IMG/VR virus record: IMGVR_UViG_3300043313_001352
Span: 50,035-114,034 of that record
DNA from: a virus
Strand: one strand, 5' to 3'
Length of the DNA stretch: 64,000 nucleotides
Shown: piece by piece, positions 1-64,000 of the stretch
How the letters are laid out: the number at the start of each line of letters is the position of its first letter
Position numbering within the stretch: position 1 is the stretch's first letter
Program-made: the position numbers and the translations under genes
The notes under the pieces: model-generated
The model's database searches: none
The model's input: the letters and a program-made list of their open reading frames with translations, nothing else
What the model was told of the DNA's origin: nothing

Positions 1-315
1 ACCGTCGGCACCCTGTCCCAGGACGGCCGGGTCTCACTGTGGACGGTCTCCCCTGAAGGCGGGCTGACCCGTGCCGACAACCGGCTGTTCGGAAACGCCA
101 CTGGGTTCGACCTGGACACCCCCATCGAGCAGCTCAACCTCCAGGTGCGCACCTTCAACCTGCTCAAGCGCGAAGACGTCAACACGGTCGGCGACCTGCT
201 GACGTTTACGCACGAGAAGGGCGACGAGGAGATGCTCGCGATCCGCAACATGAGCCAGAAGAACGTCGACGAGATCAGGAACTGGGCCACCAGGCTGAGG
301 AGCGAACGACCGTGA
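1..315 (+). CDS. RNA polymerase alpha-subunit C-terminal domain-like protein (5' truncated by window; absent from ORF track)
   Basis: Frame 1 is open from base 1 to TGA at 313-315 and translates ...LDTPIEQLNLQVRTFNLLKREDVNTVGDLLTFTHEKGDEEMLAIRNMSQKNVDEI..., matching the alpha-CTD pattern (IEELxLxVRxxNxLKRxxIxTVGDL...LLxIRNFGxKSxxEI). Confidence 0.8.
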   Translation, partial: TVGTLSQDGRVSLWTVSPEGGLTRADNRLFGNATGFDLDTPIEQLNLQVRTFNLLKREDVNTVGDLLTFTHEKGDEEMLAIRNMSQKNVDEIRNWATRLRSERP

Positions 316-533
316 GCGACGAGAAGCAGCTGCCGCCGGGAGAGAAGCGGTTCATCGCCAAGCCGCGGACCCAGGGCAAGCACACCACCTGGAACGTCTA
401 TGACCGGCAGCGGGCGAGCTTGCCAGCGAGCTTGCCAGGCTTCGGTGTGGTCGCCTCCGGGTTCACTGACGAAACCGAGTGCCAGGCTGAAGCTGACCGT
501 CTCGCCGCGTTCGTCGAAGGAGCCACCCAGTGA
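312..533 (+). CDS. hypothetical protein
   Basis: GTGA overlap with the upstream stop; GC3-rich codons. Confidence 0.7.
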   Translation: MSDEKQLPPGEKRFIAKPRTQGKHTTWNVYDRQRASLPASLPGFGVVASGFTDETECQAEADRLAAFVEGATQ

Positions 534-838
534 GCATGCTGCTGAAGACCGCCCTGGTGCTGTACATGCTCGCCACCGCAGCGACCGGTGCGTTGTCGGC
601 CTTCGCCATCGCGGTCGACGCCTGGCCGTTGGCGATCGCCATCATCGCGGTCTGGATGTTCGGCTGGAGCCCGCTGGTGATCGTGGGCTACGCCGAGCTG
701 GAGCGGCGCCTCGACGCAGAAGCTGGAGCTGGCCCGCCTGCGCAAACGTCAGTGGGACGTCATCGGGCCGACGGCCCAGCTGACCCAGCTGGCGACCAGG
801 TGGAGCGGTTCCATCTCCTTGAGGAGCTGGCCTCGTGA
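530..838 (+). CDS. membrane protein (2 TM)
   Basis: Hydrophobic N-terminal half; 4-bp overlaps on both sides. Confidence 0.7.
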   Translation: MSMLLKTALVLYMLATAATGALSAFAIAVDAWPLAIAIIAVWMFGWSPLVIVGYAELERRLDAEAGAGPPAQTSVGRHRADGPADPAGDQVERFHLLEELAS

Positions 839-1158
839 GCCCGATGCACGGCGCCGACGGTCAGGACCCGTCGGTCCCGCCGAACAGCCGGACCGATGAT
901 CAAGAGCTGCTCGACACCAAGCACCGTCGGTTGGCCCTGGTCGGTGTCCTGGAGCTGGTGCAACGTCAACACACCGACGCGGTCGACCTGGTCACCGTCG
1001 TCGACATCCTGGGCTTGAGCGATCAGCTCGACGAGCTGGCTGGAGCTGGGCGGTCAGCTCGACGAGCTGGGGAACGTCATCGACGTTTGGCCGCAGCTCG
1101 CCAGGCAGCTGGCCTGGCGGAGGCCCAGCTCGACGGGACCGTCGGGCGGGTGGAATAA
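835..1158 (+). CDS. hypothetical protein
   Basis: GTGA overlap, operon context. Confidence 0.55.
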   Translation: MSPMHGADGQDPSVPPNSRTDDQELLDTKHRRLALVGVLELVQRQHTDAVDLVTVVDILGLSDQLDELAGAGRSARRAGERHRRLAAARQAAGLAEAQLDGTVGRVE

Positions 1159-1297
1159 CGTCACTGACTTTTCCGCTGTAGCTAGCACCGTTGCGCCAGC
1201 TGAAGCTACCCGTCGGTCGACATCCCGTGGACCGGTCGGTTAGAGTAGTACAAATCAACCATCAACATGAACCATCAACGACATGAAGGACAGCACC

Positions 1298-1831
1298 ATG
1301 ACCCGATTCATCACCGTGCACGTCGGCTGCGACTGGCCGACCTGCGAGACCGTCGCCCCTGAAGGCGAAGGCATCGTCATCGAGAAGGTGCTGTCCATCG
1401 ACGGCAAGCAGGGACGGTCGTTCCTGCTCTGCAAGAAGCACGTCGACGAGTTCGAGTCGGTCGTGCTGCCGTTGATGCAGGCCGGGGTCAAGGTCGAGCA
1501 GCCCAGCTCCAGCTCGCGGTCGCGGTCGAAGTCGGCCGGAACGTCATCGACGTCCGGCAGCTCAAGCCCAGCTGCGCCGCTGAAGGCCGACGAGGATGGC
1601 ACCCATCCGTCGCTGGTCTGCAAGGTCGACGGCTGTGAGCGTCACGGTCGCCCGCTGTCCAACCGGACCGGGATGGCCCAGCACGCCATCCGTAGCCACG
1701 GCTACGCCGATCTCGCCGCCTACGAGGCGGAGTTCGGGCCGGTCGCCACCGTCCCGCGCAAGAACACCAAGAACACCTCACCGTCGGTCGAGGGCACGGT
1801 TGCCCCGGTCGACGAACCATCCATCAGCTGA
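1298..1831 (+). CDS. Lsr2-like (dimerisation domain) protein with C-terminal C2H2-type zinc finger
   Basis: The N-terminus ...VLSIDGKQGRSFLLCKKHVDEFESVVLPLMQAGVKV resembles the Lsr2 N-domain (FGLDGxxYEIDLSxxNxxKLRxxLxxWxxAGRRV). The C-terminus has CKVDGC...HAIRSH. RBS GAAGGA precedes ATG 1298. Confidence 0.6.
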   Translation: MTRFITVHVGCDWPTCETVAPEGEGIVIEKVLSIDGKQGRSFLLCKKHVDEFESVVLPLMQAGVKVEQPSSSSRSRSKSAGTSSTSGSSSPAAPLKADEDGTHPSLVCKVDGCERHGRPLSNRTGMAQHAIRSHGYADLAAYEAEFGPVATVPRKNTKNTSPSVEGTVAPVDEPSIS

Positions 1832-1849
1832 AGGTCCCAGGAGGCCACC

Positions 1850-2602
1850 ATGAGTACCCCGACGCACTACGAGCGAGCTGCCGCGGTCGCGGATGAGCTG
1901 CTGGCTGCGCACGAGCGTGGTGAGTCGGTCTCCGCGATGGCCGAGGAGCACGGTCTCCGTCGCGAGGCGATCGCCAGCGAGCTGGCCAAGCACGGCATCG
2001 GTGAGCCGTCGCCCGCACGGGAGGCGGTCCTGGAGTACGTCCGGGCCAACCCCGGTCTGTCGGTCGACGACCTCTCGCTGCGCCTGGACCTGAGCAAGTC
2101 ATCGGTCTCCCGGTACCTGCGCGGGACGCCGGAGCATCGGTTGGTGGTCAGCCGCAAGGTCTCGCCGACGCAGCGGTTCACTGATCAGCAGATGGCGGAT
2201 GCTCTCAAGGCTGCGTTCCGGCAGCTCGACGATCGGTCGAAGGGCCTGTCCCGGAAGCGGTACCGCGAGATCATGGAGGGCCAGGACGTGCCCGCGGCGG
2301 CCACCTACATCCGTCGCTACGGGACCTGGTCGGAGGCGTGTCGGTTGGCCGGGGTCACCGCGGCGAAGGCCCGGCGGACCAACTACGTCCAGGACTGGAG
2401 CAACGACCAGATCGTCGACGCGGTCGCCGAGTTCGTGAACACCACCGGTCAGCTCAGCTACCACGCTTACGCAGCGTGGGCGCGCGAGCACGACAAGCCG
2501 TCGGGTCCCCTCCTCGTCCAGAGGCTCGGCGGTTGGGCCAAGGCGAAGACCCTGGCCATGTCCCAGTTCGAGACCGACGACCGGACGGTTGCGGTCGCCT
2601 AG
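1850..2602 (+). CDS. HTH DNA-binding protein with homing-endonuclease-associated repeats
   Basis: HTH LSVDDLSLRLDLSKSSVSRYL, followed by two repeats of the type FTDQQMADAL...PAAATYIRRYGTWSEACRLAG and WSNDQIVDAV...PSGPLLVQRLGGW. RBS AGGAGG. Confidence 0.75.
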   Translation: MSTPTHYERAAAVADELLAAHERGESVSAMAEEHGLRREAIASELAKHGIGEPSPAREAVLEYVRANPGLSVDDLSLRLDLSKSSVSRYLRGTPEHRLVVSRKVSPTQRFTDQQMADALKAAFRQLDDRSKGLSRKRYREIMEGQDVPAAATYIRRYGTWSEACRLAGVTAAKARRTNYVQDWSNDQIVDAVAEFVNTTGQLSYHAYAAWAREHDKPSGPLLVQRLGGWAKAKTLAMSQFETDDRTVAVA

Positions 2603-2621
2603 CGCCTCTCCGGTAGAGGAC

Positions 2622-2669
2622 CAGCAGCCCCGTCTCACGGTCGCCATGTCCACTGAGGCGGGGCTGCTG
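2622..2669 (+). terminator. stem-loop terminator after the + strand regulatory operon
   Basis: Inverted repeat cagcagccccgtctca (2622-2637) / tgaggcggggctgctg (2654-2669). Confidence 0.6.
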
Positions 2670-3159
2670 TATGCCCTCTTGGCAAGCGGTTGCCGGTCTA
2701 GATAGGCTTAGGTCACCTTGGCCAAGGTGCCGTTGACAAAGCCGGTACCCTCACGCACGGGACGTCGTCGCGGCGGAAGGGTGCCGAACGGGACGTTCGG
2801 TCGCCTCGAATGGTCTGGTACCAGGCCGGTCGCCAGCTGGCGGTCGCCGATCGAACGTCACTGACGTTTATGCAGGGTGGCCCAGCTCACCGTCGCCTGG
2901 CGGCCTCTGCTGAGGATCCACCGATATCGCCCGGCAGCTCGGCGAGCTGGCGGCCAGCTGGGCGCCCCGGTGCGTTTCGTCAATGACGTTGGCGTTCAAC
3001 GGGCGCCTGGCGGCCCAGCTGGCCGCGGCCCAGCGACCTGGTCGAGGAGCTACCCGTCGGTCGCGATCGCCGATAAGGGTCATTATGTAAGCCAGATACC
3101 GGATAAGTCGGACACGGTCGACCCGTTGACGACGGAATCAGTTGTACAGCGGTACAGAT

Positions 3160-3789
3160 TCAGCGGTCGGGCGGGTGCACGGACGTCCGCTTCAGCGCCT
3201 CTGAGAAGCCCATAGCGGCCTTGCCGACGGACTGGAAGGACTCCCGCAGGCTCGGGTTGCTCCAGGCCGCTGCTGCGTGCGCCAGGGCGTCCAGACGGTC
3301 GTTCACGGCCGTGCGCCCAGCGGTTGCTTCGGCACGGTCGGCCTCGTCTTCCTCGATCGCCTGGCGGATCGAGTCCCACTCACCGTCGTGGCGGGGCGCC
3401 ATCGCCACCTCCAGGCGCACCAGGTAGAGCCCGTGCGGGTCATCGGGCAGGCTCATCTCCCAGGAGATGGACTCGCTGGTGTAACCGTTGGCATCCATGT
3501 AGCGCTGCGCGGTCGCCACCAGCCGAGCGCGGGCACCGTCGACCATCGCGGGCTCGTGCGCGTGATCACGCAGCAGCTGTTCGACGCCGACCCAGCGGTG
3601 CGGCTCCGGGCGCAGCGATCGCGGGCGCCGTCGAGGGCTCCCCATCGGTCCGTAGTCGTAGTCGGAGAACCCGGCCATGACCTCAGCGTAGGGCTCACCG
3701 TCGGCCAGGCGGCGCATCGCTGCGAACAGCTCGCGAGCGGTCGGCTCAACCGGTCGGCGCTCGGGGCGGAGATCCTCCAGGCTGATCAA
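3160..3789 (-). CDS. hypothetical protein
   Basis: ORF 3160..3843; the likely start is TTG at 3789, overlapping the upstream stop (TTGA). Confidence 0.6.
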   Translation of the reverse strand: MISLEDLRPERRPVEPTARELFAAMRRLADGEPYAEVMAGFSDYDYGPMGSPRRRPRSLRPEPHRWVGVEQLLRDHAHEPAMVDGARARLVATAQRYMDANGYTSESISWEMSLPDDPHGLYLVRLEVAMAPRHDGEWDSIRQAIEEDEADRAEATAGRTAVNDRLDALAHAAAAWSNPSLRESFQSVGKAAMGFSEALKRTSVHPPDR

Positions 3790-4412
3790 CGGTGTGCTGC
3801 ACACCTCAGCTCGGACTGCTCCTCGTCGATGAACACCGGCCACACATCAGCGGTCTCCCGGCACCGGGAGATCCCGCAGACACGGGCGCCGTCGACCCAG
3901 GCGAACCGTCGCTCCAGCTCCTGCTCGGCCCAGGCCGGGTTGCTCAGTGCGGCCCGGCGCTTGGACAAATGGGTCGAGAACGCCCTCAACCCGGTCAGGA
4001 ACGGGTGTCGTCCGTGGTCCTTGCGGTCGATCGGCAGCCGTTGGTTCCAGTAGCGGTTCGGTCGGTCGATGTCGGCGATCGGCCGGAACTCGACGCACGG
4101 ACACGTGGGGTGCACCACCGTGGTCTGCGTCTGCGCCTCCCGGTCCATCGACTTGGTCTCGGTCTGAAAGCCGCGGTCCGGCATCGCACCGACGCAGCCG
4201 TCGAGGATGGCACTCACGGTCACCTCCAGGCCGCCGATGTTCCGCGGGAACGGCGCCGGTACGTGATACGCACCGCCGATCGACTCGCCGTGATAGCGGT
4301 CGAGGTGGCCACACACGCAGATCTTGAACCAGTTGTGGTACCCAGCTCGCTCACGCTTCCTGGTGAAGAAATCCTGTCCGAAACTGTTCTTGACCTCGTC
4401 CGAGATGCCCAC
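3786..4412 (-). CDS. Cys/His-rich hypothetical protein (putative Zn-binding)
   Basis: Motifs CVCGH, CPCVEF and CGISRC...C; RBS AGGAG upstream. Confidence 0.75.
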   Translation of the reverse strand: MGISDEVKNSFGQDFFTRKRERAGYHNWFKICVCGHLDRYHGESIGGAYHVPAPFPRNIGGLEVTVSAILDGCVGAMPDRGFQTETKSMDREAQTQTTVVHPTCPCVEFRPIADIDRPNRYWNQRLPIDRKDHGRHPFLTGLRAFSTHLSKRRAALSNPAWAEQELERRFAWVDGARVCGISRCRETADVWPVFIDEEQSELRCAAHR

Positions 4413-4459
4413 GGTTGTGACTCCTATGTGCCAATCTGTTCAACGGTTGGTGTGATCTT

Positions 4460-4489
4460 ATCATAGTCAAACCAGGGTCGTACATGCAA
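4460..4489 (-). promoter_or_regulatory. SigA-like promoter for the 4412 gene
   Basis: Minus strand TTGCAT (4489-4484), 18-nt spacer, TATGAT (4465-4460). Confidence 0.55.
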
Positions 4490-4873
4490 ACCAGATTCAT
4501 ACCAGTAGATCAAGCAGGAGACGGCCCAGGAGACGGCCCAGCCTGCGCCCAGCCTGAACCATTCACGCAACTCATAGAACGGAATGCTTTTTGGGGGTGC
4601 CGCGTGACGAGCTGAGGCGACAAGGATCCGCGCCGACACCCTTTTTGGCTGGGCCACCACTGGGCCGTCCACTGCTTCATCACTGCTTTGATGTCCGTTT
4701 CCTCCCTAGTCACCTGTGCCTCCCGACCCCGTCCTCCCCCACCGTCGCTGACCCCTTAGAACCCGCACTCCAGATTGCTCGTCTGAACCCTTAGTCCCCA
4801 CACTTCCAAGTGGTTGTCCCCGTCCACCATCTCTAGGGATTCACCTGTCGGACGATGTGCTACTCAGATCCCC

Positions 4874-5401
4874 TCAGACCAGCCGCACCCCGACGAACAC
4901 CCTCGCCTTCCCGTCCCACGTCGCACCCGCCGCCAGCAGGTGCTCGCGCAGCACCTCGCGCTTCATCCGCAGACTTCCCGGCAGCTCCCGGAACCTCTCG
5001 CGCTCCGTGAACGCCAGCCAGGTCGCGAACGACACCTCCACGTCCCTCGGCGCCACGGTGTCCCCCTCCGGCCCCGTCCTCCCGGTCACCTCCACGCACG
5101 CCTCCCCCCACGCGCGCACCACCGGCTCCACCTCGGCCCGCCACTTCTCCTCGCGCGTCACCGCGCCGGGCACCGGCACCGTGTCGACGTGCACGTGCGT
5201 GATCCGCCACGCCCCCGGTCGCCCCAGCCAGGACTCGCGCTGGGTCTGGCTCATCAGCAGGAACCGCCCGAGTGCGGCCTGCCACTCCGCCCCGTACCGG
5301 GGCTCGGCCTTCCCCTCCGCGACCGCTGCGTCCCAGCACAGCCCCCAGCCCGCCAGCGCCTTGCTCAACCTCGCCGTCCCCACCATCTCAGCCGTCTCCA
5401 T
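4874..5401 (-). CDS. hypothetical protein (possible C-terminal winged-helix like primase-associated domains)
   Basis: RBS GGAGGAG before ATG 5401. The C-terminus resembles the tail of the 12314..14701 helicase (compare ACVEVTG...FVGVRLV with ACLEVTG...MVGGRLV). Confidence 0.6.
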   Translation of the reverse strand: METAEMVGTARLSKALAGWGLCWDAAVAEGKAEPRYGAEWQAALGRFLLMSQTQRESWLGRPGAWRITHVHVDTVPVPGAVTREEKWRAEVEPVVRAWGEACVEVTGRTGPEGDTVAPRDVEVSFATWLAFTERERFRELPGSLRMKREVLREHLLAAGATWDGKARVFVGVRLV

Positions 5402-5486
5402 CGTCGCTCTCCTCCACGTTGATTGGTGATTCACCTGTTGCCAACCTACCGAGCCCGCCCCGCTGGGCTAGGCTCTCCCCGCCCTC

Positions 5487-5838
5487 GGCAAGTCGGGGCA
5501 AGGCTTGGCTTGGCATGGCAGGGCAGGGCTCCCCCTAGGCCAGGCGCGGTCAGGCAGGGTTCGGCTCGGTCAGGCAGGGCAGGTTCGGCAGGGCGCGGTG
5601 TGCTGAGGTCCGGCGTGGCGAGGTGGGGCAAGGCACGGCAGGCTCGGAGCGGCTCGGCACGGCTAGGCATGGTGAGGCAGGCACACCCAGGCGGGGTCCG
5701 GCAGGGCACGTCAGCATTTGGCAGGGCATGGCAGGTGGGGCAAGGCTCGGTGTGGCCTGGCGGCGTACGGCATGGTTGGGTTCGGTTCGGCGTGGCAGGC
5801 ACGGTTAGGCATGGCAAGGTGAGGCGTGGCGAGGCGCG
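5487..5838 (+). ncRNA. orphan GGY-NN pentamer mini-array (putative guide RNA precursor, ~6 units)
   Basis: Reads ggcaa ggctt ggctt ggcat ggcag ggcag ggctc... with GGCA-GGY punctuation, the same grammar as the 21.6-25.6 kb array but on the opposite strand. Confidence 0.75.
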
Positions 5839-5885
5839 AGGGAACCCGCTCGCTCGTCGTCAGGGTGGTGTGTACTCTTCTCCCC

Positions 5886-6290
5886 ATGGGAGGGAACAAG
5901 CGCGGGTCGGTATTACGGTCACTGACCTGCCACTACTGCGGTGAGCGGGCCGAGGGCGAAGACCACATCGTGCCGCGAGCCGACCTGCCCAAGCCGCTCT
6001 CGAAGCTGCCCTACTGGTTCCGCGCCAACGACGTCGTTCCGGCCTGCCAGCCCTGCAACGGCGACAAGGCGTGGTTCAGGTCCGACTGCGTCTGCTCGCA
6101 CTGCACATGGGCTTGGTCCACCGCTCACGCGCTGTTCCTGCCCGAGGGCTACACCGAGCGCGGTTGGGTCGCCATCCAGCAGAACCCGACCATCGCGATG
6201 CCGCTCGCGGTCCCGCGCCCCGACCGGTCCGCCTACCCAGGCACCCGCGAAGGCCGGTCCGACCGCGAGTCCCAGGCCCTGTCGAACTAG
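5886..6290 (+). CDS. HNH endonuclease
   Basis: CHYCG...EDHIVP...NDVVPACQPCNGDK; leaderless start (TACTCT, 7 nt, ATG 5886). Confidence 0.85.
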   Translation: MGGNKRGSVLRSLTCHYCGERAEGEDHIVPRADLPKPLSKLPYWFRANDVVPACQPCNGDKAWFRSDCVCSHCTWAWSTAHALFLPEGYTERGWVAIQQNPTIAMPLAVPRPDRSAYPGTREGRSDRESQALSN

Positions 6291-6428
6291 TCTCCGCCCG
6301 CCGCTCCGACTAGCTCGGCAGGGCCGCTCGCGCTCTACCTAGACCACCCCGTCCCCCTGGCGCGAGCGTTGGTCAAATGAGAGAGTGCCAACTCATTCAC
6401 CTGTCACTCACCTCCTGGGAGTTCCTCC

Positions 6429-6908
6429 ATGCGCCGTCGACTCGCGCTCCTGCCCACCGTCCTCGCTGTCGCCTTCACCGGGCTGTTTGCCGCCGCACCA
6501 GCTCAAGCCGCACCACCGGTCGACTACACGCACCAGGGACTCAACGACGCGACGGCTCACATCGAGCTGAAGGGTCCGATCAAGGTCACCGGCAAGACTG
6601 CCACCGTCAAGCTCCAGGTCGACTGCACCAAGGGTCGTCAGGCCAGCGTGGGTGGTGGCGTGTACCTGGACCCAGACAACTCCTGGCCCCCGGTCTACTA
6701 CTACTACTCGCCCTTGACCAGTGCGTTCACCTGCACGGGTCATCCTCAGAACGTCAGCTTCACCGCGGTGGCGGGAGCAGGCCCCGCCGAGGGCAATCAG
6801 ACGCTGGCGCCGACCAAGGGCATCACGCAGTTCTACGCCTATGTCGTCTACGCCAACGAGGACGACGTGACCGATGACTTCATCGGAGGCACCGCTCGCC
6901 TGGGCTGA
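6429..6908 (+). CDS. secreted protein (signal peptide)
   Basis: MRRRLALLPTVLAVAFTGLFAAAPAQA signal peptide with an AxA cleavage site. Confidence 0.75.
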   Translation: MRRRLALLPTVLAVAFTGLFAAAPAQAAPPVDYTHQGLNDATAHIELKGPIKVTGKTATVKLQVDCTKGRQASVGGGVYLDPDNSWPPVYYYYSPLTSAFTCTGHPQNVSFTAVAGAGPAEGNQTLAPTKGITQFYAYVVYANEDDVTDDFIGGTARLG

Positions 6909-7373
6909 CTACCGCCCACCCCAGGCCCGGTTCACCTCGTCGAGCACCGTCCACGGCGCCCGCCCGGCCTCGTTCGAGGTGAACCGGACGATCCGCCAGC
7001 CCAGCGCCTCGATCTCGCGCTGCCGCTTGTGGTGCTTGGCCCAGGCTTCCTGCGGCCCGTGGAAGGCCAGCCCGTCGATCTCGATCCCGAGCTTGCGCCC
7101 GGCCAGCCCGAAGTCCAGGTAGTAGCGCCCCACGCGCACCTGACGACGCAGCCCGGCCAGTGCAGGCCACCGGTCCGGCGATGCCGTGTACGCCGCCCAC
7201 AGCACGTCCTCGGACGGCCCCACCCACGGTCCGCCGACCTTCTTCTCCCCCGCCCCGCCAGCCGTCCCAGCCACAGTGAACCGGCCGTCCTTGCCCCGCG
7301 CCCGCCCCCGCACCGGGGTCCCCCGGACCAGGATCATCCGGGGAGTCCGCACCACCCTGCGCCGCCGCGCCAT
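6909..7373 (-). CDS. DUF559 / Vsr-like endonuclease
   Basis: RRQVRVGRYYLDF...LGIEIDGLAFH...RQREIEALGWRIVRF. Confidence 0.85.
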   Translation of the reverse strand: MARRRRVVRTPRMILVRGTPVRGRARGKDGRFTVAGTAGGAGEKKVGGPWVGPSEDVLWAAYTASPDRWPALAGLRRQVRVGRYYLDFGLAGRKLGIEIDGLAFHGPQEAWAKHHKRQREIEALGWRIVRFTSNEAGRAPWTVLDEVNRAWGGR

Positions 7374-7441
7374 GTGTCCACGCTACGGGACCTTCGGCGT
7401 CACCTGTCGCTCACCTGCCGCAACGGTCTACCATCCTCACT

Positions 7442-7822
7442 ATGCGCGCCACTCTCTCGGGCACCCTCACTGGAGTCCTCTCAGCCCTGCTCACCGTCTC
7501 CGTGTTCGCCGCCCTGTGCCTGCTTGCCGCCCCCGCTCAAGCCGCCGACCACCGCCGCTGTGTCACCGTGCGTGAGTACCGCGCCGTACACGTCGGACAG
7601 CCCGCCCGCCGTGCGGTCCGGATCCTGGACGGTTACGGCGCCGAGGGTGACCTGGGCCGGGTCTACCGGATGTGCCGAGGCGGGCACGCGGTCATCGGGT
7701 TCTCCGGTGCCCCGGCGATCGTCACGATGAAGTTCCGCCTCGCCCCCGGCTCCGACCCGTGGGGCCGGGTCTACCTGCTGCCCAGCCTCAGCCCGGCCGC
7801 TCCGCTCTCCCAGCTGCTCTAG
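7442..7822 (+). CDS. secreted/membrane-anchored protein
   Basis: Hydrophobic N-terminus ending APAQA; leaderless start (TACCAT, 7 nt, ATG). Confidence 0.65.
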   Translation: MRATLSGTLTGVLSALLTVSVFAALCLLAAPAQAADHRRCVTVREYRAVHVGQPARRAVRILDGYGAEGDLGRVYRMCRGGHAVIGFSGAPAIVTMKFRLAPGSDPWGRVYLLPSLSPAAPLSQLL

Positions 7823-10354
7823 CCGTTCTGGACGACCCGCGCCGCTGCGGCGAGCGCCCGCTGCGCGCTGGTGTTCCCCGCGGCCTGCCGGGCCATCACG
7901 CCCAGCTTGCGGACCAGCCGGGTCCGCAGCCGCGCCTCGCTGCGCAGGACGTGCTGGTCGTAGACCATCACCAGCTCGTCGGCCACGTGCGCCTTGAACT
8001 CGTTTGCCGCGTCCGACCGGGACTCCCAGGTCCCGCACGAGCAGCGTCCGTGGTAGGGCCGGACCCACTGCAGCTCGTGCGCCCGGAGCACCCGCATGAT
8101 GGCCTTGGTCACCGAGTCCGGCTCCGTCACCGCTCAGTCACCTGTGCCTCGGGTCCGCCAGCCGGGCTCCCCACAGACCGTGCAGACCACCGAGTCGAAC
8201 GTCGTGATGGGGTACGCCCTGGACCCCCACACCGTCCGCCACCGGTGCGCCCGGTCGAAGCTCTGCCGCAGCACGTGCTGCCGGATCCAACACCTCACTC
8301 CACCACTGTCTCTTGGATCTGCTCGATGATGTGCGCCAGCGCACTGAACGCGTCGCGGTAGTTGATCTCCCGGAACGCGGGCGGCAGGTGGTTCTGGCCG
8401 GTCTTGAAGTCCTCGGGGCGCAGCGCGTCCGCTGCCGCTACCAGCTCGCGCACCCGCTGCAGCTTCGCCGCGTCCGACGCCTCCGGCTCCTTCGGTGGTG
8501 GCGGCGCCTCGCATCCGTCGCACCGGGCCAGGTGGTTGTCGATCACGTCGACCGGCATCGAGGCCAGCGCCGGGTCGTGGTTCTGCAGCTTGGCCTCGCG
8601 CCTCTTGCTCTCCCTGCTCATCACGTCACCGTCCTGGTTCGCTCAGCTCGTGCGGCCGGTCGCACACCGTGCGCACCCGCTGCACGGTGGCCCCGTCGTT
8701 GTCGGTGTACCAGCAGCCGTTGGCCGGGTTGTACAGGCACAGGGTCCCGTCACCGTGGGAGAACGCCCGCGACCAGGCCATCGTGGTGCCGTGCTCGTCG
8801 GTGCCGTAGTGCCCCTCGATCCCGTGCACCGGACAGTCCGGGGCCGGATTGGACGTCGACAGCGCGAAGCCAGGACCGCAGGTACACCCAGCCGCCAACG
8901 GACTCACCCCTGCCCTCTCACGGGTTCATCAGCTCCCTGGCCAGGTCGAGCACCTTGCCCGACAGCTCTTGACGGACCCGGACCTCGGCCATGTGCGAGC
9001 CCAGGTCAGCAACCACCCCGGTCACGTCCAGCACCCCGCGCAGGTGACCGATCGCCGCCATCAGAGACTCGGCGTCGTCCTCACGGATGTCCTTCTCCAG
9101 CACGACGGTCAGGGTGTGATACCGGTCCGTCATCGCTCACTCCGCGGCGTCCCGATCTTGCGGGCCGGTGACGCCGGACGTCCCCAGGTCCAGCCGCAGC
9201 TGTTGCACCACGGTGAGCGCCCGTCTCGGTGCTGCACCTCGTGGTGGGTCGGGCAGTCCGGCGCCCGCTCCCGCGCCCTCGTCAGCGCCTCTGACACCTC
9301 TGACGCCTCGGGCGCCAGCTCACCCTTGCGCCGCCCCACCGCGAGCGCGTCCCCGTCGTCGGGGTTGAGGTGGTTCGCCGCGTCCCACAGCGCCGCCCCA
9401 CGGGCGTCGCCCGAGCCGTGCTCGTCGAAGCGCAGCACCGCCGTGTGCCGCAGCTCACCCGCGGCCCGGTACAGGATCTCCACCTGCGCCGCCTGCTCGG
9501 CCGCGTCCACGATCGAGGCCACCGCCGGAGCCAGCGCCGCCACCTGGTTCAGGTCGGCCGCCACCTCGGTGACCTCATCGACCTGATCGACCTGCATGCT
9601 CCCGGCCACCCCGTCCCACCCGGCGCGCCCGATCAGCAGCAGCACCGCATCCGCGGTCTCCCGCGGTGTCTCCTCGCGGGTCTTCCCGTCCGCGATCCGG
9701 CGCGCGATCAGCCGGGACATCCCCTCGACGCTCGGCACTACTGCTCATCCTCCGGCTCGGCCGGTGCGAGCCCGGCCACCACCGCACGGGCGTAGGAGGC
9801 CCAGCGGGCACAGTTGCCGCACTGGTCGGCGGTGTAGCCGTCGCGCTCCATCCAGGAGAACTCGCGCAGGTGCTCCTCGTGGATCGCCTCCTTGGTCAGC
9901 GCCTCGACCACCCGGCCCCGCTCGATCTCCTCGGCGCCCTCGCGGACCGCGGCCAGCCAGCCGGGCGGGTCCGGGTAGGGCATTTCGGAGCCGTCCAGCC
10001 CGCGCAGCACCAGCATCGTCGGCACCCGCGGATCCTCGCGCAGCTCACGCAGCGTCGGCCGGACCGCCTCGTCCTCGATCGGCGGCACCGAGACCCGCGG
10101 TCCGTTCGGGTCCGGGGCCACCTCGTCCACCGGCCCAGGCTCGGGCGCCACCGGCGCCTGCTCGTCCTGGGTGCTCACAGCACCATCACCAGCCCGTACA
10201 CCACAGCAGCCATCCCGTTGATCATCATCGTGTTGTCGGCCTCCAGCCGTTCGGTATCCACGTCACCCGGCTCGCGCAGGTGGTGCATCCCGAGCACGTC
10301 ACCTGCTGCCATCGACCCGAAGAACACCCCGAGGATCATGGTCAGGTAGGGCAT
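7819..10354 (-). CDS. cluster of ~8 small co-oriented hypothetical genes (7819-8130, ~8134-8298, 8295-8624, 8626-8907, 8918-9133, 9130-9738, 9738-10178, 10175-10354)
   Basis: Abutting or 4-bp-overlapping ORFs with GC3-biased codons, several with CxxC motifs; typical phage accessory region. Confidence 0.6.
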
Positions 10355-10392
10355 GCGTGGACAATAGCGGTTCCCCACTGGAGAATCTGCCA

Positions 10393-10635
10393 ATGTCCGA
10401 ATCCGAGCCCGAATCCGAGTGCGAGATCTGCCAGCACCCGTTCGACCCGCACGCGATGATCGCCACCACCGGCAACCCCCTGGACGGCGGGGTGATGCTG
10501 TGCCCGGATCCGGGCTGCATGTGCTTCGCGACCTGGTCAGCACCAGGCAGCGACGGCCGGACCCAGGTGGTGCTCCCGGACGCCGAGGAGCTGGCCGCGA
10601 TGCGCGCCTTCATCCAAGGGATGCACCTGAACTAG
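10393..10635 (+). CDS. small Cys-rich hypothetical protein
   Basis: CEICQHPFDPH...CPDPGCMC. Confidence 0.6.
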   Translation: MSESEPESECEICQHPFDPHAMIATTGNPLDGGVMLCPDPGCMCFATWSAPGSDGRTQVVLPDAEELAAMRAFIQGMHLN

Positions 10636-10996
10636 CTGCCGTCCTCAGCCAGCCCGGAGACCACCGCCACCATCTCGTGCCCGAGCCCGTAGGCCACCGC
10701 GATCACGAACCCCACCAGCACCAGCACACACCCGGCGAAGAGGGCAGCCTGAAGCAGCCCCCGTGTCGTGATCTTCATCAGGCGGCAGGATCGCCTGGTT
10801 GCCCGCGCAGCGTCTCCACCAGGCAGCGCAGCCGGGTCAGCCGGATCTGCCGCGCCCGGTTGGTCTCCAGGCGCAGCTCGGCCTGCAGTCCGGCGTCCAG
10901 CTCGACCAGCAGCATCGCGGTGTCCGGTGGTGTATGTGAGACGCGCGCGCCCGACGAGACGGACGGGACGGGTGGGATGTCCATGGTGAGGACCAT
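10632..10996 (-). CDS. two small ORFs: membrane peptide 10632-10778 (48 aa) and hypothetical 10778-10996
   Basis: MKITTRGLLQAALFAGCVLVLVGFVIAVAYG... read directly from the sequence; 1-bp overlap between the two. Confidence 0.5.
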
Positions 10997-11038
10997 GCTG
11001 CCACCCCCGCCTGAGGCAGCGCTACTGGGCCAACACCC

Positions 11039-11731
11039 CTACGGCAGCGGGGCTCCCGGCTCCACCACGACCTCGGCGTCCACCGCTGCCTCGGCCTCAG
11101 CCGCTGCATCAGCTTCGGCCGCGGCCTGCGCCTCGGAGAGGATCGAGACCGCCTCGGTGTGCGCGTCCTTGAGTGCGTCCAGCCGGTCCTTGATCACCGC
11201 GGTGATGTCCACTGTGGCGATCTGGGCGTCCACCCGGACGTCGACGCCGCGCACGTAGCCGGTCCGGTCCAGGATCTCCGAGGCAGCCTTGGCGCGCACC
11301 CCCATCGGGGAGTCCTCGTCGTCCATCGCCATCTCCAGCGTGCGGGTCGCCTTGGGCACCAGCCGGGTCAGGTTGGTCGCGGTCTCCTTGGCCACCGCCT
11401 CGGCCAGCTCCGGCGGGGCGTAGTAGTCCACCCCCATCTGCCGGGCGTGGTCCAGGCAGTAGCGGCTCTTGGTCGGGTCGGCCAGCAGCACCTCGCACTG
11501 GATCCGCTTGGCCCCGGAGTAGTAGCCGATCCCGTCCTCGGAGTTGCGGTTGAACATGCACGCCCACGGGTTGAAGGTGCGCACCTCCCACGGCAGCCCG
11601 GCGTAGTAGTCCAGCTCGCTCTGCAGGAGCGGCTTGGCGGGCAGCCACGGGCGCGGCGCACCGGCGCTCGTCGTCCCCTCCTCGGGCTCAGGAAACGGCG
11701 AGGGCTCCATCCCCAGCGGTTCGCTTGTCAT
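11039..11731 (-). CDS. hypothetical protein, possibly terminase small subunit-like
   Basis: C-terminal LVPKATRTLEMAMDD...VRAKAASEILDRTGY helical motif seen in phage DNA-packaging/HTH proteins; Cys/His cluster N-terminal to it. Confidence 0.45.
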   Translation of the reverse strand: MTSEPLGMEPSPFPEPEEGTTSAGAPRPWLPAKPLLQSELDYYAGLPWEVRTFNPWACMFNRNSEDGIGYYSGAKRIQCEVLLADPTKSRYCLDHARQMGVDYYAPPELAEAVAKETATNLTRLVPKATRTLEMAMDDEDSPMGVRAKAASEILDRTGYVRGVDVRVDAQIATVDITAVIKDRLDALKDAHTEAVSILSEAQAAAEADAAAEAEAAVDAEVVVEPGAPLP

Positions 11732-11820
11732 AGTCGCAAGATACCAACCTTGGGCTCGATTGCACCCGTCTCAGTGGTTGCAGTTTTCCACAGGTTGTTG
11801 ACAAACCTGTGGACTCAGGG

Positions 11821-12317
11821 TCAGCCTGCGCCGCCGCACCGGGACACCGAGTAGAACCAGGACAGCTCGTGCAGCTCGGTGACCTTGGACTGCGCCGAGG
11901 TCACCGCGGCGGTGTCGAACGTCTCGTCACGCTCGCGCGCCGCGAGCACGGCCTCCCAGATCTCGGCCCGACTCGCGGCGCCGTAACCGTAGGTCACGTC
12001 TCCCCGTTGCCCTCGTGCTGGCGTGGACCGTCCTCCTCGACGCGCCGGAACGTCACCGGCGTGCCGAGCAGCTTGTAGATCTCCTGGGCCTTCTCGGCGT
12101 CGATCGCCACCCACAGCCACTTGTCCCCCCACGGCGACATCATCTCGATGTGGAAGTCCTCGCCGACGATCCCGGCCAGCACGTCGACGGCCTCACCGTC
12201 ACCGGTGGCCTCCTCCAGCTGCTCCAGCACCTCGGCGTCCAGCTCGGGTTCCTTGCCGTAGTCCTCGGCGCCCTCCTGGGTGGTCACCATCACCACCGGC
12301 TCGTTCATCTCGCTCAT
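11821..12317 (-). CDS. two small hypothetical genes (~11821-11997, 11994-12317)
   Basis: 4-bp overlaps downstream of the primase-helicase. Confidence 0.55.
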
Positions 12318-14701
12318 ACCAGCCTCCCGCCAACCATCAGCTTCCTCTTCTTGTCGTAGGTCATCCGCAGTGTTCGGCAGGTGTTCTCCAGCTCGTCGCG
12401 GGTCGCTGCCTTGCTGAGCTTGGGTGCATCCTCACCGGCGAACATCACCCAGGTGTTGAACGAGACCACCATGTCGGCGTGGGTGAAGGTGTCCAGCGCA
12501 CTGCCGGTGACCTCCAGGCAGGCGCCGGACCACTTCGCGAAGATGTTGTGCTTGGCCCGCTCGTCGGTGGCGGTCTCGGCCCACGCCGAGGTGTCGCCCC
12601 AGCCGTGCTCGGCCCACGCCTTGGCACCCTCCAGCATCCAGGCCAGCGCCAGTCGTAGCTCGGCCGGTTGCCGGGTGATCTGTGACCTCAGGTCGGGGAT
12701 CACCTCGCGCTCGCTCATCGAGTACTCGAAGGGGAAGAACTTCAGCCGCCGCCAGACCGCCTCGTCGGGGATCTCCAGCGCGTGGTTGGTGGAGAGCCAC
12801 AGCGAGCACTCCGGCACGAAGGAGATCTCCTCCTTGCCGTAGGGCAGCCGCCCGGACAGCGAGTCGCCCCCGGACAGGCTCTTCAGCATCGGCAGGTTGA
12901 CCTCGGCCTTCATCGGCGGCTCGGAGAAGGTCAGCACCCGCTGGCCCACGATCGCGGCCACCGAGAAGTCCGGGTTGCCCTTGTCCCCGAACAGCAGGTT
13001 GTGGCTCATCGCCTTGCCGTAGGAGCCGACCACCTTGAGCAGGATCTCGCTGAACGTCGACTTGCCCGAGCGGGTCGGGCCTTTCAGCACGAAGACCGCG
13101 TCCACGTCGCCGTCCACACCGCGGCGTCCGTACAGCGAGGCTCCGGCCGCGCGTTGCAGCAGCCGGAGGTTGTCGGGTCCCATCTGGTGTTCCAGGTCGG
13201 TGACGAACTTGTGGAACCAGCGTCCTTGCCCACCCTCGGAGGCCACGTCCCACAGGTGCTTGAACTCCCCACCTGGCCCGTCGTCGTACGGCGCCCCCAA
13301 CGCCTTCGAGACCCGCCTGGTCCGGGCGTCCAGCTCGCATTCACCTGTCCGCAGATTCACCAGCCGCCCGATCCCGGCCGTCACCGGCAGCCCGGCGATC
13401 CAGCCCTCGGCGTCCCAGTTCAAGGCCGAGGGCACCAGCACCCGCTCGTCGGACTGCAGGTCGCCCAGGATCGAGGCGGTGGGTCGCTGCTGGGCCTTGC
13501 CCGCCCACTTGAACGCGTCCTTGCTCAGAGTGTCCTTGCCGTCCAGCTTGGACTGCCTGCCCTCGGCCAGGTGGATGTCGGGCATGTCCATGCAGTAGGA
13601 CTTCAGCATCGTCTCGCTGCGCTCCGGCCCACCCCAGCCGGACTCGGTCCAGACCCGCCAGGACAACCCTGGTGTGTAGAGCATCTTGTCGCCGTGGGTG
13701 TCGATCAGCCGCCGTACATCGCCGCGTCGGGTGTAGGTCCGCGGATCCCCGCCCACCAGCGGAGTCCCAGGACGTGTCCGCCACGGGTCGTCCCGGTCGA
13801 TCCGGGCGACGTCGTCGACCAGCCCGGCCGCGGTCAGACGCATCATCAGCGCCGAGGTGGCATTGGTCAGTCCGGCGATCGGGTCGACCAGCACCTTCGA
13901 GCCGCCGGACCACTCATAGCCTGCCCTGGGCGCCAGTACCGCGAACGCGCCGTCACCGAGCACCCAGACCCCGGTGACCAGCTCGATCTGGGTGCGGCCA
14001 CCCATCACCGCCTCGGACTCCCCGATCCGGAAGAACCAGTGCTGGCCCCCCGACGGAGTGGTCTGGGTGAGCACGTGCCCGGTCATCTTGAACCGCGCCC
14101 TGGTCATCTCGGCGTGCTCGCCGACGTCGAGGACCACGATCTTGGACTCCGAGCCGGTCAGCACCGCCAGCCCGATCCACCCGGCCTTGACCCTCAAGTC
14201 CGAGGCGGGGAAGACCCGCTCGACGTCTTCTTCGACGCGGGCCACGCCCAGTCCGGAGACCAGGTGCTTGCCCCAGGTGGTGCAGGCTTCGCCGTCCTTG
14301 CAGCAGCAGCCGACCAGCCCGGAGGCTGCGGCGCCCGGCACCGCGTCCACCGGCATCCAGACCGGCGCGATCGCCCAGCCGAACTGGGTGATGTAGCCGC
14401 GTGCCCAGCGCCACAGGTTCTTGACCGCGTCCGGGATCGGTGGCTCGGCGCCCGCCGGTGGCACCCCCGGAGGAGTCGGCGGACGTGGCGGGGTCGGCGG
14501 GCCACCCACCACACCACTCTCACCAGGCGCCGGTGGCGGTCCTGGTGTTGAGGGCATCCCCACGCCGGGCGGGGGCGGTGCGGCGCTGTCCACGCTCACG
14601 GGTCCGGGGTCCCGTGCATCGTCGTGGTGAACGGGCTCTCCAGGGCCTCCAGCTCCCGCTCCCGGCCCCACTGCTCCATCCAGCTTGTCTCGTCCCGCCA
14701 T
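12314..14701 (-). CDS. bifunctional Prim-Pol primase / D5-like SF3 helicase (start uncertain)
   Basis: Prim-Pol motifs GLAVLTG..IVVLDVG and TPSGGQHWFF; Walker A GPTRSGKST; LKSLSGGDSLSGR...LWLSTNH...AVWRRLKFFPF. Confidence 0.9.
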   Translation of the reverse strand: MAGRDKLDGAVGPGAGAGGPGEPVHHDDARDPGPVSVDSAAPPPPGVGMPSTPGPPPAPGESGVVGGPPTPPRPPTPPGVPPAGAEPPIPDAVKNLWRWARGYITQFGWAIAPVWMPVDAVPGAAASGLVGCCCKDGEACTTWGKHLVSGLGVARVEEDVERVFPASDLRVKAGWIGLAVLTGSESKIVVLDVGEHAEMTRARFKMTGHVLTQTTPSGGQHWFFRIGESEAVMGGRTQIELVTGVWVLGDGAFAVLAPRAGYEWSGGSKVLVDPIAGLTNATSALMMRLTAAGLVDDVARIDRDDPWRTRPGTPLVGGDPRTYTRRGDVRRLIDTHGDKMLYTPGLSWRVWTESGWGGPERSETMLKSYCMDMPDIHLAEGRQSKLDGKDTLSKDAFKWAGKAQQRPTASILGDLQSDERVLVPSALNWDAEGWIAGLPVTAGIGRLVNLRTGECELDARTRRVSKALGAPYDDGPGGEFKHLWDVASEGGQGRWFHKFVTDLEHQMGPDNLRLLQRAAGASLYGRRGVDGDVDAVFVLKGPTRSGKSTFSEILLKVVGSYGKAMSHNLLFGDKGNPDFSVAAIVGQRVLTFSEPPMKAEVNLPMLKSLSGGDSLSGRLPYGKEEISFVPECSLWLSTNHALEIPDEAVWRRLKFFPFEYSMSEREVIPDLRSQITRQPAELRLALAWMLEGAKAWAEHGWGDTSAWAETATDERAKHNIFAKWSGACLEVTGSALDTFTHADMVVSFNTWVMFAGEDAPKLSKAATRDELENTCRTLRMTYDKKRKLMVGGRLV

Positions 14702-15978
14702 GGTCCCGAGAGCCTCCCCACCACCACGTCACTCCCGTCTTCACCTGCGCTGATACGACGACGTGCCTCGTCCACATCACCTGCGCAGGCGAGGTCGACC
14801 CAGGCACGCCACTTGCTGATCACCCCGACGCCAGCAGCCGTGCCCCGACGCCCAGAGCCCCGTAGTCCGGACGCGAACCCGGTCGCGGGGGAGTCCGAGT
14901 AGACCACCAATAGGTTCGGCATGTCGGCGTAGACCACGGCGGATCGCTCACCGGCGTCGAACCCGCTGCTTGAGCCCGCGTCGTCGAGCTTCCCCGGACG
15001 CTCCCAGATCTGTTCACGTCCGGCGGGGTCCGGGCCGGACACGCACCGCCACCCGAAGGGGACCAGCACGTCCTCCCAGCCCAGCACTTCATCCGCGATC
15101 CTGTCCAGGTCCCCGAGCACTGGGCCAACGCTGGTCCACTCCCCACCAGCCTCATCCGCGCCACCGGCCCCGTCGGTGTAACCAGGGGAGTAGCGCTCCA
15201 GCAGCCAGTCCAGGAAGTCGCCCTCGCCGGGCCAGTCGTCGGTAACGTCAGTGACCTGCGCGGCCAGAGCGTCAGTGACGTTTGCCAGGCTGAGACGCCC
15301 GTCCCAGCTCTTGGACGACCCTGGCCAGCGGATCACACCCGAGGGGCGGGCGGCATCCTCGTCGGGTCCGGCGCGCCAGTTCAGGGTGCCCGGCATCCGC
15401 ATCACCCGCGTGGTGTCCCAGACCCGGTCGATCTTCTTGGTCGAGGTCTCCCCGACCCAGCCGACGAGTGCCCGGACCAGGCGCGAAGCCTCCACCCCTG
15501 GCACCGGTTCCCTCAAGGGAACCCAGTACTGCAGCCCCCAGCCGGAGCCGATCACGAGACTCGCCTCCGCGAGCACGGGTCCCAGGCACATGTCCACGAT
15601 GTCCACGGCCTCACCGAGGTGGCTGAAGTAGTCGTCGCCCTCGCGTCCGGGCGCCTGGCAGTCGACGTCGAGCCACAGCGCTCCGGCGTGTCCACGCAGC
15701 GCTGCGCCGCCGCGCGGGTAGGGACGGCTCTTCGAGCCGTGCGGCTTCTCGGTGAGCCCGACGCAGCCCATGTAGATCTCGCGGCCCTGCTCGGACCACC
15801 AGGCCAGCTGCTTGATCGTGTCCGGGGCCAGCAGGGTGGCCACGTCCCAGTGCTGGGCGTGCCACTTCCCGCGTGGGCTCTTGATCGAGACCTCGACCAG
15901 CTCACGTCCAGCCGCCCATCCGTAGAGCCCCATGAGCACCCTGCGGGCGCTCTCAGGCGTGTGGTCCACCTCGGTCAT
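14596..15978 (-). CDS. RepB-like/AEP-family DNA primase
   Basis: ALWLDVD...SGWGLQYW...IDRVWDTTRVMRMPGTLN. Confidence 0.8.
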   Translation of the reverse strand: MTEVDHTPESARRVLMGLYGWAAGRELVEVSIKSPRGKWHAQHWDVATLLAPDTIKQLAWWSEQGREIYMGCVGLTEKPHGSKSRPYPRGGAALRGHAGALWLDVDCQAPGREGDDYFSHLGEAVDIVDMCLGPVLAEASLVIGSGWGLQYWVPLREPVPGVEASRLVRALVGWVGETSTKKIDRVWDTTRVMRMPGTLNWRAGPDEDAARPSGVIRWPGSSKSWDGRLSLANVTDALAAQVTDVTDDWPGEGDFLDWLLERYSPGYTDGAGGADEAGGEWTSVGPVLGDLDRIADEVLGWEDVLVPFGWRCVSGPDPAGREQIWERPGKLDDAGSSSGFDAGERSAVVYADMPNLLVVYSDSPATGFASGLRGSGRRGTAAGVGVISKWRAWVDLACAGDVDEARRRISAGEDGSDVVVGRLSGPWRDETSWMEQWGRERELEALESPFTTTMHGTPDP

Positions 15979-16078
15979 CGTCGCTCCGTCCTTAGCCCCG
16001 GCGCGTGCGGAGCACTGGTCAACGCTCACGGCTTGGGCGAGACAACACTACAGCGGATGGTCAGCCTGCTCCATCTGG

Positions 16079-16282
16079 CTACAGCGCTGTTTCATCACCG
16101 GATACTCGCTTGCGCCCGCGCTCCTTGTACAGCCAGGTGTACTCGGTTCGGCGCTGCTCGGGGCTCATCGCGAGGTACCGCTGGACCCGCACCGAGCGGA
16201 TCGTCATCACTCGCGACCAGGCCGTCAGCCAGTCGCTGGGATAGCGGTTGTGCATCGAGCGGACGTCCGAGACCAGGCCCAT
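16079..16282 (-). CDS. hypothetical protein
   Basis: ORF between the structural gene and the primase. Confidence 0.5.
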   Translation of the reverse strand: MGLVSDVRSMHNRYPSDWLTAWSRVMTIRSVRVQRYLAMSPEQRRTEYTWLYKERGRKRVSGDETAL

Positions 16283-16297
16283 CGCTCGACCCTAGAC

Positions 16298-16885
16298 CTA
16301 GAGGTTTCGGTTCAGCTGGATGGTCAGGTCGGCACCCGGCGCGTCGGTGGAGCCGACCTTCTCCACGTAGGCCGCGACGTAGGTGTTCATCGGGTGGTTG
16401 GCGACGAAGTCACTCTCGCCCAGCGTGGCCGAGACGTTCTGCCCGGCCGGGATCACCAGCTTCCCGGCCGCCAGGATGCTGGTCTGGGTGGTCTCGTCGT
16501 AGGTCGGGCCACTCAGCGTCCCGGCCACCACCAGGTCCACCTCGACATCGGCATCGGCCGGGGTGAGCAGGCTGGCCTTGGCCGACTTGAAGGTGGCCGC
16601 GCGCTCGGTGACGTTCCAGACCAGCGGCATCAGGATCGTCTGGGTCACGTTCAGCGCCCCGGTCAGGTACCAGGTGTTGGCCACCAGCCGAGCCTGCTCG
16701 ATGCTGCCGTCCGCCGCGGTCAGCCCGGCCAGCGTCAGCTCGACCTGGCTCATCCGGGCGGTCAGGTCCAGCACGGCCCGGTTCACGTCGTTGTGCAGCT
16801 CGGAGTGCGAGGGGTTCGTCAGCAGCGCGGTGTTGTCGATGTTGGTCGGCAGGCTGTACTCGACCCCTGCGGGGGTGACCGTCAT
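16298..16885 (-). CDS. virion structural / minor tail-associated protein
   Basis: Beta-rich, ends VEKVGSTDAPGADLTIQL as in phage tail-fibre C-terminal modules. Confidence 0.6.
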   Translation of the reverse strand: MTVTPAGVEYSLPTNIDNTALLTNPSHSELHNDVNRAVLDLTARMSQVELTLAGLTAADGSIEQARLVANTWYLTGALNVTQTILMPLVWNVTERAATFKSAKASLLTPADADVEVDLVVAGTLSGPTYDETTQTSILAAGKLVIPAGQNVSATLGESDFVANHPMNTYVAAYVEKVGSTDAPGADLTIQLNRNL

Positions 16886-16917
16886 TCAGCCAGGTTAGTC
16901 AAACACCGGGCGCCGGT

Positions 16918-17877
16918 CTATGCGCCGTCGAGCACCCGGACCAGCTGCTCGTCGTCCCAGGTGTGCGCCCCGGTCATGTAGTCCCCTGGCCGGACCTTGA
17001 CCGCCAGTGCCCGCGCTGCCATCCCGCGCGCCTCGACCCACCGCTCCTGGCCCACGTACAGGTCGACCAGGTCCACCACCGCGTCGCGCCGATCGGGAGC
17101 CTCGGCCAGCGCCTTGAGCAGCCACCGCTCCGGGTAGTGGTCCATCTTGGCCAGGTACCGGTACGCCTCGGCACGCTCGGCGGTCCAGGTCGCCTGCGGC
17201 ATCTCCAGGTAGGACACGAAGGTGTCCCGCGCGATCTCCCAGCGACCCACGAAGAAGTACTCGCGCGCCAGGTAGAACCGCTGCCGCGGGTTGCGCGGCT
17301 CCTCGCGTACCGCCAGCTCCAGCAGTTCCAGGTAGTTCCGGCGCGACTTCGTCGCGTCGGCGTGGTGCTCGATGGCGAACCCACCCGGAGCCGGGGGTGC
17401 GTCCAGGTCACCGCGCGAGGCCGAGGGCACCAGCACCTCGTGCACCGCACCGTGCCACTTCCAGCCCTCACGCGAGTAGCACCGGTCCGCGGTGAACTGC
17501 ACGTCGGGCACACCGGGCTCGATCCAGGACCAGACGTAGGTGTAGGACCACCGGCGCGGGTAGGGGTCCTCGACGATCGCTACCTCCAGTGCGGCGCGCC
17601 AGCCGGGCACCAGCACCTCGTCAGCGTCCAGGGTGATCACCACGTCGACCTCGGGTGGCAGCAGCGCCAGCCCGGCGTTGCGAGCCAGGTCGAAGCGCCA
17701 CGGCGCGACGTGGATCGGGGTCACGTCGATGTCCAGGTCACTGGCCAGCTCGACGGTGCCGTCAGTGCTGCCGGTGTCCGCGATCTGCAGCAGGTCTGCC
17801 TCCTCGGCCGACTCGGCCCAACGGGGCAGGTTCTTCTCCTCGTTCAAGGTGATCGTGTGCACGGCGATCACGCTCAT
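16918..17877 (-). CDS. glycosyltransferase family 2 with TPR repeats
   Basis: ITLNEEKNL...ADTGSTDGT...FDLARNAGL...LDADE...VHEVL, followed by TPR-like helices. Confidence 0.9.
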   Translation of the reverse strand: MSVIAVHTITLNEEKNLPRWAESAEEADLLQIADTGSTDGTVELASDLDIDVTPIHVAPWRFDLARNAGLALLPPEVDVVITLDADEVLVPGWRAALEVAIVEDPYPRRWSYTYVWSWIEPGVPDVQFTADRCYSREGWKWHGAVHEVLVPSASRGDLDAPPAPGGFAIEHHADATKSRRNYLELLELAVREEPRNPRQRFYLAREYFFVGRWEIARDTFVSYLEMPQATWTAERAEAYRYLAKMDHYPERWLLKALAEAPDRRDAVVDLVDLYVGQERWVEARGMAARALAVKVRPGDYMTGAHTWDDEQLVRVLDGA

Positions 17878-18301
17878 GCTGGCCTCGGTCCTGGGTTCTT
17901 GTTGCCCATCTTGAGGTTCATCGCCCGCCAGCAGGCGTCGCCCTCGGCGCCCTTCTGGTCGTGCGCGGGGTAGTCGTCACCGAACCAGCGTCGCCACCAC
18001 GGGCGCGATGGCAGCGGCTCCCCGCAGATCAGGCAGGTCCGCACCTCAGCCTCAGGCATCACGGCACCCGCGCCTATCCACGTCGGGCGATCAGCATGTT
18101 CACGTAGTCGACCACCTGCTCCAGATCGGTGGCGTTCTCGATCACCTGGACCAGCTCGGTGCTCTCCTCATCCGAGAGCGGCGGCAGTGGCGCGGGCTTC
18201 TTCGGGGGACGTTCCTGCACCGTGGTGCTCGGGTTGGCGGCGGCCTCGTCGGCCGTGACGTACTGCCCGGACTCAGAGGAACGACTACGGCTTCTGGACA
18301 T
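17874..18301 (-). CDS. two small hypotheticals (17874-18062; 18074-18301)
   Basis: The second carries the conserved RSSESGQYVTADEAAANPSTTVQE-type motif. Confidence 0.55.
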
Positions 18302-18394
18302 GGGATTCTCACTTTCTGGCAACCTGAGTGGTGTTCACACAACCTCTCAGACCACTACAGTGTTGGACAACCGCCGCCGTGTGAAGGGGCTCCC

Positions 18395-18979
18395 ATGTCG
18401 CTGTCCATGCACGAAGATCTGCTCTGGCCACAGACCCTGGAGACCGCCTCCGAACGGCACATCCTGGTTGCCCTCTACAAGAAGACAGAAAGGCTGGAGA
18501 TCGCAGTGACCGAACTCAGTCAGGCAGTGGAACAGCTCAAGACGTCGGTGGCCGATCTGGCCGACACCGTCAACTCTCAGGTCGAGCCGCTCCAGGAGGC
18601 CCTGGCTGCAGCGCAGCAGGCACTGGACGACTTCACCGTGGCCGACCTCGCCGAGGACGCCGACTTCCAGGCCGAGATCGACAGCCTCAAGTCCGACGTG
18701 CAGTCCAAGGTCCAGGAGGCCCAGGACGCGGCCAACCAGATCCAGGCGTCGGTCCAGCAGATCCAGACGGTGCGCGACGACATCGAGAACCAGACCGGCG
18801 AGGAGGCCGGTGCGACCGGTCCCGACGGCGGCGGTGAGGAGACCGGAGCCACCGGCCCGACCGGTCCCGAGGGTGGTGACGAGACCGGCGCCACGGGTCC
18901 CACCGGAGACGACGCCGGTGACACCGACACCGGAGCGACCGGCCCGACCGGGCCGGAGGAGCCCCCGGTAAACCCCTAG
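18395..18979 (+). CDS. acidic coiled-coil protein with collagen-like (GATGPTG) tail (start 18395 or GTG 18506)
   Basis: Heptad-rich region followed by 4 x ETGATGP(TG) repeats. Confidence 0.7.
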   Translation: MSLSMHEDLLWPQTLETASERHILVALYKKTERLEIAVTELSQAVEQLKTSVADLADTVNSQVEPLQEALAAAQQALDDFTVADLAEDADFQAEIDSLKSDVQSKVQEAQDAANQIQASVQQIQTVRDDIENQTGEEAGATGPDGGGEETGATGPTGPEGGDETGATGPTGDDAGDTDTGATGPTGPEEPPVNP

Positions 18980-19104
18980 AGCCCCATCGGGAGTGGCCCA
19001 GCTCCTGGTGGGAGATCATCCGGGGCTGGGTCCGCTACTGCTTCAACGTGATGCGCGGGCGCGTCTGAGGGCAGTGTTCATATAACCTGGCTCCAGGTGA
19101 TTCC

Positions 19105-20886
19105 ATGAGCCAAGTCGGCGTGACCCCTCTCGTTGATGCACCAGCTGTCGTGACCTACGGACAGGTCAAGGGACGGTTCGTGCAGTACGTCGCCGACACC
19201 ACCGACGTCGGCAACATCCCCGACGAGATCCCGCTCGAAGGCCGGGTCACCCTGACCCCGCTGACCTCGATCGTGCAGTTCCCGAGCACGGTGCCACCCC
19301 GGATGGCGGTGGCCTCCACGGTCCAGGCCGTGATCACCGCTGGTGACCTGAAGTCCGCCCAGGGCCAGGCGCTGTACGTGATCGCCACCGACCAGCCCGC
19401 TGGCATCCCCAACAAGGTGCAGTGGCGCGCGGCGTTCCAGCTCGCCGGGATCACCACCCAGCCCGCCCCGGTGGTCTTCGACGTGCCCGCCAACGGCGTG
19501 GTCGACCTGTCCTTGGTCGTCTCGGTGCCCGCCGCACCACCCGTGGTCACCGTGGTCAGCCACGTCGACGCCACCGCGGCTGCTGCCTCGGCTGCTGCTG
19601 CAGCCGCTTCCAAGACCGCCGCCGCCGCCTCCCAGACGGCCGCTGCTGGGTCGCAGACCGCTGCGGCTACCTCGGCCACCAACGCTGCCGCCTCAGAGAC
19701 TGCCGCTGCCGGGAGCGCTGCGTCGGCGGCTGCATCCACGATGAACAACGGCTTCCCGGTGATCGCCACCAACATCACCCCGAACCCGGACTTCGGTGTG
19801 GACGGCTCGCAGTGGAGCGTCAGTAGCCTGGTGCTCGGCCGCAGCACTGTGTGGTCTGAGACTGGCGGCGCATCCGGCAAGGTCACCACCAATGCATCGC
19901 CGTCCACGGCCAGCATCTGGCCGTTCCCTACCGCGACACCCCGGTTCCTCGCCAACCCCGGTCAGTACGTGCGGGTCATGTACCGCATCCGTTGCATCAC
20001 CGCTGGCCGAGTCAGCGTCAAGAGCGTCAACTACGACACCGGGGGCAGCACCGGACCCGGCACCATCAGTGGTGGCACCTACACGATGAACCCCGGTGAC
20101 ACGTTCACCACCGACGACATCCTCGGTCCGCTGCCCGCCAACACCGTGTCCTTCCAGCCGCGTCTCTACCTCTACGACCCGGCGATGGCCCCGCCGCTGG
20201 GTTCCACCGACTACCTCTACATCGACCGGCAGATGACCCTGCTCGGGGACAGCCCGCAAGCCGTCGCGCAGGCCGACTACTTCGACGGCACCGGACCGGC
20301 GACCAAGTGGACCGGCACCGTGCGCAAGTCCCCCTCGCAGCTGCTCAGCGAACGCGCCACAGACGGGGCCTTGGCGAACGCTGCCATCGTCGGCAACGGC
20401 TCCCCCGAAGCCAGGGTCGCCGCCCTGGTCGGCATGGAGTACATCGACCGGCTTGCCACCAACGGCGCGGTCAAGTGGATCAAGGCCACCGGCACCGGCG
20501 CGACAGGGTGGAAGGTGCTCTACGGCGATACTGGCGAGCGCATCGTGGACGCCTCCATGTTCCTGAACGGATGGACCAGCAACGGCAACATCGCTGCGCT
20601 TCGGCTGCGGCGCATCGGCACCATGGTCACGCTGAACGGGACCGTTGACTCGACCGCAGCCACTGCAACCACCTTGTTCCAGTTGCCGGTCGGCTTCCGT
20701 CCCATCTCCTACAAGTACGGCCATCTGTGGGACACCGCAAAGGGACCGCTGGCTCGCCTGGAGATGCGGGAGACAGGTTCAGTCGTCCAGGCCGGACTGG
20801 TGACACCTGGACCGTCATCCCTCGTCTTCGACTTTCCGCCCTTCGCCACGAACGACGTCTGGCCCGCGACCTTGCCGGGAGTCTGA
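19105..20886 (+). CDS. tail fibre / minor tail (receptor-binding) protein
   Basis: Actinophage minor-tail N-terminus, AAAS/T repeat stalk, CBM-like domain (NPDFGVD...), GNGSPE...GMEYID motif, C-terminal LRRIG...LPVGFRP domain. Confidence 0.8.
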   Translation: MSQVGVTPLVDAPAVVTYGQVKGRFVQYVADTTDVGNIPDEIPLEGRVTLTPLTSIVQFPSTVPPRMAVASTVQAVITAGDLKSAQGQALYVIATDQPAGIPNKVQWRAAFQLAGITTQPAPVVFDVPANGVVDLSLVVSVPAAPPVVTVVSHVDATAAAASAAAAAASKTAAAASQTAAAGSQTAAATSATNAAASETAAAGSAASAAASTMNNGFPVIATNITPNPDFGVDGSQWSVSSLVLGRSTVWSETGGASGKVTTNASPSTASIWPFPTATPRFLANPGQYVRVMYRIRCITAGRVSVKSVNYDTGGSTGPGTISGGTYTMNPGDTFTTDDILGPLPANTVSFQPRLYLYDPAMAPPLGSTDYLYIDRQMTLLGDSPQAVAQADYFDGTGPATKWTGTVRKSPSQLLSERATDGALANAAIVGNGSPEARVAALVGMEYIDRLATNGAVKWIKATGTGATGWKVLYGDTGERIVDASMFLNGWTSNGNIAALRLRRIGTMVTLNGTVDSTAATATTLFQLPVGFRPISYKYGHLWDTAKGPLARLEMRETGSVVQAGLVTPGPSSLVFDFPPFATNDVWPATLPGV

Positions 20887-21083
20887 TCACACCGCCCGCA
20901 TCGGGCAGTCCTTCGCGTGCCAGCCGTACTCACCGCAGTGCGTGCCGTCGGGGAACCTCGTCCCCGGACATGCCCGGACCTTGCGCAGATCCTCGCGCTC
21001 CTGTTCCTCCACGTACGCGGTCTCCGCTTCCTCGTCGCGGCGCCGGTACTCCTCGGCGAAGTCTGGGTCGTCGTAGTAGGAAC

Positions 21084-21554
21084 TCAGCTGGCTTCACCCG
21101 CGCTGGCACTGAGGTCGGTGAGCACCTCGTTGGCGAACTCCGCCATGTGCTCGTAGCGCTTCTTGAAGGATCGCCAGTCACGGCGCATCTGGCGCAGCAT
21201 CAGCTCGCGCTGGATCGGGTCCGTGATGACCTCCTCGATCGGCTCGTACGCCGAGGTCGGGCTGCCGTCTTCTCCACGGGTGACCCAGAACGCCCGGAGG
21301 TCGGCGCGCTTGTTGCCGACGTCGGCCTTGTACTTCACGCGCAGCAGGTTCCCGGCCTGGTGCAGCCGCCACTTGTGCGCGGCCACGTCGTCACGCCAGT
21401 CGAACCGGTGGTGCAGTGGGTGGTCAGGATTCGAGGCTTCCTCGACCACGACCTCTGGGGTCAGCAGCCCGCGCTTGTCTCGGATCGCCAGCAGCACGTC
21501 ACGCAGGTTCTCACCAGCGCTGGGCACTGGGGTCTCGTCGGTTCCGTTCGTCAT
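21084..21554 (-). CDS. conserved phage protein, putative accessory factor of the RAMP/GGY-NN array system
   Basis: LTPEVVVEEASNPDHPLHHRFDWRDDVAAHKWRLHQAGNLLR; directly follows the array on the same strand; RBS GGGAGG and possible -10 TACGAT (~21588-21583). Confidence 0.75.
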   Translation of the reverse strand: MTNGTDETPVPSAGENLRDVLLAIRDKRGLLTPEVVVEEASNPDHPLHHRFDWRDDVAAHKWRLHQAGNLLRVKYKADVGNKRADLRAFWVTRGEDGSPTSAYEPIEEVITDPIQRELMLRQMRRDWRSFKKRYEHMAEFANEVLTDLSASAGEAS

Positions 21555-21610
21555 TGCGTCCCTCCCGTTTCAGGTTGGTGAATCGTACCTCACCACACCC
21601 GTCTCGTCAG

Positions 21611-24600
21611 TAGCCGCGCCGGGCCACGCCGAGCCGTGCCCAACCATGCCTTGCCAATCCGCGCCTGCCGCACCTTGCCGCACCCACCTATCCATGCCGG
21701 TCCCAGCCTCACCACGCCTGCCTGGCCGCGCCACGGCGCGCCTTGCCCGGCCATGCCTTGCCAACCCCGCCTGCCTTGCCCGGCCGCGCCTAGCCTTTCC
21801 ACACCGCGCCTGCCCCGCCATGCCGAACCTGGTCACGCCTCGCCCAGACGGGCCTGCCAAGCCCAGCCCAGCCAAACCTTGCCTTGCCGCACCTGGCTGT
21901 GCCACGCCTGCCTGGCCGCGCCACACCCAGTCGTGCCAGGTCCCGCCTAGCCATTCCCTGCCTGCCTCGCCGTGCCTGACCGCACCCCACCATGCCTAGC
22001 CCCACCGCGCCTGCCATGCCGTACCAGACCTTGCCGAGCCAACCGGGGCTGCCTTGCCAAGCCCACCGCACCTAGCCCTCCGCGCTGCGCCTGTCCATGC
22101 CTAGCCCTGCCTGCCTCGCCATGCCGTACCGGACCCTGCCGGACCGGACCACTTCGGAACACACCTAGCCATGCCCTGCCGAGCCTGCCAAGCCACGCCC
22201 CACCGGACCCGACCACGCCTAACGCCACCTGGCCCCGTCAGTCCGTACCTAGCCACGCCTGCCTTGCCGTGCCGTGCCGGGCCTAACCCCACCCGACCAT
22301 GCCTTGCCTGCCGCGCCGCGCCCACCCGGCCATGCCTAGCCCCAGGTCACCTCGCCCAGCCTGCCTCGCCCAACCCGGCCATGCCTAGCCCTGTACGCCG
22401 CGCCACGCCTGCCGGACCAAGCCGCGCCTGACCGAACCAAGCCCCGCCGAGCCCACCTCGCCTGCCGGACCTGGCCGTGCCTGGCCTAGCCGCGCCCATC
22501 CATGCCCCGCCTGCCAAGACCCGCCGTGCCGTGCCATCGGTACCGAGCCCTACCAAACCACGCCTGCCGCGCCGTGCCAGACCGCTGCCGTGCCGACCAC
22601 GCCTAACCTTGCCCCGCCTGCCGTGCCATGCCCAGTCGCACCCTGCCGCGATCGCCATGCCCAGCCGTGCCGTTCCTGCCATGCCGGACCTCGCCCTCCC
22701 GGCCATGTCGTGCCCTGCCCCGCCTGCCCTGCCGAGACTGGCCGAGCCGTGCCATGCCTTGCTCACCTGGCCGTGCCGAGCCCGGACCCGCCTGCCTTGC
22801 CATGCCGGGCCGAGCCGTGCCTACCTGACCTAGCCCTGCCTGCCCAGCCACAGCTTGCCGTGCCTTGCCATCCGCGCCTCGCCTGCCGCACCCCACCTAG
22901 CCTGACCGAGTCATGCCCCGCCTGCCTCGCCTTGCCAGGACATGCCTTGCCACACCGCGGTGCACCAACGCCTCGCCTGCCAAGCCTTGCCTTGCCGTGT
23001 GCTGCCAAGCCGGGCCTGGACATGCCCACACGTGCCCTGCCGACCCGAACCACACCGAGCCATGCCTGCCGCGCCACGCCTTGCCTTGCCATGTCAACCG
23101 GGCCTGGCCCTGCCGCCCGCGCCTTGCCACGCCTGCCCGACCACACCACGCCTTGACCTACCCACGATGCCCCGCCTGCCGGGCCTAGCCCTGCCTTGCC
23201 AGACGATCCTGGCCGCGCCTGCCCTGCCTTGAGCGCCTTGCCTCGACCCGCCGTGCCAGGACTGCCGGACCGTACCGTGCCCAGCCTCGCCACGCCGTAC
23301 CTAGCCGCACCTGCCGGACCGTGCCTTGCCCAGCCACTCCATCCGTACCTAGCCTGCCGAGCCGTGCCTTGTCACGCCACGTCCCGCCCGGACTCGCCCC
23401 ACCGAGCCATGCCTGCCCAGCCGAACCACTCCTAGCCTGGCCATACCCTGCGCTGCCTGCCGTACCGAGCCACGCCGTACCGCGGAAGCCACGCCGATGC
23501 CTTGCCCCGCCTGCCGAGCCGTTCCTGGCCATGTCCCGCCGCGCCGTGTGCTGCCCCGCCTAGCCCCGCCTGCCGCGCCATGCCTTGCCGACCTTGCCTC
23601 GCCCAACCGTGCCAGACCTGCCCCGCCGCACCTAGCTGCACCGCACCAAGACCCGCCTGCCGCGCCTGGCCGAACCTTGCCATCCTTGCCCTCCGCGCCG
23701 CACCGAGACACGCCTGCCCAGCCCCGTCGTGCCATGCCTGGCCGCGCCCCACCTGACCAAGCCTGCCGAGCCGGGCCGCACCATCCTCGCCATCCGGTGC
23801 CGTGCCCCGCCTTGCCTGCCGCGCCGCGCCCTGCCAAACCTAGCCAAGTCGTGCCCTGCCATGACGAGCCGTGCCGGACCTGCCGTACCTCGCCACGCCC
23901 AGCTCCGCCGAACCTCCCGAGCCCAGCCATGCCTGCCGAGCCGAGCCGCGCCCCGCTTCGCCCTGCCAGGCCCGACCTTGCCATGCCTGCCACACCCGGC
24001 CTTGCCACATACTGCCGCGCCCACCGATCCTGGCCGCGCCCAGCCATGCCTGCCCGGCCCCGCCGCACCTCGCCATGCGCTGCGATACCACGCCACGCCC
24101 TCCGCGCCTGCCTGGCTCAGCCACACCGTCCCGTGCCACGTATCCCAGACCACGCCATGCCTGCCTCACCTAGCCCTGCCAAGCCCGGCCAATCCTGGAC
24201 GTGCCGGACCGAGCCAAGCCTGCCGGACCACGACGTCCATGCCCTGCCGCTGCCATGTGATGCCCTCCGCACCGAGCCACGCCTGCCTGACCGCACCAGA
24301 CCCGGCCGCACCCTGCCTAGACCACCGCGCCATGCCTGCCGTGCCGAGCCAGCCCTTGCCTCGTGAAGCCCAGCCCCGCCTCGCCGTGCCCAGCCAATCC
24401 GCGCCTGCCCCACCGATCCAAGCCCTGCCTTGCCTAGGCAAACCACGCCTGCCTGGCCTAGCCGGACCAAGCCGAACCCCGCCTATCCCCGACCCGCCTG
24501 CCGGACCGCACCTTGCCGTCCGCGCCGCGCCCAACGATGCCCAGCCACGCCTGCCGAACCGTGCCACGCCGTACGCCCCAAGCCGGACCCAACCTGCCCC

Positions 24601-25590
24601 GCCTCGCCTAGCCCAGTCTCGCCATGCCCAGCCTGGCCGTGCCCCGTTCACCGCGCCTGCCGAGCCTCGCCCCACCGACCTAGCCAACCCAGACCTAGCC
24701 TGCCGCGCCTCGCCCAGACAAACCATCCTCGCCGGACCGCCCGCACCTCGCTGCGCCAAGCCTGCCGCGCCACGTCATGCCACAGCTCGCCGCCCGTACC
24801 AAGCCTCGCCTGCCCCACCTCACCTAGCCAGGACGCGCCGGACAGCACCACGCCTCGCCACACCTTGCCTGCCGGGCCGCACCGAACGATGCCGAAAGCC
24901 ACCAAGCCCAATCATCCGAGCCGCACCACGCCTGCCTTGCCCGGCCGGACCGGACCGCGCCGTACCCGCCCCTGACAAACCCTGCCTAGCCCTGCCAGCT
25001 CCCTGCCATGCCTGGCCTGCCAGACCACGCCCCTCCGAACCTGGCCACACCATGCCCTGCCTCGCCTGCCGTGCCCGACCCTGCCAACGACGCCTAGCCC
25101 TGACACACCATGCCCTGCCTGCCACGCCGTGCCCAACCAAGCCCGGCCGGTCCCTGCGATGCCTTGCCATGCCAAGCCTGCCGTGACCCGCCTTGCCACG
25201 CCCCGCTTGCCCCGACGCACCTGGCCTTGCCTAGCCTGCCGAACCTAGCCGAGCCACACCATGCGTAGCCCCGCCGGACCAACCCGAGCCCCGCCCTGCC
25301 TGCCGCGCCTGGCCGTTCCCAGCCCACCAAGCCACACCGTCCCGGCCAAGCCTGGCCGTGCCAAGCCTGCCCAACCGCGCCTGGCCAGACCAAGCCAAGC
25401 CGTGCCATCCGCGCCTTGCCGACCACTCCGTGCCGCGCCCCGCCTGCCGGGCCTGGACTCGCCGTGCCATGCCTAGACCTGCCTGCCATGCCGCGACGAC
25501 CGGGCCAAGAATCCCATGCCCCGCCCCGCCTAGCCTGCCCCGCCGAGCGATGCCCTGCCGCGCCTAGCGTTGCCATCCCGTGCCTGCCGT
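21611..25590 (-). ncRNA. ~4-kb GGY-NN pentamer guide array (about 75-85 units of ~7-15 pentamers separated by GGCA-GGC); VIPR-like RNA array
   Basis: The + strand parses as NN-RCC pentamers (tagcc gcgcc gggcc acgcc gagcc gtgcc caacc atgcc ttgcc...) with a recurrent gcc-tgcc punctuation. The NN content is unique per unit, and the ORFs here are low-complexity artefacts. Confidence 0.85.
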
Positions 25591-25601
25591 GTCCGGACGT
25601 G

Positions 25602-25644
25602 GGACGAGGCAGGACGCACCCCCCAGTGGCGCCCTGCCTCGTCC
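25602..25644 (-). other. hairpin between the RAMP-like gene and the array (leader/processing or attenuation element)
   Basis: Perfect 12-bp inverted repeat ggacgaggcagg (25602-25613) / cctgcctcgtcc (25633-25644). Confidence 0.65.
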
Positions 25645-25659
25645 GGCTCTGAGCTGAGG

Positions 25660-26343
25660 TTACTTGACCTCGACCGAGCGCGTCGGGTCGATCATGAAGG
25701 TGCCCATGTCGCCCTTCTTCTCCGGGCGCCACTCACCGACGCCGACACCCAGGCCACCGGCCTCGATCAGCGAGAGCACGCTCTCGCGGGTCAGCATCGA
25801 CTTCACGTACGTCACCTCCAGCACCGTCGACCACTCGGTGAACTGCGGCCGGTAGCGCAGGTCGGTGCCGCCGTTGCCGACGCGCACGACGTCCTCGCGC
25901 ATGATCGGCTCGCCCTCGATCCGGACCATCATCTGGCCCTCGGTCTTGGACATCTCGCCGGAGAAGAACAACGTCTGCCGGAGGCTGACCATGGTCACGC
26001 TCTTGTCGAAGAACCTCGCAGCGCTGACGGTCGCGGCCTTGAACGCGATCGAGGGGAACCCGTAGCCGCCGTCGTCCATCTTGTAGGCCGCGGCCTCGTA
26101 GTCGCCCTCGGGGTCCTTGGGCGCCTTCGGGCTCTTGCGGCCCTGCATCGCATCCAACATCTGCCTCTTCGCCTTCTCGCTGAACTTGTGCATGATCAAC
26201 GGCGCGGAGCCGACGATCGGGATCAGCAGCGTCTCGGTGCCGATCCGGGAGATCTCGATCGCCGGTGCGCTCTCGTCCTCGGCGGGAGGAGGAGTCGCTG
26301 CGGTCTTCTTGGCTGCGGTCTTCTTGGCAGGCTTCGTGGCCAT
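25660..26343 (-). CDS. RAMP/Cas7-like RNA-binding protein (Vipr-like effector)
   Basis: GSAPLIMH (beta1), GFPSIAFKAATVSAA (cf. RAMP IPGSSLKGxxR) and a C-terminal Gly-rich loop GGLGVGVGEWRPEKKGDMGTF. RBS AAGGA before ATG 26343; lies immediately upstream of the array. Confidence 0.75.
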   Translation of the reverse strand: MATKPAKKTAAKKTAATPPPAEDESAPAIEISRIGTETLLIPIVGSAPLIMHKFSEKAKRQMLDAMQGRKSPKAPKDPEGDYEAAAYKMDDGGYGFPSIAFKAATVSAARFFDKSVTMVSLRQTLFFSGEMSKTEGQMMVRIEGEPIMREDVVRVGNGGTDLRYRPQFTEWSTVLEVTYVKSMLTRESVLSLIEAGGLGVGVGEWRPEKKGDMGTFMIDPTRSVEVK

Positions 26344-26437
26344 GTGTCGTTCCGTCCTTGAGGTTGTGTTCCCCACCTTGGGGAATCAGGTGACGGCAAC
26401 GTAGCACAGGGACCTAGACCATGGTGTGGAGACTCGC

Positions 26438-27364
26438 TCAAGACCAATACGAGTACGTGACTCTCAAAAGGAAGTTCCCAGCCGGTGAGTCCACCGAGTA
26501 GCCGAAGTAGCCGGGGTTGGTGCTCGGCCCCGGCCCGAGAGTGATCCCGCAGAACGAGCTGTACGTGATGACGGTGGCCGCCCAGCTGGTGATGTCGACC
26601 TCGAAGTAGGAGGAGTAGGTCAGATCCTTGCGGGTGCGGTTGGGCACGGTGTCCGCGGTGTTCCAGCTGCTGGGCTTGGTGGTCTGGTTGTAGAAGTCGC
26701 CGACCACCGCGACCCCACCGGCCTTGTCCGACCAGTACGCCCAGCCCGCGTTGCAGTCGAAGATCACCTTGGAGACCACCGCACCGGCAGGGAAGGAGGG
26801 GTTGAAGTACAGCAGCGACTTCCGGTTGCCGTGCGTACCGGAGTAGTAGCCCTGGTGCACGGCACCGTCGTGCCCGGTGCCGCTGATCTTGTTGCCCGCA
26901 CCGTTGTACGCCTGCGTCCAACCGACCGGAAAGTTCACGGTCGTGGTCTTCTGGGTCTGCACCGTGACCATCGCAGTCTCCGCGGACGAGGAGGATGCGT
27001 GCGTGGTCGAGCCGGTGAACTTGGCGTAGAACTTGGTGGAGGCGACCGGTGACGTGCTGATGGTGGCAGTGCCGCCACCCGGCGGTGCTGCCGCGGTGGC
27101 GAACTTCACCCAGGTGCTGGAGGAGCTGAAGTAGTAGAACTCGATGTTGCCGCCGTTGCGCCCAGTGGTGCTGGCCGTCAGCGTGAACGAGGAACCCTTG
27201 TGTATCGAGGTGGCTGACTTGGTGCACGTGGTCGTCGTCGAGATCAGGCCGCTGCTCCCACCGTCCTTGATCGACTCGTAGGTCGGTGCCTGCCAGTCAC
27301 CCGGTGCGAACCGCCACACCGCCCCGTCCCAGACCCGGATCGTGCCGGGTGCATAGCTGGTCAT
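26438..27364 (-). CDS. minor tail protein
   Basis: Ser/Thr/Gly-rich beta protein at the end of the tail operon. Confidence 0.7.
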   Translation of the reverse strand: MTSYAPGTIRVWDGAVWRFAPGDWQAPTYESIKDGGSSGLISTTTTCTKSATSIHKGSSFTLTASTTGRNGGNIEFYYFSSSSTWVKFATAAAPPGGGTATISTSPVASTKFYAKFTGSTTHASSSSAETAMVTVQTQKTTTVNFPVGWTQAYNGAGNKISGTGHDGAVHQGYYSGTHGNRKSLLYFNPSFPAGAVVSKVIFDCNAGWAYWSDKAGGVAVVGDFYNQTTKPSSWNTADTVPNRTRKDLTYSSYFEVDITSWAATVITYSSFCGITLGPGPSTNPGYFGYSVDSPAGNFLLRVTYSYWS

Positions 27365-29694
27365 GCTGCTCCCATCCTTGCGGCACCGGGCAGGTAGATC
27401 ACGATCACCCGGTCCCGGTAGACAGTGGCGTTAGGGCCTCCGTGGCCGTACTCGGTGCGGATCATGTACTTGGTCCCTGCGGTCACCGCCACGATCGAGA
27501 ACGTGGTGTAGGGGGTCCGGCTGGGCACGGTGTCGGAGGAAGAGATCGCCACGTCTCCAGCGAACCCGACGTAGCTGCCACCCAACCCGTCGCTGTTCAC
27601 ATCGCTGTAGGCCCCGCACCGCATCAACAGGTAGTCGTCATAGTCCGCACGCCCCGCCCCGGTGGAGATGGCGATCATCACGCCGTCGGCCGGTGGTGTG
27701 GTCACCACCCGGTAGGCGTTCGGCACAGCGGCGTACCCCGAGGCCAGCAGCGGCACGTTGTTCGCGGTCACACCCATGTAGCCGCCGGTCATCACCGTGA
27801 TCTTGGACTGCACCGTGGTGGCGTCCAGCCACTGGCTGAACATCGGCCAGGCAGCGAACGGGAAGCCCAGGTCCGCAGGCTGAGGTGTGGCACCAGGATC
27901 ACCGGACCACAAGAACCGCGGCGAGACCACGGTCTCATCCGGCAGCAGTCCCAGCGCCCGGTCCACGTAGCTGCGCGGTGTCACGTCACCGGCCTGCTCA
28001 GGCGGGTCGACCACCGGCCCGATCCGCATCGGCACCACCGGATCGGTGTCGGGCGGACTGATGTCCGAGGTGGTGATGTCGGGTGCCGTGATCGTGCCCT
28101 CGGACGTCACCCATCCAGGCTCCAGTCCATCGGCCATCCGCAGCTCACGTGGTGAGCGGATCACCTCGTGGGTATCGACCAGCACTTGTCCGGCCGTGCA
28201 GGTGATGAACGGACGGAAGAACACCGAGCCGGGCAGCGGGGTGACCGCTGCCTCCACCGCAGCAGTGGCGCCAGGAGCAGGTTCCTCTCCATCACCGACC
28301 GCGAGGTACCCGGCCACGTTCTCCCAGGACGGTTCGACGGTGTAGTAGCTCGACGTGGACATGCGCGGCTCGCCGTCCCACACGAAGGTCTCGTCCTCCA
28401 GCGAGACGGTGTCGCCGTCGAAGTAGGTGCGCCCGTTCGGCAGTGGGTTCTGGCCGAGCCGGAGCAGCACGTTGTCGAGGTAGGCCACCTTGCCTGCGGC
28501 GGGCGCCGCGCAGTCGAGGCCGACGAAGTAGTGGTGGCTTTGACCATCGTTCGGGACGGTCATCTTCACCTCGCTGTGGACCCACTGGTTCTTGGCGGTG
28601 ATCGTGGGGCTCTCACCGGCGAAGACGTAGTGCAGCTTGACGTCCGGGTTCCCGGCAGGGACGTAGATCTCGGCCGACAGCGTCAACAGCGAGCCCGGTG
28701 GGATCGCCTGGGTGTCGATCACGCAGTTGCTGTGCGTGGTCCCTGAGCCCAGGTTGGGCCAGGTCACCTTCACCGCCTGGCTCCCGGAGTAGTACCGCTC
28801 GGTGGCGTACTCCACCGTGCCGACCGCGCCGGATCCGAAGGTGGGGTTGGAGTGCCACTCGGGTCCTTCGCCCGCGGTGGGGGAGGCGTCCTCAGCGCCG
28901 GGCTTGGTGACCAGGTTCTGGGCGACCAGGATCCCGGTCTCCTTGGTCGGAACGATCGCCACCTGGTTGCTGCACATCACCGGCCCGAGCAGTTCGTGGT
29001 CGGCGTCGTAGCACAGCCAGCCCATCGACAGCGCGGCCGAGCTACCCAGCGCGGAGACTCGTGCGTTGCTGCGGTAGAGGTTGACCTCCGAGATCGGGAT
29101 CGGGTCGCCGTCCCAGTAGACCGAGCCACCGGTGCCGATCTGCCAGCCACCACCGACGGTCTGGCCGGGCAGCTCGGCGATGAAGGTGGACGGAGCATCC
29201 AGCTGCTCCCACAGTTCGCGGCTGTACTGCCACCACGAGGTGAGCGCGACGTCGGCGCCGCCCGAGCTGGGTGTCCCGTGGATGTGATCGGAGCGGGCCA
29301 GCGTGGCTGCGGTCCCGTCGGCTGCAGCAGCACCAGCGACCACCGACTCTGCGACCGGTCCGAACTTCGCATCCAGGCTCACTGCACTGGTGTCGTGGGA
29401 CCCGTCGTCGGTCACCGTGGCGCCCACCGATGCGGTGGAGCGGAAGTCGAGCGTGCTGCGCTGAGCACGGGCAACCCCGTCGTCGGTCACCGTGTCGTAG
29501 TAGGACCGACTGCTGATCCAGGCGGTCCCGTCCCAGTACTTCAGCACCTGAGGTGTGCTGGAGGTGTCGAACCAGAGCTGGCCCTTGGCCGGGTTGGCCG
29601 GTGCCGTGCCTCGGTTCTCGGCCCGTGCGCTGATCAGCTGGTTGTGCCGCAGGTCGATGTCGGTGGCGAACCATTCTGCAGCGGGCGTCGTCAT
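27361..29694 (-). CDS. minor tail protein with carbohydrate-binding-like module
   Basis: PANPAKGQLWFDT, ARSDHIHGTP, CBM-like region, YFDGD motif. Confidence 0.75.
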   Translation of the reverse strand: MTTPAAEWFATDIDLRHNQLISARAENRGTAPANPAKGQLWFDTSSTPQVLKYWDGTAWISSRSYYDTVTDDGVARAQRSTLDFRSTASVGATVTDDGSHDTSAVSLDAKFGPVAESVVAGAAAADGTAATLARSDHIHGTPSSGGADVALTSWWQYSRELWEQLDAPSTFIAELPGQTVGGGWQIGTGGSVYWDGDPIPISEVNLYRSNARVSALGSSAALSMGWLCYDADHELLGPVMCSNQVAIVPTKETGILVAQNLVTKPGAEDASPTAGEGPEWHSNPTFGSGAVGTVEYATERYYSGSQAVKVTWPNLGSGTTHSNCVIDTQAIPPGSLLTLSAEIYVPAGNPDVKLHYVFAGESPTITAKNQWVHSEVKMTVPNDGQSHHYFVGLDCAAPAAGKVAYLDNVLLRLGQNPLPNGRTYFDGDTVSLEDETFVWDGEPRMSTSSYYTVEPSWENVAGYLAVGDGEEPAPGATAAVEAAVTPLPGSVFFRPFITCTAGQVLVDTHEVIRSPRELRMADGLEPGWVTSEGTITAPDITTSDISPPDTDPVVPMRIGPVVDPPEQAGDVTPRSYVDRALGLLPDETVVSPRFLWSGDPGATPQPADLGFPFAAWPMFSQWLDATTVQSKITVMTGGYMGVTANNVPLLASGYAAVPNAYRVVTTPPADGVMIAISTGAGRADYDDYLLMRCGAYSDVNSDGLGGSYVGFAGDVAISSSDTVPSRTPYTTFSIVAVTAGTKYMIRTEYGHGGPNATVYRDRVIVIYLPGAARMGAA

Positions 29695-29891
29695 GCAACC
29701 ACCCGCTGCAGCCGATCACAGATGCAAACCTCGTCGTCACAGAAGCCGTACTGCGGGGCCATCGTCGTCACCCGGTGCTCGCGCACCAGCTGACGTCCGT
29801 GGTGGGTGTGCCCACACTTGCAGGGGTAGCCCGGTGTCACTGCGATCCAGTGCTCCTGGACCGTCCGGACGATGTCGTTGACGTTGCTCAT
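29691..29891 (-). CDS. small Cys/His-rich hypothetical protein
   Basis: CKCGHTHH...CDDEVCIC; 4-bp overlap. Confidence 0.5.
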   Translation of the reverse strand: MSNVNDIVRTVQEHWIAVTPGYPCKCGHTHHGRQLVREHRVTTMAPQYGFCDDEVCICDRLQRVVA

Positions 29892-30000
29892 CGCTGCTCA
29901 CGCTTCTCCCTGGTCTTGTCCGCTGCTCGGATGGTTGCCCAGACCACGCCGATGACGATCACGATGATCACCAGCAGCAGTGCACCGAGCACCCAGTTGG

Positions 30001-30495
30001 TCATGACAGGTAGGCCGTTCCGGCAATCGGCTCGGAGAAGTCGATCGTCAGGTTGTCGTTGTTGGTGTAGGTGACCGCGCCGCGCACGGTGTTACCGGCG
30101 GTGTTGACCACGCGCACCTGCGGCTTGTAGTGCATCAGGTGCACGATCGACCAGTGCGTCGCCGCGGTGGTCTGCGTGTGTTCATAGCGCGAGGGCGCCC
30201 CGGCCTCACCGTAGATCGGCACCCAGCTGGAGCCGTCGGAGACGAACGTCGGCTGTGGCACCAGCACCGGCGGGCTCTTGATCCAGACGTCACCAGCCAC
30301 CACGCCGGTGGTGGGCATACCCGCCTGGATGAACACATGCGTCGAGCGTCCTGGTGGTCCTGTGGGGCCGACCGGGCCGACCCCTTCAGCGATCACCAGC
30401 ATCTCGAAGTCGGTGGTGGCCAGCTGCACGTCGAGTGCGTCGACGCGCGGCTGCACCTCGACGTTCTGCTCGCCAGCACCACCGATGTCGACCAC
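30001..30495 (-). CDS. virion-associated protein
   Basis: Short collagen segment plus the C-terminal YEHTQ..WSIVHLM..PQVRVV..LTIDFSEPIAGTAYLS domain common in phage tail genes. Confidence 0.7.
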   Translation of the reverse strand: MVDIGGAGEQNVEVQPRVDALDVQLATTDFEMLVIAEGVGPVGPTGPPGRSTHVFIQAGMPTTGVVAGDVWIKSPPVLVPQPTFVSDGSSWVPIYGEAGAPSRYEHTQTTAATHWSIVHLMHYKPQVRVVNTAGNTVRGAVTYTNNDNLTIDFSEPIAGTAYLS

Positions 30496-30509
30496 TGCTC
30501 AGTCCTTCC

Positions 30510-30776
30510 TCACGCCTCGGGCGGGTTCACGCCTGAGGCTGGTCCGGCAACGACGTTGCCGTCTTGGATCTTGGAGACCACCGTGTTCCACGGTGTCACC
30601 TGGGACTCGACCCAGAACGCCGCAGCAGCCGTGATCGCACCGATGATCAGCGAGATGATCGCGACCACGTCCTTGTCCAGGCCGTCGATCAGTCCGAGCC
30701 CACCGTTGATCACCCCGAGCGCGGCCAGGATCGAGTAGACGATCACCACCGGGCGGTTGGTCGTGGCGTTGTTCAT
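30510..30776 (-). CDS. holin
   Basis: Two TM helices, VTP motif typical of actinophage holins, adjacent to the lysin. Confidence 0.75.
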   Translation of the reverse strand: MNNATTNRPVVIVYSILAALGVINGGLGLIDGLDKDVVAIISLIIGAITAAAAFWVESQVTPWNTVVSKIQDGNVVAGPASGVNPPEA

Positions 30777-30795
30777 CGTGTGCTCCCTGTTGTCT

Positions 30796-31203
30796 TCATG
30801 CCGCGGCCTTCTTGGTCGGCGGCTTGCGGTGCGGGATGGTGACCTCGTTGATGTCCCAGGCCCAGCCCGCGTACTTCAGCTTCGGCCAGTGCCGTGCAAA
30901 CCAGCCGATCGGCCGGGTCGCCACCCGCCCCCAACCTGCTGCGTCGGTGGAGCGCACCCGTCCTGCGCCCATCGAGATGGCGATGTGCCCGAAGCCGCGC
31001 GAGCCACCGGTCCAGTAGACCGCCGCGCCGCGCGGTGGCCGCTTGTCCCGGTGCTTGTCGTTGGTGTTGCGCCAGGCGGTGGCAGCGTCGGGGTAGCGCG
31101 CCGGGATCCCGGCCCACTGCCGGGACTGCTGCAGGCACATCCCCGGCGCGTTGCGGGTGGACGCGTTCGCGTTGCGGGCGGTCTTGGCCGCGTTGTTGGC
31201 CAT
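30796..31203 (-). CDS. endolysin, CHAP/NlpC-like cysteine peptidase
   Basis: GMCLQQSR...AATAW...PPRGAAVYWTGGSRGFGHIAIS...STD (catalytic Cys/His). Confidence 0.8.
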   Translation of the reverse strand: MANNAAKTARNANASTRNAPGMCLQQSRQWAGIPARYPDAATAWRNTNDKHRDKRPPRGAAVYWTGGSRGFGHIAISMGAGRVRSTDAAGWGRVATRPIGWFARHWPKLKYAGWAWDINEVTIPHRKPPTKKAAA

Positions 31204-31339
31204 CCTCAGCGCCTCTTCTCGTCGTCGTCCTCGGTGGCCGGGTCGTGGGGCTCGGTGGCCTCGCGGTCCTGCCGGTCCGGCTCGGGTGGTTCGTCGACCG
31301 GCTCTTCCTTCTGCCAGGGCGTGGGCATGGGTGGTCCTC

Positions 31340-32339
31340 TCAGTTGTCCGCGGGGTAGCTGATGTTGGCGATCGAGCACCAGGTCGCGCCGGTCATCGCG
31401 ACGTTGACCAGCACGTCGCCGTTGGTCATCAGGTTGATCCGGCTCGCTGGGTCAGCCGACGTGGGCACGCTGATCACCTGGTTGCCGCCGGGTCGGTAGC
31501 CCGTGGGCAGGGTGAAGAGGGTGCTGCCCACCGTGGTGGCGCCGGGCTTGAGCATGCCGCGGAGGTAGACGACGCTGCCGATCTTGCGGTAACCCGCAGG
31601 CTCCCAGGTCGGGGCGTTGTAGTTGGCCCAGCTGCTGAGCAGGATCGGAGTGGTCCATCCGGTGTCGGCGATCGCCCCCATCGGGCCACTCGGCCCTTCC
31701 GGACCTGGCAGGCCGGGAGGACCGATCGGACCGTCGCCGCCCAGGAGCATGTTCAGCGACTCTTGAGCAGCCAGGGACAGATCCAGGGTGGGCGGCACCG
31801 TCGGGACCAGGTCGATCTCGACGGTGACGTCGTTGGGCGGGATGACGACGTCGACATCCCATCCTGGAGGCTCTGGCATCGCTCATGCTCCTGCCGGGGG
31901 GTCCGGGATGTTCAGGGCCTGCACGGCGGTGAGGATCTTGGTGTCGTTGATCACGTCGTCGCGAGCCCCGAGGTCCGGGTTCTTGTTGATCGTCAGGGTG
32001 TCCTTGGCGTAGGCCCAGTCATCGGACCAGCCCGGCTGAGATGCGAACTCCCACTTCCTGTTGAACGCCCAGGTCTGCGGGTCGGGGATCCCTTCGCTTG
32101 CGGCACAGGCGGCGATCCTCATGGACAAGCTGCTGCTGTTCGCGATGTCAAGAACGGCTTGGTAGCTCACTGGCTTCTCCTCGGATGGTGTGTTGAAGGT
32201 CTTCGATCTGGAGCTTGAGCGTGGTGATCTCCATCTTCAGATCACTGTTCTCAACGGTCAGGTGAGCTGCACGACGTTCGCCCCCAGCAGTGATCTCGGC
32301 GATCCGTTGGAGGTAGAAGCTCTCTAGTTCTTCGTTCAC
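31340..32339 (-). CDS. three tail-associated genes (31340-31879 fibre-tip-like; 31883-32170; 32148-32339 coiled coil)
   Basis: 31340-31879 has a GPxG segment plus YRKIGSVVYLRG...LPTGYRP; the other two follow the giant tail gene. Confidence 0.65.
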
Positions 32340-32349
32340 ACGACGCTCG

Positions 32350-35300
32350 CTAGGTGTTGAGGAAGGAGGTCGTCAGGTAGATGACGTCACCGTTGGCCAC
32401 GGTGCCGATCGTGACTCCACCGCCAGAAGAGATCTGACAGTTGACTACCGTGTTGGTGCCGTTGCGGGCGAGGAGGTTGACGGAGATTACTGGGCGTCCA
32501 GCAGTCAGCGGGATCGTCGCCATGGTCGTACCCGAGCCTGAGGCGCGCGAGAAGGTTCCTCGGAAGTAGACCTGCTCTCCGATGATCTTGTACGCAGGCA
32601 CGATGTTTCCAGCACCCCACCCCGCTCCGTACGCGAAGGAGTTCCAGCCACCACCTTGCGCGGAGTCGGCAGGCATGGACTCATCAGTGGCCCACTCGAT
32701 CCTTCCGGCGTCGATGTTGAAGTACGCGACCAGCACCCAGTTGTTCGGCACCGTGAAGTCGCTGAGGTAGTTCGTGTACCGGAAGTTTGCGGCCAGTGAG
32801 GTCGCAGCAGACCCGAAGGGGATCTCGTACCAGAGAACGTCCCATGAACTCATAGGGACGCCTGCCGAGGTGACCGTCTTTTGAGTGGCCCCGCCGAAGT
32901 TCGGGATCACCGTGCCAACAGGCGGCATGGTGATCTCGAAGTAGCCAGAAGGGGCAAGGTTGACGCTTCTACCGATACTCATCGGCATGAACCGCGCAGA
33001 CCACGAGATGTTGTAGTTGATGTCAACGACCTTGACACCGCCACCAGAGAGTTGTGACTGGGCACGGATGGAGTAGTACAGCTGCTCAAACGCCTTGCCA
33101 GTGAAGGAAGTCGCGCCAGCGCCTCCGACGTCCAGGGTCTCGAAGTGAGCGACACCGTCACCAGTGAGCTTGATCTTGGGGAACCCGCCAGTGCCTGGTG
33201 CGTTGGACTCCCATGAGGCTGGAGACGCAGCGATGAAGCTGGTGAGCAGCGGCGGCGCATCGGTGTCACCTACGGCACCGACGAAGTTCGGGGTGCTGAC
33301 GGTCGAGTACGTCGCTCCGACTCCAGACGGCAGGAACGCAGGCTGCTCAGGCTGCAGGATGAAGTCAGTCCGGATCGGCGTGATGTTGAGCGCCGCCCGA
33401 GTCAGGTAGAACCGGAACGAGTTCACATCGTTGACAGTCCGTGCCGTGCCCTTACCTGCAGCCGGGTCTGGCAGGTCCGGCACCGTGACGGTCAGCCGAG
33501 CCCGCTTCTTCATCGTGATCGAGGCGTACGCCGAGGCGTTCGACTCCTGGATGGCCCCTTGGGAGTCGTACCAGGTGAACGCTCCCCACCAGATCGAGGG
33601 ATCCGTGGCTGCCCAGGTGATCCCGGTGTAGTTGTAGAACTGCGGGCCGTCAGTGGCCGGAGCGGCCGTGAACCTCGTGAACGCACCAGTCAGCACATCT
33701 CCACACGCGCTGACACTCCGGGTCGCTGGGACCGCTGGGAACTCCAGGTCGACCAGACGCGCGGGCGAGGCAGCGTCAGTGAAGACGTAGTTGTTCACCG
33801 TCCCGTGGATCACCCAGATGTCCCGGTCGGTCGTCTCGAAGCCCATCCGCTGCGAGGAGCCGTAGGTGACACCGCACAGATCCTCGTCCTGGGCGAAGAA
33901 GGATGAGTTGATGGTCTTCGTGGCGCTCGGGGTGATCGTGGTGTCGGTGAAGGCCAAGGTGGCGAGTTCAATGGTGCCACCGGGCCATGGTGCGAACATG
34001 TTCCGCTTGGCTTGCGCGACCATGTGTGCGCGGGTAGCACCGGTCGCTGAGAAGCACCGTCCCAGCCGCCATTGCCAGAACCAGGAGAAGGTACCGTCCT
34101 GACGCTCGGCCTTCTTGATCGGGGCGAGAGTGCCCGAGGTGTTCATCGCTGAGTCGTCCCAGCTGGTGATCATGTACTTCTCGTCGCGGGCTCCAACGTA
34201 CCCAGCGGTGCGGAAAAATCCGTTGGTGACCTGTCGCTCAAGCCCACCAACAGCGATGACTGAGTTGCCATGGAAGGTGTAGTACGCAGCTGTCTCCCCG
34301 TTGCTGTTCGCGACGCGGGGGACCTGCCACCAGGTGGTCCCCTTCTTCATCGTCGCGTCGTCGAAGAATGTGTTCGCACAACGGAACGAGCCAGTGGACT
34401 CAGCACTGTCCAGGTGGAAGCCCCAGAACGGGTCACACCACTGTCCCCGTGCGAACGCGGACTGGGGGTAGTCCGTGCCCAGCGAGGGACCTGAGGTGGC
34501 ACCCACGGTCTGGGTCTGCAGGATGGTCTTGGAGCCCATCGCGAAGGTCGACTGGCCGCGGACATCCATCCCCTGGCCGACCGTGAGCCCGCGTGCCATG
34601 ATCTGCGCGTCGATCACCGAAGGCTTCTGTGGATCGTTGGGCAGGTCGACCCGGATCGAGACACCATCGGAGCCGTACTGCCTCAAACCCTCGCTGGACA
34701 GCTCCATCCGCTGCCCGGACTCAGCCGTCTTGATCTTCCCGATGATGGCGAGGTCAGCGTCCAGCTTCGCGCCCTTGATCTGAATCGCGTCCACCAGGTT
34801 GGTGTAGATGTAGCCGTCGGAGATGTCGGCCTCGGTGATCTGACGCAGGGTGGCCGAGCCAGCAGTACCGGGAGCAGCGGAGTTGAACCCGCCACCGATC
34901 TTGGCGTCCTTGGCGACGATCCGCACGTAGTAGGTGACCGAGCCGTCCTTGACCAGGAAGGTGCCGTCCGCCAGCTGCTCACGGATCGTGTAGGAGGTCG
35001 CCGTGGTCTCGATCTGCAACGTCGCTGCCGATGGCGTGAACGTGGCACCGGTGGTAGCGCAGTGCACCTCGTAGGTCACCGTGTCGTGGTTGAGGATCGC
35101 AGGCCACTTGATCCCCAGCGAGGAGACCGAGCCCGTCACCGTAGCTGCGGGTGAGGACGCAGGCGCAAGAGCATCGGGCGTGGCGGCGTTGTACGCCGAG
35201 TCAGCCGTGGCCGGGACGTTCGAGCTGGCCACAGTGAGCAACAGGTCGAAGATGCCAGAAGCAGCCGGGATGTCTGTCTCAGGCACCAGCGTGGTGTTCC

Positions 35301-38300
35301 AGCCTGTCTGCCAGGTGTCAGGTGGCAGGGTGTGTGAGATCTCGGCATCCACTGCTGTGATCTTCGGGTACTGCCAGTAGTTGCTGGCTGCCTGCGAGGT
35401 CAGGATGATGACCAACGTCCCGGTGGAGATGCGTCGAGCTACCCGAACCCCAATCGGCAAGTTGCCGGTGTTCACTCCCGTCGCGTTCGCGACTGAGGGC
35501 GGTGGACCTGCGTAGGAGTAACCGGATGTCTCCAGGTTGAAGGTCCCCTGGGTGGAGGCGTAGTTGAACCCCGAGAGCTTGATCTTGTACATCCGGTTGG
35601 TGAACGTGATCGGGGTGTCGATCACGATGTTGCCCGTCAGGTTCCCAGCCGCGTTCGCGTAGCTGGTCACGTCTCGGAACAGCTTCCCGTTGGCCCCGAT
35701 CAGCGAGATCTTGGGCAGCGCCTGAGAGGCAGCCGTGTAGGAGGAACTCTTGGAGACCCCGGTGTAGGTGAAGGTGAGGTTCGAGTAGGTGATCTTGTTG
35801 GTGGTGTACAGCTCGGTGTTGGTCAGGTAGCCAGGCTCGGTCGGGACCCAGGGAGCCACTGGAGTTGCCACCACCGGTACGGCAGGTGCTGCTGCTCCAA
35901 CAGGAGTCACCGTGGCGTAGTACGGAGTGACCGCCGTGATGCTGACACCCTGGGCACCAGCACCACCGGTCGAGCCCTGTGCTCCCGTGTAGGAGACAGA
36001 CCAGGCGAAGGTCTTGGTGAAGCTGACACCTCCGACCGTGATCGGAACCGTCAGAGTGCCGCTCTGGGTCACCAGAGCCGTCGTGACCGTGGCTGTGAAC
36101 TGCGCCGTCAGACCGGGGTTGTTCTGGTACGTGATCGTCATGCCGGTCGGCGCACCAGTGATCGTGCCGATCGTGGCGGACTGCTGGACGGCGCCCTTGT
36201 ACGCCAGCACCTGACTGGTTGTGAACCCGGCCACTGCAGCAGAGACGGTGCCGGGGAACACCTGAGCTTCGTTGGTCAGGACGACCGTGACTGCGTCCGC
36301 GCCTACGAAGCCAGAAGAGCCGTCGGAGATCTTGGAGATCGTCATGGTGTCGGTGACACCCGACGCGCCCGTTGCCTTGATGGCCAGAGTCTTCGCAGTC
36401 ATGATCGCGCCGGTGACGGTCACGACATTGCCCGCCACCGAAGCGTAGATCGGAGCAGCACCAAAGGTGCCGCCGTCTGCACTGAACGTCCACGTCGAAA
36501 TCGTGGTGCCGGTGGGAGTTCCGGTGATCACTGCCGTTGCAGGAGTTGTCGTAGCAGGTGCGACTGTGAAGTTGTCCAGCCTGCCAGCGTTGACGCCGAA
36601 GTTGTAGAGACCGTGTCGGGTGCCTGTGTAGGTGGCATCGGTGGCGGTCACTACCGTCACGTCGTTGATCTTGCCTTGCAGTGTTGAGCCAGACGCGGTG
36701 ATGGAGACCTTGTCGCCGAGCACGGCCAATGCCGTGGACTGGCCAATGGTCGTGTACGTCTCGGCACCGTACGCCCCTGCTGACCGATAGATCTGCAAGG
36801 ACCCGTTGTTGTTGATGACCAGCACGTAGCCGTTCAGGTTGGTCAAGTTGTGCCGGAACGCTATCCCTCCAGAGAGTAGGCCGGTGATGACAAAGGAGAC
36901 GGTGACGTCCGCGGTGCCACACTCCACGTCCGCGTAGGACTGACCACCCGTAGCGCCAGCCGTCGCGATGTACGCCTTGCCGCCGCTGACACCCCACACC
37001 GAACTGTTGTCGTTGCGCCACGCCTGACCCGTCTCAGTGGTACCGAGCGAGGTGGTTGAGTCTCCACGGTTGAACGAGTCGAGGATCGTGGGAGCAGGAG
37101 CAGACAGTGCCTGTGTGGTGGCGGTCAGGTCAACGATCGTGGCCGCCGCGCCAGTCGCTCCACCCGCACCTGTGAAACTCAGCGCCCACGTGAAGACCTG
37201 GTTGAACGTCATTCCGCCCACGGTCACTGGGATGGTGAACGTTCCAGTCGCTGTTGCCAGAGCAGTCGTCACCGTGAAGGTGATCAGAGGTGCTGTAGTC
37301 CCGTTGTTGGTCACCGCTGCTGTGATGCCGGTAGCGCCACCAGTGATCGTTCCGACCGTGGCTACCTGAGCCACCGTGCCCTTGTACGCGATGACCGTCG
37401 TGGTCGCTGTCGTAGCCAGCGCGTTGGTGAGACCAGCAGGGAAGCTCTGTGACTCGTTGGACAGCAACACGGTATAGGCGTCTGCTCCTGCGGGACCTGA
37501 TGGTCCCGTGCCTCCGGTGGCGCCAGTTGCACCGGTGAGCACCTTCGCCACCGTGAGCGAGTCCGCGACACCCGCGTTGTTGCCTGCCCGCACCGCGATC
37601 GTGCTGGCCGTCATCGTCGCCCCGGTGATGGTCACCACGTTCCCGGCGATCGACACGCCAGGTGGTGCTGTCCCGGACCAGGCACCGCTGTTGACGCTGT
37701 AGTCCCACACCGTGATCGTGGTGTTGACCGGGGTGCCCGTGATGGTTGCCGTGGCCGGGGCGGTAGCACCGGTCCCACTTGCAGGAGAGACCAGAACCTG
37801 AGCCGTCGAGGTCAGCGTGATCGTGGCAGCGTTAGATCCAGGAAGACCCTGTGGACCTTGGGTCTGGGTCCACTCGTACAGGTTCGCATCGGTACTCTCG
37901 ACGGCGGTCGTCTGGTTGTACGCGAGGCCCATGTGAGTGCCCACAGCGCTGTCGGTGACGTTCTTGACAGCGTGGTAGACCTCCTTGATGAAGACCTTGA
38001 TTCCGACAGCCTTGTTGTACGACAGGAGAGCGAGACGGACAGCAGTGGGAGCGCCCGCTGGAACGGTTGCCACACCGCTGTAGTCCGCGTAACTCGTGGT
38101 GATTCCACTGGGCTGCAAGCTAGTGAAGCGAACGACTTCTGTAGTACCGGCAGCGTTCAGCAGGATCGCGTAGATCCCCGACCCATCCCCTATGACGGTG
38201 CTTCTCATCCTGATGCGGAGGTAGATCACGTCGCCCGGAACCACGTCAAGCGTCTGCATGGCCGTGGCGCCATTCGTTGCGAGAAGGCCAGAAGTGAGGG

Positions 38301-41300
38301 CGAGAGCACCTTCGGTTGCATCCCACGCGACCGTGTGAGCAGCGTTGTACCACTGCATCCCGTTAACGCTGCGCTGCCAGTCAGCGGGCAGCGTCGGGTC
38401 AACCGTGTCCAGCTTGGCGAAGTCACCGTTACGGATGATGTCGTTGCCGTACTTGATCCAGGTGTAGGTGGGCTGTCCGTTAGGACCAATGGGACCTTGC
38501 ACGCCCTGGTTTCCCTGGGGACCTTGGATCAGTGACCAGTCATAGTCGGTGTAGATGGACGACTCAGTGGCAGAGGACTTGTTGTAGGCCAAGCCCATGT
38601 AGATCTTGCCTGCAGGTAGGTCACTCATCCCCGTCGAAGGCGTGTCCGCGTACTTCAGCCACGTGTAGGTGGGCAGACCGTTCGCGCCGGTCGGACCTTG
38701 GATCCCTTGAGACCCGGTGGCACCGGTGAAGGCCAGCGACCAAGAGAAGATCTGGTTGAAGGTCAGCCCGCCTACGGTCACCGGGATGGTAAAGGTCCCC
38801 GTGGCCGTGCTCAGTGCTGTCGTCACGGTGAAGGTGATCAGTGGCGCGGTGGTGCCGTTGTTGGTCACCGCTGCGGTGATGCCGGTAGCGCCACCGGTGA
38901 TCGTCCCGACCGTAGCGGTTTGTGCCACCGTGCCCTTGTAGGCGATGACGGTGGAAGTGGCAGACCCCGCTAGAGCGTTGGTGAGCCCAGCAGCAAAGCC
39001 CTGAGACTCGTTGCTGAGGAGGACCGTGTAGGCGTCAGCACCTGCAGGTCCAGTGCTGCCAGTAGAGCCGGTAGCACCGTCGGAGACCTTCGCTACGGTC
39101 AGCGTGTCACTGTTGCCGGAAGCCCCGATCGCCTTCACCGCGATGGTCTTGGCCGTCATGGTCGAGCCAGTGATCGTGACCACGTTCGATGCAGCGGGCC
39201 TGGAGACACCAGGTGGAACGGTCCCGGAGAAGGCAGCTCCGTCCACGCTGTACTGCCAGCCTGCCGTGGAGTCCGGGATCGTGGTGTTCGTCGCTACAGC
39301 CGTCACTGTCGCAGTCGCGGGTGTGATCGTTCCGCCTACACCAACTGCCAGCACCTGCGTGCTCGCTGTCAGGTCGACAGTCGAGGCAGGAGCACCAGCC
39401 ACACCCTGGGAGCCTTGTGGACCCTGAGGGCCTTGGATGAGCGACCACTCATAGTCGGTAGGAACGGTCGTCTCGGTAGCAGTGGTCTTGTTGTAGGCAA
39501 TACCGATGTAGGTCTTGCCTGCGGGCAGGTCGGAGATGTCAGCGACGATCGGGGTAGCGCTGGTGGCGTACTTGATCCAGGTGTAGGTGGGCTGTCCGTT
39601 CGGACCAGTCGGACCTTGCAGACCGGTGTTGCCCTGTGGGCCAGTAGTCAGGTTCCACTCATAGTCGGTGTAGATGCTGGACTCGGTAGCAGTGGTCTTG
39701 TTGTAGGCGATACCCAGGTACGGCTTGCCAGCAGGCAGGTCGCTCATCCCGGTGGTAGGCGTGTCGGCGTACTTGACCCAGGTGTAGAGCTGCTGCCCGT
39801 TCGGCCCGATCGGACCTTGCACACCTTGAGACCCGGTCAGACCCAGCGACCAGGAGAAGGTCTTGGTGAAGGTGATCCCACCGACGGTGATCGGCACCGT
39901 CAACGAACCTGAGGTGGTCACCAGCGCGGTGGTCACCGTGACGGTGAAGCCAGCCGCCGTCGTGCCGTTGTTGGTCAGTGCCGTAGTCAGACCAGTGACC
40001 TGCCCGGTGATCGTGCCGATCGTGGCCGTCTGCTGAACAGTCCCCTTGTACGCCAGCACCTGGCTGGTGGTTGATCCAGCGACAGCTGCGGTGGTGGAGC
40101 CAGGGAACACCTGGGCTTCGTTGGTCAGCTGCACGGTGTAGGCATCAGCGCCCGCACTGCCGTCCATGGACTTGGCCACGGTCAAGGTGTCAGCGACCCC
40201 GTTGGCGTCGGACATGCGCACCGCGATCGTGCGCGCGGTCACGGTGCCGCCGGTGACGGTGACCACGTTGCCGCTGCGCGAGACGCCCGTGGGGACCGAG
40301 GTCGAGAACACCCCACCGTCGACGCTGTAGTCCCACACCGTGATCGTGGTGTTGATCGGGGTGCCGGTCACCACGGCCGTCGTGGGCGTGGTGGCCCCTC
40401 CGGTCGCCGGGGAGGTCAGAACCTGGCTGGTCGAGGTCAGGCTGATGGTCGCAGCGGGAGTGCCAGGCACGCCGTTGGCACCGATCGGCCCGGCGAACGA
40501 CAACGACCAGCTGAACACCTGGTTGAACGTGATGCCGCCTACCGTGACCGGGACGGTGAAGGTCCCGTTGGCAGTGACCAGCGCGGTAGTGACCGTGAAC
40601 GTGATCAGGGGTGCCACAGTGCCGTTGCTGGTCACCGCGGCGGTGATGCCCGTGGCTCCGCCGGTGATCGTCCCGACGGTCGCGGTCTGCTGCACCGTCC
40701 CCTTGTAGGCGATCACCGTCGTCGTCGCCGTTGCGGCCTGAGCGTTCGTGGTACCAGCGGTGAAGGTCTGCGACTCGTTCGAGAGCACGACGGTGTACGC
40801 GTCGGCTCCTGCCGCACCGGTCGCACCGGTCGAGCCGTGCGCGGAGACCGAGTAGGCAGTCGACGTCGTGGTGTCGGAGTAGGTGGTGATCGTGCGCGTC
40901 CACAGGAACTGTCCAGGGATGGTCGCCTGCGGCGTCGATTGCCACGTCCCGACTGGTGCCGTCGTGCCGGTCGAGCCGACCTGGTAGGTGACCGCAGTGC
41001 CGGTGACACCGACACCTGGTGCCCCGGTGGAGCCCGAGGTGCCGTGTGCGGAGACTGAGTACGCCGTCGAGCTGGTGGTGTCGGAGAAGGTCGTGACCGT
41101 CCTGGTCCACAGGAACTGCCCAGGGGAGGTGGCCTGCGGACTGGACACCCAGGTGCCTGTCGGCGCAGTGGTGCCGGTTGAACCCACCTGGTAGGTGACG
41201 GTGGTGCCGGTGACGCCAACGCCCGGCGCTCCGGTACCGCCAGTGCTGCCGGTGGCGCCGTCGGAGACCTTGACCACGGTGAACGTGTCGGCCAGCCCAG

Positions 41301-44300
41301 CAGCATCGGCCATCTTGATCGTGATGGCCCTCGCCGTCATGGTCGTGCCGGTGATCGTCACGACGTTGCCGGTGCGACTCACACCCGCAGGAAGCGCGGG
41401 CAAGAAAGTGGCGCTACCGTCCACGCTGTAGGTCCAGGCCGTGATGGTGGTGTTCGTGGCGACACCTGTCACGGTGGTCGTTGCGGGAGTGGTGGCTCCC
41501 CCGGCTGCAGGGACCGCCAACACCTGCGAGGTAGCAGTCAGCGAGATGGTCGGAGCAGCGGCACCAGGCACACCCTGGGAGCCTTGTGGACCTTGCGGTC
41601 CTTGGATCAGCGACCAGGTGTAGTCGGTAGGAACCGTGGTCTCCACGGCAGTGGTCTTGTTGAACGCGAACCCGATGTAGGGCTTGCCTGCCGGGGTATC
41701 GACCAGCCCGCCGCCATTGATGTCATCGGCGTACTTCACCCAGGTATAGGTGGGCTGACCGTTAGCCCCAGCAGGCCCCTGGATGCCCATGTTCCCCTGA
41801 GGCCCCTGGATCAGGCTCCAGTCATAGTCCGTGTAGATGCTGGACTCGGTAGAGCTGGTCTTGTTGTATGCCACACCCATGTAGGTCTTACCGGCAGGCA
41901 GATCGCTCATCCCAGTAGTCGGCGTATCGGCGTACTTCAACCACGTGTAGAGGCTTGCTCCGTTAGCACCAGTCGGACCCTGGATGCCTTGTGATCCTGT
42001 TGGACCTGGTGGTCCTTGGATGAGCGACCACTCATAGTCCGTGGTGATCGTGCTCTCTGCAGCCGTGGTCTTGTTGTACGCGATGCCCATGTAGGTCATG
42101 CCGACCGGAGAGTCACTGATCTGTGGAGTGGTGGGCGCTCCGTTGGGCGCGTACTTGATCCAGGTGTAGGTCGGTTGCCCGTTGGGACCGATCGGCCCCT
42201 GGATCCCCGTGTTCCCCTGGGGTCCCTGAATCAACGACCATTCGTAGACGTTGTAGTTGACGCTGTCCTCGGTCTGGGTCGTCTTGTTGTAGGCGATGCC
42301 CATGTACTTCTTGCCCGTGGGGTCATCGTTCATCCCCGTGGTGGGGGTGTCCGCGTACTTGATCCAGGTGTAGGTCGGCAAGCCATTCGCACCGACAGGC
42401 CCCTGGATGCCCTGTGAACCCTGAGGGCCTTGCGGACCCTGGATGAGTGACCACTGGTAGTCGGTGGGGATCGTCGTCTCGGTGGGCGTGGTCTTGTTGA
42501 ACGCGAGACCGATGTAGGTCATCCCAGCCGGTACATCCACGATCTGGCCAGCGGTGGGGTTGCCGTTCGGTGCGTACTTGACCCACGTGTACGTGGTGAC
42601 ACCATCAGCCCCAGGAGTACCTGGGATGCCCTGGTTTCCTTGTGGACCCTGGATCAAGCTCCAGGTGTAGTCGGTGTACACCGTGGTCTCAATCGCTGAG
42701 GTCTGCCCAACCGCGATCCCCATCCAGGTCTTGCCCGTAGGAGAGTCAGACATGTCAGCAGGGATCGGAGTAGCGCTGGATGCGTACTTCAACCAGGTGT
42801 AGTAGGTGATCCCCGGAGAGCCTTGGATGCCCTGAGAGCCAGCGGGTCCTGGTGGGCCTTGGATCAAGGCCCACTCATAGTCGGTCGTGACCGTGGACTC
42901 TGTGGCCGTCGTCTTGTTGTACGCGATGCCGATGTAGCTCATCCCGACCGGCGAGTCGCTGATCTGGCCGGTGGTGGGTGCTCCGTTGGGCGCGTACTTG
43001 ATCCAGGTGTAGGTCGGTTGCCCGTTGGGGCCAGTGGGTCCTTGCACACCGGTGTTGCCCTGGGGGCCTTGAATCAACGACCAGCCATAGTCGGTGTAGA
43101 TGCTGGACTCGGTGGAGCTGGTCTTGTTGTACGCCAGACCCATGTAGGTCTTCCCGGCTGGGAGATCGCTCATCCCAGTCGTCGGTGTGTCGGCGTACTT
43201 CAGCCAGGTGTACATCGGCTGGCCGTTGGGACCGGTCGGTCCTTGGATTCCTTGTGACCCGACCGCGCCAGCGAGGCTCAGCGACCAGGCGAACGCCTTG
43301 GTGAACGACTTGCCGTCTGCCGTGATAGGCACCGTCAAGGTGCCGTTGACGGCCGTCAGCGCCGACGTGACATCAATCGTGAAGCCCGCCGTGGTGGTGC
43401 CGTTGTTGGTCAACGCGGTGGAGATACCTGCCACCTGGCCGGTGATCGCACCGATCGTGGCCGGGATCTGGGTGACGCCCTTGTAGGCGATCACCTGGCT
43501 GGTGGCGCTCGCGCTCACCGCAGCTGTGGCCGTTCCCGCGAAGCTCTGCGCCTCGTTGGTGAGCAGGATCGTGTACGCATCGGCGCCAGCCGGTCCGGTG
43601 CCACCTGCTGCGCCGTCGGAGATCTTCGCGATGGTCATGGTGTCTGCGTTGCCAGCAGCGTCAGCTGCCTTCACCGAGATCGTCTTGGCCGTCATCGTGG
43701 CACCAGTGATGGTCACGCTGTTGCCGGTGCGGCTCACTCCGGCAGGGACCGTTCCGGAGTAGGTGGCTCCGTCCACCCCGTAGGTCCAGTTGATGATCGT
43801 GGTGTTGATCGCTGCCCCGGTCACCGTGGTCGTGGCTGGGGTCGTCGTACTACCGCTCGCAGGCACGGCCAGCACCTGCGAAGTAGCCGTCAAGGTGATG
43901 ATGGCTGCGTCGGATCCAGGTGGGCCTTGGAACAAGCTCCACTCATAGTCGGTGGCGACGGCGCTCTCGACGTCGGTGCTCTTGTTGTAGGCGATACCGA
44001 TGTAGGTCTTGCCTGTCGGGGAGTCGCTCAGCCCAGCTCCGGTGGCGCTGTCGCCGTACTTGATCCAGGTGTAGGTGGGCTGACCGTCGGGACCCGCCGG
44101 GCCGGGTATGCCGGGCTCGCCGGGCTCTCCGGGCGTACCGGCGGGACCAGGCGTGCCACGGATCGGACCGATGTTCGACCACCCGGTGCCGGTCCACTTC
44201 ACACCATCGCCGACCGCAGCAGCGGTGCCGTCCATGGCCGGAGGGACCCAGCCAGGCACCGGCGTACCGACGATCCAGATCTGGCCCGGTAGGGGAGCGG

Positions 44301-44700
44301 TGGGTGCCGTCTGGGGTGTGGTGCCGATGATGCTGACGCTGGCGCCGCTGTTGCCCGTCAGACCGGACGGACCAACCGGTCCCGTGGGTCCGGTGGCTCC
44401 GCGCGGCCCGGTCGCACCGATCTGGCCTTGCGCACCCTGGGATCCTGTCGGCCCCAGCGGACCAGGGACGCCGACCGGGCCAGTCGGTCCGGTCGGACCC
44501 AGAGCACCCGGTGTGCCGACCGGCCCGGTAGGGCCAGGAACACCCTGTGGCCCCTCGGTGCCGGGGATGACCAGGTCGATCTCATTGGGATCGCTGGAGA
44601 CCAGGTTGACGCTGACCCGCGGCTCTCCGGAGATGATGTCCAGCTCGATCTCCCCCAGGACGCTGGACAGCGTCACATTGTCCGTATTGTCAACGGTCAT
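32350..44700 (-). CDS. giant (4116 aa) tail fibre/adhesin with collagen-like and tandem beta repeats
   Basis: Gly-X-Y segments alternate with >12 copies of TYTW(I/L)[22 protein letters not shown]...DY.WSLIQG and Ig-like DAYTVxLxNE repeats; CBM-like, FN3-like and C-terminal tip domains. Confidence 0.9.
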
Positions 44701-45083
44701 GGCGCACCCGAGTTCGTGACGTCGATGACGCAGAGCACGTCACCCTTGGCCACGGTGCGGATGTCACCGTTGGGGAACGTCACCTCCAGGTCCCAGATCC
44801 CCTTGAACTCCGAGCCGTCGCCCTGGGCTGGCAGCGTGGCGGTCTCGGTCGGTGACAGGCTGAGAATCACCGCTTCGTTGGGGAAGTCAGGATCAGGGGT
44901 GGTGACGAAGTCAGCCACCGCCACACGGTCGGAGAGCTTGGCGACCTGGGCTTGGAACTCGTACTCGGTCAGCGGCAGTGCGTTGGCGGTGTCCGGGTCG
45001 ACCACTCGGATCCGGATCCGGAAGGTGTCTCCCGCCACGAAGGACAGGTCGACCACATCGGGAAGCTGACTCAGCGAAGCCAT
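44697..45083 (-). CDS. tail/baseplate adaptor-like protein
   Basis: [10 protein letters not shown]...LSLSPTET...WDLEVT...RTVAKG (BppU-N-like pattern). Confidence 0.65.
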
Positions 45084-45098
45084 CTCGTCACGTCCTTG

Positions 45099-46307
45099 TC
45101 AGTGCCACGTCGGGGGGAGTTCGGGGGAGGTGTACTTCCACTTGACGAGCACCTTCAGCTGCCAGTCCGCGTCGACACTGGTCGTGGGCGCCGACGCCCT
45201 GGCCGAGCGAAAGACGGCGTAGCCGTTGTAGCCCGTGGTCGAGCTGCCCGAGGCGGTGCCGTTGTAGATCAACATGCCGTTGTGCAGCGGAGCTGGCTTG
45301 ATCCACTCGGTGGCCCAGGCAGTCAGCTTGGAGATGGCCGTGTCGAGCCGGGCCTTGTTGACGGCCGGGGAGACGAACGTGGTTCCGTCCGTGGTGCCGC
45401 CGTAACCAGCAGGCCGCGCGGTGACGCTGCGGTTGATCTTGGAGGGGTAGACCTTGATGGTCGGGGTGCCACTACCACCCGGCTTGCGGTAGATCTGAGC
45501 GATCTTGGCGTCGCTCAGCACGACAGTGTTGAGCACGTTGGTGAGTTCGTCCGCGGAGATGCCAGGGTGCTTGCCGACGATCCAGTTGCTCAGCTGAGTG
45601 CGCGCTGTGCTGTACTCAACGGCGCCGCGGGCGTTGCGGGTGGCTGCAGTGCCCGAGATGTACCCCTGTTGGACGTCGTAGCGGGTGCCCCAGTTGTAGC
45701 TGGTCGTCCAGGAACCCGTCCCGGCAGCGTTGATAGTCATCGGGTCAGGCTTGCCCGCCGGGAATCCAGTCGGGTCGGCGCCGTAGCTGGGGTTCTGGAA
45801 CACCCGCGCGTCGTGCCCGGTGAGCAGGACCGGCACCGTGGTGGAGTAGGAACTGGTGGCGTAGGTGCCGTCGGCCATCGTCCGCCTGGCGTGGATCTTG
45901 AACTGGTACTCGTAGTTCTGCTGCAGGACGCTCACCGACATGGAGTTCTGCGGGGTCCACTCGTTCGGGTTGGGGAGGATGGTCTCTTGTGACCACGCAG
46001 CGTTGGCCACTGTGGTCGGTCTGCCCTTGTAGCTCACCTGGTACTCGATCGAGGGAGCAGCGCCGGGCGGCGGCGTCCAGGCCAGCTTGCAGGAGAGGTG
46101 CGTGGCCTCGGTGATCCGCAGGTTGCTCGGCGGTATCTGGTAGCGATCGTGGACGATCTTGAGGCTCACTCCGGCCTGACCGGGGACCTTCACCGCGACT
46201 AGCACCATCAGCACCTCGGGGGGTGCTGCGCTGATCCTGTTCTCCATGGCGCGGTAGATCCGATTGACCAGCTTGGGCTGCCCGCCGCGGATCGCGTAGA
46301 TCGGCAT
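45099..46307 (-). CDS. minor tail protein with FN3-like domain
   Basis: PPSNLRITEATHLSCKLAWTPP...YQVSY...YEYQFKIHA. Confidence 0.7.
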   Translation of the reverse strand: MPIYAIRGGQPKLVNRIYRAMENRISAAPPEVLMVLVAVKVPGQAGVSLKIVHDRYQIPPSNLRITEATHLSCKLAWTPPPGAAPSIEYQVSYKGRPTTVANAAWSQETILPNPNEWTPQNSMSVSVLQQNYEYQFKIHARRTMADGTYATSSYSTTVPVLLTGHDARVFQNPSYGADPTGFPAGKPDPMTINAAGTGSWTTSYNWGTRYDVQQGYISGTAATRNARGAVEYSTARTQLSNWIVGKHPGISADELTNVLNTVVLSDAKIAQIYRKPGGSGTPTIKVYPSKINRSVTARPAGYGGTTDGTTFVSPAVNKARLDTAISKLTAWATEWIKPAPLHNGMLIYNGTASGSSTTGYNGYAVFRSARASAPTTSVDADWQLKVLVKWKYTSPELPPTWH

Positions 46308-46313
46308 GGCGAC

Positions 46314-46559
46314 CTAGGTGGAGACCACGAAGATGATGTCGCCTTCGACGTAGGTAGCGCCGGACGTCGGGATGACCGTTTCGTACTTGATCTTCTTCTG
46401 GTAGTTGGCCGTGGTGTCGTTGACGACACTGACGTCCTTGTCCAGCTTCTTGTTGAGCGCAGCGTCGATGCTGGCGTTCTGCCTGGTGAAGTCCCCAGGA
46501 ACGTCAGCCAGGTCGTTGGGACCGGGCGCGTACAAGCTGTAGGGGCCTGCTGTGGCCAT
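46314..46559 (-). CDS. small virion protein
   Basis: RBS GGAGG; tail-type N-terminus. Confidence 0.6.
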   Translation of the reverse strand: MATAGPYSLYAPGPNDLADVPGDFTRQNASIDAALNKKLDKDVSVVNDTTANYQKKIKYETVIPTSGATYVEGDIIFVVST

Positions 46560-46616
46560 GCGGGCACCTCCGTGCGGGTGCAGAGTGTGGGTTTACTCAA
46601 ACACAGAGTAGCCGCA

Positions 46617-49265
46617 TTACCGGTCGAGCACGCACTCCAGGACGTCTTGGGTGGAGGTGTTCGAGCAGTCCCCCAGCGCACGGCACAACGCCGTGGTGAG
46701 GGCCGCCAAATCCAGCACGGTCTGGTCGAGTTCTCGCTTCGTTGACGAGCTGAGCATCTTGGTCATCGCGTCGTTGATCAGCGGGTCGTCGACCTCGGTC
46801 ATGCCGGTGAGGATTCCGTAGCCGAGGGGTGTCATTAGAAACAGTGTCAAGCACCGTTCCTCATCCTGGCAAGCGTGACCTGGAGAACGTCGTCGACTTC
46901 TGTACCAGTCGCGGCGCCGATTCCAGTCGCGTCACAGATCACCACTGTGCGGTCCTCGGTGACCCCAACCCAGCCCCACTTCAGCTCGGCGTCCTCCGCG
47001 GCCCCGAACGCGTCCCGGCTGGTGGAGAACCAGCCGGTCTCTCGGACCGCCAGCGCCAGGGTCTCCCGGTCGTTGGTCCAACCGGGGTGCGCCAGGATCA
47101 GCGCAGTGGGCTCGTCAGCCAGGTCGATCTCGTCCCACTCGCCACGCCGCAGCATGGCTCCATCATGGGGCCTCGAACTCACCGGGCCAGCGGGCTACCA
47201 TCCGGACGTCCTCGAAGTCGCGGGTGCTCAGGTGCTGCAGGGTCTCGTGCTGCCAGCGCTTCAGCTGGCAGTGCAGGTCCACGGCCGCCATCGCGCCCAT
47301 CTGCACGGTGCGCCGCGACGCGCACTGCTGGTTGGCCGGATCGTCGGGGTCAGGGGGTCTGGTGCTCACGTCTCCACCTTCCGCACGCTGACCTCGACCT
47401 CGAACTGGGCCTCCTCGACGTCGAGGTGCTGGGTGCCCTGGACCTCGATCACCATGATGTGCTCGCCGTGCTCGACCTGGACCAGCCGGTACTGGCGCCC
47501 GTCGCTGACGTTCATGTAGCCCTTGAACCACTCCTCCAGGGTGGCCATCGCGTCGTAGGCGATGTCCTCCTCACTGATCTGGTGGACCATCGACGACCTC
47601 CCCCTGGACCGTGTCCGGGCTCTGGGAGTGCGCCAGCCGGGACATGTACTCCCGGACACCGGTCACCTGCTCGATCGGAACCTGCGCGCGCCACTTCACG
47701 GTGACCTCGGGCCGGGTCTTGTGGAAGGAGTAGCGCAGCTCGTCGGTGGTGATCTCGATGCCCATGGTGGCGTTCAGGTCGCTGACGATGTTGGCGATGA
47801 ACTCCTCGGCCTTGACGCGGGCGACCTTGATCGCCTGCTGACCGGAGGCACGGAGCCGGATCTCGATCCGACCTTCGTCCGAGACCTGCCAGATCATGAC
47901 GCCTGCGGTGCCTGGGAAGCCTTCTTGGCGGCGTTCAGCTTGCGGGTGCCCAGCGCCCGGCGCAGCTGCTCGTGGCGCAGGATCTCGCGCGGATGCTCGG
48001 CCAGACCCATCTCGCTCATCAGGTAGCCCTCGGGGTACTTGTACTGCGCGCCGAGCACTTCGAGCCGGTAGACGCTCCATCGGTCCACCCGCATCAGGAA
48101 CCGGTCCCGGCGCTCGGTCTCGCAGTTCTCGCACTCGAAGTGCCGCTCGACCAGGTCTCCGCCTTCGAGCTTCTCGGTGATGTGCAGGTCGATCGTGACC
48201 CGCCATCGGTGCTGGATCCCTCGACACTGCAAATAGGTGTCGGAGTAGCTCTGCAAAGCAGAGACCAGGGAGTGGGCGGGGTCTGCGTTTCTCGTGGCAG
48301 CGGGCATGTATCCGTCGCTTCCGTCATTAGTGGTCATTGTGACTTTGCCACCTTACACACCAACCTTGGTTTAAGTCCGGTCCTTCAAGGAAAGGATGGC
48401 CCAGGTCACGGCGCTCAGTCCAAAAGCCAGGACCAAAGCCTGCTCGCGCAGCACCGCAGCAGCGATCGACAGGATGGTCAACAGCCCCGCCAGCACCGCA
48501 GCCCAGGACACCCGCTGGATCACCTGCGTGGCCTAGGCCGTGCTCGTTGCGCCGGTCAGCTCGTCGGCGAGTTTGCGGTCGAACTCGATCCGCGCGATGC
48601 ACATGGTCTGGGACCCGTCGTCGGCGCGCGGCTCCTCGTAGAACTCGATGTGCGTGGACCACGGCAACGTTGCCTCCGGGTCCTCCACCAGGATCCGCCA
48701 CCGTTCGGTGGCGGTCATGATTGCCTCGTTGATCGTCAGTGCCGAGAACTCCAGCTTCACTCCACCGGTCATTGCGTCACTTCCTTGTCGTCGTTCGGAT
48801 TGGTACCTGTCGTTCGAGCTTGCTTGCTTCGTGCCGCGTGCCCAGCCCGGTCCCGTGGCCACCCTCGTCGGTGTAGACCACGATGACGCCGCCGCGCAAC
48901 GCCGAAACGTACCCGAGCTTGCCGTTGTGCACCGCAGCGGTGCCGGTGTAGGCATCATGCCGCACTCGGACCACATCACCGGGCGTCAGCGAGTTCGGCA
49001 GGATCCGTGCCCAGGTGTGGGTGCGTGTGGTCAGCTTCTCCTCGCTCCAGAACTCCTCGGTCAGCGGCTTGCCGAGCAGCAGCTGGGCGATCACCGGCAT
49101 CGCCGCCGCGGTGCGCTCGTAGTCGGCCTCGCCGTAGGGGATCAGCGTCTCGTAGACCTTGCGGGTCAGGTGCGCGACGGTGCTGTCTTCGTAGCCCGCT
49201 TCTTTGAGCTGCGCACGCGCCCAAGCGAGTCCGCCAGGACCGAAGAGAGGGTGTCGTGATTCCAC
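46617..49265 (-). CDS. cluster of small hypothetical genes (46617-46850, 46847-~47156, 47366-~47590, 47571-47897, 47894-48307, 48533-48772, 48777-49265)
   Basis: Overlapping co-oriented ORFs; 47894-48307 has CRGIQH...CENCET (Zn ribbon); 48777-49265 has an SH3-like C-terminus. Confidence 0.55.
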
Positions 49266-50188
49266 ATGGTCTCCTTGAGGTGAGCGGCCTGAGCTGCTGC
49301 CAGGTCGTGGTGCACGAGATCGCCGAGCCACTCCACGTCATCGGGAGTCAGATAGTAGGGGCTGGTGACACCCATCGCCCGGCCTTCGTCGGTGTCGCAG
49401 AGGTACACAGTGCCCGCGTGAGCGACGTACAGGGGTGTGGGGGTCCACCAGCCCGGCATCCGCTCGATCGCGCCCTGGTGGACGCCCCTGGCCACGCTGT
49501 AGACCTTCGCCGGGTTGGCCATGGTGGTGGAGTCGATCGGGATCACCGGCCAGTTCACCCGCTCCGGCTCCAGCACCTGCGGGGAGTAGTGCCGGTCGGT
49601 CAGCCACAGCATCGCTGGCTGGGGCGGGTACACCAGCCGCGGCAGCTCGATGGCGGAGGAGACGTCCACCGGCACCACCTCGCTGACGATGCTGATCCGC
49701 TTGGCGGCGATCGCCGGGCTGGCCCAGGGGTGCAGCGGCATCAGCACCGGCGGCCAGACTTCTTCGGCGAGCACGGTGAGGGCGGCGGTGATGTGGGTGC
49801 GCTGCTTCTTGGTGAGGTTGCGGGACTGCTTGACCCGCTTGCTCATCAGGTACGGCGAGTACAGCCGGTCCAGCTCGCGGATCGCGCTCTGTGCCGCGGC
49901 TCGGGTCTTGTTCAGGTCGGGATCGTCGACGAAGAGCAGCAGCGGCGTGTCGTCGAGCAGCGCCTGGCCGATCACCTCCAGTCCGACCAGGGCGTAGGTC
50001 GCGCCCGGAGACAGGGCGGAGGTCACACCACCGATGATGAGGTCGGCGTTGTCAGGCGCCTCGGGACCGCGGTAAACCGCGTGGTCCATCGTGGTCAGCG
50101 CCCGCTCCAGCGTGCGCGCGAACGTGACTAGCTCGCGCGCACGCTGGGACACCATCCGAGGACTCATCCCGGTGATGTGGATCCTCAC
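49166..50188 (-). CDS. hypothetical, possibly GT-B-fold glycosyltransferase-like protein
   Basis: Start GTG 50188 with RBS AGGAG; MRIHITG...LLLFVDDP...GWWTP pattern; weak assignment. Confidence 0.4.
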   Translation of the reverse strand: MRIHITGMSPRMVSQRARELVTFARTLERALTTMDHAVYRGPEAPDNADLIIGGVTSALSPGATYALVGLEVIGQALLDDTPLLLFVDDPDLNKTRAAAQSAIRELDRLYSPYLMSKRVKQSRNLTKKQRTHITAALTVLAEEVWPPVLMPLHPWASPAIAAKRISIVSEVVPVDVSSAIELPRLVYPPQPAMLWLTDRHYSPQVLEPERVNWPVIPIDSTTMANPAKVYSVARGVHQGAIERMPGWWTPTPLYVAHAGTVYLCDTDEGRAMGVTSPYYLTPDDVEWLGDLVHHDLAAAQAAHLKETMWNHDTLSSVLADSLGRVRSSKKRATKTAPSRT

Positions 50189-50211
50189 ATCTCTCCTAAT
50201 CGAACACTTGT

Positions 50212-50976
50212 TCAGAAGGGCGGAGGCTCCGTGGAGCCGGTCTTGCGCTCCTCGACCACCCACTGGTCCGCGCCACCACCGGCAGGAGCCGCAGCAGGCT
50301 GCAGCTCCTGGGCCGGTGGCGGTGCCCCGTTGCCCTGCGCAGGCTGCGGGGGTGCCTGCGCAGGAGCTTGTGCTGCCGGGGCCGCGGGAGCCTCCTGCTG
50401 CGCCGGAGGCTGCGGGGGCGCTGCCGGTGCTGCGGGAGGAGGTGGTGCTGAGGCGGACGGCGGTCCAGGCGGTGGCGGCGTCGAGGTTGCCGTGGCCTGC
50501 GGCGGAGGCGGCGGACCACCCGGCGCCGAGGCACCCATCCCAGGAGGCGGACCACCGGGGGCACCACCACCCGCACCGAGCGGGTTCCACTGCTTGATGT
50601 TGTTCCGCGGCACGCCCTGCCACTCGCGGATCGTGACCTTGGCCCGGAACTGACGGCCCAGCAGGGCATCGGCGATCTGCTGGTTGGTGGGCTTGGTCTT
50701 GAAGAACTCACCGGTCAGGCCCGCTGCGGCCATCTGCCGGAAGAACACGTTCAGCGCGTCGGGGTTGTCCATCGTCAGCGTCTGCTGCGTCCAGACCTTG
50801 CGCCCCGCGTGCGGACCGTTGAGCACCTCGGTCGTGATCTTCCACATCGGCTTGTCCGTGCTGGACTTGGTCGCCTCCGTCTCGATGATCTTGACGTCGT
50901 AGTCACTCTGCGGGATCGGAGCGAAGTCGCTGTTGTCAGCAGCGTCCATCAGCTCATCCCACGGGATGTCAGCCAT
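50212..50976 (-). CDS. single-stranded DNA-binding protein (DUF669-like) with Pro/Ala-rich tail
   Basis: FAPIPQSDYDVKI...GPHAGRKVW...LLGRQFRAKV..REWQG..RNNIK; tail ends PPF. Confidence 0.8.
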   Translation of the reverse strand: MADIPWDELMDAADNSDFAPIPQSDYDVKIIETEATKSSTDKPMWKITTEVLNGPHAGRKVWTQQTLTMDNPDALNVFFRQMAAAGLTGEFFKTKPTNQQIADALLGRQFRAKVTIREWQGVPRNNIKQWNPLGAGGGAPGGPPPGMGASAPGGPPPPPQATATSTPPPPGPPSASAPPPPAAPAAPPQPPAQQEAPAAPAAQAPAQAPPQPAQGNGAPPPAQELQPAAAPAGGGADQWVVEERKTGSTEPPPF

Positions 50977-51002
50977 GCAGTCTCACCTTCCTTTCGTGGG
51001 GC

Positions 51003-51743
51003 TCAGGTGGCCCCGTAGACCTTCTCGATCATGTGTGTGATGTTCAGATCGTCTGACTCGACGACCGTTCCCAGACGTCCACCGACGCGCTCTCCGGCGA
51101 TGAACTTGCTGCTGGACTTGATGTGCATCCGCCGGTAGGACACCGGGGGTGCGGATGGATCCGTGCTCGGCCACTCCTCGATGGCCAGGTAGCCGGTGAT
51201 GTCGTACAGGTACGGCGCGGTGACCGCCGACTGGCCCTGCAGGTAGGGACGACGTACGCCGTTCTGCTCGCGCGTCATCGCGGTCAGCACGACCGCCTGC
51301 AACGGGTTGCTCGGGTGCATGGTCAGGTCGCGCAGGTCCCGCATCAGTCCGGTGATCGCCCGCAGCAGCTCGCCCCAGGTCTGGAGCTGCAACTGCTCAC
51401 GTCCGGCGATCGACTCGATCGCCTTCACCTGCAGCTCGGAGATCGAGTCCACGATCACCGACCTGAACGGGTGCTTGCCGGACTGCAGCCACGCGTACGA
51501 CCTCAGCATCTGGTCGTACGACGTGGTCACCACCACGCAGGTGTCCCAGGAGCCGTCGTACTCCGGCGGCTCCGAGGTCATCGGGTCCCAGTACTTCACC
51601 TTGATCGGCAGGAACTTGTGCCCACCTTCGACGTCGTGCATCAGCCGTGGCTCTGGTGCACTCACCGCGAGCGTCGACTTTCCGGTCTTCGACTCGCCGT
51701 GGATCATCAGGGTCAACGACTTGTTGATCCCATCAGCTGGCAT
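51003..51743 (-). CDS. AAA_24 / Sak4-like recombinase ATPase
   Basis: HGESKTGKST Walker A, VIVDSISE Walker B; adjacent to the SSB. Confidence 0.85.
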   Translation of the reverse strand: MPADGINKSLTLMIHGESKTGKSTLAVSAPEPRLMHDVEGGHKFLPIKVKYWDPMTSEPPEYDGSWDTCVVVTTSYDQMLRSYAWLQSGKHPFRSVIVDSISELQVKAIESIAGREQLQLQTWGELLRAITGLMRDLRDLTMHPSNPLQAVVLTAMTREQNGVRRPYLQGQSAVTAPYLYDITGYLAIEEWPSTDPSAPPVSYRRMHIKSSSKFIAGERVGGRLGTVVESDDLNITHMIEKVYGAT

Positions 51744-51762
51744 GGCGTCACCTCCTCTTCCT

Positions 51763-52113
51763 TCACTCGTTGTCCTTCCAGGGGTACTGGTCCTTGGCGT
51801 TCACGTGCGCGGCCACCAGCCGCGCGCCGGTGATCTCCATCCCGCCGCCGAGGTGCTCGAACATCTGCCCGAGGTGGTCGACGTCGCAGGTGAGCAGCTG
51901 GTCCTCGTCCAGCTCGACGCTGGTGTTGCCGACGATCCGATTGCCGACCCGGCGGATGCTGCTGACGATCCCGACGATCTCGCTGCCGTCCTGACCGATC
52001 TCGTCGGCCCGGCGCATCAGCGGGATCGGGTCCTTCCAGGTGATCGTGTCGGGCGTGAGCATCCGGCCGTCGATGGTCCACTCGCCCTCACGCAGCAGCT
52101 CGTAGGTGGGCAT
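51763..52113 (-). CDS. small protein resembling the N-terminus of actinophage capsid maturation proteases
   Basis: EGEWTIDGRMLTPDTITWKDPIPLM...GQDGSEIVGIV..IRRVG. Confidence 0.4.
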   Translation of the reverse strand: MPTYELLREGEWTIDGRMLTPDTITWKDPIPLMRRADEIGQDGSEIVGIVSSIRRVGNRIVGNTSVELDEDQLLTCDVDHLGQMFEHLGGGMEITGARLVAAHVNAKDQYPWKDNE

Positions 52114-52835
52114 CAGCGGTTCTCCCCGCGCCGTCGGTAGCGGTCCCAGGGCTTCATGTTGGGTGGCGCCGAGGGTCGGTTGGGCCGGGGAGCCCGAGCA
52201 GGCGGGAGTTCCTTCTTCACCCACGGCGGGCGCAGCATGGTGGCGCTCTGCCGGACCGCGGCGCGGTAGTAGCCCTGCTCGATCAGGTCGACCTCGGCCA
52301 GCGCCTTGAGCAGCTTGCGGTACTGGTGCCAGCTCATCAGGTGGTCGATGTAGAGGTGGTGGTGCCCGGTCCGGGTGGACTGCACCAGCGTGGCCGGGAA
52401 GTCCAGGTCGAGCATCACCGTGTGCTTGCCGGTGTACTTGCCGTTCTCGATCACCGCCGAGGAGACCATCTCGGCGTTCGCGCCGTTGGACTCCACCAGC
52501 GCCTCGACCGACCAGGTGCCGTAGCCGTCGTCACGCGTCTGGGTCTCCTTGCGGAAGAACGGGTGCGCGTACTTCGAGGGGATCGTGCCCTGCAACAGCG
52601 GGCCAGGGCCGCAGATCGCGCAGTTGACGTGCTCGAAGGTCGCGTCCGGCCAGATCTGGTGCTCCTGGTCCTGGATGAACCGATCGTTCTCGTCGAGGGT
52701 GATCGCCGCCTTGATCGGCGCGCGGTTCTGGATCTTGTGCCGCAGCGGCGTCGACCTCACGTAGACGAGCCGGACCAGCACCGCCAGCAGGGTGCACCAG
52801 GCGATGATCGTGCCGATGCCGAACAGCGCGTTCAC
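52113..52835 (-). CDS. membrane-anchored protein with AEP-like motifs
   Basis: N-terminal TM helix; C-terminal VMLDLD...STRTGHHHLYID. Confidence 0.5.
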   Translation of the reverse strand: MNALFGIGTIIAWCTLLAVLVRLVYVRSTPLRHKIQNRAPIKAAITLDENDRFIQDQEHQIWPDATFEHVNCAICGPGPLLQGTIPSKYAHPFFRKETQTRDDGYGTWSVEALVESNGANAEMVSSAVIENGKYTGKHTVMLDLDFPATLVQSTRTGHHHLYIDHLMSWHQYRKLLKALAEVDLIEQGYYRAAVRQSATMLRPPWVKKELPPARAPRPNRPSAPPNMKPWDRYRRRGENR

Positions 52836-53371
52836 AGCTTGTCCATGTCGTGCAGCTGCCAGCGAGGGATCACCCAGAGGGGAGGCCCACCCCAGGCAGG
52901 TCGTGGCTCCCAGCTGAACTCGTCGCAGTGCTCGCGCCCGTCCGACCAGCCGACCAGCACCACGTGCACACCGTCGCTGAGCACCTGGCCCAGCACGTAG
53001 ATACGGTCTTCTGGCTCATGGGGCCGGATCAGCAGTTGGCGGTCGTCTGCGTCGACGGTGTGCACCACGTAGCGACCCTCGATGCCGAACCGAGGATCAC
53101 CTGGCTTGATCCCGATCTGCCCATCTTCAGGGAAGGGAATCTCCGTCGCAGCACAGAACGCCATCCGTCCCAGGAAGTTCTGCTGCTCGTCGTTGTACTG
53201 ATCGCGGGGTGTGCGTTTCGGATCACGCCTGCTGTAGTCCTCGCCGTGCTCGCGTGCATCGTCATGTCGACGCGTGCTCAGATGCTGGGCCTGTGCCCAC
53301 TCCTCGTCGGTCATGGCGACGTACCAGACGTTCTCGCGCCACCCGAGATTGCTCACCACGTAGCGCCTCAT
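52832..53371 (-). CDS. hypothetical protein
   Basis: ATGA overlap at 53368-53371. Confidence 0.6.
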   Translation of the reverse strand: MRRYVVSNLGWRENVWYVAMTDEEWAQAQHLSTRRHDDAREHGEDYSRRDPKRTPRDQYNDEQQNFLGRMAFCAATEIPFPEDGQIGIKPGDPRFGIEGRYVVHTVDADDRQLLIRPHEPEDRIYVLGQVLSDGVHVVLVGWSDGREHCDEFSWEPRPAWGGPPLWVIPRWQLHDMDKL

Positions 53372-53784
53372 GACGGCACCTCGTCGTAGTCGACGATCCA
53401 CCGCCGGGCCAGCTCGCACAGCGCCACGAACACCGCGTCCTTGTCCTGCTCGTGCGGTTCGAGCTGGTCGAAGGGCACCATGTCCGGATGCTCCTTGAGG
53501 ATCACGCTGCGCTTCGGGCCTTGCTTCCAGCCCATCTCCTCGTACGCCTTGACCCAGTCGTCGTGCAGCTCCTCGGGGCTGGACTTGCGGTCCGCGCTCA
53601 TCATCATCTTGATGACGTTGAGGAACTGGGTGCGGAACTTCTGGTCGCGCTGGGGCCACGGTTCCGGCACGACGGGCGCGTTCGCGGCCACGGCCTGCAG
53701 CCGAGCGCCCTCGTAGACGAAGATCGCCTGGCGCTCCAGCAGGGTGCCTTCGGGCCAGTGCACGGGCTCGTTGTCGTTCGTCAT
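53368..53784 (-). CDS. RyR-domain protein
   Basis: PEELHDDWVKAYEEMGWKQGP...KEHPDMVPFDQLEPHEQDKD. Confidence 0.8.
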   Translation of the reverse strand: MTNDNEPVHWPEGTLLERQAIFVYEGARLQAVAANAPVVPEPWPQRDQKFRTQFLNVIKMMMSADRKSSPEELHDDWVKAYEEMGWKQGPKRSVILKEHPDMVPFDQLEPHEQDKDAVFVALCELARRWIVDYDEVPS

Positions 53785-54722
53785 GTGTCGTCCTTCTCGT
53801 CCTTGTAGTAGGCGTACGGATCGGCCCGCACGTAGAGGTCGTTGAGCATCGACTCCACGTCGGAGCCGTCATCCATCAGCGGGCACACCTGGAAGAACGG
53901 GCAGTACCACGAGCAGTCCCGCGTCGGTGTCGGGTAGGCCAGCGAGCGGTGATCCTCCCCGGAGTCGAGGCCGTCGCGCACCCAGAGCAGGTCGGTCAGG
54001 ATGCCCTGGGTGCGGGTCCAGAACGAGCGCAGCGTGAACACGTTGTGCCGGATCTCGTGCTGGCGGTAGAACGGCGGCTTGGCCCGGACGCCGCGCTTGA
54101 CCTTCTTGATCAGCCTGAAGACGCCACCGGCGAGGCGCTGGTCCTCATCCGGCCCCTTGCGATTGACGAAGTCCAGGGTCTGGTAGGTCATCAGCTGGGG
54201 GTTCATGTGCCCCCACTTCGGGAAGTCCTCCAGCGACGCGGTGGTCTTGTGGTCGAGCACCAGGTTGGCGCCGTCGCGCAGATCTTGGACCCGCAGGTCG
54301 ATCTTGCCGATCAGCTCGACCCGGCCGCCGAGCATCGGGGTGGCCAGCACCTCCTCGACGCCGATGATCTTGTAGATCGAGTCGATGCCTTCCTCGGCCA
54401 CCCAGTCCTGGTAGCCCTCCAGCATCAGCCGCCCGAGTTCACCCTCCTGCTCCAGGGTGGTCAGATCTTGGCCGATCGAGGCGGCCAGCATCTTGTCCTC
54501 GGTCATCAGCAGGTCGTACTGCTCCAGCAGCGGGCCGGTTCCCTTGTAGTAGACCTCCAGCGCGGCGTGCACCCGACTGCCGAGCGCGAGCGCACCGGTG
54601 ACCACCGGCTCGCGGGTGTGCCAGCGCTCGTAGTACTGCAGGTACCAGCGACGGCGGCATCGCAGGAAGGTCTGGATCTCCGAGTTCGAGACCCGGATCG
54701 GCTCTGCTGTGGCGGTGTCCAT
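53781..54722 (-). CDS. Cas4-like/RecB-family PD-(D/E)xK exonuclease
   Basis: SNSEIQTFLRCRRRW, GSRVHAALE, GKIDL..VLDHKT, QLMTY, CSWYCPFFQVC. Confidence 0.88.
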   Translation of the reverse strand: MDTATAEPIRVSNSEIQTFLRCRRRWYLQYYERWHTREPVVTGALALGSRVHAALEVYYKGTGPLLEQYDLLMTEDKMLAASIGQDLTTLEQEGELGRLMLEGYQDWVAEEGIDSIYKIIGVEEVLATPMLGGRVELIGKIDLRVQDLRDGANLVLDHKTTASLEDFPKWGHMNPQLMTYQTLDFVNRKGPDEDQRLAGGVFRLIKKVKRGVRAKPPFYRQHEIRHNVFTLRSFWTRTQGILTDLLWVRDGLDSGEDHRSLAYPTPTRDCSWYCPFFQVCPLMDDGSDVESMLNDLYVRADPYAYYKDEKDDT

Positions 54723-54727
54723 GACGC

Positions 54728-55209
54728 TCACTGCTCCGTCTCGTGCTGGTTCATCAGCAGCACCGAGTGACCGGTGCCCTCCATGTGGGCCTCGACCCAC
54801 GACGTGCGGATGTCCTTGTTGTCGAAGGGCATCGGCATGAAGTCCTCCGGGTGGTCGATGATGGTGCGGAGGTCGCCGTTGCACTGGACGCAGATCGCCA
54901 GGTACCAGATCTTCACGGCGGGGTCAGCCCCTCGGGTGAGTCCGGGATGCCGATGAAGTCGATGTCCTTGCCGATCGAGTTGAAGACCGCCTTCATGTGC
55001 ACGAACAGCTCGGCCATCGCCTCGACCTCGTCGTCGTAGCCGTGCAGCACGATGCCGCCGCGCTCGGTGTCGTGCAGGAAGATGCTCGCCTTGACGTCGG
55101 CGTTCTCCGGCCGCTCCAGTGGCACCGTCATCTCGGCGCACAGGTCGGTCAGTCGGTCCACCGGGTGGTCGTGGCTGGTCACGTCGTCGTCGCTGATCTC
55201 GTCGCTCAT
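54728..55209 (-). CDS. two small hypotheticals (54728-~54916; 54913-55209)
   Basis: Overlapping ORFs in the operon. Confidence 0.55.
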
Positions 55210-55216
55210 GTCGCTC

Positions 55217-56026
55217 CTACTGCCTCGGGAAGTCGGTGACGGCCACCAACGTGCGTTCCACGAACTGGATCTTGTGATCGCTGTTGGCGGCCAGTGACCA
55301 GCGCCGCTTGATCGTCACGTCCGAACCGTGGCTGTGCTGGAGGTGGTCGATGCCCTTGGGCTGCCGGTCGGCCACGAACAACGCGGGCAGCAGCGAGCCT
55401 GGGTAGTACCAACGGGCCTTCTGGGTCAGCTCGGCGTTGTAGTCCCCGCCGATGCTGACCACGTCCCACAGGTTGGCTCTGGTCTTCGGGCCTGGGTCCT
55501 GCACGCTCATCATCCGAGCCGCGAACGAGACCACGTCCAGCCAGTACTGCCCGATCGCCCAGTCCTTCCACTGCGCCAGCGCGGCCGAGTCCTTGTTGCG
55601 GGGGTTGGCCTCCGGCAGCACCCCGTGAGAGGCGGTGTGCACGTTGATCCGGAGCACCTTGTACCCGCTGGCCTTGTGAATCAGGCCGACCCAGGTGAAG
55701 TCCCGCTCAGGGTTCACGTTCGAGGGCACGCCCATTGCCTTGGCGCTCGCGTGCGCGTTGACCACGCCCTCGCTCACTTTGCCCCCGATGTTGGCCTGGT
55801 CGAAGGTGGCGCGCCTCCACGAGATCGGGTTGCCGCAGCTCGGCGGATGGTAGAGCGCCCGGTGCGCGTCGGCGCAGTGCTTCTTCACCGCGGCACGTGC
55901 CGCGGCACTGGCGCACTCCTGGTAGCCGGTGATGTCACCGCGGGCGGACTTGGCCAGATCCTGCTGCCACTTCGCGGCGGGGAGCGTGCGCAGGATGTTG
56001 TGCGTGCTGTCGATGTAGGTCGCCAT
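55217..56026 (-). CDS. endonuclease/exonuclease/phosphatase (EEP) family protein
   Basis: THNI, GYQE, NVH, GGDYN, IDHL and SDH motifs. Confidence 0.8.
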   Translation of the reverse strand: MATYIDSTHNILRTLPAAKWQQDLAKSARGDITGYQECASAAARAAVKKHCADAHRALYHPPSCGNPISWRRATFDQANIGGKVSEGVVNAHASAKAMGVPSNVNPERDFTWVGLIHKASGYKVLRINVHTASHGVLPEANPRNKDSAALAQWKDWAIGQYWLDVVSFAARMMSVQDPGPKTRANLWDVVSIGGDYNAELTQKARWYYPGSLLPALFVADRQPKGIDHLQHSHGSDVTIKRRWSLAANSDHKIQFVERTLVAVTDFPRQ

Positions 56027-56546
56027 CAGGTCTCCTCAACCAGAGGTGCGGTCACTTCACGAACCAGGTCGCGCAGCAGGTCGGCCGGGTACAGCTCGCA
56101 GCCCACGCAGTCGCCCGCGTCGTAGGTGGCGACGTTGCCGTCCCGTGCCACGCACGGGGTCATGTCGGACTTGGCCCGCGGGCAGCCGACGTGCTCGGGA
56201 TCGTCGTTGTAGCGGCCGTAGCCGAGGAGGCCCTTCACGGCGCCGACCCCGTGTCGGCCGCGTCGGCCGGGTCGTTCTTGACCATCGTCAGCAGGTGGTT
56301 GGTCGCCTCGTTGAGCATGTCGTAGGTGGCCTCGGCTGTCGGCACCTGCCACGAGTGCGCGCTCCAGACCAACTTCACTGCCGAGAGGGCCATCTCGCGC
56401 GTCGTGCCGGTGATGTAGGCCAGGTAGTGCGCCTGCATGCCCTGGGCCAGCGCACCGATCGCGGTGTTCGGGATGTAGATCGCAGGCGGCGTCGGCGGCA
56501 CCACCGGCGGCGGTGTCGGGGACGGGATGCTCTCGCCGAGGTTCAT
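56026..56546 (-). CDS. two small hypotheticals (56026-56238; 56235-56546)
   Basis: Overlapping ORFs; the first is Cys-rich. Confidence 0.55.
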
Positions 56547-56661
56547 GAGTGCGCCCCCAGCATCGCCAGCAGCCCGGCACAGAAGAGGATCACGCTGATC
56601 GCGGCACCGAGCACGAAGATCCGCAGCGCGGGGGAGTGCACGGGTCGGAGGTGAGGCTTGG

Positions 56662-58632
56662 TCACAGTGGTGCTCCCGTCAGGAACTTTCGCATCAGGTC
56701 GGCGTCGTGCACGATCTCCTCCAACATGTCCCGCTTGCGGTCCAGCGAGACCAGCTGGGCCATCTCCACGGTGCCGGGTGTGACGTAGTCGATCTTGGTG
56801 ATCGACTCGTGGTCCTCCGAGCCGATCCGGTGTGCGCGGGCGATCGCCTGGTCCATCTCCACCGGGCTCCAGTTGCGCTGGATGAACACCTCGACACTCG
56901 CCTTGGTCAGGGTGATTCCGGTGCCACCGGCCTTGATCGTGGACAGCACGTACTGGAAGTCGCCGCGCTGGAAGTCGTCGATCGCCCGGTTGCGGGCCTC
57001 CTCGTCGATCGCGCCGGTGATCATCCCGTGCCGGATCGGACCGCCCTTGTTGGCCGGGTTCTTGTGCAGCCGCTCGGAGAGCATCTCGATCAGCTGCCGG
57101 GACTCGGCGAAGACCAGCACCGACTGACCCTCGAAGTCACCCAGGTCGCCCATGAGCGCGTCCAGCTTGGACGAGGGGTTCTGCAGGAACAGGTGCTCCT
57201 CGTCGCGGTACAGCGGCTCGCCGGTGTAGGCGTCGACCAGCTTCTCGCGGGCGGTCACCATCGGCATCCCGGTCTCCGGGTCGGTGCTGTGCTTGGCGCC
57301 CCAGTACTTCCACTTGCCGGTCTCTGGATCGACCGGCACCAGGTGGGTGGTGCTGGCCGTCATCTGGACCTTGACGATCCGCAGGTCGCCGTGGGAGGAG
57401 GCCAGCTGCATCAGCCTCGCCACCTGCACCATCGGATTCGCGGCCAGCAGCACCCCGGCGTCGAGCTTGGCGATCATCAGGTCGCGCATCTGCTCGTAGC
57501 TCTTCTTCTGGGTGGGGTTCATCTCGACGTCGCGCTGCTCGGGCACGATCGGCGGCAGGAACGGGAGCACCAGCTCCTTGGTCATCCGGCGCAGGTGCGG
57601 GTCGACGCCAGCGTGGAACTCCACCTCGTGGGTGGGCTTGATCCCGTTGACCTCCATCCCGCCCCAGATGTTGAAGGTGAAGTTGATCAGCCGCTCCACC
57701 CAGGCGCTCTTCGCGGGCCACTCCAGGGAGTCGATCCAGTGCAGCACCGGCCACAGCTCGGTGGGGTCGTTGGCGATCGGGGTGCCGGTCATCGCGAACC
57801 GGATCGGGGAGTCGCCGGACGCGGCCCACAGTGCGCGGGTCTGCATCGAGTGCGGGTCCTTGGCCCGGTGCGCCTCGTCGGCGACCACCGCGGCGAAGTC
57901 GATCTCATTCAGCTCGCGCTGGTGGACCTCGCACTGGGCCTGCTTGACGGTGCCGGAGCCGCCGCACTCCACGCACTTCTTCAGCGCGTGCGAGCCGAAG
58001 GCCAGCAGCCGGGAGTGGGTGCGCAGCGCCTCCCAGTTCAGGATCACGAACTTGGCCCCGGAGCGGATCTTCTTGCGGCGCTGCTCGGCCGAGCCGGAGA
58101 CCACCGCGATCTGCACCTCGGGGTCGCCCCACCAGATCCCCAGCTCCCGCTCCCAGGTCCGCTTCATCGTGTTGGGGCACACGACCAGCACCTGGCCGTC
58201 GAGCTGACCGGTGTCCTGGAGCTTGCGCAGCGCGAGGATCGCCTGGATGGTCTTGCCGGTGCCCATCTCGTCGGCCAGCAGCGCGCGCCGGACCAGCGCC
58301 AGGAACTCCACACCAGCCCGCTGGTAGGGGTAGAGCCGCTCGTCGCCCTCCAGCCCGGCCCCCATCGACTCACGCAGGTGCATCGCCGGGTCGATCACGT
58401 CGCGCTTGCGCGCCCAGGCCCACTTGGAGAGGTCGTCACCGACCTCCAGGTCGTCGCCGAAGACGTCGCGCATCGCCAGGCACGAGGTCCAGGCCAACGG
58501 CACCGACCACTTGCTGTCGTCTTTGGACCAGCGCGCTCCGGGCAGGGTGCGGACCAGATCCTTGGCCGTGTACGGGGATGCGATGGTGATTCGGTCACCC
58601 CGGCGGGGGTGGACGTCGGCCTCGATCCGCAT
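56662..58632 (-). CDS. SNF2-family DNA helicase
   Basis: LLADEMGTGKT, VVADEAH, MTGTP, QAIARAHRIG. Confidence 0.92.
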   Translation of the reverse strand: MRIEADVHPRRGDRITIASPYTAKDLVRTLPGARWSKDDSKWSVPLAWTSCLAMRDVFGDDLEVGDDLSKWAWARKRDVIDPAMHLRESMGAGLEGDERLYPYQRAGVEFLALVRRALLADEMGTGKTIQAILALRKLQDTGQLDGQVLVVCPNTMKRTWERELGIWWGDPEVQIAVVSGSAEQRRKKIRSGAKFVILNWEALRTHSRLLAFGSHALKKCVECGGSGTVKQAQCEVHQRELNEIDFAAVVADEAHRAKDPHSMQTRALWAASGDSPIRFAMTGTPIANDPTELWPVLHWIDSLEWPAKSAWVERLINFTFNIWGGMEVNGIKPTHEVEFHAGVDPHLRRMTKELVLPFLPPIVPEQRDVEMNPTQKKSYEQMRDLMIAKLDAGVLLAANPMVQVARLMQLASSHGDLRIVKVQMTASTTHLVPVDPETGKWKYWGAKHSTDPETGMPMVTAREKLVDAYTGEPLYRDEEHLFLQNPSSKLDALMGDLGDFEGQSVLVFAESRQLIEMLSERLHKNPANKGGPIRHGMITGAIDEEARNRAIDDFQRGDFQYVLSTIKAGGTGITLTKASVEVFIQRNWSPVEMDQAIARAHRIGSEDHESITKIDYVTPGTVEMAQLVSLDRKRDMLEEIVHDADLMRKFLTGAPL

Positions 58633-58739
58633 CGTGCGACCGTACCCTTAGACACGGAGGTCTGATAGCCCCTCACCCGGCGTGTCGCGACACCAATCTG
58701 GCGAGAATCCTCAACCCAGTATGGGGAATCTCAAAACTA

Positions 58740-59252
58740 TCAAGGTGTGACGGGCGGTGCGCAGGCAGTGACCAGGTCCGAGATGGTTCGGTGTCCAGAG
58801 CGCTTGACCAGGGCCTGGATCGCCTGGACGTGGGCGCTGGCGCGCTTGACCGACGCGGTAGCGCGGGCGCGCTGCCCGTCGATCAGGCGGTCGGTGGCGG
58901 TGTCGTAGTTGGTCATGCCCCAGAGCAGGTGGTCGTTGACCCGGACCAGGTAGCGGCAGTTCTGACTCTGGCGCTGCAGCGCGCTGCGCTGGCTACTGGT
59001 CCGCGACAGCACCTGGGAGGTGTGGGCCAGTCGGTCCTGGGTGGTGTGCAGGGCGGTGCCGGTCTCGCCCAGGGCCTCACGGGTCAGGGCCAGACTGGTC
59101 CGGGTCTCGGCCAGCTTGTGCTCGGCGGCGTCAGCGCGGGCAGCCTCGTGCCGGGCGTGCAGCGCCATGGTCACGCCGAACACGATCCCGACTGCGATCA
59201 GCACGGCGAGGATGAATCCGAAGGCGATGCGGCGCAGCGTGGGGTAGTCCAT
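58740..59252 (-). CDS. membrane-anchored coiled-coil protein
   Basis: N-terminal TM helix followed by heptad repeats. Confidence 0.7.
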   Translation of the reverse strand: MDYPTLRRIAFGFILAVLIAVGIVFGVTMALHARHEAARADAAEHKLAETRTSLALTREALGETGTALHTTQDRLAHTSQVLSRTSSQRSALQRQSQNCRYLVRVNDHLLWGMTNYDTATDRLIDGQRARATASVKRASAHVQAIQALVKRSGHRTISDLVTACAPPVTP

Positions 59253-59425
59253 CTGTCGCTCCTGTCGTTGTGTCTTGGTGTCCGGGCGTCGTTCTGCCTG
59301 CAGCAGGTGCCCAGAGTAGCCCAGCACACCGGGCCGACAGGCCGTTCTGGTCTAGTCCGTCGCAGAAAGTTGCCGCAGATTCAGGGGGATGATCGGCCGC
59401 GTGCACCTATAAGGGAGCAGGCGAC

Positions 59426-60382
59426 CTACAACTGCCGGACGAGGAACTGCTCCAGCTCCTCCAACTGAGCCCGCGTCGTGGCCCACACCTCCTCGGCGCG
59501 GAGGCCCGCCAACGCGGCGTACGCCGAGTAGACGCCTGGGTCCGAGAGCGCCGTGATCGCCTCGGCCCAGTGCGCCGGACGCTCCGGGTCGCGGAAGAGG
59601 CCCGCGTAGCTGAGCGACTCCTGGAGTCCAGGGGTGGGGCTGGCGATGACCGGGATGTTCGAGGAGGCAGCCTCCATCCCCACCCGTCCCCAGGACTCGT
59701 AGAGGCTGGGCACCAGCAGGATCCGGGTGCGGGCGTAGATCTCTCCGGCTGGGTCGGTGGTGGGCGCGATCACCTCGACGTTGCTCGGGACCACCTTGGG
59801 GATGCCCTGGTCCCCGTAGCCGCCTTGCACGGCCAGGAAGCGGGTGTCGGGCAGCAGCCGGGCCACCTCCCAGAGCAGTTTCCCGTTCTTGAACAGGTTG
59901 ATCTGGGTCACCAACGAATCTCGCCGGTGGACGGCGTAGTGGACCGGGTGCACCGGCGGGTAGACCACCTGGCGGGGCAGCTCGGGCCTGATCGTGGCGC
60001 ACTCCTCACCCAGCCACTGGGAGTTGAAGATGAGCCCGGTGAGGGTCCTGGCCCGCCGCACCACGGTCTTGGTCGTCCGTGCGTTGTTGTGCAGCACGGA
60101 CACGATCGGCAGGTCCATCTTCCGCGCCGCGATCATCGCCACCGAGGTGACGTCGTGATGGGTCAGCAGCACGTCGGCACCCTTCGCCACGCCCACGATG
60201 TCAGTGCTGTAGATGTGCGGGATCGAGCTGAGCGGGGAGTCCCCGTCGGTTTCGTCCAGGTGTGGAATGACCACCGCGACGGTGTGCCCGCACTGGTCGA
60301 AGTGGGTGAGCATCGCCTTGAGCATCTGCTCCGAGCCCGCAAGATCGGTCACCGGGCGGTGCAGGACCGCGGTGATGTTCAT
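59426..60382 (-). CDS. glycosyltransferase (GT4 / GT-B)
   Basis: AGSE, LLVPSLYESWGRVGMEAASSNIPVIAS..PGLQE. Confidence 0.9.
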   Translation of the reverse strand: MNITAVLHRPVTDLAGSEQMLKAMLTHFDQCGHTVAVVIPHLDETDGDSPLSSIPHIYSTDIVGVAKGADVLLTHHDVTSVAMIAARKMDLPIVSVLHNNARTTKTVVRRARTLTGLIFNSQWLGEECATIRPELPRQVVYPPVHPVHYAVHRRDSLVTQINLFKNGKLLWEVARLLPDTRFLAVQGGYGDQGIPKVVPSNVEVIAPTTDPAGEIYARTRILLVPSLYESWGRVGMEAASSNIPVIASPTPGLQESLSYAGLFRDPERPAHWAEAITALSDPGVYSAYAALAGLRAEEVWATTRAQLEELEQFLVRQL

Positions 60383-60666
60383 GACGAGGTGTCGCCGACG
60401 TCCGAGCCGGGCTCGGCAGTGCCGGTCTGCTCGTCAGTGCGCTCGGACTCCTCGGCCGAGACCAGCATGTCGCCGAGCGTGGTCACGCTCGCGGTGAACG
60501 CCCCGAAGAGCACGAAGATCGAGACCCACAGGTTGGAGACGTCGGGGAAGACGAAGACCACCAGCCCGATCGCCAGCGCGTTCGCAGCCAGCGTGATCAC
60601 CGCCCAGGCGATCCGATAGCGCTTGATGAACGCGACCAGCTTGGACGGCCGCGGTCGGTGGGCCAT
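60379..60666 (-). CDS. membrane protein (2 TM)
   Basis: Two hydrophobic helices. Confidence 0.65.
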   Translation of the reverse strand: MAHRPRPSKLVAFIKRYRIAWAVITLAANALAIGLVVFVFPDVSNLWVSIFVLFGAFTASVTTLGDMLVSAEESERTDEQTGTAEPGSDVGDTSS

Positions 60667-60747
60667 GCCTCATGTTAGCTAAACACGCCGGGTAGCAGTC
60701 CGGCCCGCCCCCGAGCGGTGGGGACGGGCCGGTGGGCTACTGCTGGA

Positions 60748-61671
60748 TCAGGCAGCGGGTGCGCACTTGGCGCCCTCGTCCGACCAGTAGAACCAGTCGC
60801 CGTTGCCGTTGGCCTTGCCAGGGCGGTACGGCTTGTTCACGCCGCGCGTGGCGAAGTCGTGCTCACCACCTGGCGTGTTGGAGTGGACCTTCCACAGCGG
60901 GTCGTTCAGGTCCGGGATACCGTCGTGGTTGGCGTCCAGGCCGTTCTTGGTGAAGTTCCCGGTGTAGTTGTGCCAGACGCCCTTGATCTCGTCCTTGCAG
61001 GGCGGGATGCACTCGCCGGACTGCGTCAGCGTGATGTCGTCGATCGCGAAGTCGTTGCCGGAGTAGGCGGTGCCGTCGTTCACGATCTTGACCGTCATGT
61101 TGGCGGCGGGCACGACCGAACCGCTGATCGCAATCTGGTTGGCCGGGTCGTTCGAGAGGACGGTCTGCGAGCCGATGAGCTGGTTGTTGACGAACACGCT
61201 GATCGCAGCGCCGCCGTCCGAGGCGGCCGACAGCGGCAGGATGTTCGTCATGTTCGCACCGAAGGTGTAGCGCACCTGCGAGAGCGGGTTGTCACACACC
61301 GTGCCGGTGGCGCTGGCCTCCAGCACCTTCTGGTCCAGGCTCAGGTTGCCGTTGACGATCAGCATGTTGTCGCCGCCGTCGTAGTTGGCCCAGAACTCGT
61401 GGAAGGCGTTCGGGTTGGACCCGATGACGTACGTGCCGGGGTCCCACATCGAACCGGCGGGCCGGTTGCCGTCGGTGGCCTGGCCGAGGAACGTGGTGTG
61501 GGAGAAGTCGGTCGTCTCGCCGAGATCGGTCAGCAGCGTGGACGGCGTGGCGGTGTCGAAGTTGATGTTGAGGATCTGGTCGCCGTCAGCGGCATCAGCC
61601 GGTGAGGTGACGAGGGCGAGCGGAGCGGCGACCACAACGGCCGCGGCCAAGCCCGTGAGTATCTTGCGCAT
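60748..61671 (-). CDS. secreted protein with beta-sandwich/CBM-like domain
   Basis: Signal peptide MRKILTGLAAAVVVAAPLALVTSPADA; GNDFAIDDI motif. Confidence 0.75.
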   Translation of the reverse strand: MRKILTGLAAAVVVAAPLALVTSPADAADGDQILNINFDTATPSTLLTDLGETTDFSHTTFLGQATDGNRPAGSMWDPGTYVIGSNPNAFHEFWANYDGGDNMLIVNGNLSLDQKVLEASATGTVCDNPLSQVRYTFGANMTNILPLSAASDGGAAISVFVNNQLIGSQTVLSNDPANQIAISGSVVPAANMTVKIVNDGTAYSGNDFAIDDITLTQSGECIPPCKDEIKGVWHNYTGNFTKNGLDANHDGIPDLNDPLWKVHSNTPGGEHDFATRGVNKPYRPGKANGNGDWFYWSDEGAKCAPAA

Positions 61672-61795
61672 GTCTTGCTTCTCTCTGTCGTTTGAACGGG
61701 ACATCCCGAGCTGCGAGACAAGTTAGCGCAAGATCCATACAGATGTGTGGAGTTGTTGAAAACTCCAACGTAGAGGTGCTGGAGGTCTAGACCAG

Positions 61796-62266
61796 CTAGG
61801 AGGCGAGGCCCTTGGGACGCTCGCGCGGGTTGTCGATGTCGTTCCAGGCCGCGCTGGGCACCCAGCCCTGGCGCTGCGCCGCCTCGATGCTGCGGCGGCG
61901 CAGCCCGGTCTCGGTCTGCCCGCGCAGCTCCCCGCGCAGCCACCGCCCCCACAGCACCTCGTGGGCCTGCTCGATGCGCTCCGCGGTGGTGCGCAGCACC
62001 AGGTCGCGCCGCAGCACCACGCTGACCGCGGCCGGGGTCACCCAGCCGCACACCGCGGCGATCTCGTCGAGCTTCCAGCCCATCAGCTTCAGCGCCTGGA
62101 TCCGCCGCTGGGAGCCGGTGGCATCGACCCGACGTCGGCCGTCGTTGCCGTGAATGGCGACGTCGGACTTCCACTTCTGGTTGTAGGCGTAGATCGCTGC
62201 CCGGCAGCAGTGCTCGCGGCACCCGGCCACCCAGCCACTGGTCTGCCCGTGCTGGATCTCGGTCAT
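61796..62266 (-). CDS. actinophage HTH-type DNA-binding protein
   Basis: HG...GCR..C motif, VDATGSQRRIQAL..MGW, WVPSAAWNDIDNP. Confidence 0.7.
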   Translation of the reverse strand: MTEIQHGQTSGWVAGCREHCCRAAIYAYNQKWKSDVAIHGNDGRRRVDATGSQRRIQALKLMGWKLDEIAAVCGWVTPAAVSVVLRRDLVLRTTAERIEQAHEVLWGRWLRGELRGQTETGLRRRSIEAAQRQGWVPSAAWNDIDNPRERPKGLAS

Positions 62267-62387
62267 CCGCGCCCCTCGTCATCCGTCGTTCGTCCTGCGT
62301 CGTTGGCGAGATGGTAGACCAATCCGCGTCACGTTCTGCTCCGAACCTCGTTACGCATGTAGGGGTAGGAGCAGTGGGGGCACCCCA

Positions 62388-62419
62388 GAGGCCCCGGACC
62401 CTTGCGGGTCCGGGGCCTC
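62388..62419 (-). terminator. 14-bp stem GCAA-tetraloop hairpin after the TROVE gene
   Basis: gaggccccggaccc-ttgc-gggtccggggcctc. Confidence 0.7.
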
Positions 62420-62432
62420 GTCGTGGAGCGAG

Positions 62433-64000
62433 TCAGCTCTCCCAGGGCCAGTTCTGGTCCACGCCGACCTCGATCTGGGGGATCAGCCCCCAGCTCTGGT
62501 CGGTCAGACCACCGAAGCTGTGCCGGGTCGGACCCGACTCACCGTGGGCCGCACGGTAGCCCGCGACGTTCCAGGTGTAGCAGAACACGTCGTCCGGCAG
62601 CAGCGTGTCGAGCCCACCGCCGAGCGAGTCGTAGTGCGCCTGCTCGTCGGTGACGATGATGACCCGCTTGTGCACGTCCGGCTGGAAGTGCTCGCGCACC
62701 GCCTGCATCGTGGCCGTGCCACCCATCGAGGTGAACTTGGCCATGTGCTCCAGCACACCCTTCGACCGGTCGACCTTGACCACTGCCGAGCCCGTGCCGT
62801 ACTGCACCAGCGTCGGACGCTCGGCCCGCAGCGCCAGCGCCGAGCTGAACAGCGCCGCCTGCTCGTAGGGGAACGTCTTGCCCCGCTCCGAGCCGCCCCA
62901 GGGCCACATCGACCCGGACATGTCGGCCAGGATCAGCGTGCCCCCGTCCAGGCTCGGCACGTTCGCCAGCGAGTACTGCAGCCCCGCGCTGAGCGACGTC
63001 GCCCAGTGGTTGCCCTCGGTGGCCTTGAACGCGGAGTAGAACCGGAACGGGAACTGCCGCGACCGCTTCACCTCGTCCTGGTCAGCCAGGATCGCCTTGA
63101 CGTGCTTGACCACGTCGGAGGAGATCTTGGCCTCGTCGAAGTTGCGCAGGTTGCGGAGCAGGGCCATGTAGCCCATCCCGTGCTGGATGAACAGCTTCCA
63201 CTGGTCGGCCTCGGACACGCGCTCGAAGGTGCGGTCCTCGGTGCTCTCACCCAGCCAGGACTTGCCCCACTCCCACTGCCCGGCCAACGCCTGCAGCCAG
63301 CGGAACTCCGGATCCGGCTCACCGGCGAGCACCTGCCGCACGAACGCGTGCCGCTCAGCGATCGCCAGCTCGTTCAGCGCCTGCCGGTTGGTGATGGCCT
63401 TGAGCATCGCCAGGTCCGCCTCGGGAGTCTCCCGGCGTGCGTGACGCCGGTCGAGCAGCCAGCCGAACAGCGCCGACTGCTCCGGCCCCTTGGGGGTCGG
63501 GTGAGTCAGCTCGACCACGTCACCCAGACGCATCGCGCCACGGTTGCCGTCGTAGCGCAGCGCCGCACGCTGGTTGAAGACCTTGCGCGCCGCATCAGCG
63601 ACGCCTCGCTTCACCGGCATCGGCAGGTTGCGCCCGTACCGGGTCTGCCAGTAGGCGATGAACTCGCCGGGCTCGTCGGCACGCAGGCACGCAGCCGCGA
63701 TCACCTGCCGGTTGAGCCCAGGCGCGAGCGGGGCCGTGAGGCGCTCGCCCTTCTCAGGTGCCTCGGAGACACCGGCGTCCAGGCGGGCCTTGACGAACTC
63801 GGCCGCGACCAGGATCGAGACCGAGCGCATGTTGGCCTTGGCCCGCAGCCACTCGACGAAGTTGCGCACCCACTGCGGGTCTTCGAGCGTGACCCGCTTG
63901 ACCAGCTCGCGGAGTCGATTCTCGCGATCGCTGGGAGACTCGTAGAACGTCGGCTCCAGCGTGGTGGACACGGCGCTCAGGTACAGCTCCGCCTTGGGCT
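62433..64000 (-). CDS. TROVE/Ro60 (Rsr-like) RNA-binding protein with vWA domain (5' end beyond window)
   Basis: The frame stays open to the window edge (PKAELYLSAVST..TFYES); RADEPGE, MALLRNLRN, FPFRF, vWA DMSGSM...TDEQ. Confidence 0.9.
   Translation of the reverse strand, partial: PKAELYLSAVSTTLEPTFYESPSDRENRLRELVKRVTLEDPQWVRNFVEWLRAKANMRSVSILVAAEFVKARLDAGVSEAPEKGERLTAPLAPGLNRQVIAAACLRADEPGEFIAYWQTRYGRNLPMPVKRGVADAARKVFNQRAALRYDGNRGAMRLGDVVELTHPTPKGPEQSALFGWLLDRRHARRETPEADLAMLKAITNRQALNELAIAERHAFVRQVLAGEPDPEFRWLQALAGQWEWGKSWLGESTEDRTFERVSEADQWKLFIQHGMGYMALLRNLRNFDEAKISSDVVKHVKAILADQDEVKRSRQFPFRFYSAFKATEGNHWATSLSAGLQYSLANVPSLDGGTLILADMSGSMWPWGGSERGKTFPYEQAALFSSALALRAERPTLVQYGTGSAVVKVDRSKGVLEHMAKFTSMGGTATMQAVREHFQPDVHKRVIIVTDEQAHYDSLGGGLDTLLPDDVFCYTWNVAGYRAAHGESGPTRHSFGGLTDQSWGLIPQIEVGVDQNWPWES

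What the first reader, a model, noticed from the sequence alone, without database searches (positions are those of the whole stretch)
5440..5885. Orphan mini-array 20 kb from its effector, on the opposite strand
About 350 nt with identical GGY-NN/GGCA grammar, preceded by a small hairpin (gagcc..gccc-cgct-gggc..ggctc, ~5451-5475). It sits between divergent genes with no RAMP gene nearby. This suggests guides can be dispersed and act in trans. Other units decode to e.g. LWEDLWAWY and VFPSTGSTALE, for which I found no clear in-window target.
Basis: partly seen in the sequence, partly recalled or inferred. Interest (0 to 1): 0.7.

Follow-up and report, generated by a model that had tools for sequence, protein, structure and literature searches.

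The report
Secondary VIPR guide-RNA array in a phage
The 350-nt tract is a real second array of about six guide RNAs for the phage's own VIPR system, a CRISPR-like RNA-guided DNA silencer first described in 2026. It lies 20 kb from the effector gene, and one of its guides is aimed at the HNH nuclease gene next door as that gene occurs in a sister phage.

Summary
Window 5487-5837 (+) holds about 70 period-5 GGYNN units cut by five 4-nt GGCA marks. This is the same grammar as the 4-kb, 73-guide array at 21600-25590 (-).

It is a published kind of system: VIPR (bioRxiv 10.64898/2026.04.26.720920), in its "staggered array" form. Solo (orphan) vrRNAs were published in October 2026. Gene 25660-26343 (-) is a Vipr RAMP: its family profile hits PDB 36pp, "SUSP1 Vipr protein", at E = 1.7e-12, and its model has a Cas7/Csm3 fold. 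It is the only vipr in the 114-kb genome.

The mini-array and its distance from vipr are conserved in a complete 177-kb sister phage (G407). Guides m3, m4 and m6 keep all 49 aligned NN bases, m1 and m2 are diverged or replaced, and m5 is an exact one-guide indel.

Guide m5 matches the adjacent HNH gene in codon phase: 19/24 in this genome and 20/24 in the sister phage. A third, solo vrRNA outside the window matches the sister phage's allele of its own neighbour gene at 20/24, with 10 consecutive NN perfect. The phage's own allele is recoded by Leu and Ser codon-family switches.

Expression and Vipr loading could not be tested. Earlier first-stage notes of this scan on this same genome already listed the array and the m5-HNH match.

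The parts
5463..5474 (+). Upstream motif CTGGGCTAGGCT, containing a -10-like TAGGCT 12 nt before the first GGY unit. Candidate promoter or leader of the mini-array.
   Evidence: The pattern CTGG-N1-2-CTAG-S-Y-Y occurs only twice in the 114-kb genome: here, and 14 nt before the solo vrRNA. GCGCTAGGCT is conserved in L126 and G407. The sigma-70 consensus scan found nothing here.
5451..5475 (+).
   Evidence: It is present in the minimum-free-energy fold: z = -2.3 alone, z = -0.2 in context. It is not conserved in L126. It overlaps the conserved CTAGGCT motif.
5487..5837 (+). Secondary (mini) vrRNA array of about 70 GGYNN units and 5 GGCA marks. Guides: m1 5497-5581, m2 5582-5640, m3 5641-5679, m4 5680-5733, m5 5734-5797, m6 5798-5842.
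   Evidence: Compared with the ortholog in L126/G407: m3, m4 and m6 have NN 0/49 changed and scaffold 7/74 changed (Fisher p = 0.04); m2 has NN 16/19 changed; m5 is absent.
5734..5797 (+). Guide m5, 12 NN. Its reverse-complement reading decodes to T-[DE]-[DE]-[HQ]-[IM]-V-P-[SR]-T-[DE]-[FL]-P. It is an exact 64-nt one-guide indel relative to L126/G407.
5886..6290 (+). HNH-like nuclease gene directly downstream of the mini-array. The HNH call is weak: below the Pfam cut-off, with the motif visible by eye.
   Evidence: Pfam HNH E = 0.017. PHROG HNH families E = 1e-3. CxxC...DHIVP...CxxCN is visible in the translation. The ortholog is 80% identical in L126/G407.
5955..5989 (-). Near-target of guide m5 inside the HNH gene (codons G-E-D-H-I-V-P-R-A-D-L-P), 19/24 NN bases, with the skipped base at the wobble position.
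   Evidence: The next best score anywhere in the genome is 16. 7 of 2000 shuffled guides reach 19 or more. The site is in frame. The orthologous site scores 20/24 in L126 and in G407.
25660..26343 (-). vipr, the single RAMP effector (227 aa).
   Evidence: Profile A1 against the PDB hits 36pp, 'SUSP1 Vipr protein', at E = 1.7e-12. The AlphaFold2 model has pLDDT 93. The Foldseek top hits are Csm3 and type VII Cas7 at E about 1e-6. There is only one match in the genome.
25590..25648 (-). Strong stem-loop between vipr and the main array.
   Evidence: -45.8 kcal/mol, z = -3.6, 0 of 200 shuffles as good.
21600..25590 (-). Main staggered vrRNA array: about 827 units in 73 GGCA-delimited guides.
   Evidence: It is collinear with the 70-guide array of G407: 39 guides are at least 90% identical and in the same order, and 14 are found only in the window.
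21084..21554 (-). Conserved vipr partner gene (vap-like, 156 aa, phrog_15946).
   Evidence: It is homologous to Gordonia phage Pipp gp44, Gordonia phage ODay gp20 and Mycobacterium phage Saal gp52 (blastp 1e-18 to 1e-30). By eye, the gene after vipr in the Thermoactinospora rubra locus L128 shares the PDHPLH-RFxW motif; this was not aligned.

Best explanation
**What it is.** Window 5487-5837 is a second, physically detached vrRNA array of the phage's VIPR system. VIPR (Viral Interference Programmable Repeat) is an RNA-guided DNA-silencing system built on a minimal RAMP protein.

**Inferred mechanism, by homology with the published SUSP1 system.**
- The array is transcribed rightwards, probably from the conserved TAGGCT element, and perhaps together with the HNH gene.
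- It is cut into about six guides at the GGCA|GG one-base overlaps (the 'staggered array' form).
- Each guide is coated by Vipr protomers made from gene 25660-26343, 20 kb away. The protomers hold the GGY triplets and expose the NN pairs.
- The filament binds double-stranded DNA that matches NN-x-NN-x, that is, codon positions 1-2 with the wobble base skipped, and blocks transcription.

**What is shown here.**
- The grammar of the tract.
- That the gene is a Vipr homolog, and that there is only one vipr.
- Conservation of the detached layout in a sister phage.
- Selection on the NN bases.
- A codon-phased match of guide m5 to the neighbouring HNH gene family.

**What is inferred.** Transcription, processing, loading and silencing.
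For: 1. Grammar: period-5 GGY units with GGCA punctuation, the same composition and guide length as the main array. This fits the published 9-16 YNNGG repeats and the 1-nt-overlap staggered arrays.
2. Effector: the family profile hits the solved SUSP1 Vipr at E = 1.7e-12. The model has pLDDT 93 and its best structural matches are Cas7/Csm3. There is a single copy in the genome.
3. Same clade in isolated phages: Gordonia phages Pipp and ODay, Mycobacterium phage Saal and a Thermoactinospora rubra locus all carry small GGCA-punctuated arrays next to the homolog. The three phages also carry a blastp-confirmed homolog of the vap-like gene; in T. rubra the likeness of the gene after vipr was seen by eye only.
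4. Conservation: the mini-array with its HNH gene lies about 16.5 kb from vipr in the complete 177-kb relative G407.
5. Selection: m3, m4 and m6 have NN 0/49 changed against 7/74 scaffold changes. m2 is replaced, with NN 16/19 changed while the scaffold is kept. m5 is an exact 64-nt guide-sized indel.
6. Target: m5 against the HNH gene scores 19/24 in this genome and 20/24 in L126 and G407, in codon frame. These are its top hits in both phage genomes and in the roughly 1.1 Mb of other loci held at that point.
7. Precedent for trans use of solo vrRNAs.
Against: - There are no expression or binding data.
- The sigma-70 scan found no promoter or terminator.
- Five of the six guides have no identified target in this genome, in G407, or (for m2 and the m4 core) in exact IMG/VR scans.
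- The first block, m1, has an irregular interruption.
- m5 matches the phage's own HNH gene at 79%, just under the published 80% cut-off. This would be awkward for a silencer unless the mismatches are enough to prevent binding, or self-repression is intended.
Confidence: 0.85

Rival explanations
1. The mini-array is an autoregulatory or decoy element rather than a weapon. In the first version, m5 partly represses the phage's own, potentially toxic, HNH gene. In the second, the transcripts soak up or redirect the Vipr of co-infecting relatives, as satellite solo vrRNAs do. This overlaps with the best explanation, because the tract would still be a Vipr-loaded array.
For: m5 pairs with the phage's own HNH gene at 19/24, 120 nt downstream of the array and in frame. 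The array lies in what may be the 5' leader of that gene. Redirection by decoy guides is published.
Against: The sister phage keeps the array and the HNH gene but lacks m5, so m5 is not needed for HNH control. The sister allele matches m5 slightly better (20/24) than the phage's own.
Confidence: 0.15
2. The tract is a decaying, non-functional remnant or stray duplicate of main-array sequence.
For: Several units have degenerate scaffolds (ACCCA, GTCAG, CATTT, CCCCTA). No promoter was predicted. Most guides have no known target.
Against: The GGY fraction (89%) is no lower than in the main array (83%). No mini-array guide is a copy of a main-array guide: the best NN identity is 0.8, which is within the range seen among main-array guides. 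NN bases are invariant in three guides across genomes that are about 86% identical, while scaffold bases drift. The indel is exactly one guide long.
Confidence: 0.07
3. The tract is something other than a guide array: a protein-coding region (ORF 5423-5944, 173 aa), or a G-quadruplex or DNA-level regulatory or replication element.
For: An ORF is open across the tract. GG-N3 repeats could form two-tier G-quadruplexes.
Against: Period 5 is incompatible with codon structure. The indels against L126 are 64, 10, 10, 8 and 2 nt, which breaks any reading frame. The identical grammar sits next to Vipr genes in many phages.
Confidence: 0.02

Closest known systems
VIPR systems with staggered vrRNA arrays (bioRxiv 10.64898/2026.04.26.720920, fig. 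S18; structures in 10.64898/2026.04.26.720927)
   Same: GGY/NN pentamers with 8-14 repeats per guide. A 1-nt overlap between guides (GGCA|GG). A small RAMP effector homologous to SUSP1 Vipr. A small partner gene. Phage-borne. Codon-phased matches with a 1-nt skip.
   Different: The host phage is an actinobacteriophage-like virus with 67% GC. There is no 3' pseudoknot tail between guides. The main array is very large, 73 guides over 4 kb, against 3-5 guides in isolated relatives and at most about 1.6 kb in 120 sampled IMG/VR loci. Arrays are spread over three loci, 16-41 kb apart. Which of the seven published types this belongs to could not be determined, because the supplements were not held.
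Solo/orphan vrRNAs of F5 satellites and of VIPR-null SUSP1-like phages (bioRxiv 10.64898/2026.10.15.759431)
   Same: The vrRNAs have no adjacent vipr and must use a Vipr made elsewhere. They score lower on the carrier's own sequence than on rivals' sequence.
   Different: Here the carrier genome has its own vipr and a full array. The detached loci are not remnants of a vipr-vap deletion. They sit beside the gene family they match.
Phage-encoded CRISPR mini-arrays and orphan CRISPR arrays
   Same: Short guide arrays on a virus, separated from effector genes and used in conflicts between viruses.
   Different: A different guide grammar (no repeat-spacer units), a different effector, no Cas1/Cas2, and silencing rather than cleavage is expected.

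Membership tests
VIPR vrRNA array | Tandem GGY/NN (YNNGG) pentamers, about 9-16 per guide, with conserved GGY and variable NN | tested here: met
   64 pentamers, 89% GGY. Guides of 7-12 units, plus one block of 16.
VIPR vrRNA array | A Vipr (minimal RAMP) protein encoded by the same element | tested here: met
   Hit to PDB 36pp, SUSP1 Vipr, at E = 1.7e-12. Cas7/Csm3 fold. Single copy, 19.8 kb away.
VIPR vrRNA array | Staggered architecture: adjacent vrRNAs share one base | tested here: met
   Five GGCA|GG 4-nt steps in the mini-array and 73 in the main array. The indel against the relative is exactly one GGCA-delimited unit. Actual RNA ends could not be tested.
VIPR vrRNA array | An accessory vap gene next to vipr | tested here: met
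   21084-21554 is homologous to the gene beside vipr in phages Pipp, ODay and Saal by blastp. In T. rubra only a shared motif was seen by eye. Identity with published vap1-6 was not testable. No such gene lies at the mini-array.
VIPR vrRNA array | Targets follow the 1-nt-skip rule, with at least 80% NN match and the skip at the wobble position | tested here: inconclusive
   m5 scores 19/24 (79%) on the phage's own HNH gene and 20/24 (83%) on the sister allele, in frame. The other five guides have no target.
VIPR vrRNA array | Guides are expressed as small RNAs and co-purify with Vipr | not testable with these tools
VIPR vrRNA array (SUSP1/type II clade) | A conserved 3' tail with a pseudoknot after each repeat tract | tested here: not met
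   No shared sequence was seen between guides or after the mini, main or solo tracts. No Rfam family is present in the window. The published staggered arrays also lack tails between guides, so this excludes the SUSP1 clade only.
VIPR-null solo vrRNA carrier | The genome lacks vipr and vap and keeps only 1-2 vrRNAs | tested here: not met
   The genome has vipr, a vap-like gene and a 73-guide array.

The most novel reading that the evidence does not exclude
**Proposal.** The detached vrRNA loci are allele-linked weapons. Each sits beside the phage's own, recoded (resistant) allele of the gene that it silences in close relatives.

**Evidence, two cases.**
- The solo vrRNA lies in a 108-nt stretch present in G000 but not in G407. 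It matches the sister phage's allele of its neighbour gene at 20/24, with 10 consecutive NN perfect, and no shuffled guide of 2000 reaches that score. The phage's own allele scores 16/24, because Leu went from CTC to TTG and Ser from TCG to AGC, plus a Phe-to-Tyr change. Such six-fold codon-family switches change codon positions 1-2 without changing the protein, so they can get past a code that skips the wobble base.
- Guide m5 is a 64-nt G000-only insertion. It matches the sister phage's HNH allele at 20/24 and the phage's own at 19/24. Its mismatches at Arg and Leu are again codon-family switches.

**Why linkage would matter.** Tight linkage between guide and resistant allele would stop recombination between co-infecting relatives from producing a genome that carries the guide together with a sensitive allele.
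Probability: 0.3. Interest if true: 0.65.

Novelty: new member of a known kind. Interest (0 to 1): 0.45.

Why it matters
VIPR was described only in 2026, and so far mostly from Enterobacteria and Pseudomonas phages.

- **Wider host range.** This locus shows the same system in a large actinobacteriophage-like virus. Small arrays of the same type sit unrecognised in well-known phages (Mycobacterium phage Saal, Gordonia phages Pipp and ODay), and at least one of them is annotated as a protein gene.
- **Dispersed guides.** A phage that has its own vipr can spread guides over three loci. The detached layout is inherited, and guides turn over one unit at a time at internal positions.
- **A testable rule.** If the linkage between a guide and a resistant allele holds, it explains where detached guides are placed. 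It would also show how genes evade a wobble-skipping code, through Leu, Ser and Arg codon-family switches. That bears on the published claim that the code blocks synonymous escape.

Tried and rejected
- **TRAP-like ring binding, G-quadruplex or Rho sponge.** These were my first ideas from the period-5 GG pattern. I dropped them once the VIPR papers and the hit to the solved SUSP1 Vipr explained the pattern.
- **My early note that isolates with the homolog lack arrays.** This was wrong. Arrays were found next to the gene.
- **Coding reading of ORF 5423-5944.** Rejected, because the indels break the frame.
- **Hairpin 5451-5475 as a functional element.** It is not conserved.
- **The GATTCACC motif shared by the mini-array upstream region and the end of the main array.** 4 matches against 1.4 expected, not significant.
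- **Exact 1-nt-skip pattern scans of IMG/VR** for m5, m2, the solo guide and the m4 core: no hits.
- **m5 with up to 3 mismatches** in the window and in 401 genomes of the class of T. rubra: no hits.
- **HNH and left-flank protein searches in IMG/VR:** no useful relatives. The HNH gene has no homolog in isolated phages.
- **Rfam:** no family in the window.
- **Main-array guide b39** shares 16/20 NN with m5. This is within the range seen among main-array guides, and b39 scores only 13/20 on the HNH gene.
- **NN against scaffold divergence over the whole mini-array** (29% against 12%). This mixes replaced and orthologous guides, so it was superseded by the per-guide count.

Full report
**1. Observation**

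Window 5487-5837 (+) is a strict period-5 tract. A dynamic-programming parse gives 70 units: 64 pentamers (64% GGC, 25% GGT), five 4-nt GGCA steps and one 6-mer. GG..GG at +5 occurs 54 times, against a mean of 17 and a maximum of 35 in composition-matched shuffles.

The same signal fills 21600-25590 on the other strand. There it makes up about 827 units with 73 GGCA steps, and guides of 8-14 units with a mode of 11. No long ORF spans that 4-kb tract. A run of ten GGYNN units is never reached in shuffles of the window.

The hairpin at 5451-5475 exists, but it is weak in context and is not conserved.

**2. What kind of thing it is**

A scan of IMG/VR for ten consecutive GGYNN units hit more than 120 viral contigs of 39-71% GC, so the pattern is widespread in phages.

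A literature search identified it as VIPR. vrRNAs consist of 9-16 YNNGG repeats. A small RAMP protein, Vipr, polymerises on them, holding the GGY triplets and exposing the NN pairs. The exposed NN pair with double-stranded DNA, skipping one nucleotide per unit, usually the wobble base of a codon. The outcome is transcriptional silencing of competing mobile elements.

"Staggered arrays", in which neighbouring vrRNAs overlap by one base, are described in that paper. This is exactly the GGCA|GG step seen here. Solo (orphan) vrRNAs that act through another element's Vipr were published in October 2026.

**3. The effector**

Gene 25660-26343 (-) has no Pfam family and belongs to a PHROG of unknown function. 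Its protein family is very large: 3633 clusters at 50% identity.

A 75-sequence profile hits PDB 36pp, "SUSP1 Vipr protein", at E = 1.7e-12 across the C-terminal G-rich motif. The AlphaFold2 model has pLDDT 93, and its best structural matches are Csm3 and type VII Cas7 at E about 1e-6. The 114-kb virus record, estimated 92% complete, holds only this one copy.

Gene 21084-21554 (-), just past the array, is homologous to the gene that accompanies the Vipr homolog in Gordonia phages Pipp and ODay and in Mycobacterium phage Saal. By eye, the gene after vipr in a Thermoactinospora rubra locus shares its PDHPLH-RFxW motif. It is therefore the vap-like partner of this clade. All four of those loci carry small GGCA-punctuated arrays beside the gene.

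**4. Is the mini-array functional?**

*Relatives.*
- A soil metagenome contig, L126, carries the orthologous left-flank gene, array and HNH gene.
- An exact 32-mer from guide m3 led to G407. G407 is a complete 177-kb phage with terminal repeats. It is collinear with this genome: 74% of this genome is covered at about 86% identity.

*Layout in G407.*
- vipr at 71565-72176 (-).
- A 3.5-kb main array directly below it.
- The mini-array with its HNH gene at 54848-55102 (+), about 16.5 kb from vipr.

The detached layout is therefore inherited.

*How unusual is this?* Three complete isolates and five other complete IMG/VR VIPR phages each keep all their long tracts in a single locus.

*Guide by guide, against G407/L126.*

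| Guide | NN bases changed | Other |
|---|---|---|
| m3, m4, m6 | 0 of 49 | 7 of 74 scaffold bases changed (p = 0.04) |
| m2 | 16 of 19 | scaffold kept, so the guide was replaced |
| m1 | 13 of 29 | diverged |
| m5 | - | exact 64-nt, one-guide indel, absent from G407/L126 |

The main arrays behave the same way. 39 of 74 guides are shared in order, and 14 are found only in the window. In orthologous guides the NN bases are better conserved than the scaffold, 4.7% changed against 8.1% (p = 0.009). This is what selection on the information in the NN bases would produce. A decaying repeat would not show it.

**5. Targets**

With the published scan rule, no guide has a match of at least 80% in its own genome.

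The one outlier is m5. It scores 19/24 at window 5955-5989, in frame with the DHIVP motif of the adjacent HNH gene. The next best score in the genome is 16, and 7 of 2000 shuffled guides reach 19. The orthologous site in L126 and G407 scores 20/24. This was the best hit of any 12-NN guide in the roughly 1.1 Mb of loci held at that point, and it is m5's top hit in G407.

- It lies in a 108-nt stretch that has only 21 nt in its place in G407.
- It is preceded by the same CTGG..CTAGSCT motif as the mini-array. That motif occurs nowhere else in the genome.
- It matches G407 34532-34566 at 20/24, with the first ten NN perfect and in codon phase. No shuffled guide of 2000 reaches 20.
- The matched site is the ortholog of the gene that ends 48 nt from the solo vrRNA (phrog_636, with a weak DUF6011 match).
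- The phage's own allele scores 16/24. Leu went from CTC to TTG and Ser from TCG to AGC, both synonymous codon-family switches, and Phe went to Tyr.

So the two guides in the detached loci that this phage has and its sister lacks both point at the sister's allele of the gene next door. With two cases this is suggestive only. I put it forward as the novel case, not as the main conclusion.

**6. Mechanism, and what remains open**

By homology, the mini-array is transcribed rightwards, cut at the GGCA|G steps, loaded in trans by the single Vipr, and used to silence DNA that matches NN-x. Five of the six guides have unknown targets. Exact scans of IMG/VR and a 3-mismatch scan of 401 genomes of the class of T. 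rubra found nothing.

**7. Verdict**

This is a real second array of a known system, so it is a new member of a known kind. Its value lies in four points:
- an actinophage VIPR clade;
- the size and dispersal of the arrays;
- guide turnover one unit at a time;
- the possible linkage between detached guides and recoded neighbour genes.

Noticed in passing
L143:1364-1423 (= G000:C1:34363-34422, minus strand; 15.6 kb left of the window start): A third vrRNA locus: a solo guide of 12 clean GGYNN units. It is followed by a strong bidirectional terminator hairpin and preceded by the same CTGG..CTAGCCT motif as the mini-array. It lies in a 108-nt stretch that has only 21 nt in its place in sister phage G407. 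It matches G407's allele of the neighbouring gene at 20/24, with 10 consecutive NN perfect.
   Followed up: yes
window 21600-25590 (-): The main array holds 73 guides over 4 kb. Isolated relatives have 3-5 guides, and the longest tract among 120 sampled IMG/VR loci is about 1.6 kb. Compared with G407, guides are gained, lost or replaced one at a time at internal positions, unlike the polarised growth of CRISPR arrays.
   Followed up: partly
window 21600-25590 (-): About half of the main-array guides contain a second, internal 4-nt unit (GGTG, GGAT, GGTC, GGAG and others; 49 in all), against only seven 6-nt units. The mini-array has none. Whether these are further guide boundaries or GG+NN units without the Y is unknown.
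   Followed up: no
L001:4611-4880 (Gordonia phage Pipp gene 43); L003:3598-3844 (Mycobacterium phage Saal, upstream of gp51); L002:4629-4771 (Gordonia phage ODay): Isolated actinophages carry small GGCA-punctuated vrRNA arrays next to an unannotated Vipr homolog. In Pipp the array is annotated as a hypothetical protein CDS. In Saal the annotated start of gp51 overlaps the end of the array.
   Followed up: partly
window 26255-26343 (-), including the 15-nt tandem repeat at 26297-26328: Vipr has a Lys/Ala-rich N-terminal tail of about 28 aa (AKKTAAKKTAA...). It has low pLDDT and is absent from the Gordonia and Mycobacterium phage homologs. It resembles the basic tails of actinobacterial nucleoid proteins.
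   Followed up: no
window 6909-7373 (-): A DUF559 / REase_MTES_1575 endonuclease-like gene lies 600 nt beyond the HNH gene. The surroundings of the mini-array are therefore a small island of nuclease genes.
   Followed up: partly
L095:4380-5230; L008:8250-8720; L098:4550-5100: In low-GC IMG/VR phages, each guide of 10-13 GGTNN units is separated by an AT-rich spacer that looks like its own promoter (TTGCAA-N17-TATAAT) plus a T-run. In L098 the separator is instead a fixed GGCTAATG. These are other array architectures of the same system.
   Followed up: no
window 23458-23511 (-): Main-array guide b39 shares 16/20 NN with mini-array guide m5. The shared part decodes to [RS]-T-[DE]-[FL]-P. It may be a second guide against the same HNH motif family, but the similarity is within background.
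   Followed up: partly
window 32350-44700 (-): A single ORF of 4116 aa with no PHROG match in its N-terminal 999 residues (window 32350-35349, the part tested).
   Followed up: no

Follow-up and report, generated by a model that had tools for sequence, protein, structure and literature searches.

An array of GGY-NN repeats lies upstream of an HNH endonuclease gene

The stretch of DNA analysed here (the window, 64,000 nt) makes up the final 64 kb of an IMG/VR virus record of 114,034 bp (IMGVR_UViG_3300043313_001352), a phage genome with a GC content of 67%, referred to below as G000. Coordinates are those of the window unless another sequence is named. On the forward strand, positions 5466-5835 hold an orphan array of about six to seven units built from pentamers of the form GGY-NN, in which the pentamer run is interrupted every 35-65 nt by a GGCA tetramer between units. 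The array is of the staggered type, lies upstream of a gene encoding an HNH endonuclease and in the same orientation, and is conserved in L134 and in G001/L151. The latter belongs to a complete 176,996-bp relative which has about 86% nucleotide identity to G000 over about 88 kb.

One unit of the array, at 5734-5797 on the forward strand, is the guide with which the following sections deal. It is 64 nt long and consists of 12 pentamers (5734-5793), 11 of them GGY-NN and one a degenerate CGT-AC, and a closing GGCA. Since GGCA is found on both sides of 5734-5793, the unit as it was delimited in a preliminary description of this DNA is a natural one. It is present in G000 and absent from G001 and L134, and no paralogue of it was found in any other array.

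About 30 nt 5' of the array lies the motif GATTCACCTGT (5428-5438, forward strand). With zero to one mismatch allowed, four copies were observed (4838-4848, 5428-5438, 6394-6404 and 13338-13348), all on the forward strand, where 0.74 would be expected. The gene at 6429, like the orphan array, has a copy about 30 nt upstream, and the motif is also kept 5' of the array in G001. A role as phage promoter or regulatory box is possible. A scan of positions 5300-6400 for sigma-70 consensus promoters and terminators found none, and a scan of window positions 4500-27000 against Rfam returned no family matching the arrays and no CRISPR family.

The HNH gene (5886-6290, forward strand) encodes a protein of 134 amino acids with a CxxC...DH...CxxCN signature and a further cysteine cluster. 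Its start at ATG 5886 is backed by 26 homologues, which begin with MGG or MG, and residues C15, C18, D26, H27, C54, C57 and N58 are invariant in the protein and all of these homologues. PHROG HNH families match it weakly (E 1e-3), and a Pfam search with the protein itself stayed below threshold; one of the 26 homologues (P0026) carries PF01844, and the metal-finger and catalytic histidine motifs of a PF01844-type beta-beta-alpha-Me HNH nuclease are present. A search of viral contigs with the HNH protein for related loci gave just two weak hits.

Directly 5' of the HNH start codon there is a GTGTGTACTCTTCTCCCC stretch (5858-5885). It is kept in G001, L133, L134 and L135, whether or not an array precedes the gene, and this conservation suggests that the HNH gene has an expression signal of its own, separate from the array. 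Two genes from the HNH gene, at 6909-7373 on the reverse strand, we observed a gene for a protein of 154 amino acids, whose DUF559 / REase_MTES_1575 domain is restriction-endonuclease-like.

A Cas7-like protein and a large second array place the system among the VIPR systems

In the published VIPR systems, a Vipr RAMP protein polymerises on vrRNAs of 9-16 GGY/NN repeats (bioRxiv 10.64898/2026.04.26.720920; 10.64898/2026.04.26.720927). The NN pairs of these RNAs read double-stranded DNA and pass over one base for each pair, usually the one at the codon wobble position (bioRxiv 10.64898/2026.04.26.720920), and binding silences transcription, with repression from either strand inside genes (10.64898/2026.04.26.720920; 10.64898/2026.04.26.720927). 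According to the same VIPR preprints, the natural targets are competing phages and satellites, the working threshold is an NN identity of 0.8, no self-targets at or above 0.8 occur in the surveys, and in staggered arrays the end of each vrRNA coincides with the start of the following one. Solo vrRNAs located away from vipr are aimed at relatives and at catalytic cores, and self-match scores of published vrRNAs are lower than non-self scores (bioRxiv 10.64898/2026.10.15.759431).

A gene on the reverse strand of the window (25660-26343; phrog_4652) encodes a Cas7-like RAMP protein of 227 amino acids. In a Foldseek search of solved structures with its AF2 model (pLDDT 93.7, pTM 0.85), the top 30 or more matches were all to Csm3, Cmr4-6 or type VII Cas7 proteins, with E-values from 2e-6 to 2e-4. 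BLASTP relates it to HY02_089 of a Felixounavirus (5e-11), with which it has a GVG-(E/D)-WRP motif in common, and this vipr homologue of HY02 is itself flanked by GGTNN arrays. The family comprises about 3,600 clusters at 50% identity and is found in 81 records of cultured Gordonia and Mycobacterium phages. The preliminary description had proposed a RAMP protein encoded 20 kb away as the partner of the guides, a proposal upheld by the Cas7 fold and by the homology to Felixounavirus vipr. We therefore refer to the gene as vipr, and its product is the presumed partner of all vrRNAs in G000.

The main staggered vrRNA array (21611-25595, reverse strand) is about 4 kb long and holds about 75-95 units, the lengths of which are mostly 5n+4 (43-64 nt). 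Its 5-nt GGY tokens comprise 355 GGC and 106 GGT, and all 16 NN dinucleotides are present; the orphan array is built in the same way. The main array of G001 (68057-71501) is 3.4 kb long, as against about 4.0 kb in G000. None of the parsed main-array guides of G000 and G001 gave a significant match when compared with both genomes. Downstream of the main array, a conserved 156-aa gene (21084-21554, reverse strand; phrog_15946) is a candidate vap (accessory) gene, with no Pfam hit and no similarity to the gene at the vap1 position in HY02. That the HNH gene might serve the orphan array as a vap-like effector was considered and left as unsupported, as the order of array and then HNH gene is found in G000, G001 and L134 and not in L133 or L135.

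This phage has a stand-alone Cas7-like RAMP protein and arrays of GGY/NN pentamers, and its guides match NN-x sites in wobble register. We therefore assign the array at 5466-5835 to a VIPR system, as an orphan array of vrRNAs; this kind of system is already published and not new. The GGY-NN units had earlier been read as guides that pair in an NN-x pattern with codon positions 1-2, which is the published mechanism; a gapped, codon-phased guide code read from the raw sequence turned out to be that of the VIPR systems published in 2026. Other candidate explanations of the 5-nt periodicity were dropped because the Cas7 fold and the VIPR literature account for the arrays. They were TRAP-like RNA-binding sites, DNA forming R-loops or two-quartet G-quadruplexes, sites for partition or iterons, rut sites, and pentapeptide coding.

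Arrays of similar appearance were observed elsewhere. Gene 40 of the Gordonia phage UmaThurman (NC_031249.1; L001:5323-5654), annotated as a CDS for a hypothetical protein, is a staggered GGY-NN array with GGCA punctuation and lies directly downstream of gp39, a Vipr homologue with 60% identity. At least one 'hypothetical protein' CDS of a cultured Gordonia phage is therefore really a vrRNA array. A pattern of nine consecutive GGYNN units was found in at least 120 viral contigs (L010-L129) with GC contents from 0.30 to 0.70; among the contigs listed, most arrays have high NN entropy and GGCAGGC staggered punctuation is seen in some only. A further repeat in the window, reported by Tandem Repeats Finder at 40834-41235, has a period of 207 bp, 1.9 copies and a 78% match.

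The guide matches catalytic-motif codons of the adjacent gene

It had been noted earlier that the NN string of 5734-5793, when reverse-complemented, resembles codons 5955-5990 of the HNH gene, and our scoring confirms this. Under the NN-x rule (1-nt skip) the site at 5955-5989 (forward strand), with codons for G-E-D-H-I-V-P-R-A-D-L-P including the catalytic DH motif, matches the guide at 19 of 24 bases. Eight dinucleotides match in full, six of them consecutively over E-D-H-I-V-P, three match by half and one does not match at all. The match is in codon register, position 5955 being in frame with ATG 5886 and the skipped base being the wobble position. The gap between guide and site, given before as about 160 nt, measures 162 nt.

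We scored every position of the 114,034-bp genome on both strands, and this site was the only one to reach 17 or more, followed by four sites with a score of 16. Guides shuffled in order and guides drawn from the NN pool of the arrays reached 19 anywhere in the genome in 0.47% and 0.8% of 1500 cases each. The unit is also the most extreme of 32 cleanly parsed units, the others looking uniform and null-like. Match quality alone would fail correction, because there are about 85 guides. The match is remarkable because it falls in the adjacent gene, is in codon register and has amino-acid-preserving half-matches, since among the three half-matching dinucleotides are the only two differences by which the residue stays the same (AG/CG for Arg, TT/CT for Leu). 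For a local search with a hit in the adjacent gene we estimate p at about 0.001-0.005. When Arg codons AGR and CGN are counted as the same residue, and likewise Leu codons TTR and CTN, the guide is compatible with 10 of the 12 residues of its own site, and none of 3000 shuffled guides reached 10 anywhere in the genome. Adjacency and this amino-acid comparison put the match between the guide and the HNH family beyond chance.

Close relatives carry the HNH gene without the guide and match it at least as well

The guide decodes to T-[DE]-[DE]-[HQ]-[IM]-V-P-[RS]-T-[DE]-[FL]-P. The consensus of the HNH family at the site, TEDHIVPRADLP, is compatible with the guide at 11 of 12 positions, and the protein of G000 at 10 of 12; at the first position the glycine of G000 is unique among the 26 homologues, 22 of which have threonine and three serine. 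The guide therefore fits the family better than it fits the gene beside it, which is the opposite of what would be expected of a chance match found in the phage's own gene.

The same trend is seen at the nucleotide level. The own allele, which mismatches the guide at the lineage-specific Thr-to-Gly codon and at Arg, Ala/Thr and Leu codons differing at position 1, scores 19 of 24, while the alleles of G001/L151, L134 and L133 score 20 and that of L135 scores 21. More distant members of the family for which DNA is available score 18-20, and a score of at least 21 is implied from the protein sequence of P0002 (TEDHVVPRTDLP). The own allele hence matches the guide no better than its close homologues do, and the published cut-off of 0.8 would admit the relatives' HNH alleles as targets and leave out the own allele. 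The difference depends on the 3'-terminal unit, without which the own allele scores 19/22 (0.86) against 18/22 for G001 and the gap between self and non-self vanishes.

The orphan array and HNH gene of G001 are syntenic with those of G000, and its Vipr protein is 98% identical. In the alignment of the two genomes the guide unit corresponds exactly to a clean indel of 64 nt, with near-identical units on either side. The HNH gene and the array occur without the unit in both G001 and L134, and the HNH gene occurs in L133 with no array upstream. No guide of G001 or L135 scores above 0.70 against the HNH gene of its own genome.

The preliminary description had offered two readings of the match, namely that the phage silences its own toxic HNH nuclease, perhaps as part of a toxin/RNA-antitoxin addiction module, or that it silences related HNH nucleases of competitors. 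Because the HNH gene is kept without the guide in relatives, it is independent of the guide, which argues against a role as antitoxin or in addiction. A toxin would never be found without its cognate RNA and the two would co-vary, and neither is the case here. G001 and L134 have the gene and the array without the unit, no compensating guide is found in them, and no compensatory covariation of guide and HNH gene is seen among relatives; the addiction module is thus unsupported, as is silencing of the own HNH, to which the guide is less well matched than to the alleles of relatives. The second of the two readings, with HNH genes of competitors as targets, fits best.

A less strict form of self-targeting deserves consideration, in which the guide would partly repress its own HNH gene through Vipr bound inside the coding region, for example to hold down levels of the potentially harmful nuclease until late infection. 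The own site is the unique best match in the genome and lies downstream on the same transcription axis, its score rises above 0.8 without the terminal unit, 21 of 24 guide positions could pair with it if rU-dG wobbles are included (by our count), and VIPR is able to repress from either strand within genes. We nevertheless consider such autoregulation unlikely, as G001 and L134 retain both the HNH gene and Vipr without the unit and without any other guide to their own HNH gene, the Thr-to-Gly change unique to G000 lowers complementarity, compensatory covariation is not seen, and self-targeting at 0.8 or above is absent from the published surveys.

Searches for a fully matching target

An exact NN-x match to a 10-unit core of the guide was not found in 2.9 million viral contigs. 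A degenerate 11-unit pattern, with two-fold choices at four positions, retrieved only G001 from the viral contigs and nothing from 185,579 prokaryote genomes. A looser 9-unit pattern retrieved one unrelated primase/helicase-like gene, which was taken as a chance match and rejected as a target. In a scan of metagenomes, evaluated among the matches listed, the peptide pattern had [AC] where the guide expects Thr, and therefore a Thr-bearing allele such as P0002 could be missed.

The guide expects an AGR codon for Arg and a TTR codon for Leu, and all sampled alleles have CGN and CTN at these positions; both families are rare in G000, where AGR accounts for 6.5% of Arg codons and TTR for 5.6% of Leu codons. 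Either the guide is a relic, or its true target could be an HNH allele outside those sampled, perhaps a recoded one. As a relic, the unit would once have matched a common HNH allele with CG, GC and CT codons and would since have drifted or been detuned, so that it is now functionless. Such decay would account for three guide positions that are mismatched in every sampled close HNH allele, and for the lack of a perfect target in any collection searched. It would have to account as well for two of these three shared mismatches being the sole dinucleotide differences without effect on the residue (CG/AG for Arg, CT/TT for Leu), an outcome rare under random drift. Moreover, the unit has intact boundaries and GGY in 11 of its 12 pentamers, and it is an addition relative to the arrays of relatives rather than a degraded copy of a shared unit. 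These points make decay an improbable origin of the mismatches.

A second solo guide shows the same layout

All guide windows of G000 and G001 were scanned against both genomes. A parallel case lies outside the window, where a solo vrRNA on the reverse strand (L132:2864-2923, genome positions 34363-34422) forms an array with a single guide. It ends in a stem-loop and then a short T-rich tail, and this 3' hairpin looks like an intrinsic terminator. Its target in G001 (L154:14532-14560, G001 positions 34532-34560) matches at 20 of 20 bases over ten units, in codon register, and is part of a gene orthologous to the 176-aa gene that adjoins the solo guide in G000. The own allele of this gene (L132:2643-2677), 187 nt from the guide, matches at 16 of 20 and is recoded: where G001 has CTC for Leu, TCG for Ser and a Phe codon, it has TTG, AGC and a Tyr codon. 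TTG belongs to the TTR family, which is rare among the Leu codons of this phage. In the alignment, seven changes fall within 15 nt and are bordered by about 30 identical bases on each side, and G001 is without a segment of roughly 87 nt which carries the solo guide. Judged from these alignments, the solo vrRNA clearly exemplifies a guide directed against a relative, the own allele being recoded and adjacent to it.

Pure coincidence between a string of 12 dinucleotides and a nearby gene, for which it may be said that about 85 guides and 228 kb of positions yield roughly 0.5 expected matches of such quality and that the HNH match was picked post hoc, is very improbable in view of the adjacency of the gene, the codon register, the amino-acid shuffles, the improvement rather than regression of the match in homologues, and the independent second guide of the same layout with its complete target.

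A probable guide against the HNH alleles of related phages

We propose that the unit at 5734-5797 is a guide against the HNH alleles of related phages, placed beside an own allele that is slightly mismatched and thereby immune; on the sequences compared here, this appears to be the probable function, by a modest measure. The units would be transcribed as GGY-NN RNA, as has been shown for other VIPR systems, and protomers of the Vipr protein (25660-26343) would coat each GGY. The NN pairs would then read double-stranded DNA, passing over one base for each pair, and binding would block transcription. The guide would aim at the catalytic-motif codons of the HNH family, whose local member lies just downstream, the intended targets would be the alleles of related, competing phages, and the own allele would be spared through its mismatches. 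This proposal draws on the allele data and on the analogy with the second solo guide, and it is weakened by the fact that no perfect or near-perfect target was found and that self and non-self differ by only one to two bases. With guide and immune allele side by side, recombination between co-infecting relatives would keep weapon and immunity together.

That a guide lies beside the own allele of the targeted gene has now been seen twice, an arrangement which suggests that selection keeps weapon and immunity linked. In the VIPR papers the code is argued to prevent escape by synonymous changes; recoding between codon families at the guide footprint (Leu CTN/TTR, Ser TCN/AGY) indicates that six-fold degenerate codons are an exception. 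As a tentative generalisation, which we regard as possible rather than probable, orphan VIPR guides could be linked cassettes of a weapon and an immune allele, with the guide within about 200 nt of the own copy, and immunity or escape could arise through switches between Leu, Ser and Arg codon families together with rare tolerated substitutions. The HNH guide, with its AGR and TTR expectations, could then be a counter-move against an allele that is already recoded, and so one round of an arms race. G000 and G001 are a natural close pair differing by single guide units and offer a test bed for the gain and loss of guides.

Comparison with known systems

The kind of system, and solo guides that spare self, are already known. 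What is new is the HNH target family, the polymorphism of individual guide units between two sequenced relatives, the position of a guide beside the own allele, and codon-family recoding as a route to immunity, of which a term search of the VIPR papers found no mention.

Mini-arrays of CRISPR carried by viruses target related viruses for superinfection exclusion. They resemble the present case in that a virus uses a few guides against close relatives that differ at the target site. The phage studied here differs in that neither CRISPR repeats and contiguous spacers nor the Cas machinery of a host take part; it brings a RAMP protein of its own and uses a gapped code. In type III toxin-antitoxin systems such as ToxIN, an antitoxin made of repeat RNA binds the toxin protein, and as here a nuclease gene directly follows the sequence for a tandem-repeat RNA. 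In contrast to ToxIN, the RNA repeats here are scaffolds for Vipr, and the HNH gene occurs without the guide in relatives, with no sign of addiction.

With the published VIPR systems (10.64898/2026.04.26.720920; 10.64898/2026.04.26.720927) the present one has in common the small Cas7-like protein, the GGY-NN pentamers with guide information in the NN pairs, the NN-x reading with wobble skip, and the encoding by a phage with aim at related mobile elements. The number of repeats per unit is mostly about 8-14 here and 9-16 in the published systems, and the shift of register at GGCA|GGC agrees with the 'staggered arrays with 1-nt overlap' described there (fig. S18 legend). The experiments in those preprints were done on E. 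coli and Pseudomonas systems, whereas the phage studied here is GC-rich and its Vipr has homologues in Gordonia and Mycobacterium phages. A main array of about 4 kb is very large by comparison with the published systems, the units lack a conserved pseudoknot tail, and the system is known from sequence and predicted structure.

The closest parallel to the orphan guides is provided by the solo vrRNAs of SUSP1-family phages and F5 satellites (10.64898/2026.10.15.759431), which are also located away from vipr, have their targets in relatives with self scores below non-self, and aim at catalytic-core codons in wobble register. A term search of the text of that paper (10.64898/2026.10.15.759431) found no mention of a Leu/Ser codon-family switch as self-immunity. 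The SUSP1/F5 targets are vipr genes, other vrRNAs, satellites and host repeats, and those described here are an HNH endonuclease family and the 176-aa gene. Unlike the SUSP1/F5 solo vrRNAs, these two guides lie less than 200 nt from the alleles that the phage itself carries.

What the first reader, a model, noticed from the sequence alone, without database searches (positions are those of the whole stretch)
21084..26343. Phage RAMP/Cas7-like protein + 4-kb GGY-NN pentamer array + accessory gene: a compact non-CRISPR RNA-guided system
Seen in sequence: on the minus strand a 227-aa gene (25660-26343) is followed by a 12-bp hairpin and ~4 kb of strictly 5-nt-periodic GGY-NN units. These are divided by a 4-nt GGCA (giving GGCAGGC) into roughly 80 non-identical units of ~35-75 nt, and a conserved 156-aa gene follows. 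Established knowledge: the protein has RAMP/Cas7 hallmarks (beta1 PLxxH, P-S-x-x-K helix, C-terminal Gly-rich loop), and Cas7-type proteins polymerise on RNA with fixed nucleotide periodicity. Inference: each protomer binds one GGY and presents the NN for pairing, and each GGCA-delimited unit is one guide. From memory, this matches the recently reported viral 'VIPR' systems (not verifiable here). There are no cas1/cas2 genes and no classical repeat-spacer array.
Basis: partly seen in the sequence, partly recalled or inferred. Interest (0 to 1): 0.97.

Follow-up and report, generated by a model that had tools for sequence, protein, structure and literature searches.

The report
Phage VIPR system with giant guide array
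A 114-kb phage of high-GC bacteria carries a VIPR system, a CRISPR-related RNA-guided DNA silencer first described in 2026; the class is already known, but its ~4-kb array of about 72 different guides is the largest among 161 related loci compared.

Summary

- **Protein.** The 227-aa protein matches the solved SUSP1 Vipr protein (PDB 36pp) by profile at E 1.3e-12 over nearly its full length. Its model folds like Cas7/Csm3/Cmr4 (Z up to 10.8). It keeps the residues that read G-G-Y in the published cryo-EM structures (H52, R165, E204, W205, R206).
- **Array.** It lies at 21606-25588 on the minus strand and has 822 units, 82% with perfect GGY. 71 GGCA|GGY junctions cut it into about 72 unique guides, mostly 9-13 units. 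This matches the published 'staggered array' with 1-nt overlaps.
- **Synteny.** Of 161 homologous loci, 143 have a same-strand array and 2 an opposite-strand one. The 156-aa partner gene is adjacent in 149 of 162.
- **Selection.** Against a sister phage the array is collinear. GG and NN positions change less than Y3 or third codon positions.

No cas1, cas2 or CRISPR array is present. Natural targets were not found, and expression and processing are untested.

Verdict: a new member of a known kind, notable for array size and for two extra remote arrays. This scan has noted VIPR loci before on other DNA (379 notes, at least 292 genomes).

The parts
25660..26343 (-). vipr gene: 227-aa minimal RAMP. 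Residues 1-28 form a disordered Lys/Ala/Pro-rich tail. The RRM core starts near residue 36, the thumb hairpin is about 146-168 and the G-loop about 196-207.
   Evidence: phrog_4652 at 1e-40, no Pfam hit. PDB 36pp_D 'SUSP1 Vipr protein' at E 1.6e-5 and 1.3e-12. AF2 model pLDDT 79.5. Cas7/Csm3/Cmr4 fold matches.
25602..25644 (-). Leader hairpin between the vipr stop codon and the first array junction. The stem contains GGCAGG and its complement.
   Evidence: RNA fold -47 kcal/mol, z -2.7. A similar hairpin lies at the same place in L051 and L005. Its function was not tested.
21606..25588 (-). Staggered vrRNA array: 822 GGY-NN units cut by 71 GGCA|GGY junctions into about 72 unique guides. Most guides have 9-13 units.
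   Evidence: Collinear with the 3.5-kb array of sister phage L051. Substitution rates: G1 1.2%, G2 2.3%, N4 3.5%, N5 5.8%, Y3 9.2%.
21084..21554 (-). vap-like accessory gene, 156 aa. The model shows an N-terminal winged-helix-like domain (about 14-108) and a 45-residue C-terminal helix.
   Evidence: phrog_15946 at 1e-27, no Pfam hit. A homologue is adjacent to vipr in 149 of 162 related loci. AF2 pLDDT 87.5. Only weak winged-helix matches: Z 5.2-6.2, Foldseek E above 0.3.
5466..5837 (+). Second, remote GGY-NN array of about 6 guides with the same GGCA|GG junctions. It is 16 kb from vipr, on the other strand, just upstream of an HNH-motif gene.
   Evidence: Genome-wide array scan and tiling.

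Best explanation
This is a VIPR (Viral Interference Programmable Repeat) locus of the 'staggered array' kind, carried by a 114-kb tailed phage of high-GC, probably actinobacterial, hosts.

**Shown here**
- The 227-aa protein belongs to the Vipr family of minimal RAMPs and keeps the residues that grip G1, G2 and Y3.
- The array is built from GGY-NN pentamers on the gene's own strand.
- The junction GGCA|GGY, a GGCAG pentamer overlapping the next by 1 nt, divides it into about 72 different units of guide length.
- The protein, the array and the 156-aa partner travel together across more than 140 loci.
- GG and NN positions are conserved more than Y3 and synonymous sites.

**Inferred from the published SUSP1 and P. 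fulva work**
- The array is transcribed with vipr and cut or trimmed at the junctions into RNAs of about 45-65 nt.
- Vipr protomers polymerise, one per pentamer, flipping out GGY and presenting NN.
- Each filament binds double-stranded DNA whose sequence reads NN-x-NN-x (1-nt skip, usually codon-phased) and blocks transcription.
- The partner protein, perhaps a dimeric winged-helix DNA binder, enhances the effect.
- The likely targets are competing phages, satellites, prophages or host genes. They are unidentified here.
For: **Family membership**
- Profile A3 against PDB 36pp_D (SUSP1 Vipr): E 1.3e-12, profile positions 19-199 against chain residues 4-189. The single sequence gives E 1.6e-5.
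- Published contact residues align as follows: H17 with H52, R138 with R165, D177 with E204, W178 with W205, R179 with R206. All five are invariant in the close-relative alignment A1.
- RAMP fold.

**Array grammar**
- Tiling and junction counts.
- It fits the published 9-16 YNNGG units and the staggered, 1-nt-overlap legend.
- Across 130 related loci, 66% of 1159 junction spacings are 5n+4. Peaks fall at 44, 49, 54, 59 and 64 nt.

**Synteny**
- 143 of 161 loci have a same-strand array of at least 100 nt; 2 have an opposite-strand one.
- The partner gene is adjacent in 149 of 162 loci.

**Selection**
- Substitution rates against L051.
- Guides are unique.

**Context**
- No self-target above shuffles, as the paper reports for its own systems.
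- No Cas1 or Cas2 in the phage.
- Virus record with tail-fibre genes as neighbours.
Against: - There are no expression, processing or binding data for this locus.
- By the paper's text, staggered arrays were not among the architectures confirmed by small-RNA sequencing.
- No consensus promoter or terminator was found around the locus.
- 18% of units have an imperfect GGY.
- 28 of 70 junction intervals carry an extra internal 4-nt unit, 40% against 17.5% family-wide. That should break a 5-nt register, so some guides may be decayed or work differently.
- The partner's winged-helix call rests on scores within the noise range.
- The substitution-rate comparison used guide pairs preselected for at most 15% mismatch. 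Its comparison with codon position 3 is therefore biased low; the within-pair class contrast is not.
Confidence: 0.9

Rival explanations
1. The locus is a VIPR system, but most of the 4-kb array is inactive. On this view the tract was inflated by unequal crossing-over at the GGCAGGC junctions and is now decaying, and only a minority of units still work as guides.
For: - 18% of units have an imperfect GGY and there are 46 internal 4-nt units other than GGCA.
- Extra internal slips occur in 40% of guides here against 17.5% in relatives.
- Degenerate G2 positions differ from the sister phage at 29%.
- An adjacent duplicated guide pair shows that expansion by duplication happens.
- Whole-guide insertions and deletions separate this array from L051.
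Against: - NN positions change at 3.5-5.8%, against 9.2% at Y3 and 13.1% at vipr third codon positions.
- The irregular 4-nt units are themselves conserved between the two phages.
- Guides are all different rather than recent copies.
- The published systems also show frequent internal degeneracy.
Confidence: 0.25
2. The tract is a structural DNA or RNA element and the neighbouring RAMP gene is unrelated to it. Candidates are a G-quadruplex-prone G-rich strand, a recombination or packaging signal, or a decoy or sponge for a rival's Vipr.
For: - The strand is 48% G with GG every 5 nt.
- The October 2026 preprint describes satellite-encoded solo vrRNAs that redirect a phage's VIPR to decoy sites.
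- This phage also has two arrays far from vipr.
Against: - Arrays sit on the vipr strand in 143 of 161 loci, against 2 on the other strand.
- GG is conserved while NN is unique per unit but under constraint.
- Unit lengths are quantised at guide size.
- The protein keeps the GGY-reading residues.
Confidence: 0.04
3. The array region is protein-coding. Long ORFs run through it, and in Gordonia phage Pipp the homologous tract is annotated as a gene.
For: - ORFs of up to 485 aa overlap the tract on both strands.
- Pipp gp43 is annotated over the array.
Against: - A period of 5 with frequent 4-nt slips cannot hold a reading frame.
- Lag-3 periodicity falls to 0.24 inside the tract, against 0.33 in flanking genes.
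- ORFs on both strands are expected in stop-poor GC-rich repeats.
- In ODay and Saal the same kind of tract is intergenic.
Confidence: 0.01

Closest known systems
VIPR systems with staggered vrRNA arrays (bioRxiv 10.64898/2026.04.26.720920, text and legend of fig. S18)
   Same: - A lone minimal RAMP (Vipr) plus one accessory gene.
- GGY-NN pentamer guides on the gene's strand.
- Consecutive guides overlap by 1 nt, so the end of one is the start of the next.
- No ribozyme (Rfam gave no hit) and no conserved 3' tail.
- Viral host element.
   Different: - The array is about 4 kb with about 72 guides. The texts I read describe four vrRNAs in SUSP1 and small arrays elsewhere.
- It is the largest of 161 related loci. 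Their median is 353 nt, the 95th percentile 1.6 kb and the maximum 3.5 kb, in a sister phage.
- The array lies between vipr and the partner gene, not after both as in most relatives.
- The same genome has two further remote arrays.
- The VIPR type (I-VII) could not be assigned, because the figures and data tables are not held.
Type II VIPR of Escherichia phage SUSP1 and the Pseudomonas fulva prophage (experimentally characterised; PDB 36pp, 36PK)
   Same: - Homologous protein, E 1.3e-12 over nearly its full length.
- Same G1, G2 and Y3 contact residues, with D177 replaced by Glu.
- Guide length of about 10-12 pentamers.
   Different: - SUSP1 vrRNAs are separate ~100-nt transcripts, each ending in a conserved pseudoknotted 3' tail. 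Here guides abut with no tail.
- This protein has a 35-residue N-terminal extension, with a Lys/Ala/Pro-rich tail in residues 1-28.
- Sequence similarity is low. Only the C-terminal 56 residues align by single-sequence search.
Cas7-family backbone subunits of Class 1 CRISPR-Cas (Csm3, Cmr4, type VII Cas7, Cas7-11 domains)
   Same: RRM core, thumb hairpin and Gly-rich loop. Foldseek E 6e-6; VIA Z 10.8 with rmsd 3.7 over 156 residues to 6s6b_I, and Z 10.7 to 9g9a_D. Both are expected to polymerise on a guide RNA with a fixed nucleotide period.
   Different: - Sequence identity is 8-13%.
- The period is 5 nt with 2 paired bases, not 6 nt with 5 paired.
- There is no repeat-spacer array, no Cas6 or Cas5 handle, no large subunit, and no cas1 or cas2.
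- The published action is DNA binding and silencing, not cleavage.

Membership tests
VIPR (Vipr + vrRNA + vap) | Vipr protein: a minimal single-RRM RAMP with thumb and G-loop, homologous to the published Vipr proteins | tested here: met
   36pp_D SUSP1 Vipr at E 1.3e-12, near full length. Cas7-like fold, Z up to 10.8. The model shows one RRM core, a beta-hairpin at 146-168 and a Gly loop at 196-207.
VIPR (Vipr + vrRNA + vap) | Residues that read G1, G2 and Y3 (SUSP1 H17, R138, D177, W178, R179) | tested here: met
   They align with H52, R165, E204 (Asp to Glu), W205 and R206. All five are invariant among close relatives.
VIPR (Vipr + vrRNA + vap) | Adjacent same-strand tandem GGY-NN (YNNGG) repeats, about 9-16 units per guide, with NN hypervariable | tested here: met
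   822 units, 82% with perfect GGY. Guides have 8-18 units, mode 11, and all differ. The same holds in 143 of 161 homologous loci.
VIPR (Vipr + vrRNA + vap) | Small two-gene locus with an accessory vap gene predicted to act on DNA | tested here: inconclusive
   A conserved 156-aa partner is adjacent in 149 of 162 loci. This meets the 'accessory gene' part. The DNA-binding prediction rests on weak winged-helix matches, Z 5.2-6.2. Homology to any of vap1-6 could not be tested.
VIPR (Vipr + vrRNA + vap) | Not associated with a CRISPR array or adaptation genes; mostly viral | tested here: met
   No Cas1 or Cas2 in the 114-kb record. No repeat-spacer array. IMG/VR virus record, 92% complete, with tail genes alongside.
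VIPR (Vipr + vrRNA + vap) | vrRNAs are expressed, processed and co-purify with Vipr | not testable with these tools
   This needs small-RNA or RIP sequencing.
VIPR (Vipr + vrRNA + vap) | Targets follow the 1-nt-skip rule (NN-x-NN-x) on double-stranded DNA | tested here: inconclusive
   No enrichment of 1-nt over 0- or 2-nt skip in 1.3 Mb of own and related DNA or in the phage's own genome. Exact-pattern scans found nothing beyond chance.
Type II VIPR array architecture (SUSP1-like) | Each vrRNA ends in a conserved structured 3' tail | tested here: not met
   Guides abut directly at GGCA|GGY with no intervening conserved sequence. The locus is therefore filed under the staggered architecture, not the SUSP1-like one.
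CRISPR-Cas Class 1 effector module | Repeat-spacer array plus cas operon (Cas5, Cas6, large subunit, Cas1/Cas2) | tested here: not met
   None found. Only the Cas7-like fold is shared.

The most novel reading that the evidence does not exclude
The giant array, with two remote arrays, is a working library of about 80 distinct guides. On this reading the phage silences many targets at once, whether rival phages, satellites or host defence genes.

- Guide boundaries would be set by a mechanism not yet described: the 4-nt GGCA unit breaks the 5-nt Vipr filament register, so each filament, and then each trimmed RNA, ends at the junction without a ribozyme, a Cas6-like handle or a 3' tail.
- The array would evolve by gain and loss of whole guides at any position, not by polarised acquisition as in CRISPR.
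Probability: 0.3. Interest if true: 0.6.

Novelty: new member of a known kind. Interest (0 to 1): 0.42.

Why it matters
VIPR was described only in 2026, and the experiments cover systems with one to four guides per locus.

- **A natural test case.** A phage with about 72 different guides in one uninterrupted staggered array bears on two open questions. One is how tail-less, ribozyme-less arrays are cut into guides. The other is how guide repertoires grow and turn over without Cas1/Cas2.
- **Evidence on guide evolution.** The sister-phage comparison shows that guide content is maintained by selection and that whole guides are gained or lost at internal positions.
- **Annotation.** These tracts can be mis-called as genes, as in Gordonia phage Pipp gp43.
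- **Distribution.** The same clade is present in well-studied Mycobacterium and Gordonia phages, where the system could be tested in laboratory strains.

Tried and rejected
**Natural targets**
- Five of the phage's own guides and one guide of Mycobacterium phage Saal were converted to 1-nt-skip patterns of 18-24 specified bases. A trimmed HNH-like core of one of them was also scanned. All gave 0 exact matches in IMG/VR contigs.
- One 22-base guide gave 0 matches in JGI metagenomes.
- The 18-base HNH-like core gave 8 metagenome hits. All were chance-like: low-GC contigs, in-frame stops, not HNH genes. This shows that the scan works on N-rich patterns.
- The Saal guide in 401 Mycobacteriaceae-family genomes at up to 3 mismatches gave 8 hits, 7 at one homologous site, against 2 for the reversed control. 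That is about the chance expectation.

**Skip-rule test**
- On 1.3 Mb of local DNA there was no difference between 0-, 1- and 2-nt skips.
- The apparent 3-nt-skip signal is only array matching array.

**Self-targeting**
- None above shuffles.
The match reproduces at 19 of 24 bases, but p is about 0.03 among 32 guides, so it is not significant.

**Decoding guides into peptides**
- This was done, but no database was available to test the motifs. I make no target-class claim.

**Partner protein**
- Pfam, a PDB profile search and the ESM Atlas gave no named family.

**Other checks**
- Rfam gave no hit in the window.
- The sigma-70 promoter and intrinsic terminator scan gave nothing.
- No Vipr-partner complex prediction was run, because I make no binding claim.
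Full report
**What is there**

On the minus strand a 227-aa gene (25660-26343) is followed by a strong hairpin (25644-25602). The 96-nt leader folds at -47 kcal/mol, z -2.7. About 4 kb of pentamer repeats follow.

Lag-5 autocorrelation in the tract is 0.52, against 0.25 in a coding control. The edges are sharp near 25600 and 21600, and codon-type lag-3 periodicity is lost inside.

A dynamic-programming tiling gives 822 units:
- 699 of 5 nt, 120 of 4 nt and 3 of 6 nt;
- 672 units begin with a perfect GGY;
- 74 of the 4-nt units are GGCA.

GGCAGGC occurs 66 times and GGCAGGT 5 times. Spacing is 39-135 nt, median 53. This cuts the tract into about 72 units, mostly of 9-13 pentamers.

The NN strings of these units are no more alike than shuffled controls. 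One adjacent pair at 23240-23354 is a diverged tandem duplication. A 156-aa gene (21084-21554) follows, with its own ribosome-binding site.

Two corrections apply: there are about 72 units, not 80, and the periodicity is not strict.

**What the protein is**

Pfam finds nothing, and PHROGs gives only an unnamed family (phrog_4652, 1e-40).

Against PDB sequences the protein hits one meaningful entry, 36pp chain D, 'SUSP1 Vipr protein':
- E 1.6e-5 with the single sequence;
- E 7.7e-7 with a close-relative profile;
- E 1.3e-12 with a 36-sequence profile, covering chain residues 4-189 of 202.

The AlphaFold model has pLDDT 79.5 and pTM 0.73. Foldseek matches only Cas7-type RAMPs, with Csm3, type VII Cas7 and Cas7-11 domains at E down to 6e-6. 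In a Foldseek-independent search the top 32 rows are all CRISPR RAMPs; Cmr4 6s6b_I gives Z 10.8 and Csm3 9g9a_D gives Z 10.7.

The cryo-EM preprint names the residues that hold G1 (H17, D177), G2 (R138, W178) and Y3 (R179). In the alignments these correspond to H52, E204, R165, W205 and R206. All five are invariant in the close-relative alignment.

The family is large: 3633 clusters at 50% identity reach E 1e-3 or better.

**What the literature says**

VIPR systems are described in bioRxiv 10.64898/2026.04.26.720920, with these features:
- a minimal RAMP (Vipr);
- an accessory vap gene;
- vrRNAs of 9-16 YNNGG repeats;
- recognition of double-stranded DNA by the NN dinucleotides with a 1-nt skip;
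- transcriptional silencing of competing phages and satellites;
- seven types.

Array architectures include 'staggered arrays with overlapping vrRNAs', in which individual vrRNAs derive from 1-nt overlapping positions. The junction here is exactly that: a GGCAG pentamer whose last G is the first G of the next GGCNN.

The paper states that the hammerhead-interspersed and single-vrRNA architectures were confirmed by small-RNA sequencing. Staggered arrays are not in that list.

**Evidence from relatives**

*Named phages.* tblastn finds the protein in Gordonia phages Pipp, UmaThurman, ODay and Ecliptus (58-61% identity). It is also in 27 Mycobacterium phage records (about 45%), one cyanophage and one Pseudomonas phage. 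Pipp, ODay and Saal each carry a short staggered array beside the gene. It is downstream in Pipp and ODay and upstream in Saal.

*All loci.* I compared 161 homologous loci: 3 named phages, 79 IMG/VR contigs and 79 bacterial genome contigs.
- 143 have a same-strand pentamer array of at least 100 nt; only 2 have an opposite-strand one.
- Most loci without an array are short contigs or distant homologues (33-38% identity).
- Pooled junction spacings (1159, from 130 loci) are 66% of the form 5n+4. Peaks fall at 44, 49, 54, 59 and 64 nt. The junction-to-junction unit is therefore a discrete, length-constrained object of guide size.
- The 156-aa partner has a homologue next to vipr in 149 of 162 loci. 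The usual order is vipr-partner-array. Here, in L051 and in a few others it is vipr-array-partner.
- Total array length has a median of 353 nt, a 95th percentile of 1.6 kb and a maximum of 3.5 kb (L051). The present array, about 3.98 kb, is the largest.

*Likely hosts.* The closest bacterial carriers are Actinomycetota: an Acidimicrobiales MAG (72%), Kribbellaceae, Thermoactinospora, Micromonosporaceae, Streptomyces, Nocardia and Microbacterium. More distant members lie in Alphaproteobacteria and Firmicutes.

**Selection and turnover**

L051 comes from a 177-kb viral contig whose Vipr is 96% identical. Its 3.5-kb array is collinear with this one. Most guides are shared in the same order, and about a dozen whole guides are present in one array only, at internal positions.

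In 33 equal-length guide pairs, differences per site are:

| Position | Differences |
|---|---|
| G1 | 1.2% |
| G2 | 2.3% |
| N4 | 3.5% |
| N5 | 5.8% |
| Y3 | 9.2% |
| vipr third codon positions | 13.1% |

GG is strongly constrained, Y behaves as a free C/T choice, and NN is constrained. This is what guides that must keep both their protein grip and their specificity would show. One caveat applies: the pairs were preselected for at most 15% mismatch, which biases the comparison with the gene but not the contrast between position classes.

Positions that are degenerate here are often canonical in the sister phage (G2 of degenerate units differs at 29%). Some irregularity is therefore recent decay.

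**How it most likely works**

*Shown:* family membership, array grammar, co-orientation, co-inheritance and selection.

*Inferred from the published systems:*
- The array is transcribed with vipr and resolved at the junctions.
- Vipr polymerises, one protomer per pentamer, flips out GGY and presents NN.
- The filament binds NN-x-NN-x double-stranded DNA and blocks transcription.

*My own inference:* a 4-nt GGCA unit cannot be accommodated in a 5-nt filament register. It may therefore define filament ends and trimming sites.

The partner model has pLDDT 87.5. It shows a small winged-helix-like domain plus a 45-residue helix. The matches are weak, Z 5.2-6.2 and Foldseek E above 0.3. 'DNA-binding dimer' is only a lead, though it agrees with what the paper predicts for several vap families.

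**What remains open**

- *Targets.* No natural target was found. See 'tried and rejected'.
- *Internal slips.* 28 of 70 junction intervals contain an additional internal 4-nt unit, more than twice the family rate. These units are conserved in the sister phage. Their effect on filament register is unexplained.
- *Transcription signals.* No consensus promoter or terminator was found. Relatives with the array last often end it in a strong hairpin, while here and in L051 a hairpin precedes it.
- *Type.* The VIPR type could not be assigned without the paper's figures and data files.

**Verdict**

This is a genuine VIPR locus, so a new member of a known kind. It is not new as a class: there are three 2026 preprints, and this scan has already logged 379 VIPR-type notes in at least 292 genomes, including other multi-kb arrays. 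Its points of interest are the record array size among the loci compared, two additional remote arrays in the same genome, and the comparative evidence on how such arrays evolve.

Noticed in passing
window 5466-5837 (+): A second GGY-NN array of about 6 guides with the same GGCA|GG junctions. It is 16 kb from vipr, on the opposite strand, directly upstream of a gene with an HNH-type motif (about 5887-6290). It appears to be a 'solo' vrRNA locus inside a VIPR-positive phage.
   Followed up: partly
window 5734-5793 against 5954-5989: One guide of the second array, read in antisense, resembles the adjacent gene's E-D-H-I-V-P-R motif: 19 of 24 NN bases. The shuffle p is about 0.03 among 32 guides, so it is not significant after multiple testing. 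A trimmed core of this guide gave only chance hits in metagenomes.
   Followed up: yes
outside the window: genome C1 34363-34422 (-), about 15.6 kb before the window start: A third, single-guide array of 12 consecutive perfect GGY-NN units.
   Followed up: partly
L001 7617-7841 (Gordonia phage Pipp, MN234179.1 about 33093-33362): The gene annotated as gp43 'hypothetical protein' is a staggered vrRNA array rather than a coding sequence. In ODay and Saal the equivalent tracts are intergenic.
   Followed up: partly
window 26260-26343 (-), residues 1-28 of the Vipr protein: A disordered Lys/Ala/Pro-rich N-terminal tail (pLDDT below 50). SUSP1 Vipr lacks it, so that H17 there corresponds to H52 here. 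It resembles the basic tails of actinobacterial nucleoid proteins. This comparison is from memory and was not tested.
   Followed up: no
window 21606-25588 (-): The choice of Y is coupled to the next base. After GGC the counts are A 127, G 105, T 85 and C 39. After GGT they are G 42, C 36, T 19 and A 10. GGCCT occurs once. No explanation was found.
   Followed up: no
window 23240-23354 (-): Two adjacent guides are a diverged 49-nt tandem duplication (TRF, 79-86% match). This is the only clear sign of guide birth by duplication in the array.
   Followed up: partly
window 32350-44700 (-): A single 4116-aa ORF with a 207-bp tandem repeat at 40834-41235. It may be a giant tail or tape-measure-type protein. 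It was not examined.
   Followed up: no
window about 20891-21080 (-): Just after the partner gene's stop codon, a short frame encodes a Cys/His-rich C-terminus (C-x10-H-C-x9-C, read by eye). It has no canonical start codon giving more than about 45 aa. It might be a small zinc-ribbon ORF. This was not verified.
   Followed up: no
L164-L170 (seven Mycobacteriaceae-family genomes): A guide of Mycobacterium phage Saal matches one conserved chromosomal coding site at 19 of 22 NN bases in seven genomes. The total hit count was near the chance expectation (8 against 2 for the reversed control), so no conclusion is drawn.
   Followed up: partly

Follow-up and report, generated by a model that had tools for sequence, protein, structure and literature searches.

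A probable VIPR guide-RNA array of 74 units in a soil actinophage, with one guide that matches the nucleotide-binding loop of Bub E2-E1 proteins

What is the role of a tract of phage DNA, about 4 kb long, that consists almost entirely of a five-nucleotide word, and do the two variable nucleotides of each word carry information? The tract lies within the window, i.e., the 64,000-nucleotide stretch analysed here (positions 50,035 to 114,034 of the soil actinophage record IMGVR_UViG_3300043313_001352). On the minus strand it reads as ~820 GGY-NN words, flanked by a Cas7/Csm3-fold gene (25660-26376) on one side and a small accessory gene (21084-21554) on the other. In an initial annotation the variable dinucleotides were proposed to form a gapped code, NN-x-NN-x, where NN corresponds to codon positions 1-2 and the third, i.e., wobble, base is skipped. 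The locus contains the following features:

25660..26376, minus strand: vipr gene, encoding a RAMP (Cas7/Csm3-fold) protein of 238 aa (phrog_4652)
25602..25644, minus strand: hairpin in the leader, after the vipr stop codon and before the first unit, with GGCAGG in one arm
21600..25592, minus strand: staggered vrRNA array of 74 GGY-NN units with GGCA/GGC boundaries (one-base overlap)
21084..21554, minus strand: vap-like accessory gene, 156 aa (phrog_15946), a conserved partner of vipr
5487..5838, plus strand: second, smaller array

The region is very likely the guide-RNA array of a phage-borne VIPR (Viral Interference Programmable Repeat) system. These systems, composed of Vipr, vap and vrRNA, are described in three 2026 bioRxiv preprints (10.64898/2026.04.26.720920, 10.64898/2026.04.26.720927 and 10.64898/2026.10.15.759431). 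Vipr filaments on GGY/NN guide RNAs were reported to recognise double-stranded DNA while passing over one nucleotide at a time, mostly the codon wobble position, and the vrRNAs contain 9-16 GGY/NN (YNNGG) pentamers, also found in staggered arrays with a one-base overlap (fig. S18). The product of vap has a predicted DNA-interacting fold. Of the VIPR types I-VII, the characterised example is type II, of Escherichia phage SUSP1.

The pentamer repeat with a variable NN, on which the initial annotation was based, is real. The autocorrelation is 0.52 at lag 5 compared to 0.21-0.30 off phase, i.e., far from chance, and drifts to 4 mod 5 because tetramers are present. A Viterbi parse of the minus strand yields 693 pentamers, 122 tetramers and 6 hexamers, where GGC or GGT opens 676 of the 821 words (82%), and the other ~18% are degenerate, i.e., do not start with GGY. 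The words are grouped into 74 units of 5-17 repeats each (mode 10), delimited by GGCA/GGC; at these 74 boundaries GGCAG and GGCNN share one G, which is the arrangement of a staggered array. The array is collinear with that of a sister phage (locus L008), with insertions and deletions of whole units exactly at the GGCAGGC junctions. This modularity, i.e., gain or loss of whole units between the sister phages, is also observed among soil strains. The predicted RNA fold of the leader hairpin has an energy of -43 kcal/mol (z = -3.3), a stability reached by none of 200 shuffled sequences, and a comparable inverted repeat is found in the same place in the sister locus. A search of the window against Rfam matched no family, megablast of the 9-kb region against known phages returned no match, and a consensus scan around the array found neither promoters nor terminators. 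Among the public runs listed as containing the stretch, none is an RNA run.

Open reading frames of up to 485 aa on the plus strand and 239 aa on the minus strand are found in the array, and gene 43 of Gordonia phage Pipp, annotated as a CDS, has an open frame that runs through a short array. The region may accordingly be viewed as a coding or degraded coding repeat, in which the 5-nt period would translate into a 15-nt, five-residue period. This possibility can be practically dismissed. No frame is open across the 4 kb, the tetramers shift the frame every ~55 nt, open frames are expected in DNA of 73% GC, and the insertions and deletions of units are not multiples of 3. Furthermore, a same-strand array is found within ~1 kb of a Vipr homologue in 47 of 49 IMG/VR loci, and the sequences of these 47 arrays are quite different. 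In the Gordonia phages ODay and Pipp the short arrays are located between the same two genes, i.e., vipr and its accessory partner.

The AlphaFold model of the vipr product has a pLDDT of 78, with a Lys/Ala/Pro-rich N-terminal tail of low confidence (pLDDT < 50). A Foldseek search of the PDB with this model gave as top matches a type VII Cas7 (8z4j_J, E 2e-6) and Csm3 (6xn3_F and 9ash_F); for the Cas7/Csm3 chains the TM values were 0.42-0.55, with E values of 2e-6 to 1e-4 and a probability of 1.0. Alignment of the family, which comprises 4473 homologues, with the SUSP1 Vipr (NC_028808 agp039) using hhalign gave a probability of 96.2% and an E value of 2.7e-9 over 62 columns that cover the GVG-WRP G-loop. 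The product of 25660..26376 is, in other words, a minimal RAMP protein homologous to characterised Viprs. The accessory gene (phrog_15946) accompanies vipr in phages of Gordonia and Mycobacterium. The model of its product has a pLDDT of 88, and residues 11-111 resemble a winged helix; a Foldseek search with the model gave no significant match, and the VIA-align Z scores were only 5.0-6.3 (to forkhead, MarR and ESCRT-II winged-helix domains). Given the VIPR papers and the Cas7 fold, three other candidates were dropped, i.e., a ring of the TRAP type that binds pentamers, a G-quadruplex formed by (GGN3)n and a repeat coding for pentapeptides.

With the published VIPR systems the locus shares a phage-borne RAMP-fold Vipr beside GGY-NN repeat RNAs and a small accessory gene, as well as the guide size (9-16 repeats in the published systems), the wobble skip and the staggered one-base overlap. 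There are also differences. The SUSP1 system has four vrRNAs, whereas here ~74 guides are found in a single, transcript-sized 4-kb array, which illustrates the scale that a VIPR system can reach. No conserved 3' tail or pseudoknot follows each guide; only GGCA/GGC is found between them. The host range is actinobacterial, and Mycobacterium, Gordonia and Actinobacteria are absent from the passages of the preprints that were searched; the phages of this clade harbor a Vipr family with thousands of members.

The best structural matches of Vipr are found among class 1 CRISPR-Cas systems (types III and VII), with which it shares the RRM core, the G-loop and the thumb fold. Common to both is also the concept of a protein filament displaying the guide in short stretches, with unpaired bases at regular intervals. 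However, in the CRISPR-Cas systems the segment is 6 nt, of which 5 are paired, while here the period is 5 nt with only 2 paired per protomer. Neither CRISPR repeats nor a contiguous spacer is present: repeat-spacer structure of the CRISPR type is absent from the array, which has no long-range order beyond the 5-nt period and GGCAGGC. No cas gene, cas1 and cas2 included, was seen adjoining the array, and no Cas Pfam domains were found in the scanned neighbour genes. Guides are inherited and reshuffled as whole units, with no visible acquisition from invaders.

If the NN dinucleotides are codon positions 1-2, their composition should reflect it. Over 747 repeats the NN composition is best described by positions 1-2 of the phage's own genes (log-likelihood -2079), compared to -2401 for positions 2-3, -2564 for positions 3-1 and -2201 for the background. 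In addition, the NN sites are more conserved than the GGY scaffold: between the array and the sister array they differ at 2.7% of the sites compared to 6.0% for GGY (Fisher p = 2e-4), i.e., the guide information is kept more strictly than the scaffold. Because the skipped base is the wobble position, a guide encodes a short peptide motif rather than a single DNA sequence, which means that synonymous changes are tolerated and homologues in many genomes come within reach. The guides for which specific motifs or targets were considered are listed below; in four of them (22116..22185, 23885..23933, 23992..24050 and 24055..24108) the NN strings and decodings quoted in the initial annotation are correct as read from the plus strand.

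22116..22185, minus strand: guide against the E1 adenylation (GxGxxG) motif of Bub E2-E1 (DUF6791+ThiF); plus-strand NN = S-I-V-G-L-G-G-T-G-T-Y-I-L-D
23885..23933, minus strand: guide reading V-S-T-H-P-D-S-D-H-I, a metallo-beta-lactamase metal-binding motif
23992..24050, minus strand: guide reading T-R-F-T-L-A-H-E-W-A-H-I, the HExxH motif of an IrrE/ImmA-type (CapP-like) peptidase
24055..24108, minus strand: unit reading R-P-A-S-I-L-I-T-T-L-A, identical in the sister array
24454..24498, minus strand: guide on ...S(H/Y)GNDP(Y/F)PP, the C-terminal tail encoded by the DUF2188 gene upstream of Bub E2-E1
25241..25300, minus strand: second guide on the DUF2188 tail, with a variant motif (DSDTVSPGNDPF)

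The clearest case is the guide at 22116-22185. An NNx pattern of 25 bases, in which two NN were relaxed, has at least 120 exact matches in bacterial genomes, where ~0.001 are expected by chance in 1.2e12 positions; the match to the Bub E2-E1 motif is decisively beyond chance. Among the matches listed, all are in frame (NN = codon positions 1-2), and all fall in a single motif, (A/G)IVGLGGTG(S/A/T)YILD, of the E2-E1 protein of bacterial ubiquitin-like (Bub) operons. The matched proteins contain PF20590 and PF00899 and are followed by a DUF6527 gene. In these listed matches the skipped base is always the wobble base, for which all four values are seen, and the matched loci span GC contents from 37% to 70% and many phyla. 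Without relaxation, a full-length exact NNx scan with this unit gave no match in the IMG/VR or metagenome contigs searched; the allele in the window agrees at 25-27 of 28 bases, never at all 28. The sister allele matches 28 of 28 bases in 27 of the at least 120 loci, including the two NN that had been left free or half-free in the search pattern. Thus, a single guide agrees with the nucleotide-binding loop of Bub E2-E1, codon after codon, in at least 120 genomes. After relaxation of two NN, it is the only one of the 74 guides with an unambiguous target.

This observation supports the initial annotation in essence, i.e., that NN-x-NN-x is read with the wobble base skipped and that one guide may cover a gene family and resist synonymous escape. 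The same one-nucleotide skip rule was published in 2026, i.e., the code was not discovered here; the locus offers independent confirmation, from sequence only, in phages of Actinobacteria. For other skip lengths only chance-level matches were obtained, but this comparison is weak because the local sets either contained no targets or had been selected with the skip-1 pattern.

The matches also bear on the alternative that the array has a structural or protein-binding role and no guide function (e.g., a Vipr sponge, a (GGN3)n G-quadruplex or a TRAP-like site), in which the similarity to enzyme motifs is coincidental. Quadruplexes of two tetrads could arise from a GG every 5 nt. The (G/U)AG-NN repeats bound by TRAP have the same 5-nt period, and for most guides no target was detected in the sets searched here. 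Against this alternative, at least 120 in-frame matches to one protein motif cannot be a coincidence, and the sister allele is perfect at the positions that the search left free. The stricter conservation of NN relative to the scaffold and the agreement of the NN composition with codon positions 1-2 argue in the same direction. The alternative is close to refuted, and we consider it very improbable.

The interpretation as a guide array raises the question of what the other guides recognise. Units were compared to 30 shuffles of their NN order in a 904-kb set around the Bub matches. Four further units (24454-24498, 25241-25300, 23992-24050 and 23885-23933) each exceeded all 30 shuffles in best score or number of loci, where ~1.8 of 56 units are expected to do so by chance; given this expectation the statistics are weak, and support comes mainly from where the matches fall. 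All of these matches are in frame and partial. The guide at 24454-24498 matches 16-17 of 18 bases at a homologous site in four loci, in the DUF2188 gene directly upstream of Bub E2-E1, which is probably BubA. The guide at 25241-25300 matches 20 of 24 bases in the same tail (locus L162), where the best shuffle reached 18; its full-length exact NNx scan of metagenome contigs gave no match.

For the remaining two of these units the matches are moderately beyond chance. The guide at 23992-24050 matches 21 of 24 bases (best shuffle 19) encoding TRFTLAHEIGHI in a Peptidase_M78 ORF, which is found on the same 4-kb contig (L079) as a Bub E1 gene. The same guide gave no match in exact full-length NNx scans of viral and metagenome contigs, none at ≤2 mismatches in 401 Actinomycetota genomes and none at ≤3 mismatches in five Bub-bearing genomes. 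The guide at 23885-23933 matches 17 of 20 bases of ISTHPDEDHI in a PDC-M48B gene (an MBL defence candidate; PADLOC E 2e-144) in L141, and three loci match at ≥78% compared to at most two in the shuffles; an exact full-length scan of IMG/VR or metagenome contigs gave none. No target for 24055-24108 was found, either in an exact full-length scan or in the shuffle test in the 904-kb set, and no exact full-length NNx match was obtained with the units starting at 23880 and 23133. Altogether, the exact full-length scans of IMG/VR or metagenome contigs, eight in number with seven different units, were negative. Of the four examples quoted in the initial annotation, only 22116-22185 is established beyond doubt; 23992-24050 and 23885-23933 are partial, and 24055-24108 finds no support. 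A search of extra actinobacterial Bub loci yielded no better matches for other guides. In 770 kb composed of the phage's own genome and 52 loci of related Vipr phages, i.e., including possible self-targets, the best matches were at the level of shuffles for skips 0-3.

As to the mechanism, the minus strand would be transcribed, probably along with vipr, and the transcript presumably cut at GGCA/GGC to yield ~74 vrRNAs of roughly 8-12 GGY-NN repeats each. By analogy with the characterised systems, Vipr protomers (RAMP/Cas7-like fold) would polymerise on each vrRNA, holding GGY and presenting NN, and the filament would bind dsDNA of sequence NN-x-NN-x to silence transcription at that site; filament formation, binding of DNA rather than RNA, and silencing are taken from the VIPR preprints. 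An alternative is that the vrRNA filament acts on mRNA as an antisense RNA. The five guides for which a target was matched all complement the coding strand, i.e., they are antisense to the mRNA, as stated in the initial annotation, but with p only ~0.06, and composition-based orientation scores lean in the same direction. However, characterised VIPR targets are found on both strands, purified complexes bind dsDNA and a reporter was silenced via either strand (10.64898/2026.04.26.720920). The cryo-EM preprint describes a triplex R-loop on DNA, the published target being dsDNA on either strand (10.64898/2026.04.26.720927). The orientation of the five guides fits either target; mRNA as the target does not agree with the published systems and appears unlikely.

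Returning to guides that read DNA, the VIPR mechanism is known and the present locus is an added member; a possible fresh angle is counter-defence. In the passages of the preprints that were searched, targets are found in satellites, prophages and viruses, without host defence genes among them. Here, the target that stands out most clearly is a Bub operon of chromosomal location, which is a candidate immune system and not a satellite or prophage regulator. An antiphage role of Bub operons has been inferred from genomic context (10.1101/2024.11.21.623953). The repertoire may serve to repress a Bub operon, of the host or of a mobile element, together with its regulator, in counter-defence or in conflict between elements. 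We tentatively suggest that the actinophage uses VIPR as RNA-guided counter-defence, with a large inherited guide library directed against invariant catalytic or terminal motifs of host immune operons. The candidate targets would be the adenylation loop of Bub E2-E1, the tail of the upstream DUF2188 gene, the CapP-like regulator and the PDC-M48 MBL gene. As wobble bases are disregarded by the code, a given guide would silence its gene family in any host that the phage encounters. If the Bub-directed guides work, they would disable a host immune pathway, as known phage counter-defence factors do (anti-CRISPR proteins or RNAs, anti-CBASS, anti-Thoeris), but through candidate RNA-guided transcriptional silencing directed at an invariant catalytic motif instead of a protein inhibitor, sponge or decoy. 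VIPR would then be both a phage-phage weapon and a programmable means to switch off host immunity via those residues of a defence enzyme that are most conserved, and the guides would offer a direct handle on whether Bub operons defend against phages.

The grammar of the array recurs in the second array on the plus strand, upstream of an HNH gene, where five GGCA boundaries imply about six units.

The non-coding region at 21600-25592, which reads as NN-RCC on the + strand and as GGY-NN on the minus strand, shows an autocorrelation maximum of 0.52 at lag 5, compared with 0.21-0.30 off phase. With growing distance the phase moves to 4 mod 5, i.e., the pentamers are broken up by shorter words. A Viterbi parse of the minus strand yields 693 pentamers, 122 tetramers and 6 hexamers, and 676 of the 821 words start with GGC or GGT. 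These data establish the grammar of the array and confirm the repeat with variable dinucleotides noticed in the initial annotation. The tetramer GGCA followed by GGC cuts the region into 74 units, each a putative guide (vrRNA) of 5-17 repeats, mostly 8-12. The size is notable, as an array with 74 guides is the largest of the 50 arrays compared. No Rfam family matches the array, and a scan for a sigma-70-like promoter and an intrinsic terminator at the array found none. The source record is a 114-kb IMG/VR phage (~92% complete, ~67% GC), of which the window is the right-hand 64 kb, including tail, primase and glycosyltransferase genes; the public runs that contain the stretch are all soil metagenomes. 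The array and its surroundings comprise the following features:

25660-26376, minus strand: gene A (vipr), phrog_4652, on one flank of the array
25602-25644: leader hairpin downstream of the vipr stop codon and ahead of the first unit, strong and conserved (-43 kcal/mol, z = -3.3)
21084-21554, minus strand: gene B (vap-like accessory gene), phrog_15946, on the other flank
5487-5838, + strand: another GGY-NN array, smaller, with ~six units delimited by five GGCA boundaries

The second array is located between divergent genes, far from vipr, with an HNH endonuclease gene (5823-6290, +) directly downstream. A third short NN-RCC stretch, detected via its similarity to the main array, is found in the phage genome outside the window (G000:C1:34374-34412; L004 1423-1611).

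Neither gene A nor gene B has a Pfam domain. In Foldseek searches, the gene A model (pLDDT 78) resembled Cas7/Csm3 subunits of type VII and type III CRISPR complexes as well as the Cas7 domains of Cas7-11 (E 2e-6 to 1e-4; query-normalised TM 0.38-0.49, up to 0.56 when normalised by the stand-alone Cas7/Csm3 chain). A profile comparison with the characterised Vipr of SUSP1 gave a probability of 96% (E 2.7e-9) in the G-loop region and, as judged from sequence, gene A is a true homologue of that protein; the SUSP1 locus also carries GGT-NN repeats. The gene A family is very large, with 4473 proteins at E <= 0.001. The N-terminal part of the gene B model (pLDDT 88) modestly resembles winged-helix domains (Z 5.0-6.3). 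The Lys/Ala/Pro-rich, low-confidence tail at the Vipr N-terminus (gene A, residues 1-40) is encoded by a region with a 15-nt tandem repeat, GCTGCGGTCTTCTTG x2.1 (+ strand, 26297-26328); contigs from soil runs diverge or break precisely at 26295-26332, and the length of this tail is very different among homologues.

The linkage between array and Vipr is established across phages. A same-strand GGY-NN array is found within ~1 kb in 47 of 49 IMG/VR loci encoding a gene A homologue, and an opposite-strand array in none of the 49. Homologues of genes A and B adjoin in the Gordonia phages Pipp, UmaThurman, ODay and Ecliptus, and the pair is also found in 27 Mycobacterium phage records, e.g., Saal. 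In ODay and Pipp, the gap between the two genes is filled by a short array of GGC-NN words punctuated by GGCAGGC, in ODay as an unannotated gap of 213 nt (L006:3110-3322) and in Pipp (MN234179.1, L005:3111-3380) under the annotation "hypothetical protein" gene 43, which is most likely a vrRNA array miscalled as a CDS. In Saal (NC_023580.1, Cheoctovirus), the array (L007:2035-2395) does not separate vipr from vap but lies on the upstream side of gene 51, the Vipr homologue; it occupies the gap that follows gene 50, close to the immunity region.

VIPR was described in bioRxiv preprints of April and October 2026 (10.64898/2026.04.26.720920, 10.64898/2026.04.26.720927, 10.64898/2026.10.15.759431). 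As summarized there, Vipr is a RAMP protein of ~20 kDa encoded with an accessory vap gene, which polymerises along vrRNAs of 9-16 YNNGG repeats such that GGY is sequestered and NN presented; the outcome is transcriptional silencing, and the natural targets named are satellites, prophage regulators and other VIPRs (10.64898/2026.04.26.720920). Double-stranded DNA is described as being bound through a triplex R-loop that contains a gapped hybrid (10.64898/2026.04.26.720927). Seven VIPR types are distinguished, some with "staggered arrays" in which neighbouring vrRNAs share one base (10.64898/2026.04.26.720920). The GGCA|GGC boundary is the form expected of such a one-base overlap (GGCAG with GGCNN) and, together with the Vipr homology and the SUSP1 GGT-NN repeats, it identifies the region at 21600-25592 as a VIPR staggered array. 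In the most probable course, the minus strand would be transcribed from upstream of, or through, vipr and the transcript cut at GGCA|GGC; Vipr would then assemble as a filament on the vrRNA, bind double-stranded DNA through the gapped hybrid and R-loop described above and silence transcription at the target. The gapped, codon-phased code (NN-x-NN-x) proposed in the initial annotation is thus the published skip rule, independently derived from sequence. The mechanism is not new, having been known since April 2026; the notable additions of this locus are its size, its host clade and a guide whose dinucleotides spell the catalytic loop of a putative immune enzyme found in many phyla.

The code was also examined within the array. 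When either orientation was allowed for each unit, the 747 dinucleotides were best fitted by the first two codon positions of the phage's own genes (log-likelihood -2079, compared with -2401 for positions 2-3, -2564 for positions 3-1 and -2201 for genomic background). Because the third-position GC of this genome is 88%, a wobble-including code would look very different. A sister phage (locus L008) encodes a Vipr that is 95% identical and a collinear 3.6-kb array with 53 of the 74 units in common; gains and losses comprise whole units, precisely at GGCAGGC. In the common units, GGY letters differ at 6.0% (81/1340) and NN at 2.7% (24/898; Fisher p = 2e-4), where the per-position values (21600-25592 vs L008:7719-11282) are 9.4% for Y, 6.1% for G2, 2.7% for G1, 1.8% for N1 and 3.6% for N2. 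In several cases, a word that is non-GGY in one array is canonical in the other, with NN unchanged. The variable dinucleotides are thus more strictly kept than the scaffold, in line with a role in specificity, and show selection. Whole-unit skips are also seen among co-occurring soil strains, where contigs of four metagenome runs lack ~one or two unit lengths at 22186-22257, 22305-22359, 23261-23311, 23509-23617 and 24934-25025; many of these variants have the L008 form.

The dinucleotides of the four units quoted in the initial annotation are exact and their decodings are right with NN as codon positions 1-2. One of these units, 22116-22185, was used as an NNx pattern (first NN free, tenth half free; 25 specified bases) in a scan of 596 Gb of bacterial and archaeal genomes, where ~0.001 chance matches are expected and at least 120 matching stretches were found. 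In 120 of the 120 matches listed, the frame that places NN at codon positions 1-2 is long and open, ~400 aa where the fetched stretch spans the gene completely; the two remaining frames are mostly short. All matches listed encode (A/G)IVGLGGTG(S/A/T)YILD, located around residue 187 in most of the complete ORFs, while the 13 skipped bases take all values. Their genomes range from 37% to 70% GC and belong to Actinomycetota, Chloroflexota, Pseudomonadota, Bacteroidota and others, which bears out both the codon-phased gap and the proposal that one guide could address a whole gene family. The L008 allele (12/14 NN identical, with differences mostly in GGY letters) matches 28/28 bases in 27 of these loci, including the free and half-free positions; the window allele matches 25-27 of 28.

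The target protein contains DUF6791 and ThiF, and a DUF6527 gene comes after it; these genes are the E2-E1 fusion and BubE protease of type II Bub operons, and the guide matches the E1 adenylation domain at its nucleotide-binding loop. For Bub, a bacterial pathway that resembles ubiquitination but has diverged from it, genomic context suggests a role in antiphage immunity (10.1101/2024.11.21.623953). The E2-E1 gene was found in 6 of 201 Actinomycetes genomes sampled at random.

All units of at least 9 repeats were scanned (skip 1) against 904 kb fetched around the Bub matches, with 30 NN-order shuffles per unit. Besides the unit used for fetching, four exceeded every shuffle, by best score or number of loci matched:

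24454-24498: 16-17/18 bases in four loci, in frame, C-terminal ...GNDP(Y/F)PP tail of a small DUF2188 protein
25241-25300: 20/24 bases, in frame, the same tail
23992-24050 (initially read as TRFTLAHEWAHI): 21/24 bases of TRFTLAHEIGHI, HExxH site of a Peptidase_M78 (IrrE/ImmA-type) ORF
23885-23933 (initially read as VSTHPDSDHI): 17/20 bases of ISTHPDEDHI, metallo-beta-lactamase-fold gene

These matches are suggestive, as ~two of 56 units are expected above 30 shuffles by chance and none of the four matches exactly over its full length; what lends them weight is their position, in frame, at conserved motifs, and in genes on or beside the Bub operon or in the same defence neighbourhoods. The first two units correspond to two variants of the DUF2188 tail. 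The DUF2188 protein, which is Gly-ended in 4 of 5 loci and encoded directly upstream of E2-E1, is probably the Ubl, BubA. The Peptidase_M78 ORF shares a 4-kb contig with a Bub E1 gene, and CapP is a peptidase of this IrrE/ImmA type. CapH+CapP regulator pairs are found beside 31% of Bub operons (10.1101/2024.11.21.623953). The gene matched by 23885-23933 is assigned by PADLOC to PDC-M48B, a defence candidate. The fourth quoted unit, 24055-24108 (RPASILITTLA), found no support in the target searches. Eight exact full-length NNx scans of viral or metagenome contigs gave no matches, nor did 401 Actinomycetota genomes searched with unit 23992-24050 at up to 2 mismatches. In the phage's own genome and related Vipr phages no guide scored above chance, in agreement with the absence of self-targeting stated in the preprint (10.64898/2026.04.26.720920).

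For each of the five matched guides, the complementary strand is the coding one, as had been proposed; the alternative of mRNA as target does not agree with the published target, which is DNA, and with this exception the initial interpretation is supported. The clearest reading is that part of the guide repertoire is aimed at the Bub operon and its regulator, a purpose that we infer. If Bub is a host defence system, the repertoire would constitute RNA-guided counter-defence, a role not mentioned in the VIPR preprint text consulted. If the Bub operon instead rides on a rival mobile element, the guides would take part in inter-element conflict of the kind that the VIPR preprints describe.

The unit starting at 22883 (22845-22883, 8 repeats) matches 13/16 bases, in frame, within the Bub E2-E1 gene of two actinobacterial genomes (L178 and L179), 81 codons from the E1 motif, and is too short to tell from chance. 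At another locus (L141), the Bub E2-E1 gene (4176-5584, minus strand) is located within a defence island, where its neighbours are AbiEi, PDC-M48A/B, a SocA/Panacea-domain protein and a type IIG restriction enzyme fragment.
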